Of a DNA stretch of 64,000 bases, positions 1-64,000 are shown in pieces. Within the stretch, counting starts at the first letter, position 1, and each line of letters opens with the position of its first letter. Source of the DNA: Cystobasidiomycetes sp. EMM_F5 (lineage: Eukaryota); contig JBPGPT010000029.1 in the NCBI GenBank assembly GCA_051047955.1, forward strand, positions 124,001-188,000, given 5' to 3'. Under the pieces are notes generated by a model that saw only the letters and a list, made by a program, of their open reading frames with translations, was not told the DNA's origin and did no database searches. The position numbers and the translations under genes are program-made.

Positions 1-543
1 GAAGCACTGAAAGCAGCAGAATGTCAAGCGACTTCTGGTGATTTAATATGGCCCAGTTCGACAAGGCGAATCCAGCACGTACCGCTCGACGGCGCACGAA
101 TGGGTGTAGAACTGGCTATGCACTCTGCGTACCTGCGAATGGATATTGGGATACAACAAAGGATCGTGTTGAGGAAACTATGGGAGAGAAAGATTACGTT
201 CATCGAAGAGCTGGAGCTGGACAACTTTAAGCGATACGCAAGCAGGAACAGCCCTTCTTTTCCTTCGGCCAGGCTGTCGCCTACAAGCCCAAGTCATGTC
301 AGACAGGCCTCGCCTGTTTCTCCCACTGGCGGTACTGCTTACCTGAACGCTGGACGTTCGTCAGACATGACGGCCTTTTCCCCTACTGTGGCTGTCAAGG
401 CCAAGACATTGGATGCATTTGCGAGCACAAGAGCGCAGAGTTGGAGGAAATGGATTGAAAGATTGCCTTTTGCAAGCAGGATGGTCATTCTGAGCCCGGT
501 TGGACAAGGACAGATCAGAGTGGAGCAAATCAAACGGGATTGA
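1..543 (+). CDS. 3' end of a hypothetical protein, truncated by the window edge
   Basis: Frame 1 is open from base 1 to TGA at 541-543 (EALKAAECQ...RVEQIKRD). No recognised domain. Confidence 0.5.
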   Translation, partial: EALKAAECQATSGDLIWPSSTRRIQHVPLDGARMGVELAMHSAYLRMDIGIQQRIVLRKLWERKITFIEELELDNFKRYASRNSPSFPSARLSPTSPSHVRQASPVSPTGGTAYLNAGRSSDMTAFSPTVAVKAKTLDAFASTRAQSWRKWIERLPFASRMVILSPVGQGQIRVEQIKRD

Positions 544-919
544 GAAGCGTGTTGCGAGTATCGACGAGAGCGTTATGCTACGCGGGGCTGGAGGAAAGAG
601 GCGGCAATCATGCATTCAAGGCTCAGCTGGATCCGTTCAACAACGTCACGACATCGGTACCGCAGCAAGGTGACGAGGTGAGTTCTTCACTTCACACCAA
701 ACCGTTAAAAGGCTTTCAATGTACTGACATACAATACTTTCGCAGCATTCCTCTGTCTACGAGCAGCAACGGAGCTGGTCCGACCTCCAAGCCAGCAAGC
801 CGTCGTCGTCCACGCCACTTACATTTCTCGTTCCTGCCAACATCAACGACCCGCCAGCTCGACATTTGACAAGAACAAACGACGGATCTTTGCTCAAACC
901 GAGAGGGCTCGTGGATGGG

Positions 920-3457
920 ATGAAGAGATTGTCGAGGTTGCTCGGCGGGAAAGCGTTGGCGGGTGAAGACCGTCAAGGGACAGACGGCCGTGGACGACAG
1001 CTGGAAGGCGGGAACGATGGATCATCAAAGCCGACAAAGAGTACACTGCGCAACGAGTCATCTCATGGAGTCAATGCTGCCAGCTCAAACGATGCGCAAT
1101 GGGCACTGTCCTCGTCGTCGAGTGGCGAGGCTCACAACAATCCCCAAGCGAGCATCAACAAGAAGAAGCGATTCTCATTCAAGCATATGCGTAGTTCTTC
1201 GTCAAATAGCGTCAAGACATCACAACCGCCAACGTCCTCGATAATGTCGCCGTCCCATTCAGCAACGTCGTCCACAACTGCGAACTCCAGCGATGCGCAG
1301 ACAACGCCAGCCTCCTCTGTTGCTAGCAAACTCAGTGACCTCTCATATGATAATGCGCCTTCCACGTCGATGGCAGAGTCTGGCCAGCTCAAGCATGATT
1401 CGATGGTAGTCTCTCGTCAAACTACGCCAAGAGCTGATCCTACACGTCCAACATCTCGCTTGGTATCGTCCGTGTCAATGCCGGCTGTTACTTCAGCATC
1501 CCACACAGAGATCACAACAAACAATGTCCATTCAAGAAACGCCGTCAGCCCTCCGCCTCCCCTTGTTGACGGCGGTAAACCGGATGTGTATTCTCGTTCA
1601 CAAAGACAAAGAGAGCAAGTCATTGACAAAGCGGAACAGCAGCTACATGTGGATCTCGGAGCGATTAATACCCCATTACTCCCTTCAGCATTCTTCGATA
1701 AGTCCGCCTTTCGCTCCTCTTTGGACGAAGGCGATACCACGGCCATGCCATCCAGACACGCCCGCGATCGTTCAAACAGCTATGGTACGGACGGTTCAGA
1801 GGACGCATACGGGTCGTCCAGTGTCAACAGTCATCAATTGCTCAATAACTATGCTTCACATACAGACCCACCTGCCAGAGAAGAAGCGGGACCGTATGAC
1901 GACGACAAACTTCCATTGGCGCAATTCAAGATGCGTCCGAGAGTCGATTCGGATCCTACTGCAACGACTCGTCGTCCAGTCTCATTCTACTCGTTGAACC
2001 AAGCTCATCGTACATCCGTCATGTCTATCGAAGGCAATGGGCTCAGACAATCTACAGCGACCATTCGCCCGATTCCTTTTGCCCGTCAGTCTCAGCCACA
2101 GTCACCGTCAGTTTCAAAGGTGCGACAACGGAACAAGAGCGACGCGGCTCGTGCTGCAGTGCCACTCCCGGCTGCAAACGCGGCTGAATTTGAACGCTTG
2201 CGTGCTGAAGTCGCTCAGCTGCGAGCTGAACAGGCAAAGTATAGAGCGGGACATGGAAACTCGAGACTGTCCATGCACGGAAAGGAGGACAGCTTGAGGG
2301 AGCAGATTCGAGCCGAAGAGGCGAGGAAATTGCGCGACGAAGAGGAGGCGAAGCGGAAGAAGGTGAGTCGCATCCGGCACGTCTTTCTGAAGCTTTGTTC
2401 GGAAATCCTGACACAAAGTCTTGGCCTCCAGCAAGAGCACAAGCGATGGAACGCCGCTCGCCGTCAATCTGGGATCATCGAGATGGCGGAGAAGGAACAG
2501 AATCAGCGCAAAGAAGCAGAACGTAAACGAATGTCGTACATTGCCGATCTCATCATACCCTCTCATACTGCACCAGCAACTCCGCACCAGAGACCGGTGT
2601 CAGCCTTCTACCAGACAGCCTCGCCTTCCATGCATGTCACTCAGCCGGCAGATGCGAGACCTTCTTCCATGTTCTTGCCGCAGCATGGTCCTCAACTCCT
2701 GCCTGCGCAGATCTTCCAGCCACAACCCAACTACATGCAGCCGTTTGTCCATCCGATGTTTGCACAATTTGCTCACCAGCAGCAGTACGCTTCGCCCGAC
2801 ATGCAAGCCATTTATCAATCGCAAATGGCATACGGAACGGGGCAGCCGCCCATACTGGCTCCTCAAGCATCAGGATCAAGAAATAGCTCACCGGGGTCCC
2901 CTCGTATTTCGTACACCCAACAGCGATCCGAGTCTCCAAGAAGAGGATTTCCCGGTGGTGATGCAGCTCCCTCTCCTACTGCTCTTTCGCATCACTCAAA
3001 CTCGTCTGCACCGACATCCAGAACAGGCTCACCTGCAAACTCCGCATCTGCCGGTTCTCGACGAAGCAGTTACTACGTTACGTCAAACCAGACAAGCGCC
3101 AATCAACACAACACTGTCCCTCGCTTGGAAGACTTAATACGATCCGAAGAGCTGCACGGTCAAACTCGAGGGCACTATACGGAAGCTGCGTCAAAAACCG
3201 GGTCCGCGCGTGGCAGAGATCGGAGGACCGTGTCATTTTACGATACCAGCAGTCATGGACCTCCTGTTTCATCACCAACACTTCCTGCACCTCAGCGCAA
3301 TGTGCTCCCTCGTAGCGCGTCACAGGGACAAGTCGCCACTACCGCGAACCCAGTGACTACTGCCAATAGAGGTTCAAGAGCTTTTCTTGGTCCCGATCCG
3401 ATAGCGCATCTCCGACCTTCTATCAGCGCATCGTCTAGGAACTCGTGGGCTGTGTGA
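920..3457 (+). CDS. Large Ser/Pro/Gln-rich low-complexity hypothetical protein with a central charged coiled-coil segment
   Basis: 863-codon ORF 866-3457, first ATG at 920. Probable upstream intron (GTGAGT ~678 to CAG ~745) and an in-frame intron at 2363-2431. True start uncertain. Confidence 0.7.
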   Translation: MKRLSRLLGGKALAGEDRQGTDGRGRQLEGGNDGSSKPTKSTLRNESSHGVNAASSNDAQWALSSSSSGEAHNNPQASINKKKRFSFKHMRSSSSNSVKTSQPPTSSIMSPSHSATSSTTANSSDAQTTPASSVASKLSDLSYDNAPSTSMAESGQLKHDSMVVSRQTTPRADPTRPTSRLVSSVSMPAVTSASHTEITTNNVHSRNAVSPPPPLVDGGKPDVYSRSQRQREQVIDKAEQQLHVDLGAINTPLLPSAFFDKSAFRSSLDEGDTTAMPSRHARDRSNSYGTDGSEDAYGSSSVNSHQLLNNYASHTDPPAREEAGPYDDDKLPLAQFKMRPRVDSDPTATTRRPVSFYSLNQAHRTSVMSIEGNGLRQSTATIRPIPFARQSQPQSPSVSKVRQRNKSDAARAAVPLPAANAAEFERLRAEVAQLRAEQAKYRAGHGNSRLSMHGKEDSLREQIRAEEARKLRDEEEAKRKKVSRIRHVFLKLCSEILTQSLGLQQEHKRWNAARRQSGIIEMAEKEQNQRKEAERKRMSYIADLIIPSHTAPATPHQRPVSAFYQTASPSMHVTQPADARPSSMFLPQHGPQLLPAQIFQPQPNYMQPFVHPMFAQFAHQQQYASPDMQAIYQSQMAYGTGQPPILAPQASGSRNSSPGSPRISYTQQRSESPRRGFPGGDAAPSPTALSHHSNSSAPTSRTGSPANSASAGSRRSSYYVTSNQTSANQHNTVPRLEDLIRSEELHGQTRGHYTEAASKTGSARGRDRRTVSFYDTSSHGPPVSSPTLPAPQRNVLPRSASQGQVATTANPVTTANRGSRAFLGPDPIAHLRPSISASSRNSWAV

Positions 3458-3717
3458 TTACCAACTTCTAGTCACCCTTTCAAGTTCGTCAAAAGCCATC
3501 ATGTAACAAAAACTTCATACAGCTTGTCTCAACCTCAGAGTTTATCTTACAGCCACGTACATTTTGCGCTGTCACAACTTGCTTTCTGTTATCCTTTCAA
3601 AAAGAGCGTTCGCTTAGAGTCTTGGTGAACCAGCGTCTAATAAATGTCGCTTGTAACGCTACTTGTAGTCAGCACTTTTTGACAAATTTTACGTGAGATT
3701 GCAATATCCATCGAAAT

Positions 3718-4639
3718 ATGGGAACAGGCCCTGCTGCGGTCGCTGATCGATACGAATACAGCGACGAGGTCAGCCAGCATAAATGACAGAGGCAGTGCCA
3801 TGCGATGTCTTCGGTCATGGTTGTTCGACAAATAGGCAGACGGGCAGAATAGGACATTACTGTACGAAGATGTCACGCCTTGGTTGTGTACAAACATCAC
3901 GAAACACCGTCTGACCATTCGAGATATGTTGCAGCGTGCTCAGCGTGTCGTGCCGATTTTCCGGAACGATGGCCAGACGACAGCAGCTAATCCTACGGGA
4001 CGGCGTCCAGGTGTGAACACTGTGCGTAGGAGAAGCGCCAGACGGAGGACGGAAGGTGTGTACTACAGCGGGGGCGAGCATCTTCGAAGCGTAGGCATCA
4101 GTTCTCGAGGGAGGTTCCAAATCGTGGGCGACAAAAAATCGACAGTCGATCCGTCCCTGCGTTTGTTCGCCCCGACAGAGGTGTTCGTGGAAATACGGTA
4201 CCGCGTCAATAGGGCAAATCCAAAACGAGACACAGTAGCAAATGTATCTCCTTGGAGAGATGCCGTAACGGCCTCTCCACCCTCTGCAAAGACTGCGAGA
4301 AACCAAACTGGATCTTTTGCAATATGGGAGCTCGACAAGATTGGTAGACGCGTTCAAAGCGTTGTGCAATGGCATCAGCTGGAGCCTGAGCTACTAGCTA
4401 TCAAACGCGAAGTAGCGGCTACACCGGCAACTGAAACGGAATTGGTTTGGCGGGGCCTTTGTACCAAGTACGAGGGTTCATGGACTGTAGAGAAGCCCGA
4501 CGAGACGTCAGATGAGCCGTGGTATGAGGAATTTCGCCATCTTCGGCCGCGGCGGTCAAATGTCAAGCGGAGAACTCGACGTTTGGCTGATATTCTGGCA
4601 GAACCATTGCCGGCTCTTCCAAAGAAGCCAATCCGTTAG
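3718..4639 (+). CDS. Hypothetical basic protein, probably 2 exons
   Basis: ORF 3884-4639 is open back to a TAG acceptor at ~3835. The upstream exon ATG3718 (MGTGPAAVADRYEYSDE) ends at a GTCAGC donor in matching phase 0. Confidence 0.5.
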
Positions 4640-4723
4640 TTGTGCATGTGTCAGTAATCAATCAGTCTATCGTTATATCGTCAGTCAGTGCTCAGTCCGG
4701 TCAGCCAGCGCCCAAACGAAGCC

Positions 4724-6877
4724 ATGAATGACTTTCTGCCCCGCGAGATACTGCTGATAGCCCAGGCTGCCTACAAGGACGGCGCTGGATCGTTCGAAGC
4801 CATCTCGCAGCGGCTCCAGAGCCATCCGAGCACTGCCAGCCGAGCTCCAGGATCCTTCAGCCCGGCCGTGCGTCCATTCAGCGGCCAGCGTGTATCATTT
4901 CATTACGCTGACCAGCTTTTGCATGAATTTCCTAATCGCTGCTCTCAATTGGCGGGTTCCAGGCCTGCTTTGGCGTTTACAAGCAGCTCCTGGCAGGACA
5001 AGGTGTCGCCGTCGAGGACAAGTGAGGATGACCCAAAGCGCACGTAGACCTTTCCGGAGTACTAACACGACATGCTCTGTGCGGTTGCGCTGCGTCTCCG
5101 CCCTTTTTTCCCCGTCGAAAAGGGATGCAATTCCACCCGAATACAAACGGAGTATGGGTGAGTATATGCTGACGGCAGGCGGACTATGAGGCCATATTAC
5201 GGCTTACGTGGACTTTTAAACTGACATTGCCCCACTTTTTAGCTCGAAAGAACCTAGAAATCGCTCACGGGTGCTACGCCGCTCGCCTGTCTGAGATACG
5301 TCGGGCCTTCGCAATGGAAGAAGACTACATGAAGTAAGCCCGCTCTACTAACCGCCTGTATTGATGAGAAGAGTCTTGAATACTATACTGACTCCGTCTA
5401 CAGAAAGCTCATTCAGGAAACGGAAGCCATACAGCGTGGAGAATGGGATGCGCGATTGATGGAAGAGTACACGCAATCGCAGCAACTACACAAGCCACCC
5501 TCACTTCGACATGGTCAATCACAGCCGCCGATACTCGACTCGATATCCGAGGAAGCGGCGCCATTAATTCTCGCGCCTTCTATCACAAGAGACCGTCTAT
5601 CCAGCCCCAATAAGGCATCTTCATCTTCAGCACATCCTACTTCTCCAAACAGGCCGACTACGCGTTCTTCGCGGTCTCCTGAACGGATAGCCACTGCCTC
5701 CAGTGACAGGGCATCAGAACAGCCAATTTCCGCGGGACTGGAAGAGCAGCTAAACGCCTCAGATGGAGCTGGAGTCTTCCACGATATTGAGAGTAACATG
5801 GAAGATGTCGTGCCATCGAGTGTGCCTACAGAGGCGGGTGCAGCTGACAATCAAGCTGTACGAGGCGGGCACCGTAAAGCCCGTTCGGTATCGACTCGAG
5901 GGACCAAGCCGAGTCTACCCGAACGACGCACATCTACCCGAGGTACCAGGCATTCCATTGCCGGCATCAGCGATGTTACACAGCCGCTTGGCCCGCCTCT
6001 CATCGCTCCAGAAGGTCCGAGCGCGATTCGGGTAGATGAGGTGGAGGCTGTATTGCCAGAGAATGTGGACGAGGAAGTTGGAGTGCCGGATAGTGCCGAC
6101 TCTCCGCAGAGTGTAGCAATGGATCGTGACAGCTCGAAAGAGTCGGTAGCCAGACGGGGTGGTATGAGAGGCATGCGCAGGACATCGATACCTCCAGGTC
6201 GAGATGCATTTAAGCGGAAACGGGGACAGACACCAACACAAGGATCAGGTAGTGGTCGAGCTGGATCTCCAGCATTGTCTGATCTTGCACGAAATAAGCG
6301 CATCAAGACTGAAGAAGCCGATTCATCGATTGGGACGCCAGGTGAGTATACTTTCTGCTTTTATGTAATTGTCTCGGGCTCAATCAATCACTCGACAATG
6401 CATAGACATCGACCGGAACTCGGCGGGACCCAGCACCCAGCCTGCTACAATGACTGCCAAGCGGTTCCGAGCGACTGTCGTGCCGCTCATCAGCCAGATG
6501 CAGAGCAGCGTCTACTCGACGTACTTTAAGGATCCCGTACGACAGGGCGAAGCAGCAAATTACTTTGAGATTGTCCGCCGGCCGATGGACTACAAGAGTC
6601 TACTTCAAAACCTCAAAGCTGGTCGAGTGACCAACAGTGTCGAATTTGCAAGAGACCTAGCTCTCATATTTGCCAATGCCATCATGTACAATGGCAAGGA
6701 TCACCACGTCAGCCAGGATGCTGCTGCAATGTGGAAGGAAGCTCAGGGGTGAGTGGGCGAGTGGGCGAGTCGGCGAGTCGGCGAGTCGACTCGATAAGCT
6801 TGTGGATTTACTGACTCTTCCCTTCTCGACATAGACTACTGCGAGTCCTTGAAGCTGCCGAGCAGCGTATGGCTTGA
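4724..6877 (+). CDS. Bromodomain protein, BRD8-like (N-terminal helical region, disordered middle, C-terminal bromodomain); multi-exon
   Basis: C-terminal YFKDPV...NYFEIVRRPMDYK...EFARDLALIFANAIMYNG is a canonical bromodomain. N-terminal LLIAQAAYKDG..F..IS..L resembles BRD8-type N-termini. The last exon ends ...QRMA-TGA at 6875-6877. Confidence 0.85.
6751..6790. repeat. Five tandem copies of an 8-mer (GAGTGGGC/GAGTCGGC) at the start of the last bromodomain-gene intron
   Basis: Read directly: gagtgggc gagtgggc gagtcggc gagtcggc gagtcgac. Confidence 0.9.
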
Positions 6878-7151
6878 GCTGTCCTAGTCTAGACGGGGTA
6901 AGGACTGCTCGTTGTTTGTGTACTGTTGTCGGCGGTGTCTCGCTCAAATCCAGACAAGCCAATCTTAATGAATACTGTTTCCGGACACAATGAGAGTAAT
7001 TTGCTTGTTCTCCGAGATGTTTTGCGAATATGCGACCTGTCGATAGGTCAGTCCCTCGAGGATCCCCTGGCCTGACCTTGCACCAACTCGGCCAACAATA
7101 AAGAAAAGCGCCAACTCGCCCGCCCAACTCTTTCCGGAACAAGCTACAACA

Positions 7152-8487
7152 ATGTCGGCAGCTATGGCAGCGTCGCCAATGGCAGAGTCGCCCGCAGTGA
7201 CGCGCTTGTCGTCGTATGTCGGGTTTGATACGTGAGTTTGAATGAAAACAACGGCGACGACGAGCACAAAGGAAGCTGATATTTCAAACTGACGATCTGA
7301 ATGAACTGAATGGCATTACGCTCCTTTTCGCCGTTCATTTTCCAGAATTACAACCCAAATTGAACACCGTCTCATCAAACGGGGCTTCAGCTTCAACGTC
7401 CTGCTGGCGGTGGGCTTACTCTATGACTTGTTGGATGACATTCAAGATATCCACGTCTGACGCCCGCTTGATGTTCCCAGGGCCAGTCTGGACTCGGCAA
7501 GAGTACCCTCATAAACACGATATTCGCATCGCATTTGCTCGACTCCAAGGGCAGAAAGGAAGTCGATGAGCCTATCCGGCAGACGACGGAGATTGAGGTG
7601 GTCCAGCATCGTGAGTGAGGGCGAGCCAGTCGGATTCAGGACACGCTCAGGCCCCTCAGTATCCTGGGCGCGTACAGGCAACAATGGCTGACCAGTATAT
7701 ACGACACCCCAGGCATTCAAGAAAACAACGTCAAGCTCAATCTGCGCATCGTCGACACGCCAGGCTACGGCGACCAGATTGACAATGAAGGGAAATGGGA
7801 TCCCATTGTCAAGTACATCAAGGACCAGCACTCGCAGTACCTGCGCAAAGAGTTGACTGCAATGCGCGATCGTCACATTGAAGACACGCGCATCCACTGC
7901 TGCCTCTACTTTATCCGCCCATCCGGTCACAGTCTCAAGCCCATCGACGTGATTGTCATGAAGAAGCTGGCAGACGTAGTCAATGTCGTACCCGTCATTG
8001 CCAAAGCAGACAGTCTGACCCTCGAAGAACGTCACCGCTTCAAGGAGACGATTCGCGCCGAAATGGCCTACCACGGTATCCGAGCCTACCCTCCTACAGC
8101 CCAAGAGTACGACTACGACGCCAACGAAGCAGAACTCAACGAGACTATCCGATCAATGATTCCATTCGCCGTCGTCGGATCAGAACGCAACGTCATCATT
8201 GACGGCAAACCGGTTCGGGGTCGCAAGATGAAGTGGGGCGTCATCAATGTCGAGAATGAGCAGCATTGCGATTTCGTCTACCTCCGTAACTTTCTGACTA
8301 GGTGAGCTGTTCTACAATGTACTCTGTTTGTAGCATACGCTGATCGCCGGGCATTCTCAGGACTCATCTGCAAGATCTCATTGAGACTACTGCTCTGATT
8401 CACTATGAAGCTTTCCGCTCAAAGCAGCTCAACGCGCTCAAGGAGTCTTCCACCAAGGCCGCTTCTCGTGATCAGCAGCAGTCTTGA
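7152..8487 (+). CDS. CDC10: Septin, Cdc10/AspD class; multi-exon
   Basis: Spliced SYVGFDT-ITTQIEHRLIKRGFSFN, P-loop GQSGLGKSTLINTIF, DTPGYGD, IAKAD, GRKMKWG and HYEAFR. No C-terminal coiled coil, as expected for Cdc10. Confidence 0.93.
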
Positions 8488-8933
8488 TATCCGTTGGCCT
8501 TCTCGTGGTTTGTGTAAGGATCACCCACGTCTTTCCTTAGTTTTCGTCATACCGCATTCACATCGAGCATAGCAGTGGCAGTATGAAGGGCAGACGGAGC
8601 ATCGAGCAGGCGTATTGTTGTGCACTGAATACGTAGTCTGGGTAGCCTGGTAGTCGCAGTCCAAGCCAAGCATGGTCGTCGTTTGGGTTGTTTATCGTTG
8701 GTTGGATAGTGCTTCGGCTCTGACAATGCATGATTCTTGATGCTTTTCGAGAATGCGACCATCTTGCCAGTTTCAGGTTCTCTTGGCCAGGCTTGATACC
8801 AGAGACAACAGCTGCAGCCGTAGCCTTGTCCCCTTCACCGTTTTCGGGCTTTACAACCGAGGTGTATTGGCTTCCGCAAACCCAGAGCTTCCAGGCACGC
8901 TTTCGCTTGTTACGTATGACCCAGATGATACCT

Positions 8934-9839
8934 TCACTTCCCTGACCGCACGCGAGCTAGATCTGACCCGGTCGTGTCGGGATGGAGGAGATGGGAGACG
9001 GACTTTTGCAGAGAGACGCGGCTGCTGCGAAATCGAGCGCGAACTGAGATGAGGCGCATCTACTTCATTTCCGCCGACTCACGATGTATGTTCGCTATCC
9101 ACAATGTCGGCATAGCTCTGCCTGTCGGCTCGCTTGTGCAGGTAGTGTTTTGTCTTGATTTCCGGCTTGACCACGATGACTGGGACGGGCGAGGCTGTAA
9201 CGGCATACTTGCTCACTCTGCCGATTAAGCCAGACGTCCACTTGCTCTCCTTGCCCCTCGTTCCCACTACGATACTGTCTGGTCTATACACCCAAATCAT
9301 CTTTTGTATCGTCTCTTCGACCTTGCCGACCGCAAACTCGACGGCGACGCTGCACGAGACGTCAGCGTGGTGCATCACATCGTCTACAAGGTGTCGAGCT
9401 TCCTCCTTTGCCGTGTCTGAGATTGACCCGCCAAAAGCGGCGGCCGAAGCGTTTGGGTCTAGAACGCGGAGAACGACTACCTGGTCGCCTCCTCAATGAG
9501 ATTTTCGATGCACCAGTGAAGAGCGTGCTGCGAGTACGAGTTCATGTCTGTGCAGCACAGAAAGAGCCTTGAATGGGCTGTTCTCGCAAACCCTGGGGTG
9601 CAGCTCCGCAATGCAAACGACTGGGTCAGCCCGAGTCCTGCGCCGTGTATCGCTGGCTCGAGCGAGTCAAACGACACCCGCTGCTCGTACGCTGTCGCCT
9701 CGCTGTCCCCCAATGAGCGCAGACGGCTCCTATCGTGTCCGATATCGATATCCTTGGACGTTGTCGAGCTCCTGAGCGAGGATTTGAGCGCCATTGCTGG
9801 TGCAGCGTCAGTGTGATGGGCTTCAGCTACGTGTTCCAT
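8934..9839 (-). CDS. Universal stress protein (Usp)-domain protein with an apparent 1-nt frameshift near 9488
   Basis: RLFLCCTDMNSYSQHALHWCIENLIEE / GDQVVVLRV ... EFAVGKVEETIQKMIWVYRPDSIVVGTRG...GRVSKYAVTASPVPVIVVK matches fungal Usp proteins. Probable final intron at ~9082-9030. Confidence 0.8.
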
Positions 9840-9868
9840 TATGCAGAGCAGCTCATGGGTTGGAGTTG

Positions 9869-9903
9869 GAAAGAAAGAAAGAAAGAAAGAAGGAAAGAAA
9901 GAA
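9869..9903. repeat. (GAAA)n microsatellite in the short divergent spacer
   Basis: About 8 units with one interruption, read directly. Confidence 0.9.
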
Positions 9904-9964
9904 TGTATTTACTTTGAATTTCAAGTTGCTCTTTGGCTCCGCATCGACTGGTCTCGGCTGACTT

Positions 9965-11684
9965 ATGCTAATCCATATCGTCGGAGGTGCGCTGACTACA
10001 ACTAACCACTGACGATGTCGAAAGCAAGGAATCAGGCTGAACGATGCGATTTGTTTATGGATTCCAGTCGGATCTGTAGGGTCTCTGGTCGCAACTCAGC
10101 TCTCCCTGGCATCGTCAAACATCCAGCTTCAGCTCATCGTACGGAGTCGTGAATTGCTCAGAAAGCTGTCGCCAGAGATTGGGGGTCTGAATGATGACGT
10201 TCGCAGCAAGACTACAGCAACCGTGAACCCGGTTGTAAACAGGATCACTATCCAGCAAGATGAGAAACAGATATCTGCCGGACCATTCGAGCTAGAGCTC
10301 CTGCCGTACCCCCGGCATGTATATCCAATCCCAGGCCACGCAAAGGATCGCTTCCATATCGAGCGAACCTTGCCGAGAGTCATAGACAGGGACAACAGCT
10401 TCGCTAGACGTGGAGCAATCAGCAGTCTGATCGTTGCATCAAAAGCCCACGAAGTATCTTCGGCCATCGAGGGGCTTCTACCACGACTGTCCAAAGATAG
10501 CACTATAGTCCTGCTGCAGAACGGGGCAGGCCTCGTCGAGACACTCACTCGAGACTTTTTCCCAGACGAATATTCAAGACCTAGTTTTATCGTTGGCGTC
10601 AACAGCCATGGCGCGTGGGTCAAGCGATGGCCCGAGTGGCCTTCGCCGGGCGATGGCACACGTCAACATCGCGAGATGCTCACAGTTTGGGCGGGAGTGG
10701 GTGAGATTGCCTTTGCAACATTGGCAAATGTTCAAGTACGAGAAGCAATAGCAGCCAACTCATCGCCCTCCACGGCATCCGAGAACCCGATATATGATGC
10801 CTTCCTAGCCAAAGCACCCTCCTTGAATGACATACCTGTGCTCCCGCAAACAGCAAGCTTGCGATCGACTATAGCCGCTCTACTCGCTGCAACATCGCTC
10901 AAACCTCGATGGACGTCTTGTCCCGAACTGCAAACACAGCAGCAAGTCAAAGTAGCCGTCAACTGTGTCGTCAACCCGCTCACAGTGATTTACGATACCA
11001 AGAATGGCATCTTTCCAGCTAGCGAAAACGCGAGAGCCCTCACACGAAGGATCTGCGAGGAAATAAGTAGGGTATACGCCGCTCAATCGAGGCTGCAACT
11101 TATCCAACGAATGAGAAACGAAAGTGCTTCGGCCGATTTGGAGAAGCAAGCAGCTTCGCTCGGCGTGGATGAGCGTCAGCTTTTCGACACAGAGCAATTT
11201 GCCCCGGATCACCATTTACATGCTTCATCCCTCTACGCTCGAGTTTTACAGGTAGCCGCCGCAACCTCCAGTAATATATCAAGCACTCTTCAAGACGTTC
11301 GTCTCGGCAGGACTTCCACCGAGATGTACGTGCTTCCGAGTAAAGCTTAACAGCTTTACGTCGCGACTGACTGACTGAAGTATCGTTCCATTCAGTGACT
11401 ATCTCAATGGCTACATAGTCAGACTAGGACAAGCAGTCAACGTCCCCACGCCTGTCAACGAGTCACTCATTGACATGGTCAAATACAAGCTGGACATTGC
11501 AGCATTGGCTGCCAAGGAATGCCAAAAACGTCCATACGCTGTCCAGACCTCTGTCGGCCGCAAGATAGTGACGGATCAGCATGGCACTTTCTACCTCCCG
11601 CAAGGTGTGCCGTCGAACAGTATCGTCGATCACCGCTCAAGGCGCGGATCCCCAACTCCTCCCAAGCGAAGCAGAAGTCACTAG
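9965..11684 (+). CDS. Ketopantoate (2-dehydropantoate) reductase, PanE/ApbA family
   Basis: Splicing 9987-10067 builds the Rossmann motif MLIHIVGVGSVGSLVA. Also LLQNGAG, KVAVNCVVNPLT, NISSTLQDV and the spliced TEIDYLNGYIV. Confidence 0.88.
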
Positions 11685-12610
11685 ATGTGGCCAGCCTTCC
11701 AACGGCGAGCCATGCGATGCCGCTGGTCGCACTCGGCGTGAATCGAAGTGCCGCTCGTGCAGCCAAGATAATCACCAATTGCCGCATGATCTTGACGGTT
11801 TCAATACTGCCTGGGCGTTCGGGTATATCACTGGCCTCGGTCAAGCTCACTGGCCTTCCGACCATCGGAAGCATGCAGCAATCTGCCTGCCCCGCGGGAT
11901 AAGCAATTCTCGGATGCTCGACAGGGGTTCGCCAGAACTCACTCTGAATACACGCAGCAAGCTCAAGGGGTCAGAGACATCGAGGTTCGCTCGTCAGACG
12001 AGCGAGTATTACATGCATGCGATTCCCAAAGGCCCTCTGCATGACTTGTTGCGTGGCCATGCCAATACATGTTTGCACTCAGAATGCTACGATCAAATAC
12101 GGCTGAGAAATGCTACAACTGCTACATGGGTAGTGTCCATCAAGTGCGAGTGCGCTACCGAAAATGCTAGACTTATTTGTGTACAGATGTTGCTCCAGAT
12201 GCATGTATATGCTGAAGGTCAGCGAGGCCAGAGTGGACCACGAAGATGCTTGATGTGCAGGACGAGCTGGATATGAATTTCTGAATTCGAGTACGATGCG
12301 TGTACGTCGTACACAAGCCGCTCTTGCTTCATCTTTGTGGTCCGAAGTCTTGTGGGGAGGCACGTGCGGAATATAGTCCAATCTTCTGCATTCTGTGTTC
12401 TGTGCATTGTATCTCGAGCGCAGTATCCGGACAGGCCTTTCACGGGGCGGTTTGCCGACTGACCAAGCGGTGGCTTTTTGTGATTTGATGATGATTCACA
12501 TGAAAGGACGGTCAGGCCAGTGCGATTCTCACAAGCGCGGTGCCTGCTCTTGACGTCTTCACTGCCGCCTGCACGTGCATTCGCGTAGATCGTCATCAAT
12601 GGGAGAGTAT

Positions 12611-14251
12611 CTATACTTCCGGCTTCACTGAGCGCTCTTGGTGGGACTCATCCGCGTTTTGACGCTTGACCTGGTGAGTGTACGTATCTGCCAAGATGGT
12701 CGCATTGCCTTTGCCACTGGCAAGATTGATGTCTATGCTGGCGTACATTGCCTGCAAGAACATTTCATTGACATAGTCTGTCAACAAGTGTTTTGAGCTC
12801 TTGCGGCCCGCACGGTGACGGATGATCGTTCCGTGGCAGTCTGAATCTGTAGGAGACCCAAACGTCTCCTCGCAAGGCGCTAGGACGTAGTCGATGCCCT
12901 CGGTATAGTCACGCCTGATATAGTCGTTGAATGCTGTTTGCTCGTGAAAGCGCGTCTTTTTCCAGTATCCGCATCCGGGGTGCTATGAGGAGTGTTAGTG
13001 TCAAATTGAGGGAAGGGGGATACGAAGATACTCACACGTTCCGGACAGTGTATCAGATCCTCTAGCATCTGTTTCGTTCTTCTATCGTTTTTCAGCATCC
13101 AGAAGCCAGTATTTGCCACTTGCTCCTGCTGACCGTCGTATCGCGTGTATAGATCAGGGTCTTCCTGCATCAGCCAAGCTATATCGTCGGACAAGCCCCA
13201 TCTGACACGGAGCGTATCGAACGAGAGCTGTGGTTGTACAACGACTAAAGGCGGAACCAGTAAGAGAGCGACAGCAGCGTGCTGGCATATGCTACTCACA
13301 TGCATCGCTGTCGAGAAACATGACGTAGTCGCACGAGTCTAGGGCGTCCAGCATGGGCTGCAGTTTGCCCCACGTGTCTAAGATGTGCGTGTAAAGGCAA
13401 GCTATCAGAGACATACGCGATCGAGACAAACGATATACACACAATGGTACCCTTTTCGTTGTATAGATGGGACCCGCTGTTTCGCATAGCCGTGCATGCC
13501 TCAGAGGAATGTGCGAGTGAGGGCGCAACAGTCGCAACTCACAGCATACTGATAGCCATGGAGCATGGCGTACCAAGCGACGGCGTAGGCTGTTGATGTC
13601 CAGAAAGGACCTTGGGTCGGAGCATCGGACAGCGGTCTGTCGTCTGCCTGGAGGATGCATACTCGCTCTGGGCTGACTGGGGAGTAGCCCATTGGGAGGT
13701 GGATATTGTTTGGCGTCACGACCGATATAGTACCGTCCGAGGATACGATACGCTGGCTTGCGAATCGCTGGTGCCATGCCTGCGAAACGAGTACATGTTT
13801 GGGGTCAGGAGGATCCCTTTCTCGCGATTTGATTCTCCCTCACGCTGCCGAGCCTGTGCTGCGTCTGGCGCTCCGCAAAGACACCCAGGTCATCGTAGGG
13901 ACTCTCGCTGGGTGGAGCGTAGTAGTAGTAGGACGCTGCTGCAGCTGCTCCTCCGAGAAACCAGAGCAGTCCCGCTATCCCGAGTACGGTCGCGACGACG
14001 ACGAGGAAAGTCAGCCTGGCGTTTCTCGCGGGATGGTTAGTCGACGTCGCAGCTCTCGCGGCGCTGCTCCAGCCAGCCCCGCTCCCGTTCCAGAGCCCAG
14101 CCATGCGATACAGCAGCCTCCGTCGGATCCGTCGCAGCCTGGACGATACGGCGACCGCTGCCCCTCCCGAGGCTGACCTGCTGTGCGTCCTGCTGTGTTG
14201 GTGTTGATATCCTGTCCGCTGTCCTCCTGGCAGCAGTTGGTAGCTGGCCAT
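12611..14251 (-). CDS. Type II membrane glycosyltransferase, GT34/GMA12-MNN10-like; multi-exon
   Basis: N-terminal TM (LTFLVVVATVLGIAGLLWFL), YAMLHGYQY, WGKL...DYVMFLDSDA (DxD), NTGFWMLKN, HEQTAF. Stop TAG at 12613-12611. Confidence 0.7.
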
Positions 14252-14537
14252 CCTGATTGATTAATTGAGATTATCGGGACATTTGCATCGCATGCCGCAG
14301 TCAAGCCAGGCACGAAAAACAAGGGCTTGGGGTAGAAAGGGCTTGGGAGGGTATATCTCGGGGTGATTACACATATCGACAGTTTGGAGTCGTACATTGT
14401 ATTCGTATGACACTGACCAACACTGACGTCTTTTCAGATTCACCGTAGCTCGTCTACAGAGTTCCCCGCATTTCCCGTGTCAGAAATACTCCGTATCCTC
14501 CAACAACACCTCTTTCTCTCAATACTGACTTGCCCAT

Positions 14538-15119
14538 CTACCTGTGTCGTTCTAAGGCCTTTCTCCTCTCCTTCTCTGCGCGCTTTGCCCGCCAGTCGCA
14601 TTCTAGATTAAAGGCCGCACCAAACATGGCACTCATACGCTTAGGAACGAGCGTCCTCTGTGGATCATCGTCTCGCATCTTACTTACTATCTCAGCCGCA
14701 AACTCCATGCTCAGAGCTTGCAATCGCAGGCTTTGACAGTCTTGCCATTTTTGATTCCACAGGACAGCATCTCCTCGAACAATGTCGGTAATCCTCTCTT
14801 GAAAGATGGCTGCCTGTCCGCGAGGCAGTAGAGTGGCTGCCACTCTGAGCATGTTCCAATTAATGTCGAGCTTGCTGAAATCCACTAATGGCATGTCTCG
14901 CATCGACTCTACCGCCACTCCAGCAGTATACGAGCTACGACGCTTGCTAGGGGTCGCAAAGCCAGTGCTAACTGGAGGAATGTACATCTGTCCGACGGAG
15001 GAGGCTCTGGAACGGGGTGTCAAGAGCGGACTCGGGTACGGACTCTTCCTGAGGGTTGCTGCGGTTGCCGGATGCAGCCATCTCGACATTGCACCTACAG
15101 CTTTCGAGTAAACGCTCAT
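14538..15119 (-). CDS. Unassigned tandem family member 1 (193 aa)
   Basis: Uninterrupted ORF sharing MPLVD...NW...D-AVLWNQKW...RLQALSMEF with three adjacent ORFs. Confidence 0.8.
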   Translation of the reverse strand: MSVYSKAVGAMSRWLHPATAATLRKSPYPSPLLTPRSRASSVGQMYIPPVSTGFATPSKRRSSYTAGVAVESMRDMPLVDFSKLDINWNMLRVAATLLPRGQAAIFQERITDIVRGDAVLWNQKWQDCQSLRLQALSMEFAAEIVSKMRDDDPQRTLVPKRMSAMFGAAFNLECDWRAKRAEKERRKALERHR

Positions 15120-15556
15120 TAGGGATATATGGCTCCTTACAGATAATTATGGGGGAAATCAAGAGACCTGACCTGTGAAATGAAAAGCTGAGCTTGATGT
15201 CAGCAGCAAGCACTAATAATTCCGCATCAAAAGAAATAAAGGCTATGCCATAGTAGCTCGGTCAGTCCGTTATGGCGGCGCTCTTTGCTCTGATCATTCT
15301 GCTTGAAAACACTGCCAAACGGTCAAAGGGTGCTGTTCTTCACCTTTCTCCTGGGTTCGACGTATCGTTCGACGTATCATACGGCTTTATCTTAAACGAA
15401 TCAAATGACGACGTTCATGAGCTTACAGATTCGCTCAGGCAGTGGAGCTGCAGTTTTAACGTTACGGTAGAGCTGTTTTTGAACACCTAGAATACACTGA
15501 TCATGTCATGCTGCCATTCATAATTAGAAGACACTGCATACTACTCGTGCGGCCAG

Positions 15557-16159
15557 TCATGGCTTGCTTTGGCTTGATTGATATCGCTCAAGCCGCTGCT
15601 TTGTGAAAGCGTGTGTGAACAGATTCTTTAGTGATTCGCAGAGGTTCATTCTTACCTCCTGGACTTTAGGAATGTCCGTGTCTTTAAGGTGGTCTGTGAC
15701 CACTGCCACAAACTCCATAAGTAAAGCTTGGAGGCGCTGCTGCCTTATGCGTCCCCAAGAATCGTCCCAAAGATACTTGTCCCATTTGACTATTTTCTCC
15801 ACGCTGTCGCGCATGACAACAGGCGCCCCCAATGTTGGCGCAGCGTCCTGCAACGCCTTCCAGTCGAGCTCCAGTGCTTTGAGGTCAATTGTAGGCCACT
15901 TCTCACAGTGTGGACGTGCCATTACGCGTCGTGTGGGAGACGAGCTCGCGGAACTCGGAGTCGCCCCACCCAGACCGTGTTTCCGGTATCGGCGGAGCTG
16001 CCAACTATGTGCATCTTCCGCCGCTGCTTTACGATTTGGCGTTGTCGAAGAGCTGTACGACCGACGTGCGGAGCCATCGCTGGAGCTCGACCCAGATGCG
16101 GGGAAGGGATCTCGTTGCGGGCGACCGTGTTCGAAGCTGATTGAATGCGATCTCGACAT
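15557..16159 (-). CDS. Unassigned tandem family member 2 (200 aa)
   Basis: WPTID...LDW...D-KYLWDDSW...RLQALLMEF. Confidence 0.8.
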   Translation of the reverse strand: MSRSHSISFEHGRPQRDPFPASGSSSSDGSARRSYSSSTTPNRKAAAEDAHSWQLRRYRKHGLGGATPSSASSSPTRRVMARPHCEKWPTIDLKALELDWKALQDAAPTLGAPVVMRDSVEKIVKWDKYLWDDSWGRIRQQRLQALLMEFVAVVTDHLKDTDIPKVQEVRMNLCESLKNLFTHAFTKQRLERYQSSQSKP

Positions 16160-16683
16160 ACAAGGAAGTCTGATGGTTATTTTCAGAAGAACCCTGCTGG
16201 TGGGAATTGTTCCCTTGAGTTAGAGGAATCGGTAATCGTGAAGAGAAGCAAGAAGCAGAGACGAGGCAAAGGTACATCATCAAATCATTGAAGCGGACCT
16301 CGACCTGACGTCCCGTCTTGAATCGCATATCCCACGCTTTTGTCAGCGGCGTCTGTGCTAATACACAGCAGGTGGACTGTTGAACGCCTCTTTCGGCCGA
16401 GCATGTGAGACCGAGATGAGCTGCTTGATCTTCAGCGCGTGTAGCTTTTGGACGTATAGGCCGAACTGAATAACGACGGCGCGCCTGTTCGCCGACAAAC
16501 GTAGAAGATTAGCTTGAATCAGCATTTACAGCCTTTGAACACGATCCTGATCATTCACGTCTGCAACACTTGGCCTCGCGCCGCCTATTGTACATCTATA
16601 ATGATATCAGTTCGAGATCGTAAGGATGAGTATGGTAATGGTACGGCGGAATTGTGATCATCGGTATTGTGTGAATGAGAGAT

Positions 16684-17217
16684 TTATTTACGACGTGATT
16701 GGCGGCTGCTCGCTGCACTGCGCTCGCGTTGTATCTTTTCGTAAGCTTCTTCGAACATTTTTGGTATGTCACTTAACAAGGCCGCTCTCCGGGCATAGTT
16801 GTCCCCCACACCATTCAGCGTCAGCTGTAAGAATTCCATCGCCAGCGCTTGTAACCGTATCTTTCCATCGCTCTGCCAACGGGCATCCCAGAGACATTTG
16901 TCAGTCCTAACTACTTTCCGCACGCTGTGTCCAAGCACATGTCCGGCTTTGCTCGTAGTTGCCACTGCATGTATAATAGTCCAGTTCAGATCGCATGCAC
17001 CCACATCTACTGCAGGCATCTTCGTCTGCGTCCCAATGGCAGGTTGATTGGGACGCGCAGAGGTCCTACTGGCAGATCTTGGGCTCGCCACGCCCATACC
17101 ACTTCCGCGATATGCTAGATAGCCCAGATGCTGAGTTCTGAAAGCGGCCAACTCCGGGTCCGGTGTGTCCGGGTGCCTGTAACGACGAGACTCGTAGGGA
17201 TCTTGCATGCAAACCAT
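16684..17217 (-). CDS. Unassigned tandem family member 3 (177 aa)
   Basis: MPAVD...LNW...D-KCLWDARW...RLQALAMEF. Confidence 0.8.
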   Translation of the reverse strand: MVCMQDPYESRRYRHPDTPDPELAAFRTQHLGYLAYRGSGMGVASPRSASRTSARPNQPAIGTQTKMPAVDVGACDLNWTIIHAVATTSKAGHVLGHSVRKVVRTDKCLWDARWQSDGKIRLQALAMEFLQLTLNGVGDNYARRAALLSDIPKMFEEAYEKIQRERSAASSRQSRRK

Positions 17218-17610
17218 TCCCCGGTACGGTCGTGGATCTTTGTTCGGGACGATCCTGCCTTGTCCGGCCTTGCTGATTTGAACTCAACAAGCGACGTATA
17301 CTCCACTCTGTTATTTTGGCCAGCATGTTTGGCTTTTGAGCGACTTTGAGATTGACTGGCCGCTCTCTGCTTGTGAGAACACTGCCATCGATGCAAGAAG
17401 GCTGTGCCAGCGACTGTACAGTTGTCAAACAGCTGCTACAGTGACAAACATTGGAGCAGACGTCAGTCAATAGGTGATCTTGTTCACCGCAACATACAGA
17501 CAGCATCCTTCGGGAAGAACCTCGATTCAGTCGCGTTCTGTGCATCAAACAGGGTAGCTCGACAATCTACAATTTCGAGATACACCGATAGTGTAGTCGT
17601 AACGACGTAT

Positions 17611-18267
17611 TCAAGTAGTTACGGACGAATTGGCTGTCGGATGTCGGCTGGCGACTGCACGCTCTTGCTCTACCTGCTGGTATGCCCGGACAAACGTACG
17701 AGGTATCTCTTTGCATATTGCGGTTAAACGTGGTTCATCCGCTCTCATTCCCTTCAACGTCAGCGCCAGGAAAGCCATAGCTAGTGCCTGTAATCGCTGC
17801 TGCTGATACTAGACCAAATTTGCGTCCCACAAATGTACGTCAGTCTCGACAACTCGCAGGACGCTCTCCGAAACGATATGGCGTCCCATAGTCATTGTTG
17901 CCGCTATGCGTATGGAGGACCAGTCCAAATCGAAACGTCCAAGATCGACAGCAGGCATTCGTACTTCACCGCTATGCCGTGATCCGAGTCGTACAGACGA
18001 TACGCTACCCGATCTCGCACTACTTCCGCCTGACTTTCGGTTGCGACCAAGGTCAGCATTGCTCCATTCTCTAGGCGCGTTCCGGTTTGGACTGGGAATC
18101 CTGAGATGAACGCTTCGACATTGTTGTACACCATCGTGTGGCACAGATCCTGACAACGATGTAGAGTTCTCGCGACTTCGAACACGGCGATGACGTGTGG
18201 AGCTTGCATTCCGTGTTGTCGGACTCCTAGTCCACCACCCTGAAAATGTTGCGAAAATGTCTTGCAT
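17611..18267 (-). pseudogene. Unassigned tandem family member 4, interrupted by an in-frame TAG at 17811-17809
   Basis: First ATG at 18267. MPAVD...LDW...D-VHLWDANLV*YQQQRLQALAMAFLALTL...F-VRAYQQVEQER continues in the same frame to TGA at 17613-17611. Confidence 0.7.
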
Positions 18268-18753
18268 TTGATGAGATTGATGCGCGCTGGTTGGGAGATC
18301 GTAATTGTGGTAGTCAGGACGCAGAGTCGAGCGTCGTCGCAAGTGGGCCCTCTCCGTGCGCGTTTGAGTTTTGCCGGCAGCTTGACAGACATATCCATCG
18401 CCTGGTCACCTTGCATCGCCGAGCGTCAGACATGGACCAAACCTGTGCGTCTGGCTTGTGAGAGACGGGTCCGAGGTCTGGCAGTGTGTGTACTAATATT
18501 CGTCATATCGGGAGACAGTTGCCATTTCAGACCAAGCTGTCGTGCTGAGCTGACCGTTTGAATCGTCCCGGAGTATGGCTCTCATCGCGGACCATCTTCC
18601 GCTGTCAGTAACGACTCGTTCGTCAGTATCCGATGCTTTCGATGTCATTTCCTTGAAACAAAAGACCCGTCGGATAGTCCTTTCGAGCCAACAAAAGGGC
18701 AGTATCGCGACTATCCTGCGAAACGGTAATATCCTGCCATCAGCCTGCTGCGA

Positions 18754-21700
18754 ATGCAAACGAGAGCTCTGCGGTCAGTCCGAGCTGCGTCGCTGGCATC
18801 AGTATCGACCAGGCGCATATCCCGGGCATTGCTGGGCAGCAGTATCGGCGACCATCGACGAGGGCCAGCTTCATTATCGGCGTCCATAACATCGCAGACA
18901 CCCAGGTCATCGTCTAGCATATCGTCAGCCTCGCTGGCTTCGTTGAACTCCGCCAAACCAGCTTCCATAAAGATTACCCAAAAAGCAGTCGCAAGCTTCG
19001 CAACAATGGCTCAAACGACGTCGAATGGCTCCAGCAGCGCGGACCCGTCCAACGTTTCCGCTAATAATGACAATGCCCTTTTCGCGCCGTCCCTAGCTCA
19101 TCTCGATGCCCGCAGACTGCCGTACGGCTACGAAAAGCCATCGCAATCTGATAATTATGCGACATTCCTGCCGAGTATCGAGCAGAGCGCCAACGACGAC
19201 AGGATGTACAGGCTGATACGTCTCGATAATGGTATCGAATGCATGCTCGTCAGCGATCCAAAGACGGACAAGGCAGCAGCAGGAATCAGCGTGCGGGCAG
19301 GTCATCTGAGTGATCCGGAGAACGCTCAGGGAATGGCACACTTCTGCGAGCATCTGTTATTCATGGGAACAGAGAAGGTGAGGTGCAGTTGCTGCGCTCA
19401 ATCATGCCCGCTAACTCAGAATCCTTAGTATCCCGCCGAGAACGATTACAACGAATACTTGTCGCAAAACAACGGAATGTCAAATGCTTTTACTGGCATG
19501 GACGAGACAGTCTACTTCTTTGACGTGCATCCTCCCGCTTTACCAGGCGCCCTCGACCGCTTTGCCCAATTCTTCATTGCGCCACTCTTTACCGATTCGT
19601 GTACCGAACGCGAGATCCTCGCGGTCGATTCTGAAAACAAGAAGAACCTCCAAGTGGATATGTGGCGGCTGTTTCAGCTTGAAAAGTCAACGTCGTCCAA
19701 GTCTCACCACTACTGGCGATTCGGTACCGGAAACAAGCAGACTCTTTGGGATACTCCGCTAAGCGAAGGCCGAGGGATCCGGAACGAGCTCATACAATGG
19801 TACAATGAGCACTACTCTGCCAACCTGATGAAGCTGGTAGTCATCGGAAAGGACTCTTTGGACGATCTAGCCAAACTCGCAAGCAAGACATTCGCGCCGG
19901 TCAAGAACAAGGACTTGCCTGCCCAAGATTATACTGGCTCTCCTTTTACGAGCGCTGAACTCCAACATCATGTCTTTGCCCAGACTGTTCGGAATATGCG
20001 AACTCTCGAGCTCCTTTTCCCTATCGCCGATCAAGACCCAATGTTTGCTAGCAGACCGGGCCATTTCATCACTCATTTCCTCGGACACGAAGGAGAAGGT
20101 TCAATCCTGTCTCACTTACGCAAGCTTGGATGGGCAGACTCGTTATCTGCCGGTGCAGGCTCAGGTGCATCAGGCTTCGATTTCTTCAAGATCAGTTTAC
20201 AGCTCACGGCAGCCGGATTGGCCAAGCACGAAGAGGTCGTCAAGATTGTATTCCAGTATATTGAGTTGTTGCGATCGACCCCGCCACTGGAGTGGGCATT
20301 CAAAGAGCAAAGCATGCTAAACGAAATCGGGTTCCGGTTTGTCGAAAAGGGGAAACCCTCGAGCTATGTTGTGCAGTTGGCCACACAGATGCAGAAACCG
20401 TTCCCGAGACAGTGGTTGCTCTCTGCGCCATGGCTGCTGAAAGATTGGCAGCCAAAATTGGTAGAAGAGCAATTGAAGAGCTTGACGCCGGAGAATTGCC
20501 GAATCACGGTGGCTTCACAAGAGCCTGTCAACGGGCTTGAGTGGGACCAGAAGGAGCAATGGTACGGAACACGGTATCGACAGCAACCCTTCGACAGTCA
20601 GACATTTGTACCGCAACCAGAAGTATCGAAGCCGGACGGCTTGCATTTACCTTCGCCAAATTCTTTCATTCCAAGCAATCTTGATATTTTGGGCACCAAG
20701 CCAAGTGGAAATGCTGGCCCAAGCCGGCGACCAGAACTCCTACGACAAACACCAACATCGAGATTATGGCACAAACAGGATGATCGGTGGTTCGTGCCGA
20801 GAGCTGGCGTCGCGTTATACATTAAGAGGTGCGCGTCTTCAGTGATCGCTGCACTGATATATTCGCTGATGCAAACCCGACATACAAAGCCCGATCATCG
20901 ACGCTTCTGCTGAAAACGCAGTAAGCACTCGAATGTATCTCGATCTGGTCATGGACGCCATGGCGGAGTACAGCTACGATGCCGATTTGGCTGGACTTTC
21001 GTATAGACTAGATTCGCAAGCAGACGGTATCATCATTCAGGTTGATGGCTACAACGACAAGCTACCCGTACTCGCTCGAGTTGTGCTAGAGAAGATGGCA
21101 AACATCAAGCTGGACCCGCAAAGATTTGACCTCATCAAGGATCAGAACAGGCGCAAGTATCAGAACTTCAATTTAGCGGAACCATCTTCGCACACCGGGT
21201 ATTATATGAGCTACGTTACATCAAACAAGGTACACTCTATCTCGGACAAGCTGGCTGCCCTCGAACCGATGACCGCACAATCTCTGCAAGACTACATACC
21301 GAAGCTGCTCTCCAAGCTACATGTGGAGTCACTGGTGCATGGCAATTTGTCAAAAGCGGATGCAATGGGAATCAGCGATATGATACAGGACATTTTCAAG
21401 AATGGCGCGCTTTCGAAAGACGAGAAGATTTCCCCTTTGAGCCTGCTTCTTCCGCCGTGTTTGTGCAAGCTTCGGATCATACCATGGACTTTCGCTGATT
21501 TGATCGCATATTCTAGCGTCCAACCTGGTTCTTCGCTTACCCGTGACTAATGCTGAAAATGTCAACTCTGCAATTGAATATGTAGGGAAATACCTGCTAC
21601 ACCTCAATGTCAGAACTAACATCAATACTCCAGTTCTGTTACACTGGCGACGATGGCGATGCCGCAATACGTACACGCAACATGCTCTTTTGTCAGCTCA

Positions 21701-22634
21701 TCAACGAGCCATGTTTCGATACGTTACGCACCAAGGAACAGCTTGGATACCTGGTGCATTCCTCTGGCCGGGGCAGTATCGGCATGACCGGATTTCGGAT
21801 AAGCATACAAAGCGAAAGGGAAGCCTCATACTTGGAGGACCGAATAGACAATTTCCTCAAGGCTTTCGAGAAGTACCTCGAAGATCTTGCACCGGATCAA
21901 TTCCATCGCGAGCGCGCCAGTCTGACGAACAGACTCAAGGAGGACTACAAGAACCTATTCGGAGAGTACGTTTAGTGCTGTCTTAAACACGAATCCCGCT
22001 GACGTGCATACTTCTTAGAATGACTACGTACTTCATGCAAATACATTCTGGTTACTATGATTTTGAGCGCAGTGGGTTCTCGCCATGCGTTCCTCCTCAA
22101 TGTATCGCTGAGCATTTCACCGCAGAAACGAAGGACGCTGAACTCATAAGTCAAATAACGAAAGAAGACATTCTGGCCTATTTCCGCAGCTACATCAGCC
22201 CCGACTCACCCACCAGAGCGAAGCTTTCCGTGCAGATGCAATCGCAACACGTCAGTAAAGCAACTCTTCAAGCCATTCCTGCTATCCTCGAAACTGCCGG
22301 TGTCGGAGTATCGGAGGAAATGAAAGCGGCGGTATCTGTCTCACCAACCCCTCTCATCAGTAGTGTGCTATCTATGGTGGAACACAGGCTAAGCGGGCAA
22401 GAGGGCATCGACATCCCCGACATTCTCGACCAGATCAAGGAGCTGCACTCGTCGACGCAAAGTAACAATAACAAGAAAGTTTTCACTGATATCGGTGAAG
22501 TCCGACAACTAATGACAGTCGGACCACCATCCTTCCCAACCGACGAGTAAGCTGCGCAATTGTTCAAGCATATATCAGAACTTGATTCGTACTTTTTCAC
22601 ACCTATCAGGTATAAGCATGTAATATCTAATTAG
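18754..22634 (+). CDS. STE23: Insulysin-family (M16A) zinc metalloprotease, Ste23/IDE; multi-exon
   Basis: YRLIRLDNG, inverted zinc motif AHFCEHLLFMGTEKYP, GHEGEGSILS, FDTLRTKEQLGYLV. Exon phases join cleanly; the last short exon ends YKHVISN-TAG. Confidence 0.92.
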
Positions 22635-22872
22635 ACGTGCCACGGGAAGTTCGCACTTCTACAGCAGTCTGATATCATCACGATCCACTGTATGTAAAGC
22701 AATCGATTGTTCTGCAGGAGTACGTATACCCATCTCGCGTTGACACCATTCTGCTTGCTTGCATGATTCTACACAACATGAGCTACTGATTTTTCACTTA
22801 ATAACCTTCCTTCGGTACTGATGCAAGTCCGCTGCAACTGATTTGACTCCTTTGACTCTTCCATGCACTGCA

Positions 22873-25617
22873 TTACGGTTTTTTCTGCGAAATGGCGGTA
22901 AATAAGTCTTTGAATCGTTGCTCTCCTCTCTTGGCAATAGCTTCAGCTCGTGCGCGTAAGCCCTGGAGGGCGGATGCTGGTATCGCGCTTCGCTGTTCCG
23001 GCGCTGTGTAGAGCACGTTCCCAAAAGCTATCATAGACCGATACTGAGTCTCTGCATCATCGTCTGCCATTGTCTGGTGGAAGGACAGATTTTAGGCTGT
23101 ATCCAACTCAGTGGCATTCCTCATCCAGACCTACTTTTTCCAGCACTTCCACCAGTAGTGTCGCACTTGACGGCGCAAGAAGTCCCTCGTACAAGACGAT
23201 GGAATAGCTGTACGGGGAGAATATCACCTCAGCTATCTCCGTCGCAGATACTGACGGTGGCTGCTCTACTCACTTCAGCGCGACAGTAGCGAACGCTGCC
23301 TTCCCATTCTTATTCAGACCGTCGAGCCCCACAACACTAAGTGTCTCCAAGATCTCTGGAGCTGCCTCTGCCATGCCTTGTTTGCCCTTTGTCAGCATGT
23401 TCGCGAGTGCGCGTAGAGCTAGCATGGCATTCGTCTCGTTCTCCTTGGCGGTAGCAGCGGGGTTTGGTGTCAGGTTCGCCAACAGCTGAAAAGCCAAGGA
23501 TGTTACGGGAGCATGCAGAGCGAATATTCGCACGATGTCGATCACAGGGAAACGATGAGATGATGGCCAATCGAGCAATTTCTCCAAAACAGTCGTAGTA
23601 GCGTTATCCACGCTAAAGGATGCTGGCGATGAGGTGCAGGAAGATACTGCCGATTGCAGGGTGATGGTATCAGCGGAATCCAGAGGAAATTCAGTCGCGG
23701 TAGACTGAGCACATTTAAAGAAGTCAGTGCTTTCGCATGGTGCGATGATTGCACTAAACACCTACGGTATCGTTTGCTAGCTTGGCATTCAGATCGAAAA
23801 CCTTCTTCAAAGCTGCTGCAAGATTGGCTTGAGGGAAGGTGAGGAAGGTTTTCTTGCGCATGACGTAAGCAGAGTGCGGTCCTAAGTAAAAGGCGAATAA
23901 TAGCTTACATGTGGTAGTAAAGACGATGATGCGGCGGATGGAGCTGACGCAGAGCTCCCCCATGGGTCGCTCGTAAAGGTCGCATTGGTGTTGTTGGCAG
24001 GCGGCGCTCTTCGATAGCTCGAACTTCCCGTGTAAGGGTCGCCTCCTGCCGCGCCGCTCTGGCCCAGTGTTTGCCCAGCAGTGTTCTTCTCGATGAATTG
24101 AACGACTTGATCGACATAAGATGCAGGAAGGTCGTTTCTCAGCAGAAACTTCTCCGCAGCTTCATACGGATTTTCTGTTGATCAGATACTTAATGAGCTC
24201 GACAATAGCCGATTCGACACTACGCTTCGGCTCACGAGTCACGTTGAAAGGCAGCTTGAGTGGTGGTTGACCCTCGGCAACGTCCACATCGAAGACGTAA
24301 TCATACTCTTGTCCCTCATACAGTTGCCTTCGACCAGATCCTACGGCGTCGACAACTTGACCAATCTTTACCCATTTCCCTTCGGCTGAGCTCCACTGGT
24401 AGGCCTCTACATCTCCGCCGACCGTCTTGGCCATTGCAATCTCGCCCTCCTTCTTGCCTGTTCGACCTTTTAAGCTATCAGCGTCAGGCAAGTCTGTCTT
24501 TTTGACGTCGCCAATCTGGTTTGCGGTAATGGCAGAAGCCGAGACGAGCTCCTCAAACTCCTTGATAGCTTCAGGCGGTGCATATCGAGCGGGGTCTTGG
24601 GTGAAGATGCGAACGCAGTTGTCAGACGAGCCGACGATAAGATCGGAAGAGCCGTCCTTTAGCACCGCAATTGACCATATAGATATTGCCGGGATGGTGA
24701 TTATTTGGTCTACGTCTCCTGTTAGGCGGTTCCATATCCGTACAGACCTGTCCTCGCCGGAGCTGGCCAAGGTACCGTCTGGGGTGCAAGCGAGCGAGTA
24801 TACAAACGAATCGTGCCCATTTAGAGTACGCAGGTGGTCTCCAGTCTTCCAGTCCCATATCATGACGTTGCCATCGTTGCCGGAGGACGCAAACACATTG
24901 TTGCCGGTCGAAGCTGGCAGGAGCGTTAGTGCGCGAACGGGCTGTGTGTGCCCTTTGAACGTTTGGATATGTTGATCATTCGAGTAGAGGCGTATAGTCT
25001 TGTCTGCAGACGCTGCGAGCGTCAATATAGCGTCGGGAGTTGATGCATTGCTTATAATCTTTACTGCCCAAATACTCAATTCCGAGCCCTGCAGAGTGAA
25101 TATCGCCTCGCCTGATGGATCGTCTACATTCCAGAGCCTCGCGGTACTGTTGTATAGCGTTTCAAGTCAGTCGTACAGAGCGTTTCCGCGTTAGCTGGCT
25201 GTTTTTCGCGACTGACGTGTCCCAGGATCCGCTGGCAATCCAACCGCGGACTGGGCCATCGTCGTCTGCGGTGTCGATGGCGCACACCACTCCTACGTGG
25301 CCTATGAGCGTCCTCAGCGGTTCAGGCTGCTGTCCGGGCGCCGTTTCCGCTGGCCAAACGAGTAATGTTGCGTCCTTTGATCCAGTGACGACGAAGGGCG
25401 TCCCGTCTGCCATCCTCGCTGATCCAATCGCATTCACAAAGTCCGTGTGCCCTCCAAAGACCGTCTCGCACGTCCACCCCGTCCCCGTCCTCCCCTTCCA
25501 GCTCCTCGCCGTCCCATCCCGGCTCGCTGACAGCACCAACCCCCCGTCCGCCGTCGACGACACTGCCCGCACGTCCTGCGTGTGTCCCAGCAGCGTAGCG
25601 CTCAGCTTGTAGGGCAT
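22873..25617 (-). CDS. DOA1: Doa1/Ufd3/PLAA ubiquitin homeostasis protein (WD40 + PFU + PUL); multi-exon
   Basis: YKLSATLLGHTQDVRAV WD40 start. PFU motif YEGQEYDYVFDVDV..G.PPLKLPFN. PUL motifs WP..HRFPVIDIVR and E.QYR.MIAFG. Confidence 0.92.
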
Positions 25618-26263
25618 CCTGTCCAGTTTTCAGCGTCGAAATTGGTCGAGAATTGAGGTTATGGGCGATATCATATAGAATGGACGACTGACAGCGAGAC
25701 TGCTTCTTTTCATTTAAAATGATGGTCATACACCCCTCCGGAATGATATCGCTGATTTAGTTCTGACGATTTACCCGTCTCTCTCTTCTCGCATCTCCGC
25801 TTTCAACTTCATAAACTCATATTACGCATCCCACCTCATCATGTCATCATAAAAGCTGGAGGAAAGGCTATCGACATAAGCTAAGGCCACATACTTGCTC
25901 AATATTGTTGTATGTTCCAATTTGGTAGTCGCTTCAATGTGCAAACTGCAGGTGTGTCTGCAGAAAGGCCGTGCACGATAAATCCCAAAGGTCGTTGCCA
26001 TGCACCCTATTACTGCTATGAGCCTTCTATTAGTCTATGTTACAGCCCGGCCTTCCAGATGAACAGGACTCCCGCAAGATATTTCCCCACACTTCTGGAT
26101 GCCATTACGATGCAAGAGCGTAATGGCCGCTCTTGATCTTAGGAGGACCAAATCCCCGTTTTTGATAGCTTAAAGTACGTTCTAAATGAGCTTTTGAAGC
26201 ACTTTTTGAACGTTGTAAGGGCCGCTCAGCCTTCTTTGTGAACGTTTTTAAGAGGCGTCTAGT

Positions 26264-27521
26264 TTATGCAAACTTCCAGGCGATTCCAAAGACACCGCTG
26301 CTCAAGTCGCCCAGAGCAGAGTATGCACCAATGGATAAGTCAAGGTTTCCGTAACCTCCGCATGTAGGGCACTCGTCCGCGACCGTGGCAGTGATAGTTT
26401 TGCCAGTACTGGTGTTTTGGATGACAACCTTTCGGCCGCAGTTGGACCAGGAATAGGCGCTCGAATCCAAGGCGACGATGTATGCGTAGTCATTGTTGTA
26501 GTTGCCGCATGCGCCAGGCTGGCCGTTCTGTTCATACTGAAAAATCCCCGCTTTCAGCTATATCCTACACATCACAATCCTCGTCCGACTCACCCATGTC
26601 GCCCGACCGTAGTAAGAGTAGCCACCGGATGAGGAACCAGAGTTGGAGGAGGACTGCTGAGTAGTGGCAGGAGGAGTATAAGCAGAGGTAGTGGGGGTGT
26701 AGTCATCCTTCTTGGAGGACGTTGGGGTCCAAGCAGAGGACGAGCTAGACTTGGGTGCGACATATTGGCTAGAAGAAGACTGAGGAGTCCAGACGCTCGA
26801 TGAGCTTGGCTTGGCGGCGGAGGACGTGGCAGGAGTCCACGCGGCGGAGGAAGTGGGCTTGGTGACCGGAGCGGTGTATGGAGTGCTCGATGGGGTGTAA
26901 GTTGCCTTCCATGTGGAGGATGGGGGAGGAGTCCATGAAGATGGCTTGATTCCAGCCGGGACAACCTTGTCAACAACTTGATAGGTAGCGGTAAAGTTGG
27001 CAGCGCCGGCAGGGGCGAGCAAGTCGAAGACAGCCGGGGAGACTGAGAGGTAGTCGTACGAGCACTGTAAGCACTCATCAACGATCACTTGAATCATGCA
27101 CAATAATTAGCGGATGTCAAGCCAAATGCCAGTTTATAGGACATACTGGCAAGCGCAGATTTTCCAGTCTTTGGGTTGGTGATGTTCAAAGAAACACCGC
27201 AGCTCTCGGTCTTGCTGTACGTGTTGTTGCTCTTGATCGAGACGACATACTCGTAGGACTGATTCCAGTATCCGCAGCCGCGGAACCAGTTGTAAGTCGG
27301 GTCGAACTTCTGGACGGCAGCTACAGGAAGCGTGCGCAGTCAGCACATGGGAAAAGACAAGAGGCGAAGGAGCGAGACAACATACTGAAGGGACCGAAGA
27401 TGGTAGTCTTGGGCCATGTGTGGTTGAAGGCCCACAAATTGTCATCTGCCCATCGCTCGGTCAGAGGAGCGGCGGCAGTGAGAGCAGCAAAAGCTGAAGC
27501 AACGACGACGGAGCTGAGCAT
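26264..27521 (-). CDS. Secreted expansin-like/RlpA-like protein with two DPBB-type domains flanking a Ser/Thr linker
   Basis: Signal peptide MLSSVVVASAFAALTAAAP. Domain 1: GCG...SCG..LNITNPKTGK...IVDECLQC...LSVSPAVF. Domain 2: GRATW..GACG...CGRKVVI...VADECPTC...LDLS.GAY. Confidence 0.85.
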
Positions 27522-28350
27522 GGTGATGTTGGATGATGAGGCGGTGATTGATCAGATAAGATTAAATCAAAATAGGGGTAGGGAGGGACAGGTATATGGA
27601 GAATACGCGAAGAGCTCAGGAATGAGGACAAGAGAGACAAGAGGCGAAGGAGACTCGCAGCTGTTTATTTATTTGTGTGCAGGATTTGCGCGGGAAGCAT
27701 CAGCTATCAAAAGGGAGTCCTCCGGCTCAATGGAAAATTTTTCGAGTGACCACTGGATGATTGCATTCTGCAGCTAGACTGAGCCCTGTTCCTGTATGGG
27801 AGGATAAAGAGTGACAAACGGTTTGCTCGATATACGCATCCGGTACGGGCGAGCCTTCGCCTTTGAGGCCTGTCAGTCCCGTAGCCGTTTCCGCCGCTGG
27901 CCACTCTGCACACGGAACAACCATAAAGTGACACAAAACACAAACAAATAGTCCGCGTGCGGTCCCATAAAGTAGAACCCTTGTTCCTTGACTGTGCTGG
28001 TCACTTATTTACAAAACAAAACAAGGTGACCGACGGTTCAGATGAGAAGCCGAGAATTTGCCGAATCCGGAAGGAGGGGGATGGGCCCCATCAAACATGC
28101 GAGGACACCGTTGGACGCATGGAGGCAAGTGTCGCCTGCAAGATGGCCAGACCGCCTCAGTCGCTCAAGCATGTCAGCCTTTCGTTGAGGTTAGCATGTG
28201 AGCGGGGTCAGCATTGTTGGATGTCTAGAAGAGCTGGGTCCTTCAGAAATTTTTCAAGCGGAAGCATTTCGATCGCCTGTAGCGACACAACAGTCGCACC
28301 CTATCAGACTGACTAGGGAACATTATCGACTTGTCATGAGGCGCCTGCGC

Positions 28351-31300
28351 CTACTCGGTCATTATTGTATCGCCAGTGCTGGTCTGAAGTTCCGCCGCAG
28401 GACCGGGAGTGGGCTCAGCTTCTGCGGTAGCGGACATTTCTATAGTTGTATCTTCCTGCGTCGTGTTCTTCGTCGCTGCTGAATCCGATCCCGCTTGCTC
28501 GGTTTCCGCTGGAACCAATGGTAGAGCTGGCATGTTGCTGCTGGACTCATCCACCCTTGCCTTCGGTTCGCGGTCGTCTGTTTGCATCGCTTGTGCAGGT
28601 GTAGCATTGAGTGGAGATATTGCAGACGTATTGTCATCCGCCGTAATTGGTCCCTTCTTCCCATCGGCGTCACTAACTGGTTTATTACGCTGCGAAGGTA
28701 CCTGTTCCTTCTGGTTCTGCTCGCTTTGCGCCATTGCCCATTTCTCCCAACGGGTCTTGCGCCGTGTACGTAACTTTGCAGTCTGATCCTGTTCAAAAAC
28801 AGAGGGCGCTGCGCGAGCCCGGATCATGACGTCCTCAGTCGATTTTTGCCAGAAGATACGGTAGCTTCGCATGCATATACGGCTTTCCAGCTCGGACCGT
28901 ATTTGAAGCTCAGGCAACGGACTACTCTTGACCGCGCGTAAATTACGACCTGTATAGACAGTTTTCGCTATGATGTCTCCGCTGAGTGCGAGATCCTGTG
29001 TAATTTCGTCTGAGAGGAAAGACTCGATGTACTTCTCCCAGGCCTTCGACAAGTCAATCTCGTCCTCCGGTAGAACCTCGTCTTTGCCCAAGAGTTGAAA
29101 GGTGAGAAGGTGGCGCTGTGGTTGCCATTCTACACGATAAAGGTTCTCATCACTGCCAGCGGCCATCTCAGCGTTGCGGCGGTACGAGACCTGCTGAGCT
29201 TGCACAGTAGTTGGGTACCGCCTGTCATCCACGAGGAGCTTGAAAACTTCTCCATTGGACACGTAAGCCTCCCTATTGGCATCAATGAGGGACCACACCG
29301 TTTTGACGAGTGCCGACAGCAGTTTGTCGATAGTGAACATAAGATAGGCTTTATTTCCGAAGAGTCCGCGAATTCCATCTTCAAAGGTGCCCTGGTCAAT
29401 CTCGGAGCCAAAGAGGCTTTCACACAACTCCATCATGTTGTCATACAAGGTGGTCGTCTTATTTTCGGCGTTTTTGTTCGTGGTCGCTTTGCCGTACTGG
29501 GTGAACGTCGAATTGCCAAGCTGGTCCTTGGTGGCTGCTAGTGCCAGAGCACGAGAGGCTTCCTTCATAGTCTCCAGCCGAGAGTACAGCAGCTGCAGTA
29601 ACCTGATTGCAATATAGTATGGGGTATTGCAGAAGAAATTAAAGCGGCGTATCTGATGATGCCGTGAGTGCGGACTGCTACTATGGCTGGAACTAGATTC
29701 ACCGGAGGAGTTTGGGGTGGGAGGGACGGACGAGACCCCTTCAGCTTGCCCATCGGTCTTGGGGGGCTCCTGTTCTGACTGCGAACGAAGATCGAGTGGT
29801 GCCGGTCCTACATTCAGCGCTGAGCTTTCTAATGACTGTGCCGTGGAACTGGGAACATTGATGGTTTCGACACCCTGCATGGAGTCCAATCCAGCCGCAG
29901 TGGCCGGTACGTCTGTCTTAAAGGTGCTGTCGCCGTTGTGAGCCTCCTCTATCGGGAGATTGGAGTCAATTGAAGCATCAAGCGCTGGCTTTGTATCGAT
30001 TATCATGCTGCTGTTGCCATTCAAGGCATCTTGTGGTAATGAGCTGTCTTGTCCGTTGGTCGTGACTTCGACTGTCGGGTCACTTGGCAGACCATCCACA
30101 GCAGCATCGCTAGGACGACCGTCCCCGAGGGCATGGCGCATAACCTTCTGACGTAGGTCGGCCTTCTTTTTGGCAGCTGTCTCGTCAGATCCATTGGTCA
30201 TTCGATGGCGAAGACCATTCGAGAGTGTTGAGGGCGAATCACTTTGGTTCCCGGGATCGTCGCCCGACATGCTAGTATCATCATCGGCTGGCAGCGGCTT
30301 CAGCATCGTATCGAGTACGGAGACAGGGACTGCGAACACGAGCGAGGTGAGACTGCGTAAAAACGCTTCGATGCGATCCCGCTCCGCCATAGTGTGGTAT
30401 CCTGGAGCACGATCAAGATATGACAGGAGCAGCTTCAACGAATCGAACAGTATGTTTTCGTCCTGAATTTGGTATGCCAATTGATACGTCGCAGGAGGCG
30501 GCCGCATGGCAGGAGGAGCCGAGATCTGACGCTGCATCTCGATCCTTCGCAGATTTTCGATTTCGTTAACGAGTGACTTTGAGGCAAGATACCGCTTATC
30601 CTGTGCTTTGAATGTTATGCCTTGGTGATCCAAGCTACGGTAGAAGTTCTTCGCATCAACCTCTCGCCAGACGCGATTCCACTCGCGTAAAGACTGCTTC
30701 CACTCCTCGTCCTTCTGTTTCAAGCGTGTCAAAACAATGGGGACAGTGATGCAAGGGTTTTCGTGGAGCGCATGAATGACTTCTCGGCCAACGTCCTTTC
30801 CGTAGACCTTCTTAATGACACGCTGGTATATGCTTTTGCTTTGTCCGCCTAGGCCATTCTTCAATCGGAAATTTTGCCGTTCTTCCGGTTCCATCGACAT
30901 GATGCGAGATGCAATTGGCTCTAGCAGCGCAATCGTCCGAATGTTCGCCTCGATATGAAAGTCGTACTCGTGCCTCTCCTCTTCCGTGCGATGCAGAGCC
31001 TCCTCGAATGGATTCTTGCGGTGTGCAATGAAGACTTCCTCGCTGCCTAGACTCATGACTGAGACCCATTCATCGTTAAGGACCTCCCAGCAGAGATTGT
31101 CACGGCCAGAGCAGTTCCGATTGATGTCCTTTGTAATCTACGGCTTAGTAAACACGCGCGAGAACAGATGAAACAACTTACATGAGCAGGTAGTCGCCTA
31201 TAGCTGGGTCCAGCTGCAGGCATCTTCGTAAGGTCGGTCGTCTTTCGATCGATCGCCGGAATATTCTCAATGATCCATTCGCCATTTTCGATGGTGCGGC

Positions 31301-33874
31301 CGGCAATGACCGCCCCATCACGCCATCCGACTATTTCCCTAAAGTCTGCCCACAAGTCTGGAGCATTGCCGATAAACAACCAAGCTCGGCTGACGAGGGT
31401 AGGCAAGTCGATGAGATCCTGAGTATAAAGGTTTAAAAGCTTGAGGAATTCGTAGTATGTAAACTTATCGTCGATCCACTCTGTTACTCTATCGAAGAAA
31501 TGTCTCTCTTCAAGAGACTCTCCCGCTACAGGCGGATCGGTCTGGTTGACCATGTCCATACTTCCGTTACCAGGCAAAGTATATCCAGCCGGGAGATAGC
31601 TGAGTATTGGTTGAGGATAGACTGATGTGGTTCCAGCACCCGACGTGCCATTTGGTCCAGCATCGTACCGCATGTTACTCTGCTGAGCGACTGTAGGAGG
31701 ATCTCGGACCCCTGCAAGGACGCTCTTGGTCATACCGCGCTTGCCCGTCTTTTGTCTGACTACGGGCGCAGTAGTCGGACCAGATGCGGCCGGAACAGCA
31801 GGTGTAGCATACACCGGGGGAGGGGGAGCTGCGGCAACGCTCGTTTGTCCTGGCACATTACTGTAACCTGCTCGCTTCCGCTTGAGCGATGCGGCAGCAT
31901 CTTCAACTACTGCAGGTGCGACTGCAGCAGGTTTGGCTTTTGCACGACTAGCGCTGGCCGTTTTGGCGGCTACCATCGGCACAATGTTGGTTAGTAAAAG
32001 CGCCAGTACTCGCTTCGGTATAGAGACACATACTGTCGCTCTGTTGACTGTGGTCCGGCAGAAACTGTTTGAACTCATCCAGCAGATCCGGCGCGGCTTT
32101 GAACAGCTTAGTAACTTGGACATACACCTGCAAGTCGATGGATTGGCATGAGATGCAATGATGGCGGCTGCAAAAGGCTCCACTTACTTCGCTGATAGGC
32201 TTGTGCTCTTTCTGATAAGTTTGCAGGATGTCCAGGAAGTTCTTGTAGACGTCTGGTTCTCGAATGAAACGAGATTTGATCTTGTTGACGTAAGAAATGG
32301 CATGGCTGGCGATTCACCCAATATCGTTAGTCTGAGTACATGCACCAGTAACAGCAGACGTACTTGAACTCTATCGGTGTGCGAGTACCTCCGCTTCGAT
32401 TCTCGGATAATGTGGCAGCAGCGCCGGGCGTTGCAGTGCGCGATGCTTGTGCAGTTGCAGGTGGAGCAGCCAATGTAGCTGGAAGTGGAGCTGGCACTGT
32501 GGGTGCAATGGCAGTAGCAGAAGCAGCAGAAGCAGCAGGAGCAGCTGTTGCCTTAGCTGCGGGTGCTGTTGAAGGTGCAACTGCCGGTGTTGGAGCCGGC
32601 GTCCCAGTCGCTTTTGTAACCGCATCAGTGCTTGCGGATGCGGGTACTGTTGTGGATGCTGGCGCGGGTGCGGGTGTGGTTACTGATGAGGGCGCGGGTG
32701 CGGGCGCAGATGCGGCAACGCTGGAAACCGCAGCAGGAGGTGCAGGCGTCGTGGTAGCCGCAGCTGGCTGAGGAGATGCCGACGTGACTTCTGTTGAGAG
32801 TTTTGCTTGCGGATTCCTTACAGCATCCTTCAAAGAGATATACGTCCCAGCTGCAGATGGTTTGGCAGCAGCAGCAGGTGCGACTTCTCGCTTGACAGCG
32901 GGTTGAGGTGCCGCTTGTACCGGAGCCGGAACGGATGGGGTTGTCACAGCTGCGGGAGTGGATGCTGCGGGTGCATTTGTGACTGGCTTCGTATTGACTG
33001 CTGTGGATGCTGCTGTCGCAGGTGTCGACTGAGCCGGAGTAGCGGGAGTTGGGCGATCTTTCGAGGCCACCTCGGCGGTCTGCGCTTTTGGAGTAGCAGC
33101 AGCGACTTTGGTGGGGGCTGCAGGTGTCGTACTTGATCTCTGCCATGAACCTCTGGCTGTCGTTCCCGGAGTGGCTCTACTCGGATCAGCCGGTGCTCTC
33201 GGACGGAGATTGTTTGAAAAGCCAGACGGAAATCTCTGCACACCTTGCGGGGTGATGACTGTGATTGTCGTGTCTTTTGGGTCTAGCGGGGCGACGAGGC
33301 GGTATCCATCTGGCAGAAAGGTATTGAATCCAGAGATGAGCTGAGGCTGGCTGCGAAAGAGGCTCGATACGCGGTCGATGACGCCGGGGGTGTCGATTCT
33401 GCGGCGGAAATTAATCAGGCTACTGCATCAGTCGTCGCATCGTCCATTTCAGCCTCACACATGCTGCTTGAAGTCCTTCCTGCAGTTTGCCCATATCATC
33501 AGCGAGCGGACCACACCACCGGGAATCGCAACACGCACATAATGTCGAGGAACCTGTTGTAGATGTCTGGCTCCGAGCTGAACGACAGCTTGACCTGGTC
33601 GAGGTAGCTGAGGGCGTCTTTGACGTTTAGCTGTTGAAACATTATCAGCGATAACTAATACGACTTTCGCAAAACTTGCAGCCGAGTTTCCTGGTGCGGT
33701 GGTCGTCGCTGCAGAGCTGCTCGTCGTCGTCGTCGTTGTTGTCGGGGTTGTTGGGTTTCCTTTGGCAGCTGCATTGATGTTCCCATTCCCATTATTGACG
33801 GGTGCCGCCGTCGTCGCTGCTGCTGGCCCACTGCCATTGTTGCCATTGGAACTCGCTGCTCCAGTCCCGCTCAT
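28351..33874 (-). CDS. SIN3: Sin3 transcriptional co-repressor (PAH domains, HDAC-interaction domain, Sin3 C-terminal domain); multi-exon
   Basis: PAH1 [14 protein letters not shown]...[14 protein letters not shown]...GFNTFLP. PAH2 [15 protein letters not shown]3 [53 protein letters not shown]-terminal FTIDKL. Confidence 0.95.
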
Positions 33875-34906
33875 CGTTGTTTTGCTCGTTGTTTTCCCAT
33901 TTGGTTGGAGTCAAAGAGATGTGAGCCAAAAGAAGTCAGCCCGGGCTTGCTCTTCAGACAACTCGCACGAAACGCCAACAACAGCAAGTAATGCACTACG
34001 CTGATAGGAAACGAATAGTCTGTCCAGTCAAACTCGCGAAAAGCTCGTTATCGTAGCTTGAATTACCGATGACGGGTAGTAATTCGCAGCGGACGTGGAA
34101 AGGCTGACTTACATGGACAACCTGCACGTTTGCAGCTTTGCGGGCATGCCTTAAAGTGCGCAAGGTGCCTCGCGGCTGTCGGGCACTCCTAGAAGAGTAA
34201 AAAGCGGAGACACTCACATATAACCTATAATAGCAGGGTTTTTGTAGCAGTCTTTTCAGCAGAAGCAGCATGAGGATATACTGGACAGTAGCAAGGAGCG
34301 GATATTCAGTTGGAGGAGTGTATCGCATTGCGTAGCGAGGAGGTAAGCGGAAAGGTGGGGCTGGTGAGTTGAATAGAAGTATGCTCGGTCTTGAAATGGA
34401 TGGAATAGACCTTCGCACTCTACAGCTGAGCCAGTCAGACTCGTCGAATGCACTGTGTCGATAGTGGAAGGGCTCGGGTCATTATCATCGACAAATGCAC
34501 AAGTCAGTAACGCACAAGTCAGCTCGACTGTCGAATCGGATTACGCGGATGCCTCAGAGTACTTTGATTTGTATTTGTATCCATATTGTACTTGCTGCAT
34601 CAGCTCGTCGTTGTCAGGTTCTCGCTTCTGGACGTCAGCGATATATCCTTGATTCATGATTAGCCCGTCAGCCTTTTGCTCTCGCCAACCACTGACGCGC
34701 ATATCGGATCAGCTAACATTTCCGGAAGACTAACTCGAAGCGTGTACGTTGCCGCTGAGTGACTGACAAGTCGAAAATTCAGTTGGCTGCCGTAGATGTG
34801 ACGCTGATTATGAGGTATGTAGACCCCTCTCCACCTCGTAATCTCAAACAATCTCGCCATTACTCCCATCCTACCGCGTATATCATTCCCGCATCCGTGT
34901 TCAGCC

Positions 34907-35848
34907 ATGTCCATTTTCACTCAATCCGGCGTGCATCTGAGCCACATCGAGAAGCTGTCGGAGGCGACAATCAACGAAGCCTTCAAGAGCGCTCTGGATC
35001 TTCTTGAAAGCAAAGACTGGAAGACTGCAAAGCACCACACGTCATCTGGTTACAGCGTACAGTGCTACCGCCATGCTGGTGTAGCAAGATCCGACACTGC
35101 CTGGCATATGCGGATATCGCACCACAATCCCGACGAACTGGAGTATGAGACATTTCGGGCAGGGCTACTGATTGAACACACGCACAACGAATCACAGTAC
35201 ATCCACAACATGGCGCACTTTGAGCGAATCAAGACGCTGCAGCAAGGTATCGCAGAGGGTGGGTTGGAAGCCTCTGTCGGTATTGTACATTGACAATTTG
35301 AATTGACTTTCACAATCGACATCAACGCCGACTCGTAGTCTTCCTCATACAATACAAGATGCCGTTTGTCACGTCAAATAGGGAATTCGTAGAGCTCATA
35401 CTGACCCGAGATCAGCCGCCGAGTGCTAGCGGGAACAGGTCTTTCCTCGTCGTGTCCATTCCCGTTCTCGATGTCAAGACGTCAAAGGGCATGGTCCGAG
35501 GCTTGTACATCTCCGTGGAGCACGTCGAGGAGACTGTTGATGAGAACGGTGTGAAAGGCATCAGATGGCGGTCAGCCCTGCATTTTATTGGAAGACTTTG
35601 CAACCGCTGATCATGATGGCAACAGCATGGCAACAGCCTCGCAGCCTGGAGGAATGATTCCGCAAGCTACCGTGGAAATGTCGGTGGGTCGTCGCTCTTG
35701 GCAATGGCAATCTGACCACATTGGCAATCTGATCACAATTTGCATCCAGCTCGATTCAGCCATTGTCAAGGACGTTCCCGCTTTTGCCGAATGGGCAAAG
35801 CGAACGAGACCTGCACATCCTACAGCAACCATCAATACTCAAGACTGA
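34907..35848 (+). CDS. DUF3074 / START-like lipid-binding domain protein; multi-exon
   Basis: WHMRISHH, F..GLL.EH..NE..YI, NREFVEL, RSFLVVSIPV, VRGLYISVEHV, W-RMATAS.PGG.IP, KDVP.F. Confidence 0.8.
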
Positions 35849-35974
35849 GCCACCCGCAGATTCATTCTAGGCTATGCACTTCTATTGTTGTAGCGGAATC
35901 ACACAGTGACCGAATGAGATAATAACAGCAGCTTTTATGCAGAGTGCACGACACGCCGAGACCCCTCTCCTATC

Positions 35975-38703
35975 CTACGCTCGAACTGAATTGCCAATCT
36001 TGATTCCGGAATCGGTCTCAGGCAGGTCTTCCACATCTGCAAGTTCCGTAACAGCCACTTTGAGCAGCTTGAGCCATTCCTCCCGCTCAGACAGCATATT
36101 GTGATGGTCGCCATCCGTAGATGCATCTCCGGCAACATGGTCGTCTGTGCTCGAACGTCGTTCGGCTCGCTTGACCTCCTTAAGTAACTCCCAGCCTACT
36201 TCAGCTACCCACTCTTCCCCAGTGTGAAAGCCTTTCATCGTCTGCTCATAGTCTCGCCAAGTCGTGTTCCACAACTCGTGCGGAGCACGAATGCCATACA
36301 CGGCTGGAATGTGAGACACGATCGTCTGCAGCAGGATGAGCGGAGGTGCTGTATCGAGAGCACGAATGAGGTTTGGGCAGATGCCCTTCTTGGCAACCCT
36401 TTCCACGTCATCCACACCAAGGGCCGCGTGAAGCAGTACTTCGGCAGGGTCGGGCAGGCAGGCAAAGCCTCGAATGAGTACAATGAAGGATGACAGGGCA
36501 GTGAGAGCTTCTTGCATGGCTTCTCGAGGTAGTGCTTCTTCGTCGTCGGAATCGTCAACATCGAGCGGAATGAAGCGGCCTTTGCAAATACGGCAATCCT
36601 TGCCTTTCTCGCAGGCAGCAGAATTACCGCTACCAGCCTCATGTAAGGATCCTCCCGCAATGAGAGATGAAACGAATTTCTCGATAACGCCTTCAAACGC
36701 CTCGAGCTCAATCAAAAGCTGGGCATGCGACATCTCCGATGAGGTCAGGGGTGGCGAAGGCGATCGCTTGCCAGACGACGATGGCCGCAGTCGACCGATA
36801 CCCATAGCAGAAACTGAACGACGTGGTGCAGGGGCACTGACGATAGCAGGGCTGTGCACGCCAGAGCCAGTAGCATGCGAGTGCGCATGTCCGGATTGAG
36901 CAGTATGACTTTTTGCAGGAGGCGGACTATGTCGCCGTCGAATTTGCTCGCCGTCTGCTTCAAGACGTCGTGAAGAAGCACACAGAAGCATCTTCCAGAT
37001 AGCCGTGGAGGCAATTGATACTTTCCATTTTTGCGCTTCCATGTCTAGCATTATTTGCGAGGAGCCGTTCGGAGCAACAGGACCTCCTGCCGTGGAAAGC
37101 CAAGCAAAAGTCCGTGCAGCCGCCTGGACAAAGTTGCCGAAGTCGCGCAAGTATACGGGACAATTAGCCGGCATTATTGGTCCGTGATTTCCGGTTGGCA
37201 CTGCGTGTCCCGAGATGCTGTACGCGGTTGAAAGCAGACTGACTCCGGTAGCGGTTGATGCCCTGGCAAGAGAGCTCCCTTTTAGATTTGGCACGGTAAG
37301 AGACGTCGTTGACGAATTGGTCGTGCCATGCAGATTGTGCGCGTTGTCGGGCGTAGTACCACCTTGTCCAATGACAACTTTGACAATATCATCCTTGATA
37401 CTTGCCAAGATTGGGCTCCAATATTTGTTTGCAAGCAGGTCTATCTTAGCGATCCACGGACCAAGAGTATCCTTCACGAATTTTGGCATCTGCTCGTTAG
37501 TGTTGCCCGGAGTTGTCGGCGAAGGAGTGGAGCATGCTCGAAGGAGCCCTCTTTTGACTTCCCACGCCGAGCGAAGAATCAAGAAGAGGTATCGTTGCGC
37601 GACGGGCGGAGTTTCAGCTTCCTTCAACGTGCGTGCTACGACCGTGAGAGTAGCATCGCCGGCAATCGGAAGAAGCAATGCTTCCAAGCGCGACATGAAG
37701 ATTGAGAGGGACTTGAGTACTGCCGAGCGTAGTAGAGAGCGCAGAAGGTACGGATCGGCTACTGCCAGATGCAGCTCGCTGTGATAGATGGAATGAGCAG
37801 TGTTGTCAGCGACATTGGAGGCAAACTGGATGTGTGCACCAACCTTGCGATGATGTTACCCAAGTCGCGCGCCTTGTCGACCCGGGGTGCACTCGCGCCT
37901 TTGTAGTGCACGACGTCTGTAGACGCGGCCCCACCAGCAGAAGCAGGTACGGCAGCAGCATTTGCAGCGGGAAAGACTCTATTCACCGCTTCTGCCAGAG
38001 TCATTCCAATCTTCGTGACGTAGCTAGCTTCCAGATGTCCCACTGCGACCGCCGCTGCAGCGGGCGTAGGTCCAGCAGGGAGAGCACCATTGTTGACGTT
38101 GGCAGACGATACGGGCAGGTGCATTCCTGGTGCGGGAGTCTGCGCCGGCGTCACAGTGCCAGACTTGAGGTGACCAAGAGGTCCCTGTGCGGATGTGGGC
38201 GAAGTGACTGCAGATGACGTTGCTGAGGCCGTACGGCCAGAAAGGAACGAGGCTAGCTTCGGTCGGAGAGCAGAGTGGGCACTGCCACTACCACCGGAAG
38301 AGACTGTCAGTCCGAGCGGTACACCGTTGGTGTCAATGTTGGCGACCGTAGCTGCGCCACGATGACTATGGGTGCTCGCTGCATGGGCATGCAGGTGTAC
38401 AGGCTCAATAACTGGCTGTGAGTGGGAAGCTACAGCCAGAGATGAGCGCTTCTTGCTCTCTCCGGATCTCGAGCGGGATTTTGGCAGTGCATCCAGCATG
38501 GAGACGGACAACGGAGTCCTCTTCACGCCAGAATCAGAAACAGTTGCTTGCAAGCCCAGATTCGAGCGAGGAATTGTTGCCGTAGACGACGCAGACGCTG
38601 CGGTATTGGGTGTCATCGTCGGACTCGGCGCCGGCGAGGACGAGCGTGAGCTGTTGGCCCGTCCGAGCGAAGGGAGAGTGAGTGATGACTTGATGACGAC
38701 CAT
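35975..38703 (-). CDS. Hypothetical protein of about 900 aa, 2 main exons
   Basis: Long ORFs 37759-38715 (first ATG at 38703) and 35975-37696, separated by an intron-like gap. No domain recognised. Confidence 0.75.
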
Positions 38704-39446
38704 GGTAATTCCCAAGCTGGCGGGTGAATCTGGAAGAGGCTGGTCGGGACTTGTTGGGTATTTGGATGTTGGAAGCCTTATCTAAGGGTCCATTCAGCGT
38801 CTGAGATGGATTGTAAAGCACCGCAGGCTTTGTTGCGCTGCACAGTCTTTCTATATGGCCAATTCAGCCCATTCAGCCTGGTTTCTTTGCCGTTTTGAGC
38901 GGTTCTTTCAGCCTGGGTCGCTCTGGTTTGCTCCACCCGAGACCTGGAAACGGGCCATTAGCCATTCTAACCTCTTGATTCGTTGAAGCGACACCCACTA
39001 CGCTGATGAGTGCGCCAGCCAGCCCAGCGATGCGGCTGCAACATCGAAAGCCAGCCAAAAGTCAGCCCAAACGGCGAGTAGCCCGTTGAATTCTCCATTT
39101 CCTCACAATACACAGCCCTTGCCCATCAGCTTGTCGCCCAGTTGCCCGTTTTTCTCGTCGTCCAAGTCGCCGTTGCTGCCCATTCGTTGTAATGCAAAAG
39201 TAGGCAAGAGCAAAAGAGCGAAAAGAAAATTGAAGTCGAAAAACGGTCAAATTGTGGGGGATTCAACAACAACGCAATGGAGGTGGATATGGATGCTCAT
39301 TACAGCGGCATATAATAAAGTTACATGGAGAAGATTTCCGCGTTGAAGGACTACGACTGTGGCATCGAGTGTGATAATTAATATCAGGAAACCGTCAAGA
39401 GGTGACGTTTCTCACAAAAGAGCATCCTCTTATCATCCCCTTCACG

Positions 39447-41223
39447 TCACCATCTGCCACTCAGATTGCTGCCAGTACTGCTCCGTGGCAGTCGAGTTAC
39501 AGCGGAAGTCGTCGAAGAAGCTCGAGTGGGTGTTGCATTGTAATGGGACGTTTGCCCGTCATACGCGTACCCTCTACGAGCACTCCAAGGGGAATGCATC
39601 GCTTGCACCATCAAGTCATCAGTCGATGTAGATGCATCGCTTCGCGCATAATTGACTCGTGGATTAACAAACTGATAGACGTCAGTAGAAATCGACGACT
39701 TAGCACCAATGACAAATGCCTGAGTGACGAAACTGCACACACCTTTGCGTCATACTCTCGCAGTACCTCTCCTGACAACGTCAAGCGATCCTTTAGCGTC
39801 TGCGAGTAGATGCGTACTAGTCCATACGTCTGCAGACTCGTTAATCGGTTTCCGATGCCCTGATAATCGTCAGAAACACATCTCACCTGTACTAGTAGCA
39901 ACGCTCCAGCGACGCCGAAAGTGCCGATGTTATTCCTGTGCAGGAACTGGAGAAGGATGGCCAATGGAGGCGAGTAGATCCTACATCTTTCAAAAGTCAG
40001 TACGATTCGTTAAATATATATAGAACTCTAGTCACGCGAAGAAATGTAGGAGCAATGGCGCGGGTGTCCATATAGAAAGCTCCTGCACTTGGGTTCCACT
40101 CGGTTCCTGTTTCGACTGTACAATGAATTGCTTGGCCCGCGAGCTGCAGGATGGCGTTAGCCAATCAGTCTCGGTCGACTTTGTGACTCTTCTTACACGA
40201 GTCTCCGCCAGATCGAAGTCCTGTGCCCATCCTCGTCTACCGGGAGACGTGCATTCACAGCGACGGTCCGCGCATTCGGGCTGCTCAATGGGTCCAAGCG
40301 CATAAACATGCGATATTTGCGGCGGGAAGAAAAGAGATATGAGGCGTTGATAATGCTAGCCAAGACCAGCAGCCAGCTCAACGTTCTGGCCTGGCGTGTT
40401 GAATCAAAACATTGAGCGACGTTTGTTTGTACATTGTTTTTGTATCTTTGTACGCTCACAGTACCGTACAGAAAACTCCTCTGTGCCGCTGCATTCGCAA
40501 AGCCATGACTCGTCGCTCTCTGCAGTTCTTGAAGCCGTTGCTGCGCCGTCTTGCTGTATGATCTCGATTCTCTGGGGTCGTCACGCACAAACGCATCTGA
40601 AGCAGATACAGCAAGGCGTAGGAGCACATGCAGAGTCAGTGCTGCCACGCCCGCGCTGTTGACATGGTATAAATATCATTTCAATCAGACGACAGCTATG
40701 CTACACGGGGGAGTGCTTCTCCAGGTTACTGTGAAGGCCCGGCAGCACTCACGGATAGCCAAAGTGCTTGAATTCGTCAATGTCGATGTTGATTGTTTCG
40801 CTGAGTCGCATCTCGTAGCGGTCGTATAGTTCGGTAGGAATGTCCCACAGCCTGTCAAATATACGCATCGGATGCGACGCAACCGAGTGAGCGGCATGCT
40901 CAACGTGCCCCGTGTTTGACTTCGACTGCCCACCTCTGCAGCAATGGTTTACGAGGCCTTTCAGCTATTCTCACACCACCACGGCGCGTTTGGGGCGTAG
41001 ACTGCGCGCGATTTGCAGCATTTAGAGTCATTCTCGGCGTAGAAATGAATGGATCTGACGCTGTATCGCGTCGAGGCGGGTCAGTATTAGCGCCAACGAA
41101 GCTGGATTTGCTATTGGAAGGGTAGTTTGTAAACGACGCTGGCGTGGACGGGCTGGCACTGGAGCGTCTCTGCGGGCCACGCAGCCGGGCAACCTGAGCT
41201 GGCTGGGGAGTAATAGTCGACAT
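39447..41223 (-). CDS. Nuclear rim protein Nur1/Mug154 (DUF2418)-like membrane protein; multi-exon
   Basis: NA.YLF..RRKYRMF....SSPNA, ELSIWTP, IYSPP and the spliced LKDRLTLSGEVLREYDAK-FVNPRV. 3' end approximate. Confidence 0.75.
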
Positions 41224-41370
41224 GTTTTGAGAAATTCCAGTTTGTGCGTTTGGTTGGAACGAAAGAGACCTGCGATTTATAAATTGACAAGTTATTGGAC
41301 ATCCTGGCTTGGCTTTTAGGCAACTCGACATCGCAAACGACGACGAGCAAGGTATCCGGAAACGTTGAAG

Positions 41371-42862
41371 ATGTCGATGGGCCGCGATTTGCTCAGAGCC
41401 AGGCTGGCCAGCCTGCCGGATATTGGAATAAACGACAATGACGACGAGTCTGAAGAGCTCGACAGTTTCGACGAGAATGGCCTCGAGAATGGTTTCGCAA
41501 GGCCGTCTTCGACGTGAGAAATGCCCTGTTGCTGACTCTCTGACTGCCGGAAATGACTGGAATAACATCCCAACCAGGTCCTCCAGGACGATATCAAATA
41601 CTCCAACTGACGCAAACTCTCGCGGCAAACCCACACTGACACCGCTCTCCGGAGCAGATTACTTTGAATCGGCGCTCTCCATTCGCGTCGGGAGCCAGTC
41701 CACGTTTCGCGTATACTACACCCCGCCCAATGTGGCCGGCGACAGCAACGGCGACGACGAGGACGCAGAAGAACAGCCCGTCGTGTTTGTGTGTCATCAC
41801 GGAGCTGGTTACTCTGGCCTCAGCTTTGCACTGCTGGCAAAGCAGGTACACCGCTCAAGCAACGGCAAAGCGGGTGTGCTATCGTTGGATTGTCGGGGTC
41901 ACGGTGAGTGGTCATCAATGAGACCCGTGTTCTGTCTCATCATCCAACGGTTCTCCCTCAGGTAAATCCGAAGTCTTTGAAGAGTCCAACATGGACATAC
42001 AGGTATTGACCGACGACCTAACGGCGGTTCTGAAGGAAATCTTTCCCGAAAAGTTAAAGACACCAAGCCTCATGCTCGTCGGTCATAGCATGGTGCGTCA
42101 TGTTCTAGTACGCACAAATAGCTTCGCTGACTCCCTCGTCTGCGTGACAGGGCGGAAGCGTTGTAGTCAGGGCCTGTGCAGCTATTCAGCAGCAGGTTGG
42201 TAACGTCATTGGCCTGGTCAATCTCGATGTAGTAGAAGGTCAGTCTCTTCACGTAAATCCACGTGCTGCTGCCTGACACAGGATAACAGGCACAGCAATA
42301 GAGTTTCTCGACAGAATGAAGAGCATTATTCAATCCATTCCAACCGAATTCGATAGCGCCGAAGATGCGATAGCGTGGCAGTAAGCTATCAGCATGTGCG
42401 ACTTCGGCATTAAGCTAACCCATATTCTTCAGTCTCCGTTCCAAGACGATATCCAACCTAAACTCCGCTCGCGTATCGGTTCCGCCTCTCTTACGGTACA
42501 AGGTCCCTTCTCCAACCTTAGACCGCGGCAAGTATAAAAAGCAGGTTGACCCATCCTTTGTCTGGCGCGCAAATTTGGCTGCAACCGAACCCTACTGGCG
42601 AGGGTGGTTCGAAGGTCTTTCCTCGGCATTTCTGACCCAACGCTGCGCAAAATTGCTAGTCTTGGCGGGCGCCGAGTCTCTCGATAAAGATTTGATGATT
42701 GGACAGATGCAAGGCAAATATCAGCTTAGCGTTTTTGGCGATGTTGGTCACTGCCTTCAGGAAGATGCGCCCGAGAGACTGGCAGACCTGCTTCTAGACT
42801 TTTGGCGAAGAAATCAGGTAGTCGACATACTCAAGAAGGTCAAGAAGGTCGGTCAGCACTAA
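41371..42862 (+). CDS. PPE1: Protein phosphatase methylesterase 1; multi-exon
   Basis: HHGAGYSGLSFA, DCRGHG, spliced nucleophile motif GHSM-GG, DVVEG-TA, W.GWF.GLS..FL, LDKDLMIGQMQGKYQL..GH.LQED.P. Confidence 0.93.
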
Positions 42863-43027
42863 GAGAGTATCAAAGACTTCTTTCCCCCTGCTCTGGTATA
42901 TAGCACCCTTTGTTCAGTTGAAACGCCACCGGGCCGAGCAAAGTCACCATACCCTTGCGTCTTTGACATATTGTCACGTCGCGCACCCTGCCTTCAGTCG
43001 CTCTAGATTACTCTGAAGAAACTACAT

Positions 43028-44190
43028 ATGCAGCGGCCACCCTACCCAGAAGACGATGGCTACGATATGGATCCCGATGGGGACGGCCCTGGAGGTCCTG
43101 ACGGCGGTCCAGGCGGCTATGGAGGCGGCCCTCCCATGGATGAGAGTACGTCTACGTAGGCATCAGCTCTAATATACGCAATAATGTACATATGCTCTTA
43201 CAGTGGATCAGTATGGCAATTCCTCACGCGGGGGTCAAGGCGGCGCGCCGTTCGCCTCCCTCATGATGGCTCGCAAGGGCTTGAGTGTACTCGCCCTCCT
43301 AGCAGTCTTTGCGCTCGAAGCTGCCATCGCGATACAGTAGGCTTCCTTGTCGTTAGGGCGAGAGACTCAAGATCTGATCCTCTTGCCCCAGAGATGCCAA
43401 GCTATCGCCTCTAGCTAGCGTTTTACAGTCGAAGAATAGCTTTCGAAAGCGTGCGTCACTATCCGCTGCCGAATCAGCGGCCAAATCGGCCGTCAGCTCC
43501 AAGGATGCGTCCAAAATCAAAGATTCTTGCGGATATTACTCCGGATTTGACGTTCCTAACGTGTTCGTACATCAAGGCTGACAAATATGGTTCAAGTATC
43601 CTGATCTCCATAACTGCAGAACAGCCGGTCGCGCTCGCTCCGTTATCTTTCACCTGGGAAATTGCGTCGCCATTGCGGGCTTGCTGTTTTTGGAATTGCC
43701 TGGTTCGCCTCAAGCTGCTGAGATTCTCATGGCTAACCGGATGGTGCTGCCCCGCTCGGCAATGTCGGGTTGGCTACATTCTCGGTGCTGGAGATGGTGA
43801 GTCTGTCCAACGACGACAGCGGAATTCCAGCAATTGATTGAGGCTCCGCGTCATTTGCGCACAGTGGATTGGATCTTCTGTTTTGAATCATTTGTGAGCA
43901 GACCGCAGATCCATACGGCAGCCTGCAATATCTAAGCTTCGCTGTCGCCGGCCTGCTCAGCATCGGCACGGTCAACTACATTGCAGCGTACGTCTTGGTC
44001 ATTACTGGTCTGTTGGGCCTGACTCTTGTAAGCTTGCGCGATTTCGTATTCGCACAACCTGATGGAAGGATATATACAGAGTATCGTCTTTTTGGGCAAA
44101 CTCAAGTCTGCTTCTCCCACTCCCTCAATGAGCGAGAGCCCGATGGAGTATGGAATGGGACCAGAGGATGAGCCTCCCATTCCCTACTAA
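43028..44190 (+). CDS. Small multi-exon membrane protein with a Gly/Pro/Asp-rich N-terminus
   Basis: ATG43028 MQRPPYPEDDGY..., donor GTACGT, hydrophobic exons (GLSVLALLAVFALEAAIAI; FAVAGLLSIGTVNYIA), probable stop TAA at 44188-44190. Exon structure unresolved. Confidence 0.55.
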
Positions 44191-44375
44191 GAACTTGAAA
44201 TGACGCAATCATAAGCTGCCTGCCTGCAATTTAATGCCAAGGGGAAAACACCAGAGGCATTATGACATGATTTGTACGGCTATATTGTGGACTGCTGAAC
44301 AATTATGATATCGAGCCAAGCTAATCTACAAACCCGCCTCAAAACTGAAAGTTAATAATTATACCGAGCGCGGCG

Positions 44376-47363
44376 CTAAGAGTCCTGGAAGCGAGTTCGC
44401 TTGGGGGCTGAGACTAACATATCCCTAGACGTATGTAAGGTGTCGATGTTCTCGACAGCCCTTTTGCCTAATGATGTACTGGGAGGCGGCGTGTAGCCCG
44501 GGCTCTTCCCTGAGCCAAGCCCGGACAGCAGAGCTTGGAAATCCTCGTTTGAGATTCCCAATCCCGAAAACGGATTGGTGCTTGCATCAAAATTCTCGGG
44601 ATCGAATTTCTCCAGAAGGTTTGTATCGGGCGCCATATCCGGATTCTGATGTATTTGTTTGAGGTGTAGTAGGTGCTTCTCTAGCATGCTTAGCATACCC
44701 TCTTTGGTGAATGGTTTCGGCAGGACATCGTTCATGCCATGCGAGAAATAAGTCAACACTTCATCTGGACGTGAATTGCCCGTCATGCTGATAATTGGGG
44801 TCATCGCGTCGAATTGTCGAATGAGGTGTGTTGCCGACACACCATCCAAATTTGGCATTGAAATATCCATCATGCAAATGTCGTAAACGCCATTCTGCAT
44901 CTTGTTGACAGCGTCTACGCCATCTACCGCAACGTCGATACTGCAGCCAAAGAGCTGCAGGAATTTCGTCGTAAGATTGCGACACACAGCGTCATCTTCA
45001 ACGAGAAGGACTCTTGGCGCTTGCGACCATCCTGGAATATACGTCGCACGTCGCACTATCATTGGCTGACTGGTAAGCGCACTTCTGACTGCCGTACTGG
45101 ATTGCCCTCCTCTAAGGGCAGCGGCAAAGGCGGCGATGTCCTTGCCTCCGTCGATGCCGCTGGTGCTTTGCTTGTTACTGCTAGTATTCTGCTGGGTCAG
45201 TACCCCTGTTGGTGTAAGGTTATCCAAGCTTTCCAAGCCGTCTACGAACTGGCTGCCATTGCTCGTGGAAACCATAAGAGCACCCGGCGTAATGGCAGTA
45301 CTCGGGCGTATAGGGGTCGAGCCTGGCAACGGAAAGTACGACATGCTGCTCGCCTCTGACAGTAGTCCTGTGCTAGGTCGCGTCAAGACTCCAGAAGACG
45401 GAGTAATATCCGACAAGCGATTGGTACCTAGACGAATCTCGCCAAGATTCGCAAATGCGGGATTGGTTGCTGATGATGTGATAGTGGCTGGCTCATTCGA
45501 TTCCAAAGACGCCGCTGTGGGAGTAGGTGAGCTCAAGTTGGCTTGTTGCCCTTGACTGAGATGGGATATATTTTGGTTTGATGGGTAATACGCATGCTGT
45601 GGAGACGGATTCAATGGCGGCAATTGCTGCGGATGTAGATGCTGAACATGACCAGGGTAAGAGGGCTGCATTTGTTGACGAGATGGTTGTGATAAATGAG
45701 ATATTGGCGATACGTATATAGCTGTGTCGCGCGAGCCTTCTGGACTAGGATTGTCAGACTTTGAGTCGGCAGGGCTGCTTTCATTATTAGCGTTGACACG
45801 CATACTTTGTTGAACGTTTGGCTGGGTCAGAGGTGTGGGCGGCATGCCTAAGGCCTGACTCGACAGGCCTTGGGCCTGCATGGACGGTAGCGAGAAATTT
45901 TGCTGATAGGGATTTGCGGCTGAACCAAGGCTAGCAGCAGCTGTGCCATTGATCATGAGACCGAGCGCTTCAGCACGGCGAGTGGTCTCGGTCATCTTGT
46001 CGTATCGAGCACGAGACAGCTCGGAATAGGTGGAGATGAGCTGTTGCGCTTCACGCGAGGGTGGAAAGGATGGCGTCTCCATAGGATCGGTCAAAACCAT
46101 GAGTCTAGCTTCCAAGCCAATCATGTATTGCAGAGTTGTAGCTGTAAAGGCATCTTGAGCAGCAATCGCTCTATGTTGTCCGAGCAGATCCGCCATGAGC
46201 GCCTGTACAACCACGCATTATCAGGCAAAGGTTGCTTAATTCACAATATTCGTGTGCCTACATGATATTGGGCCGAGAATTTGTTCAAGTGGACTTCGAT
46301 TTGTCTCTGGTTGTTTGTGAGGGCGGTAACCTGCTTTTTGAGCAAAGCAACATCGTCTCCGTAATTCGGACCGGCGAAGTATTCACCGTGACTACTCGCA
46401 GCTCCACCGCCTACTAGCTCCGGACGAGACGTAATGGGCGTGTCTGGCTTCTTCAGGCCTGTCAGCTTGCGCTGAGTTGAGAAACACGAAAGCGTCGGTT
46501 AGATGAGATGCAATGTGAAGAGGACGCCCATTGCTGCCCACCTTTATACTCTCCGCGCTTCCCTTCTGGTCTATACTAAAGTTGGGGTGCCTGAACTCCC
46601 ACGTCCCCTCGGCAGCGACGTCCTTGTCTTTTTCTGACGATGCTCCAGTCTTTTCATCGCGCGACCCAGCTTCGGGGTTCTTGACCTTGTGGAAATCGTA
46701 CTTGTTGAGTTGACGGACAAACGAGGCAAAGTTGCTATGCTTGAAGTGCTGTGGCAGGACTATTCGTGTAAAGTCGGGCATGTCCTGCGGCGTTCATGCA
46801 GATTGTCAGCTAGGCAGCGCACGGACACGAGAATTGAAAAAGCGTGCCTTGACTATGAAGCTGTCGTTCTTTGCGCCCCACGCGACTATGGGCTTGAAAG
46901 CTTCCACCTCGAGCATGCTGTAGAGCTTCCTGACAAAGTCGGACGTTCCCTGCCCGCCTGGGCCCTTTCTCGACGCCGTGATTGCGGATCCGAGCTCTTT
47001 TGCGTTCCCGACACCACTTCCAGCCCCGGTATCGTTATCGCCCATTGCTTCGTCGGGCGTGGGTTCTTGCTTTACAACTGCAGGATACCCAGCCGCTTTC
47101 GACGGGACGACGAGGGGAATGGACGGGAGCCTCGAGTGGGACGGATTAGCGTTGATGGGACTCGGGGTCAGCCTCGAAGCGAGCGCGCTGCCAGCAATTC
47201 TTGCACTGTTGTTGTTTGAAGTCCCAACTCCGCCTCGACCAGCCAGGCTCAGCGGGGCGGCACTGAGCGTGAATGGCCTGGCCTGTATGTGCGACTCGAG
47301 CTGCTCGACGGCGTACGGCGTCATGTTTTGCTGCGAGTGCAGCGTGTCTGGTTTTTGGGACAT
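44376..47363 (-). CDS. SKN7: Skn7/Prr1 response regulator (HSF-type DNA-binding domain + receiver domain)
   Basis: FVRKLYSML..., LPQHFKHSNFASFVRQLNKYDFHKV. Receiver RVLLVEDD...MMDISMPNLDG...SMT...PKPF. Confidence 0.93.
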
Positions 47364-47578
47364 TGGATATTGATATTGATTATTGTTGACGGCAATGGGC
47401 GACGTGGAGGCTCTGCAAGCTGATGCTGCGTACTCCTCGCCGTCTATCTCATAGTATTGCCCGCAGTTTCATTCTTCATACTTCATATTTCATGGCAGTT
47501 GGAATGGCGGAAAGCCGCTTCCACAACAAGCAAAAACACAAAACAAACACCGACCTGCTTTCCTTTTCTTCGTCAAGT

Positions 47579-48528
47579 CTACGCTATCCGCATCAGCGCA
47601 AACAGCAGGAACCAAGCTGTCGCAACCCCCGCAACGGCCACAATCACAAACCAAGTACTCGTACGGGCCTGCTTGGTGTACCCCTTGAGCCGCTCCCTCT
47701 GCTTGACCATGCCGCCATAGTTGGTCTCGAGCTTCTTTTCCGCATTCTCGAGAGCTGTGCGGTCCTCCGACAGCAGGCTAGAAAAGGCCAGGCTGTTCTC
47801 CTTGAGCCGAGATGACATCTGGAGCAACTCGTCCGTGAGGGCGTCTTGTTCTGATCGGTGGTGTGAGAGGAGTGTCGAGATGGATGTTGTATCGAGTGGG
47901 GTAGAGTGACTGTCCTGTCTGGCGATGCTTGGATGTGTGTCGTGGTTGTTGGCGTCCGAGATGTCTGGAATCAGATCAACGGCGGCAGGCCCCGCTACCC
48001 CGGGAGAAGCGATAGACGGCGAAGCAGCAAGACTGGAGTGGTTGTTGTGACGAGCAGGGACGCTGGAGTGGGGGTCATGATGAGCATCCAGCGGAGAGTC
48101 TGCCATTCTTTGTAGATGGTCTGGACTAGCATTGTCGGCGGTTCTGGGCAGTACGGCCGTGGACGGTCGAAGCGAAGCGATATCTGGGGGCGTATATTCG
48201 ACATCAAACAGATCATCGCCCGTCACTGGGGATATCGAAGCCTTGTATGCCCTTTCCAGCCGTTCCAGCCGGTCTTGGAGGTCAGTTCTGGCAGAATAAC
48301 GTTGCTTTCAGCGCTCAAAGTCGTCGATAGTCAGTACACGACGCCGTCAAAGCACCTATGTCGCGTCAGCAGCGAGTCTTCGTCGTCGTCCAGCCCTCCG
48401 GCGTCAACCAGGATCCTGGCATGCTCGATAGCTCCACGGACGTCGCTCTTTTTCGCTATGGCCCCGCGTTCCAGTCGCAGTATGAGCCGCTGGGCGTTGA
48501 CTGCGTCTTTGCGTTTCTGCCTGTTCAT
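47579..48528 (-). CDS. USE1: Use1-like ER SNARE
   Basis: HHRSEQDALTDELLQMSSRLKENSLAFSSLLSEDR coiled coil followed by a single C-terminal TM. One intron near 48340-48290. Confidence 0.75.
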
Positions 48529-48715
48529 TGTTGGAATAATTGGAGTCTGGCAGACCAGTAATTGAGCTTTTTTGATTCAATTATGCTTGATTTCGCACCA
48601 AATAGGCTGGGACTGGCTGGAACATCGCACAGCTCACCGCGCACCATGGTAGACAGTGAGGGCAACTCGGAAACCCGCTGCAACCGAGAAATCCGCAGGA
48701 AGAAGCAACTAACGA

Positions 48716-49902
48716 ATGGCTTTTTATCGCGTTTGGCAGGAATCCGGCTGGGCTTCACCTCTGGGATGGTTTCGTTGGTTGCTGACGTTCCGGACACTGA
48801 TACCGTCATTTTGGCTGACGAACTTGCTGATTTCTCGCTTTTCCGTCATTTCACTTACCGCAGAGTCGCATTCTGGGTGGTCGTGTATTCCCCGCAAATA
48901 TGGGAATGCTACGTACTGCAGTCCGGCGAAGGACTCAGTGTCATGTTCCTGCTCATCGTGCGTAGGCGCGTTGATGTTGTGCTGGTGTGCAGGCTGAAAT
49001 CGTGAATAGTGGCTCGTGGGCGATATAACTGGTCTGGTAGGAGCTATCGTACAAGGCCTCAGCGCAACTATATCGCTTCTCGCAATATACTACATGCTCT
49101 GCGAGTTGAGTTTCACGAAAGCTCACCTACCTAGCTTGCCCCGCTGAATGCAACGCCCAGTGTCGTGTTACTGTCAATGCTATTTTACTATCGAAAACAA
49201 CGCCGGTTGTACCCTGAACGCTTCGAGAAGAACGCGAGTGGTTTTAGCCGACGCTCATCGAGACCGGACGAGCACACACCATTGCTACCTCAGCCAGAAC
49301 ACAACAGCAACGAACAAGGTGCCGTCAATGTTCGCATTAAATCATTCTTGAAAGCGCATCGTGTCACAATCCTCGCGTACACTTTAGCAGCAGTCTTCAT
49401 CACGTCGAGTGGAGTATCTGCCTGGCTATCTTCCGCAGGCAGATCAGGACACGGACACGGCCACTTTCCCGAGGATGGTAGCCAGCCTAGATTGCCAAAA
49501 GAGGAGTGGTCGACGACTGCTCAAATCTTTGGATGGACGTCTGCCTTTACATATCTGGCGAGTCGCGTCCCGCAAATTATGAAGAACACTCGCACAAAAT
49601 GTCAAGGATTGAGCTTGATGATGTTCATGACGAGGCGAGTACGCTGCTGGAAATGGGTCGTATGGTGCTGATGTTCTGTGAATGACAGTGTGTTAGGAAA
49701 TCTGACATACTGCGGATCAATATTGATCCCGTCGACCAGTCCCGGGCACGTATGGATTAATCTTTCCTGGCTTGTCGGCTCAGCCGGTACGATAGTTCTC
49801 GATTTTATCGTTCTCGGCCAGTTTATCTACTATCACAACGACCGCAAGGCAGCCGTCTGGATCGAAGGGGGAGAATCTCAGTTTAGCGTTTCAGGCATCT
49901 AG
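48716..49902 (+). CDS. PQ-loop vacuolar cationic amino-acid transporter (Ypq/PQLC2-like); start uncertain
   Basis: Two PQ repeats: WVVVYSPQIWE...SGEGLSVMF and YLASRVPQIMKN...CQGLS...LGNLTY. Also WLVGSAGTIVLDFIVLGQF. Confidence 0.85.
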
Positions 49903-50053
49903 AGGCGTAACAGAATCAGCGAGCAATACAATCAGCACTAATATCAAGCACACAATTTCATTTGGTGTTGTATCACAATGTATGAGCAAACGGTATGACA
50001 ACTCTACAGAACTCATGCTGGAGGCACCAGATCGGTGCTCTATAGACAGCATC

Positions 50054-51370
50054 CTACAGGCTACATTTATTCGACAATCCCCCTCTGGCGAAGTCTACTG
50101 TCCCAAGAATCGCCAGCGTAATGATCTGGCCCGCGCACCAGCTGACAATCACGTAGATGTAGCATTCTTTACGGCGCAGCTTGTGTATCTCTACGACAAA
50201 CGTAGACACGGTCGAAAGGCAGCCCGCAAAGCCGTCGTTGAATCCTTGCAGCACCTGACACTGCAGCCGAGTCCTCCCTGGAGTGAGCTGCAATGCTGTG
50301 CAAGCGGCGAGAACTGCGGTACCGAGCATATTGGCTACAAAGGTTCCAACTGGGAATCTCGCGAATTGCGGCCTCGTGTTGAGTTCCGATAGTAGAAAAC
50401 GAGTCCATACTCCAAAGGGTGCAAAGACAAGCGCAAACATGACGGTCCCGCGCCACTGCTCGTAGAAAATGCATACGAGAATAGCGACAAGCCAGCAAAG
50501 GACGAAAAGGGCCGCGATGGTGCTATGAGGGGCCGGATGAAGATGCGTAACATGGCGGCGTATCGGGTTCCGTGAAACAGTATTTTGGTTCCTCGCAGCA
50601 GTCTCACCGCAGTCAGGGTGCGCCAGAACTGATGTAGGATCGCTGTCATTGCCATCTAGCATATTGGGGGTGACTTCGTCTTGCCGATAGTCGTCGGGCG
50701 CGTCATCGACATGATTAGAGAGTGCATTGCCGTTGGCTTGAGGATCCGACTGGCCGGAGCGGAGTATCCTGTCCGCAAAGATGACGACTCCAAAGTGGGA
50801 ACCGAATCTATATGCTGCCACTGAGGCAGCCAGAGTAATGACCGTTTGAGACAAGCCGCTCATTGCCTGAAGATCAGTTTAGTCGAGGACGACATGGCTG
50901 CTCAGGCCGAAACAAAGGGACCGCACATTGTAGAACCCTCCGTGTACTGGAGTATTTACCTGCGCGAATCCACCAAAAACCAAGTTCATCCAGCTGGAGA
51001 ACGTTGTTATGCATCCGCAGAGGCCTGTAGAAATTCCCAAGTAGAGAAAGAGGTAGCCATTCTCGAGGGTGTCTCTTCTGGCGACGGCGCTGCCCATAAT
51101 GGCGCACCCTACCACCTGGGCCCAGATGAGTGGTGGAACAGGCTGGCCATCGTACGTGTTGATGTAAGTTAGCCCAAGCCGTATCAGAACTCCAAAGAAG
51201 CTGGCGATTCCGAGCACGCCAAAGGCAGAGAGGTCGACCAGGACGGCGTGGAAATGGGGAAGCTTTTTATCAATGGTCTGCTTGGAATCCTTTGAAGAGA
51301 TGTTGCCCTCTTTGCTGATGCTTCCTGAACGCCTGGAGGCTATCGCTCCCGTTGACGGAATGACGAGCAT
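50054..51370 (-). CDS. FEX1: Fluoride exporter with tandem CrcB domains
   Basis: FFGVLIRLGL, TGLCGCITTFSSW, FAPFGVWTRF, FPVGTFVANMLG, GFAGCLSTVSTF. Confidence 0.9.
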
Positions 51371-51544
51371 GACCTAGATAATGTGACTTTTGTGCAGCTT
51401 TTCGACGCCATTGTGCGTCTGGCCATCACGTCCATGACTTCATATTAATATCTTGGTTTGGCGGTCTTGTTGGAGCAGAGGAAACCTTTTAAACGTCGAA
51501 AGCAGCGGGCTAATCTTTGGCTATGTTCCAACTGACCAATATTA

Positions 51545-54108
51545 ATGCTCCACACGGTCGCAACGATCCATGCGTGAGCTGCGAGTGCTCTGGCGCAGCT
51601 AATGACCACGAATTATCCGCTAATTGGCTGACTTTGCCGTTTCTAAATGACGTTCATTTCGACACTGGTGCTGATTTAATTGCAGGAAATTGGGCCATGA
51701 GCCTGCTCGCATAAGCACGAGGACGACTCCAGCTGGCCAGGTAAAGTCTGGGCTGACCCAGGATGGAGCGGGCTCGCCGTCATCTATCGGTGACGTTCAC
51801 GGACTCGGCCATGTTACTACAATCCACGGCGCACCGACCGGCGTCACTGGAGCTGACGAAAGCTCTGGAGGTGGTCCAATACTCCGTGCGATCAGTAAAC
51901 ACTCGCCGTTTGGCGCGCTCCTGTCTCGAACTCTGCCAAGCTACTCTGGAGCCCACGCAGTCGGAGCAATGGACATTGAATACCCTGTAGCCAGCCCACG
52001 CAGCATAGGTTCCTTCAAGCTGAAGGCCTTTCCAGATGCCGAACCGGGCTTCAAGCTTGAGAGTAGGTTTCCGATGATAGTCTACAGTAATGGAAATTAT
52101 GAATCACAAGCCGGCTGACAATGTCTCTGTCGGCCTCAGCTGTATTGGCAACCGTATTCTACCCGTGCTTGGTTCCCAAAGTCGGAGGGAAACGAGTGGT
52201 GTGGTTTCCAAAACTCTCGCAGACAGTCAACGGGTTCCTCAAAGTACGTGCAAAGAGCAGCCACGTTCACTATTCGTACCAATAAAACCATGTCACATTC
52301 AATAGATGGCTCGTCGTACCGGCTGGCTGTACAAGACGCTGGCATATCCAATCGCTGCAGCTGCGATCTGGGGAACAACGTTTCCAGCTTACTCTGAGGC
52401 TACTCTCAAACCGCCCGAAGGCGCGACGGCCACGGAAGATGGCAGCAATGAACGACAGCACGAGACGCGATGGCCTGTCGTAATATTCAGTCACGGCGTT
52501 GGATGCTCTCGTTTGATGTACAGCAGTTTCTGTGGTGAGATTGCCTCTCGAGGCTATGTCGTCGTTGCCGTGGAGCATCGGGATGGCAGTGGGCCAAGCA
52601 GCAGCATCAAATTGGCTTCTGGAGAAACGAGAAATGTAGACTTTCTAGGTTGGCAGGATGTGACTTGGCCCGAGCTTCCGGCGGATTCGCAACCAGACAA
52701 CGATACGACGCTCCGCAAGGATCAGCTGGCTATGCGCCTGGCCGAAATGGAAGAGATAACAAGAGTAATGCGGGCCATTACACAAGGTGGATGTATCGGA
52801 GAGACCAGCGTTCGAGCGCCAGACTTTGACTGGTCTCGGTGGAGAAATGCTCTGAATGTAGATCGGCCTATCGCTTCCGGTCATAGTCTAGGTGAGCCCT
52901 TAACAACAAGTTTCGCGCCCCGTCATGGTCTCTCTAATCAGCGACTCCAATGCCACAGGGGGATCTGCGGTACTGCTGGCGGCTGCTGATCAAGCACGTT
53001 TTGACTTCCGATGCCTACTCGCTTTCGACCCTGCTATACAACGCCTCGAGCCCTGGACAGGCAGTATAAGAACTCCCTTACTGTGTGTAAACAGCTCGGA
53101 GTATACTCTATCAGCAGACTTCCGCCGGCTCCAAGCGCTTGCGAGAACTGCTGAGGACCCTCCCATATATAGCGTTAGCGGATCAACGCATCCGGTATGC
53201 GATGGAGTCTTTCGAAATGGCCGATGTTGGCTGATGCCCAGTTTGGTGATACTCGGCAGTCATTCAGCGATGTTTTCCTCATCGTTCCAGCATTCATCAA
53301 TCGTCGGTAGAGAACTTTCGTGAATACGTGACTCAAGCTGACCAATGCTACAGGTCGTACGGGCCTCAAGGTGCCTGCGAACGAGATGCTGGATACCATA
53401 GTCGATCTGACAATAGCCTTCCTACAAGGGCCTGAATTCACAAGCGAAGCCCGTCTGTTATCTGCATTGGCCAAGGAGCACGCACAGTCGCAGCTGAATC
53501 TGCATACATCTGTTCAAGGCGGTGGTCTCGATCAAGGCAGCCCGTCTAGGCAGCGGAGTCCAACAACTGCCGACATCTCGCCTGTATCGCCCGCAGCGAA
53601 AGACACCGCTTCTCGTTCGCGATTTGAGTCTAGCCTTTCGGACGCCAATACAACCCCGCGTCGACCTCCACATGGGCAGAAGCGAGCGCAATCATACCTA
53701 AAACCGATGGGTGGAAGCTTGCCGAACGGAGGATCGCCATATGGGAACCAAGCATTTGCGTCTACAGGCCCACTCCATGCACAGCTCTACGCGATGCGGC
53801 TAGGAGCGACGTCGACTGCTACTTTGACAGGAGGACGACTGGGCACTCTTGGATCAATCAATGAAGTCCGTGTGAGCGAGGTCGAACAGAAGGGAGCTCT
53901 GGGTCTGCCCGGCACCATCAATTGGCATCCTGTCGAGGCGGATGCGGGTGGTGGAGAATGGTCCAGTCGCGGTCTTTCGGCGGGCGAAGGTCTGTTTGAT
54001 GTGGTTGGCACTCCCATTGACGAGGAACGGGAGAGGGTGTCTGCTTCAAGGCGGGATGAGCAACGGCAGAACATGGATGACCTGATGTCTGATGCGACGG
54101 ATGATTGA
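51545..54108 (+). CDS. Platelet-activating factor acetylhydrolase-like alpha/beta hydrolase; multi-exon
   Basis: WPVVIFSHGVGCSR..YS..CGEIASRGYVV..VEHRDGS, spliced GHSLG-G, FDP, THP-SFSD. ATG51545 exon is in phase with the acceptor at 51685. Confidence 0.85.
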
Positions 54109-54316
54109 GGGGACAGGACGCGAGTAAGTTGTAATGCCATTGCGGGGAAGTCGTCTCCGAAAGACGGCAAACCGCGGGATTGACTAGACCTGGGGGCGCA
54201 CGCAGTCGCACTCTCGCGAGGTCGCAGCGCACGTATCTCTCCAACCCAATTACCATGTTGTCGTACAATCTTTTACCTTATCACTTGGTTTAGACGCTGC
54301 CAACCTGGGAGTTTCG

Positions 54317-57108
54317 ATGCCGGCGAGCGAGGACGCTGAGGCTGCTACTGCGAGTAAACACTGCGACGACGAGGACGAGGATGTGCTCCATGCTGCGTGC
54401 CGCTGCCTGAATGTGGAAATATGGCTGCTCAAGCGCCAGGATGACTTGTATGAAATATTTGGAAACGGCAAAGACGAGGATAACTCGCGCGGGCTGCGTG
54501 TTGCAAGTAGTCGAGTTATTCAACGACCCGCAAACGGGCTGACGGCGTATACGCAGCAACACCCATCTCTCGTCGTTGGCGAGCCAGGCGACGATGACCA
54601 GGCGAAAACCAAGACAGAGGCCGCCTTTACGTGCTTGCTGTGCGATACCTCACTGCTGACATCCCAGGTCTCCAAAGCCAAACCGGCGCTGTATCGTCTG
54701 GCTTCCGTCGTGGAGAATCTGACCGTCGGGAGAGAAGATATTGCAAAACGGAGAAGGTCGCCCGCTTTCTCGCAGCTATTCAACGCAGTAGTGCTGGACA
54801 CTCCCGCGCCGTCCACTCTGCCGCCAACGCGGTCATCGCTTCCGTCTATGTCCCTACCAGACGCCAACATTGCTGCCAATCCGGCAACGACGGCAACAGC
54901 GCAGGGTGTGTCCAAGTCTGCAGCGTCTGGCACCATATCCCCCTACCACGCCGCTGCTCGCGCCATGATCAAACGCGAAAAGATCCTGTTGGACGAACGG
55001 GCAAAGCGCTACATGCAGGAAGCCGACGTGATGGCATGGAAGGCTCGCTCATCAACTCCCAACTCTAGGCAGCCAGCGCATAGCAAGGAAGGAGGGCCTG
55101 CTCGTGCCTCCAGCAAAGACCGTAAACGTACGGCTTCCCCGGCCAAGCGGGCAGATCAAGCAGACGCTGATTCTGCAGCTTCAAGTATTCGCCCTCCCGT
55201 GGTGCTTCGCGGCGGGTTCGATTCTACTCCACCGTCACAGGTACCCGACTCGCCCTCCAGTAAACTGTCACCGCGTGCGTTTGGGACCATCCTTCCACAC
55301 GGTTCAATCACAAATAGTTTGTCGCCTCCATTCGCCCTACCGCCGCCGCCCAAATCCCCTGGATCGAGCGAGCCTGCAGCCAGTCCAGCACCGTCACCTT
55401 TCGCTATTCATGCCGGTCAAAATTTCCCTTCCCTCTTTGGCAGTCTGAAGCGGACACCATCCTTACCAAGGCGGCCTCTGCCCAGTGCCAGCCCCGGTCC
55501 TGTTCCAAATGCTGCAGTGGCAGCCGGCTCTCCGCCAAGGTCGGCGTCTGCCAATCCTTCGCAATCCCAGAGTCCGACTACGAGAAGTGCTGAAGGTTCA
55601 CGGGTTGGCGGGGTTTCGCGACATGGTCTGGACTTGGCCAAAGATGTGACAGACGCCAAAAAAGAAGTCACACCAGAAGTCGTTAGCAATGGCGTAACAA
55701 ACAGATCTAGTCCAGCCGGTACAACGTCTGCCTTGCGTGCACCGCGGTATACACACATGCCAGCAAAACCAGTGACGCAACGCAGCCCTGCTTCTTGGTT
55801 GCGATTGAATGGAATGTCTCCACCGTCTGACGCAAATCGACCTCCTGCCGACGGAGCCGTAGACGCCGCGCCGAAAGCTAACATCGAGACGACTATTGCA
55901 GAACAGAGCAAAACTCCAAGGGCGACTCCCTTGAAAGAACGTCACGTGTCATTCAAGGAACCCGAGCCTACTGCAAGGTCCGCAAGTCCTCCAGTGGAAC
56001 GATATCCTGGTCACGTAGATACCGACGTTGGTACTCAAGACAATGAAGGTACGTTTATGCATGACTGCCTCGAGCGCATTTCATTATAATCATGCTGTCT
56101 TCAGAAAACGCATTTGAAATGGACGAAGATTTAGCGTCTACTTCTGATGAGGCAGACGTGGATATCATGGTCGAGGCAGATGGCGCAAGCGGCCAAGAAG
56201 GAGATCCTCCCATAGTTCAGTCCTCTCACAGCTTGTCCGACCGGAGCTCGTTTACCCGTATCGAGCCCGTTCAGTCGTTTATCGGATCTCTGAAAGCATT
56301 TGAAGGCCGGGGTCTTCCTGGACGTGAAGTGTCGAGGGGTATGTCTTTGAGCATACCAAAGAACAACAGTGTTCAGGGAAGCTTTGCACATACCCTAATG
56401 GGACTGGACGAACAAGCTCGTCGTATGCGGGAGATCCTTGCTGTAGACGCGCCGAGCCATCGTGGGCGGCGGTCGAGAGGAGGGCAGTTCCTCAGCCTAG
56501 CCGGATACCAGGAGGATGAGATCAGCGATGGCGAGCTGGATCGAATAGCTCCCGTCAGTGCGCTCGCGACGTCTTTACCTGTCCGGATCGGCGAGTTTGA
56601 TTTCCGCCGCCGGGCAGAGATGGAATTTGAGCGGAAGACGTCTGTTCCGCAGCGCGAGCAGATGTTTGTGCCGCGCCTGAAAAAGCCAGTTGCACCGTCC
56701 GCTCATCGAGGCAAGGTGGACAGGCTGTCTCCGCTTGGCGAGGAGGACGATGCTATATCGCTCGAGACAACTTCCACCCACCGAGATGTGAAGGATGATG
56801 AGGACGGCATAAGTATACCTGGAGCTCAGGAAGAGCTCACTCGGGAGCAGGAGGCCCGCAGCACACAAGACGTATCGATCTCTTCGCCACCTGGCGTGTC
56901 TAAACTGGGCTCGACTAGTGCTGAAACTGATGCGAATATCGCCGACATGGGAAGGACCCCTCCGGGATTTGTGCCACCGCATGTGGGTCTTAGTATGCTG
57001 AAGTCTCCTTCCGAGTCACCTGACGGTTGCTTTGGTTTGAAGCTGTTGAGTCGGTCGCGAATGACTCCGACTACGCTCTTTGGCACTTCAGTGAGGGATT
57101 TAAAGTAG
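54317..57108 (+). CDS. Hypothetical protein with an N-terminal Cys pair region (CRC...CLLC) and a long Ser/Pro-rich region
   Basis: ORFs of 590 and 338 aa joined by an intron (GTACGT ~56049 to CAG ~56104). A further intron is likely near 56983. Confidence 0.7.
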
Positions 57109-57366
57109 GCCTGCAAGGTATGCGATTCAAGACAGGAAGTGGGCGCGGAGTCCAAGCTCGCCGGCAAATGTAGCGATAGATGTGGAGGGGCGAAAGCGGA
57201 GACGGGCACTTGGCTGAAGTGGCTTGTGTTTTGGGCACAAGCAAGGGGAGCAACGTGTTTGTTGGCACACGACACATAATAAATAATGGATAAAACATTT
57301 CATACGCGAGTCTTTCGACTTGATGCACGTTCATGGGTTGACTAAACACCAAACCTGTCGGGAAAT

Positions 57367-59594
57367 ATGGGCAACGACGGGGAAGCGCTGCGACGTCCGA
57401 GCCATCGTCGGAGTCACTCGTCGACGTCGCTGGCTGCCCGTCGTCGTCGGAAGCTGAGCATTGGGGCCCAAGACTCGCAAACAACGGCGGGAAAGCGAGA
57501 AATGGCTGAGGACTCGCACAGCGTCGTCGATGCGCTCGATTTATGTCTGCCATGGGTGCACCGTCTGCGGAACGCTCAGGCTGCCCTCGAGGGCTCGCTG
57601 GCTCATGTCCTGTTTGGACTGGAAATGGAACATCAAAGGTTGCGGAAACGGCGAGCAATGCAGCGGGAAAGGATTATACTGCCCCATGCGCTGCATACAG
57701 GTCTAGAAGAGTCAATAACAGACTCGGAAACCGACTTGGACGAGTACGCTGGCTGGTCTGCCGCCGGATACAGCACTGCAACAGACGACGAAGCTGACGA
57801 AGCTGACGAGCGCCGCAGCAAGACTCTCGACGGGGAATCTCTTCCCCATGGTTCTCTGGATAGATCCGACGAGGCCGACACTCTCGGCTCCTTTGCAGAC
57901 GAACTCCGCTCGTGCTTGTCGGGCGTCATGGAGGATATTCGATGGAGAATGCCGTCCAACCCCGCCCCGACCCTCGATGACTGCTTGTCTCTCTTGGACT
58001 CTCTGTCTAATCAATACCAAACCGCAATTCAGCTGCTGCAGAAGCTCAAGGCAAGCTCGTATAGCATCCCGCATCCCGATGTTAGTGCCGGATTGGCAAC
58101 ATTGAACACCTTTCGTCTTTCTATCATGGAAGCAGCGGCATTTACACAGTCTTCTTCCTCTGACACCGACACACATACACACTCCCCATCACTGCACTCT
58201 GTCCGAACGTTTTTCGAAATCGAATCCGATCGATTGACTCAACGACTTTCATCCCCGCTACCCGCGCTTGATAGACTGGCCAGCAACATATCATCCGCAA
58301 TTCACGACGCCAGTCATTTCGTGCACGACGAGGGTGAAAAGATTGTCGATTTCGTTGTTGACGAAGCCGAACGATTCAAAGAAGCTTTACGCATGGGCGC
58401 TGAGCGTCTCCTTACGTATTCTGAACTTCCGCCGGCATGGCAGAATAACAAGTATATAACTGGATCGTACCGCTTTATTCCAGCCAACCGTCCCGGCAAA
58501 CTTCTGCTGTCTACGCTGACCTGGCACAACGAAACGGTCAATAGTGAGTCACACGATGATGCGACCGTAGAGAGAGTGCTCATTCCCCGTCATATCCAGT
58601 TCATACCCACCTCATCCCATCACTGTTAATAATCTGGTACATCATTTTCGTTTTCCCCTCAACACCGCTTGGCAACCCAATAGACAACTCCGCTCTCGAC
58701 AGATCCATTTGCTTGCTCTTCCTGCTTGCTGCTCTGTCTTGCTTGCTACTATCGGCGCTTTGGCACACAGCTTCTGGATGTGCAACCTGGTCCATCTTTC
58801 ACGGGTAACTTAGAGATTGGCCTCGTGTGACCTGCGAGCAAGGCTAATCGTGTGCATGCATCCAGCTGTGCTACTCTTGATTACAACGGGGTTGTAGCTC
58901 TCATAAGCTGTTCTATCCTCACGATCACACATCAAGGTATGTGTACGCGTATTTGATCCACGTCTGCATCTTGCTAAGCTGGCTGTACCAGGCTTTCGGT
59001 GCAATCCTGTTTATAATATAGGATACAACGTCATGACGTTGCTCTTTTGTGGGGTCGGCATGTGAGCCGCGCGTTTACGGGATTAGAGCAGTCTTGTCTG
59101 AGATATACGTTCTGTTTTATCTGGCGATAGGTACCTGCCCTGGCAGGCATGGTTCGACAAACGAGAATACAAGGTTTTCCGGATCTTCTTCTTTGTGTGT
59201 TTGGCCGGCGGAGGCATCGCGCCAATGTTGCATCTGGGCATCAGCTACGGCTGGGCACAGACATGGGATTTCTTCAGTGGGTCTTTGCCGGATTTGCGAC
59301 TGTAGAGAGTGTCTGTACTCATCTCAGATTGCAGACCCCATTCTTTACAGCATCGCTGCATACAGCATCGGTCTCATGCTGTATGCCTTTGACTTTCCTG
59401 AGCGCCTATCGCCGAGCTTCAACACTCTTCTCCACTCGCATCAATTCTGGCACGTCAGCATCGTTGCTGCCATTGCTCTGCACTGGTGGGCGCTCCAATC
59501 CATGTCTGAAAAGGGCCTGCAAGGCATGTCGTGCGGGGTGGAACATGGTTCTCTAGACTGGACGAGCCGAGTACTGCGCAGACTCGAGCTATAG
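57367..59594 (+). CDS. PAQR / haemolysin-III family membrane protein, Izh3-like with a long N-terminus; multi-exon
   Basis: ELPPAWQNNKYI..SYR, WHNETVN-IHTH, SALWHT, FPER...HSHQFWHV. Confidence 0.88.
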
Positions 59595-59721
59595 AGTGTT
59601 TCGAGGAGTAGACCAGCACGGATCAGCCATCATCACGGTGACCCACCACATGTAGCATATCAAAATGAGCATCAAAATGAGCATATATCTGTTGTCTGTT
59701 GTAATCATATCGACCCAAACC

Positions 59722-61309
59722 ATGCAAACTTCGCTGCGGACGCTGCGACGCTCGCTTTTCAACGGGCTTCCGCACCAACAACGGTGCTACGCCTCGTCGT
59801 CGTCGTCGTCGTCGAATAAAACGCTCCTCCTGCTCGAACATCGCAAAGGCAAGCTCAGCCCCGCCAGCCTTTCAGCCCTCACGGCCGCCCAGGCTATCGG
59901 CGGCGACATTGTTGGACTCGTAGCCGTCGAAGAAGCCAGCGCAGGCAGTGTCGCCGACTCTGCGAAAAAGTGAGCGAAAAGCCCGGGTTTCCGGAAGTGC
60001 CGGCGTTGGATATTATCGAAATCCAGTTGTCGAGGCGCAGTAGCTACACGCAGAGCTGATAGACTAACCTGATTATTATCTTATATTCTCACTGCGTCCC
60101 CGCCATTTCGTGTTGCCGCTCCAGGCTTCCGTTGAAGAGCATCCTGGTTTTCAAAGGCCAGGGTATCGCAAAAGGCCTGGCTGAACCGCTCGCACCGCTC
60201 ATTGCAGAGACTGCAAAGCAGGGCAGCTTCTCGCACATTGTAGCTGCGCACACTGCCGTAGGGAAGAACGTCCTGCCGAGAGTAGCCGGACTGCTCGACG
60301 TCGCGCAGGTGAGAAATTGATGGATGGACTGTCCGCGCAGCACTTGAAATGGTTACCGGTCGCGTTCCCGCTAATATCACTCTTTCATACGCCAGATTTC
60401 CGACGTCCAGAAGGTTGTGAGTGGCGACACCTTCGAACGGCCAATATACGCTGGAAACGCAGTCGCTACGGTCAAGAGCCACGACGCAATCAAGATATTC
60501 ACCGTTCGGACAGCAGCCTTTGATCCAGCCAAGGAGACTGATAGCGACGCAAACGTAGAGGACGGCACCGCGTCTCCCGGCGAAGGTATGGACCGCTCTC
60601 TCAGTGCGCAGCGAGCGAGCTTCTGACCGCCGTACACTTCCCAGCTCCCTCGGAGTGGGTGTCGGAGGAGCTGACAGTCTCATCGCGACCGGACCTAGGC
60701 AGTGCAGGCAGGGTTGTATCAGGCGGCCGCGGCCTCAAGAACAAGGAAAACTTCGACCAAGTCATGACCCCGCTGGCAGATGCGTTGGGAGCTGCTATAG
60801 GTGCTTCACGGGCTGCTGTCGATTCCGGCTAGTATGTCAATTCTACCTCGGCGTAACCAGACGTGTTAGCTGAACGCTCCAATCCTACCTGAAGTGCGGA
60901 CAACTCTCTTCAAGTAGGACAGACTGGCAAGGTTATCGCTCCGGTTGGTCGGAGACGCGCAGATTAAGTGCTTAAGAATTCTGACCCATTCTTTGCTGTG
61001 CAAGGAATTATACCTGGCTGTTGGCATTTCCGGCGCCATTCAGCATCTGGCGGGCATGAAAGGTGAGCTTACTATAATGTAAATGGCATTTATCAGGCTC
61101 AATCGTGTCCTGATTGCAGACAGCAAGACTATTGTTGCAATCAACAAAGATGCCGAGGTTCGTCAGCGTCTTCCTCAGCTGCAGACTACGACCGCTGAGT
61201 TTTACGTTTGTTCAAGGCGCCCATCTTTCAGGTCGCGGATATCGGGTTGGTTGCCGACCTTTTCGAAGCTGTCCCGCAGATCGTGGACAGGCTCGGAAAG
61301 GCGGCGTAG
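59722..61309 (+). CDS. ETFA: Electron transfer flavoprotein alpha subunit, mitochondrial; multi-exon
   Basis: Presequence MQTSLRTLRRSL, GKNVLPRVAGLLD, FERPIYAGNA, VVSGGRGLK, GASRAAVDSG, QVGQTGK, GISGAIQHLAGM, IVAINKDAE-APIFQVAD. Confidence 0.95.
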
Positions 61310-61475
61310 ATGCCCGGTGAGTCCTGCTCGGCGACTTTGGTATCCGACCGGATCTCGCGGACAGCACTTCGTTTTCGTTGTGCCTGTACATCATCTGTAT
61401 CAACTTCCAACATGTACTTAGTGACTGCTGAACAATTGCAATACAGCACAAATCTGACTAAGACGTGCGACGCGA

Positions 61476-62744
61476 CTAGAAACTTGCACGACGCTGCCAA
61501 CTGGGGGCTGCTGCTCCTCCGTTCGACGACGGAGAATATGGCTGGAAGCGCGGCCTCCGCTGTCCTATAGGAGCGGGACTCAGAATGCGAGTATCGTGTT
61601 GATCTTCGGCAATGCTGAGATCTCGCTTTGATATGTAATTGACGGCCTCCAACAACGGCATAGAAAAGGCCACATCTTCAGGGCTCGGCGGCGTCATACC
61701 TGGCGTGAAATTTCGCGACGAAGATCTTGATGAGCCGGTAAACGGAGCAGTACTGGTACTGGCGCCGTCTTCGGGGTGCATGAGGTTACGGGAATACCGA
61801 TTGCTACTTCTGCTGGCCCTACCTTGAGTGAGATCGGTGCGAGATTCCTCTTTGACCAGATCTCCTGCGTATTCTCTGTCTTCCTCGTCTGCCTCAAAGA
61901 CGTCCATAGCAGTACTGTCATCCTCATCCCCATCCTCCTCTTCTATATCGTCGTTATCGGCATAACCGTTCAAGGTTCGGCGACGCCTTCGGCTTCGCTT
62001 GTTCTTGGCGACTCTCTCGTTTGCATAGGCGATGAATGTGTTACGGCTGGCAGTATTTGCAGTCGCATTCATGCTGTAGCTCCTGGATCTGCCAAGAAAC
62101 GGCGGATGGGTCCCGCTGGCCAGCATCTCCATTCCCTGCCGCCCGTGCTCCCCACTGTGCGAGTAGTGATAACGCAGTCCGTTGGCGTTTCTATATGTCT
62201 TACCGCATGAGTCGCTGCAAGATGTTTCGCAAAGCAGAACAGACACATGCGAAGCTTCAGCTTTGTACCGCGACGGGACTGCCGGGCAGCTCACACATCG
62301 TGGCATCGAAAAGGATATTCCGCGTCGTTGTCCGGTCTTGAGCTTGTGTCTTTGCATTTGCCGTGAAGCTTGTGGTACTATATAATTAAAAGCGGGCCAT
62401 CAGAGAAGCCTGCACAAGCAAGAGTATTTTCGAGGGTTTACCTTTAGGCCATTCAATTGTCTGTACGCTTTTGAGCACGAAGCGTTGGGACAGCGAAATG
62501 GCTTTTCCTGGAGGATGTATCCAAAGTAGTCCCAGCAGCGTGGAAAAAGTTGGGGGATCAACGAGAGGATTACAAGAATGTCAGCGCGCTGTTGGAAACA
62601 GTCCAAGTCTGGATCAAGACTTGAACGTACGATATTTGCGACCCAGCGTCTTCCAGCTGTCGACAGCGGTTCCGTCGACGTTGACGCTACGGCTTCGGGA
62701 GTTTCAGCATCTTCATCGCCTCCGGACGCTGAGTCCAATGCCAT
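61476..62744 (-). CDS. C2H2 zinc-finger protein with Sfp1-type fingers; multi-exon
   Basis: EKPFRCPNASCSKAYRQLNGLK and C.DSCGKTYRNANGLRYHYSHSGEHG. Confidence 0.75.
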
Positions 62745-63064
62745 TGCCTGGGTTGTCAATATCTGCGACGGTGCTGAGCTCAAGCAAAAAGAGCTACGCC
62801 GGCCTGCTTGGGATCCTAGAGAAAAAAATATGACTGCACGTGACTGCCGCGCCCGCAATGAAAATTTTGCTCGAGCCAGCGAAGAATTTTACAACACGAA
62901 CGATACGGCGACAGGTGAGGGACACGGGGGACAGCGCGGCCGTTATTCATAGGAATACGTCGGCGGAAAAGCGCAGGTATGGATCGCGTTTTCAGCATCG
63001 AAATCCGGCTTCTACAACAACAGCGACTGATTCACTGACTCTGCGGAGGCTAGCGAAAGCAGCC

Positions 63065-64000
63065 TCATGCTCTCTTGGCAAACTTGCGCACGTCAGCGTC
63101 CGCAAACATTCTCCATATAGGCAGGGCGATCTGAATACAAAAAGGCGTTGTTACAAGTACCGTAAGAATCGGACCGATTTCACGTTTTGCTGCAATGAGC
63201 GAGCACATACCGCAGCAATGATCTGCCAAAGCGGATCTATAAAGGCATTTGAAAGAGGCGATGCCCCTCTGGCCGCGTTGCGGAAAATATGACCAATAGT
63301 GTCGGAAGTGATGAGGAAGTTGCCCCTCTCAACACCTGCGCAATGGCACAGCTGCTCAGCCAGTCCCGTCTTCAGGACATGTCACACAAGGCTGCTTACC
63401 ATTTATGAGTGCCTGTGCACACTGCTCGGGAGTCTTGCCATCGTCGGGACCTTCGATCTTTTTCGTGATTGCCGGCTTGCATTTTTCTTCTTCTTCGTAG
63501 CCAGGCGAGTGAATCGTGCCAGGAAAGTAGCAGTGGATACGGATGCCATACATGAGAAACTCGCTCCTGAGGGTATCCGCCAAACCTGTACCATCTTATA
63601 CTCAGCAAATATTCAACTCGGCTGGGCCTGAAGTACACACCGCGGATGGCGTGTTTGGCAGGAGCATATGCAGAATATCCAGCAAATGAGAACAGGCCGA
63701 CAACAGAGCTCGTCAGAACAATCTTGCCGCGGATGTTGTTTGCAATCATTCGTTTGGCAGCAGCCTGCCGAAATGTGCAAGGTGCTCAGGCGTGTGTGCG
63801 CGCATCCACAGCCAGTCCACATACATGAGTTGTCCATAGAACAGTCTCGTAGTTGACTTGCCAGCCTTGTGACAGCTGCTCGGCGCTGAGGTCCTGGAAC
63901 ATGCCCAGAATGCTCCCCGCACCGCCCGAGCACGCAAAGACGTACTCCGGACACGGTATCCCGTTAATCGCACTGTACTCGTTGAATGCCTTGTCTGCCC
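63065..64000 (-). CDS. TSC10: 3-ketodihydrosphingosine reductase (SDR), 5' part outside the window
   Basis: KIVLTSS...GYSAYAPAKHAIRG-LADTLRSE, FPGTI.SPGYEEE...KP.ITKKIEG. The last exon ends RKFAKRA-TGA. Confidence 0.88.

Follow-up and report, generated by a model that had tools for sequence, protein, structure and literature searches.

Does a short run of small, strongly diverged genes lying among housekeeping genes of a Cystobasidiomycetes yeast (a basidiomycete) mark a locus of genetic conflict, a captured element, decaying relics or an ordinary gene family confined to its lineage? The question arises from a 64,000-nt stretch of DNA, here called the window, in which four such frames follow one another.

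The tandem array, its age and its setting

The array consists of four paralogues, all on the minus strand and side by side, with starts 1040, 1058 and 1050 nt apart, a spacing of ~1.05 kb that agrees with the ~1.1 kb given in the first-pass annotation:
14538..15119, minus strand: copy 1, intact, 193 aa; the conserved, predicted helical core starts at Met76 (14894 downward)
15557..16159, minus strand: copy 2, intact, 200 aa; core from ~15898
16684..17217, minus strand: copy 3, intact, 177 aa; core from ~17019, modelled at pLDDT 89
17611..18267, minus strand: copy 4, a frame of 218 codons interrupted by a stop; probably a pseudogene

The first-pass annotation had taken all four as open frames of 177-218 codons: this is true of copies 1-3, but copy 4 is interrupted mid-domain by an in-frame TAG at 17809-17811 (codon 153). 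Copy 1 is found in the protein collection under an NCBI source as the exact 193-aa protein and copy 2, under the same source, as a 121-aa version starting at Met80; the upstream start of copy 2 is likelier, because the arm before Met80 aligns with that of copy 3. These two are the only copies under the NCBI source, and copy 3 is found under the Logan source only.

The four frames are a true paralogous array. They share a core of ~105 residues with pairwise identities of 29-43%, in which the conserved C-terminal motif block described earlier is present and 19 of 103 ungapped columns are invariant; 100 shuffled realignments give 1.65 such columns on average and never more than 6. The invariant residues are mostly small or hydrophobic, with D7, D42, R57, Q59, E101 and R102 in addition; the four-copy core alignment has no invariant His, Cys, Ser or Lys. 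All four copies carry a signature in what is predicted to be the long central helix:
14700..14726, minus strand: R-L-Q-A-L-x-M-x-F signature of copy 1
15710..15736, minus strand: the same signature in copy 2
16831..16857, minus strand: the same signature in copy 3
17770..17796, minus strand: the same signature in copy 4, downstream of the stop

The duplications had been judged old or fast-evolving, without long DNA identity among the copies; their age and the lack of long identity are borne out: the longest inter-copy similarity is 43-47 nt at 72%, and pS is 0.69-0.88 versus a pN of 0.37-0.52. Spacer DNA common to copies 1 and 3 reaches p 0.004 versus shuffles, but scores this high also occur in 7 of 524 control stretches. 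The dN/dS ratio, an average over the whole history obtained from a protein-guided alignment with saturated synonymous sites, is 0.118 (GY) or 0.155 (MG) for the four copies and 0.045-0.090 for copies 1-3, and fixing it at 1 costs 2dlnL of 67-72 and 44-45 (1 df). Given the saturated synonymous sites and a dN/dS of ~0.05-0.16, these are old duplicates under purifying selection. By codon usage the array frames are not separable from shifted frames or spacers.

About 59 kb separate the array from the end of its 202-kb contig. It lies in a single-copy region whose GC of 0.52-0.55 matches the host and in which no transposon remains, terminal repeats or second DNA copy were found. The neighbouring STE23-like gene named earlier is an insulysin by Pfam; the other named neighbour, a 'GT34-like' gene, drew 0 Pfam matches in the two pieces scanned. 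The frames do lack introns, as had been reported, but this is unremarkable here: at the density of the insulysin gene (5 introns over 3.3 kb of coding sequence) a gene this small would be intron-free with P ~0.4, and the four copies amount to a single ancestral observation. The nearest insulysin relative found is 71% identical (among candidates of 260-830 aa, a range that leaves out full-length relatives), and the only other locus compared (L010, insulysin identity 50%) has no further gene in common with the window.

Arms, predicted fold and the search for relatives

The segments before the core had been described as merely variable. Sequence alignment shows instead that these N-terminal arms are homologous: none of 2000 shuffles aligns as well as copy 2 with copy 3, and copy 2 with copy 4 gives p 0.015, the remaining 4 of the 6 pairs being not significant. 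Copies 1-3 moreover keep A-[ST]-P within a motif that was picked post hoc from the alignment itself and is a candidate proline-directed phosphosite:
14949..14963, minus strand: G-x-A-[ST]-P in the arm of copy 1, with the core proline 21 residues further on
15956..15970, minus strand: G-x-A-[ST]-P in the arm of copy 2, with the core proline 22 residues further on
17080..17094, minus strand: G-x-A-[ST]-P in the arm of copy 3, with the core proline 23 residues further on

There are 11 [ST]P sites versus 6.4 expected (p 0.03) and 4 full CDK-type sites versus 1.0 expected (p 0.015). The proteins are basic (pI 9.9-11.4), their Ser/Arg-rich arms carrying a net charge of +4 to +12; such arms are common among fungal proteins of many functions. 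As noted before, there is no transmembrane segment, since the hydropathy maximum over 19 residues is only 0.65-0.98, and, on the same hydropathy basis, the hydrophobic signal peptide of a secreted effector is absent from all four N-termini, which are polar (maximum <1.0).

The core is predicted to be a compact four-helix bundle. An AlphaFold model of the copy-3 core (pLDDT 89, pTM 0.82) places helices at residues 15-22, 28-41, 48-70 and 77-107, and a separate model of copy 1 (pLDDT 75) has the same main helices. A homodimer prediction for the copy-3 core, run without an alignment, scored 0.00 and is uninformative. Foldseek returned nothing at E <=0.001 for the copy-1 model against the PDB and viral libraries or for the copy-3 model against the viral library; VIA-align against 48,161 solved chains gave no Z >=8, the best (7.3) being generic, with identities of 1-17%. 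Of proteins bearing on a three-helix, helix-turn-helix fold of MADF/Myb-SANT type, TEAD4 reached Z 4.9 with the weaker copy-1 model. These blank searches do not show the fold to be new.

Sequence searches detect no relatives outside the array. HMMER over all 1.84 billion protein representatives gave four matches at E <=0.001: three are the window's own copies, and the fourth, a 500-aa repeat protein (P0007, with E 3.4e-4 as a sum over 5 repeats), does not carry the motifs and was judged a chance match. In the protein-candidate search 2 of 8000 matched, both own copies, and in that of longer proteins none of 8000. Locus searches seeded with the pattern confirmed no stretch among 236 from metagenomes, 19 from viruses and 17 from prokaryotes. 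Phage tblastn returned only two records, at E 5; PDB sequence searches gave one match at E 0.44 and, in two further runs, 0 and 0; Pfam matched none of the 4 whole proteins, and the 3 of 8 pieces that it did match (E 0.13-0.19) went to three different families; PHROGs gave 1 of 3 at E 0.27; Rfam had 0 matches; the best ESM Atlas scores, 0.79 and 0.87, were below the lead threshold; and a literature search on the family (as distinct from descriptions of this genome) found nothing. Within the genome only the four copies were found by motif and profile searches: three one-mismatch motif matches elsewhere score at most ~1 bit with the core profile, and a reversed-pattern control gave four.

Three candidate assignments are not supported. 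Similarity to a kinase C-lobe profile occurs in the copy-2 tail only (PADLOC E 3e-5, NCBIfam E 0.018), and against 18 host kinase C-lobes the core has an hhalign probability of 0.1% and hmmsearch scores of -1.7 to 0.3 bits (without shuffle controls). For MADF/Myb (PF10545, PF13837), hmmscan of whole proteins and cores found no match at E up to 10, genome searches gave no candidate (their controls also went undetected), and no MADF/Myb-SANT chain is among the top 50 fold matches of the better, copy-3 model. With the telomerase thumb model, TERT_C (PF21399), the host telomerase is detected on contig C1 but the array is not. None of the family matches is common to the copies; the domain is unclassified, as the first-pass annotation had it, and the data support its further proposal of a lineage-restricted, locally expanded intracellular family.

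The fourth copy and the competing readings

If stopped at the TAG, the product of copy 4 would have 152 aa and 49 core residues. The frame is open and conserved on either side of the stop (identity to copy 3 of 47% and 39%), which falls two codons from a conserved Trp column, at a position where the paralogues carry Asp, Arg or Ser. The A of this TAG has U at -1, as is true of any TAG; it is predicted unpaired in four window sizes, in a weak hairpin (-2.5 kcal/mol). Around the stop lies a short lesion:
17806..17817, minus strand: copy-4 lesion, four codons including the TAG, with a poor fit to the paralogues in frame and a good fit in the +1 frame

This is the best of 728 shifted four-codon windows (score 12.0; best non-overlapping window 5.0), and, as read from the alignment, the TAG most likely arose by a compensated micro-frameshift. 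Since copy 4 has this in-frame stop, the locus is best counted as three intact genes and one probable pseudogene. The Leu seen earlier at the second conserved Trp is present, but it belongs to the lesion. Copy 4 has also lost 4 of 23 residues invariant in copies 1-3, every change being non-conservative, and lacks the A-[ST]-P motif; because each other copy likewise loses 2-5 such residues in a leave-one-out test, the loss count alone does not single it out.

Copy 4 might nevertheless be alive, its TAG being recoded to Trp by stage-specific A-to-I editing, read through, or an assembly error. The frame conserved on both sides would suit this, as would the U at -1 and unpaired A, a preference reported in filamentous ascomycetes in the portion available of PMC11156358; editing is reported in Microbotryum, of the same subphylum (PMC13608869, in the part available), and non-TGG codons are often the origin of edited stops (PMC10776026, likewise in part). 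We regard this as very unlikely: the stop is off the Trp column, the lesion fits the other frame, the hairpin is weak, editing in Microbotryum favours C at -1 in the same portion of PMC13608869, and no full-length copy-4 protein is found among the protein-collection searches (1.84 billion representatives and two sets of 8000 candidates). Least credible of all is that the four copies are now non-functional relics with a historical selection signal, a reading that would accommodate one broken copy and the uninformative codon usage, but one at odds with three frames kept intact, with full-length arms and motif, despite saturated synonymous divergence.

Among the readings of the array as a whole, one is that the genes belong to a known fungal family but have evolved too fast to be recognized and, with the class thinly sampled, look like orphans. 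It is unlikely, if less so than the others: paralogues only 29-43% identical make a weak profile from three or four sequences, and the nearest insulysin found, among candidates of 260-830 aa, is 71% identical, but the search of 1.84 billion representatives returned only own copies and one repeat protein, the pLDDT-89 model has no standout match in the solved chains, and the kinase C-lobe lead failed. Slightly less likely again is a conflict or nonself cluster, of poison-antidote drivers or incompatibility-type specificity genes, each paralogue with its own partner specificity. Small, lineage-restricted, tandem, highly diverged genes with one dead copy would be expected of it, and the first-pass annotation had been reminded of conflict, nonself, drive or sexual-stage genes; nothing in the data shows conflict, drive or a sexual role, and against this reading stand a core dN/dS of ~0.1 (an average among paralogues), only four copies at a single locus, a repeat-free region among housekeeping genes, the absence of a transmembrane segment, and no match to a HET, NLR or toxin family in the family-profile searches. 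Its boldest form, in which a new four-helix specificity domain would make the array an undescribed nonself or drive system of Pucciniomycotina yeasts, with one partner per paralogue and copy 4 a discarded specificity or conditionally recoded sexual-stage member, is a long shot. Equally so is capture from a mobile element or virus (of a Harbinger-type Myb/SANT-like MADF protein, a reverse-transcriptase thumb or a helical viral protein), followed by domestication and local amplification. The V-V-x-x-D-x-x-L-W-D motif between the core helices resembles MADF, five telomerase entries rank within the best 50 of 48,161 chains (highest Z 6.8, with rmsd 3.8 over 96 aligned residues at 3% identity), and an unnamed 87-aa viral model has a Foldseek probability of 0.98 (TM 0.51/0.61, E 0.26). 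Yet the Pfam MADF, Myb and TERT models do not match, FtsX-type, PNPase and TMEM16-type bundles equal TERT in score, the viral model is outside the top 50 for copy 1, no viral or prokaryotic stretch was confirmed, and the region has host-like GC without terminal repeats or a second copy.

Proposed role and comparison with known systems

We favour, at a probability of roughly 0.45, a long-established tandem family, shaped by birth-and-death evolution, whose small, basic, soluble products act inside the cell as non-enzymatic regulators. What is found of such a family is adjacent same-strand paralogues, no homologue detected outside, and purifying selection together with a disabled copy. Each protein would combine a Ser/Arg-rich, probably disordered arm bearing the conserved proline-directed site, a compact four-helix bundle and a basic tail. 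The bundle would most likely bind rather than catalyse, docking on nucleic acid or on a protein partner in the nucleus, and the arm may be a phospho-regulated targeting segment, the proteins presumably being nuclear and copies 1-3 still expressed. Local duplication would have produced four copies that diverged to synonymous saturation, copies 1-3 staying intact and copy 4 recently losing its frame.

Fungal genomes commonly contain old tandem arrays of orphan genes in which one copy is dead. The domain is unclassified, but the gene family is of an ordinary kind, with no tie to any pathway; being unclassified, confidently predicted to fold from only four sequences and under selection to synonymous saturation, it is a real orphan module that merits a family entry and a structure. 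Its importance would be greater were it a nonself or drive system, or were copy 4 restored by RNA editing outside the ascomycetes.

Among solved folds, the α-helical domain of PNPase (PDB 3h36, 1whu, 9qh3) superposes on helices 2-4 (Z 6.8, rmsd 2.9, 76 of 78 residues), but with 4-15% identity, a Z tied with unrelated bundles, and neither the N-terminal P-x-V-D segment nor helix 1. The telomerase thumb or C-terminal extension (PDB 5ugw, 7bg9, 6d6v, 6zdp, 6uso) superposes on the whole model over 95-104 residues (Z 5.4-6.8); it differs in an rmsd of 3.5-4.6, 3-8% identity, a Z likewise tied with unrelated bundles and a profile that misses the array, which has no reverse-transcriptase domain. The MADF and Myb/SANT-like domains share a hydrophobic helix, an L-W-D loop and two more helices in a basic protein, but give no profile match, and the array core has an extra conserved N-terminal helix. 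The pseudogenes with premature stops of Sordariomycetes, which A-to-I editing restores, resemble copy 4 in a single TAG in an open, conserved frame, with U at -1 and an unpaired A; going by the available portion of their description, copy 4 differs in phylum, in a stop off the Trp column and in being better explained by a compensated frameshift (PMC10776026). The lineage-specific genes of Neurospora, which cluster near telomeres with HET-domain genes, are, in the part of the source at hand, similarly small, domain-less, clustered and without detectable outside relatives, whereas the present array lies among housekeeping genes and has a conserved core predicted to be well folded (PMC10684091).

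Layout and scope of the array

The array consists of four frames identified by ORF reading, and the starts of successive copies are separated by 1040, 1058 and 1050 nt:

14538-15119, minus strand: copy 1 frame
15557-16159, minus strand: copy 2 frame
16684-17217, minus strand: copy 3 frame
17611-18267, minus strand: copy 4 frame, with an internal TAG

Common to all four is a ~105-residue core whose copies are 29-43% identical. Of its 103 ungapped columns, 19 do not vary, whereas 100 shuffled realignments gave 1.65 such columns on average and never more than 6. This bears out the first-pass annotation's four related same-strand frames with a conserved core; its remark that long DNA identity is absent also stands, the inter-copy similarity being limited to patches of 43-47 nt at 72%. 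Copies 3 and 4 form the closest pair (43%), and the tree of the copies does not resolve. Among the copies synonymous sites are saturated (pS 0.69-0.88; pN 0.37-0.52), and codon usage is uninformative for these frames. Codon models on a protein-guided alignment, averaging across the entire history, put dN/dS at 0.118-0.155 with all four copies and at 0.045-0.090 with copies 1-3 alone, and reject a value fixed at 1 (2dlnL 67-72 and 44-45, respectively, 1 df).

Searches of the 18.3-Mb host genome with the four protein queries recovered copies 1-4 and one other match (E 0.08), at which the core profile scored nothing. A signature-pattern search found copies 1-4 exactly, with three one-mismatch matches versus four in the control; these genome searches begin with a loose first pass, which very distant copies could escape.

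Predicted anatomy of the proteins

The N-terminal arms ahead of the core are of 66-103 aa, with 17-28% Ser/Thr and a net charge of +4 to +12. The full-length proteins have a pI of 9.9-11.4 and, as claimed earlier and confirmed by a hydropathy-type scan of the whole proteins, lack a TM segment. For the arms of copies 2 and 3, an alignment spanning about 50 residues was matched by none of 2000 shuffles, and the copy 2-copy 4 pair reaches p 0.015; the remaining four of the six pairs are not significant. Judged by these alignments, the arms are homologous among the copies. As the arm of copy 2 is homologous to the others, Met1, rather than the Met80 of the database record, is argued to be its start. 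Copies 1-3 carry a G-x-A-[ST]-P motif, picked post hoc, 21-23 residues ahead of the core proline (p 0.0003), and there is mild enrichment of [ST]P sites (p 0.03) and CDK-type sites (p 0.015).

With copy 3 as the first sequence, AlphaFold2 predicts a core with helices at 15-22, 28-41, 48-70 and 77-107 (pLDDT 89, pTM 0.82); the copy-1 model has the same main helices (pLDDT 75). The invariant residues (P4, D7, W15, A22, V39, D42, L45, W46, the R57-F65 run, F91, A94, E101 and R102) are read as core packing plus a small number of salt bridges, rather than as an active site.

The copy 4 lesion and the neighbouring genes

Copy 4 had been described as an open 218-codon ORF, but its reading frame is interrupted at codon 153, in the middle of the domain, by a TAG (17809-17811) that was overlooked. 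Read in frame, the four codons of 17806-17817 agree poorly with the paralogues (score -10.3); a shift to +1 brings back the conserved Trp and lifts the score to 12.0, top of 728 shifted windows, the best window not overlapping them reaching 5.0. A compensated micro-frameshift would account for both the Trp loss and the stop; we judge this at about two in three, because the Trp gives most of the 12.0 score and a substitution followed by G would yield the same shifted Trp. The frame stays conserved on either side of the stop, so the break appears to be recent. Three further otherwise-invariant residues are changed non-conservatively, with similar loss counts in the other copies, and the arm motif is absent.

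That copy 4 is living is very unlikely. Its restoration by A-to-I editing of the stop is a weaker explanation than the micro-frameshift: the A of the TAG is predicted to be unpaired with U at -1, the context of ascomycete editing (PMC11156358, PMC10776026), and editing is on record in Microbotryum with C as the preferred base at -1 (PMC13608869); editing would, however, place Trp at a polar column. The lesion may also be an assembly error.

The adjoining plus-strand insulysin gene matches Pfam M16, in keeping with its STE23-like label, and lies nearest to Pucciniomycotina proteins among the named matches (proteins of 260-830 aa only), and the class given for the genome in its database record is Cystobasidiomycetes; the GT34-like label of another neighbour gained no confirmation from the Pfam scan. 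Insulysin has five introns in 1098 codons. At this rate, taken from that one gene, a single ancestral gene of array-gene size would lack introns with P ~0.4; the intron-free state of the copies thus ceases to stand out, and there is no need to call on retroposition or transfer. Intron-like GT..AG stretches at 15312-15382 and 17436-17497 (minus strand) lie ~190-220 nt ahead of copies 1 and 3 and may represent introns of the 5' UTR. The spacers of these two copies share a 40-nt similarity at or just beyond the 3' ends of the stretches, a score equalled by 7 of 524 control stretches. The database record of insulysin begins at 19006; an upstream in-frame ATG (18754-19005, plus strand) adds 84 residues (12 Arg/Lys, 1 acidic, 28 Ser/Thr), an extension that would fit a mitochondrial presequence produced by alternative initiation. 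Elsewhere in the window, adjoining minus-strand frames at 61476-62399 and 62400-62888, each with a zinc-finger-like C-x(4)-C-x(3)-Y-x(3)-NGL stretch, presumably resemble an SFP1-type factor, and minus-strand frames at 44376-47468, with HSF-like DNA-binding and response-regulator receiver stretches, resemble what we take to be SKN7.

Relatives, competing readings and known clusters

Our preferred reading, at a probability of roughly 0.45, is that the copies are non-enzymatic intracellular regulators. Going by their anatomy, the basic arm would be a phospho-regulated segment and the four-helix bundle a binding module for nucleic acid or a nuclear partner; the genes would have duplicated locally long ago, with subsequent loss of one copy.

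Foremost among the rivals, and itself unlikely, is membership of a known family, obscured by divergence. The only sequences returned by a profile run against all 1.84 billion protein representatives were copies from the array itself and a repeat protein taken to be a chance match. Further searches of sequences, families and atlases gave nothing or stayed below threshold, with the notable exception of the copy-2 tail. This tail (residues 149-196; 15572-15715, minus strand) matches C-terminal segments of bacterial Ser/Thr kinases (PADLOC PD-T4-6, E 3e-5; NCBIfam, E 0.018); a kinase C-lobe was rejected as the family identity, the match not being common to the family and the core being negative against 18 host kinase C-lobes. 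The best fold match among 48,161 solved chains is an FtsX membrane bundle (Z 7.3), level with the PNPase helical domain, a TMEM16-type domain and the telomerase thumb (6.8 each; identity 1-8%), and Z scores of this size can arise from a common arrangement. The thumb (TERT_C) was discarded: the PF21399 model picks the real host telomerase, whose C-terminal extension at L056-L057, loci outside the array (G000:C1:271037-274427), served as control, and not the array. MADF, which we took the core motif to recall, has neither a profile match nor a place among the top-50 fold matches. An unnamed 87-aa viral model, A0A2U8UIC0, matches the copy-3 core model m761cf9dbd91a (16702-17025, minus strand) with Foldseek probability 0.98, TM 0.51/0.61, 17% identity and E 0.26, and may be regarded as an unexplained lead.

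Next in probability comes the conflict or nonself system of which the first-pass annotation was reminded, for which no support emerged. A domesticated element is less probable again: no second DNA copy of the 4.7-kb array region was found elsewhere in the host genome, there are no convincing terminal repeats around the array in that region, and array GC is in line with host GC. Scarcely credible is an array dead as a whole.

The core domain is unclassified: the first-pass annotation could assign it to no family, and no family-level match is shared by all the copies. None of the papers listed in literature searches describes the array family, and annotation tables could still list its genes as hypothetical. 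Orphan gene clusters are already known as a kind in fungi (PMC10684091), and the array shares their orphan, clustered character. As a tandem array of orphan genes with a pseudogene, it belongs to what is already known.
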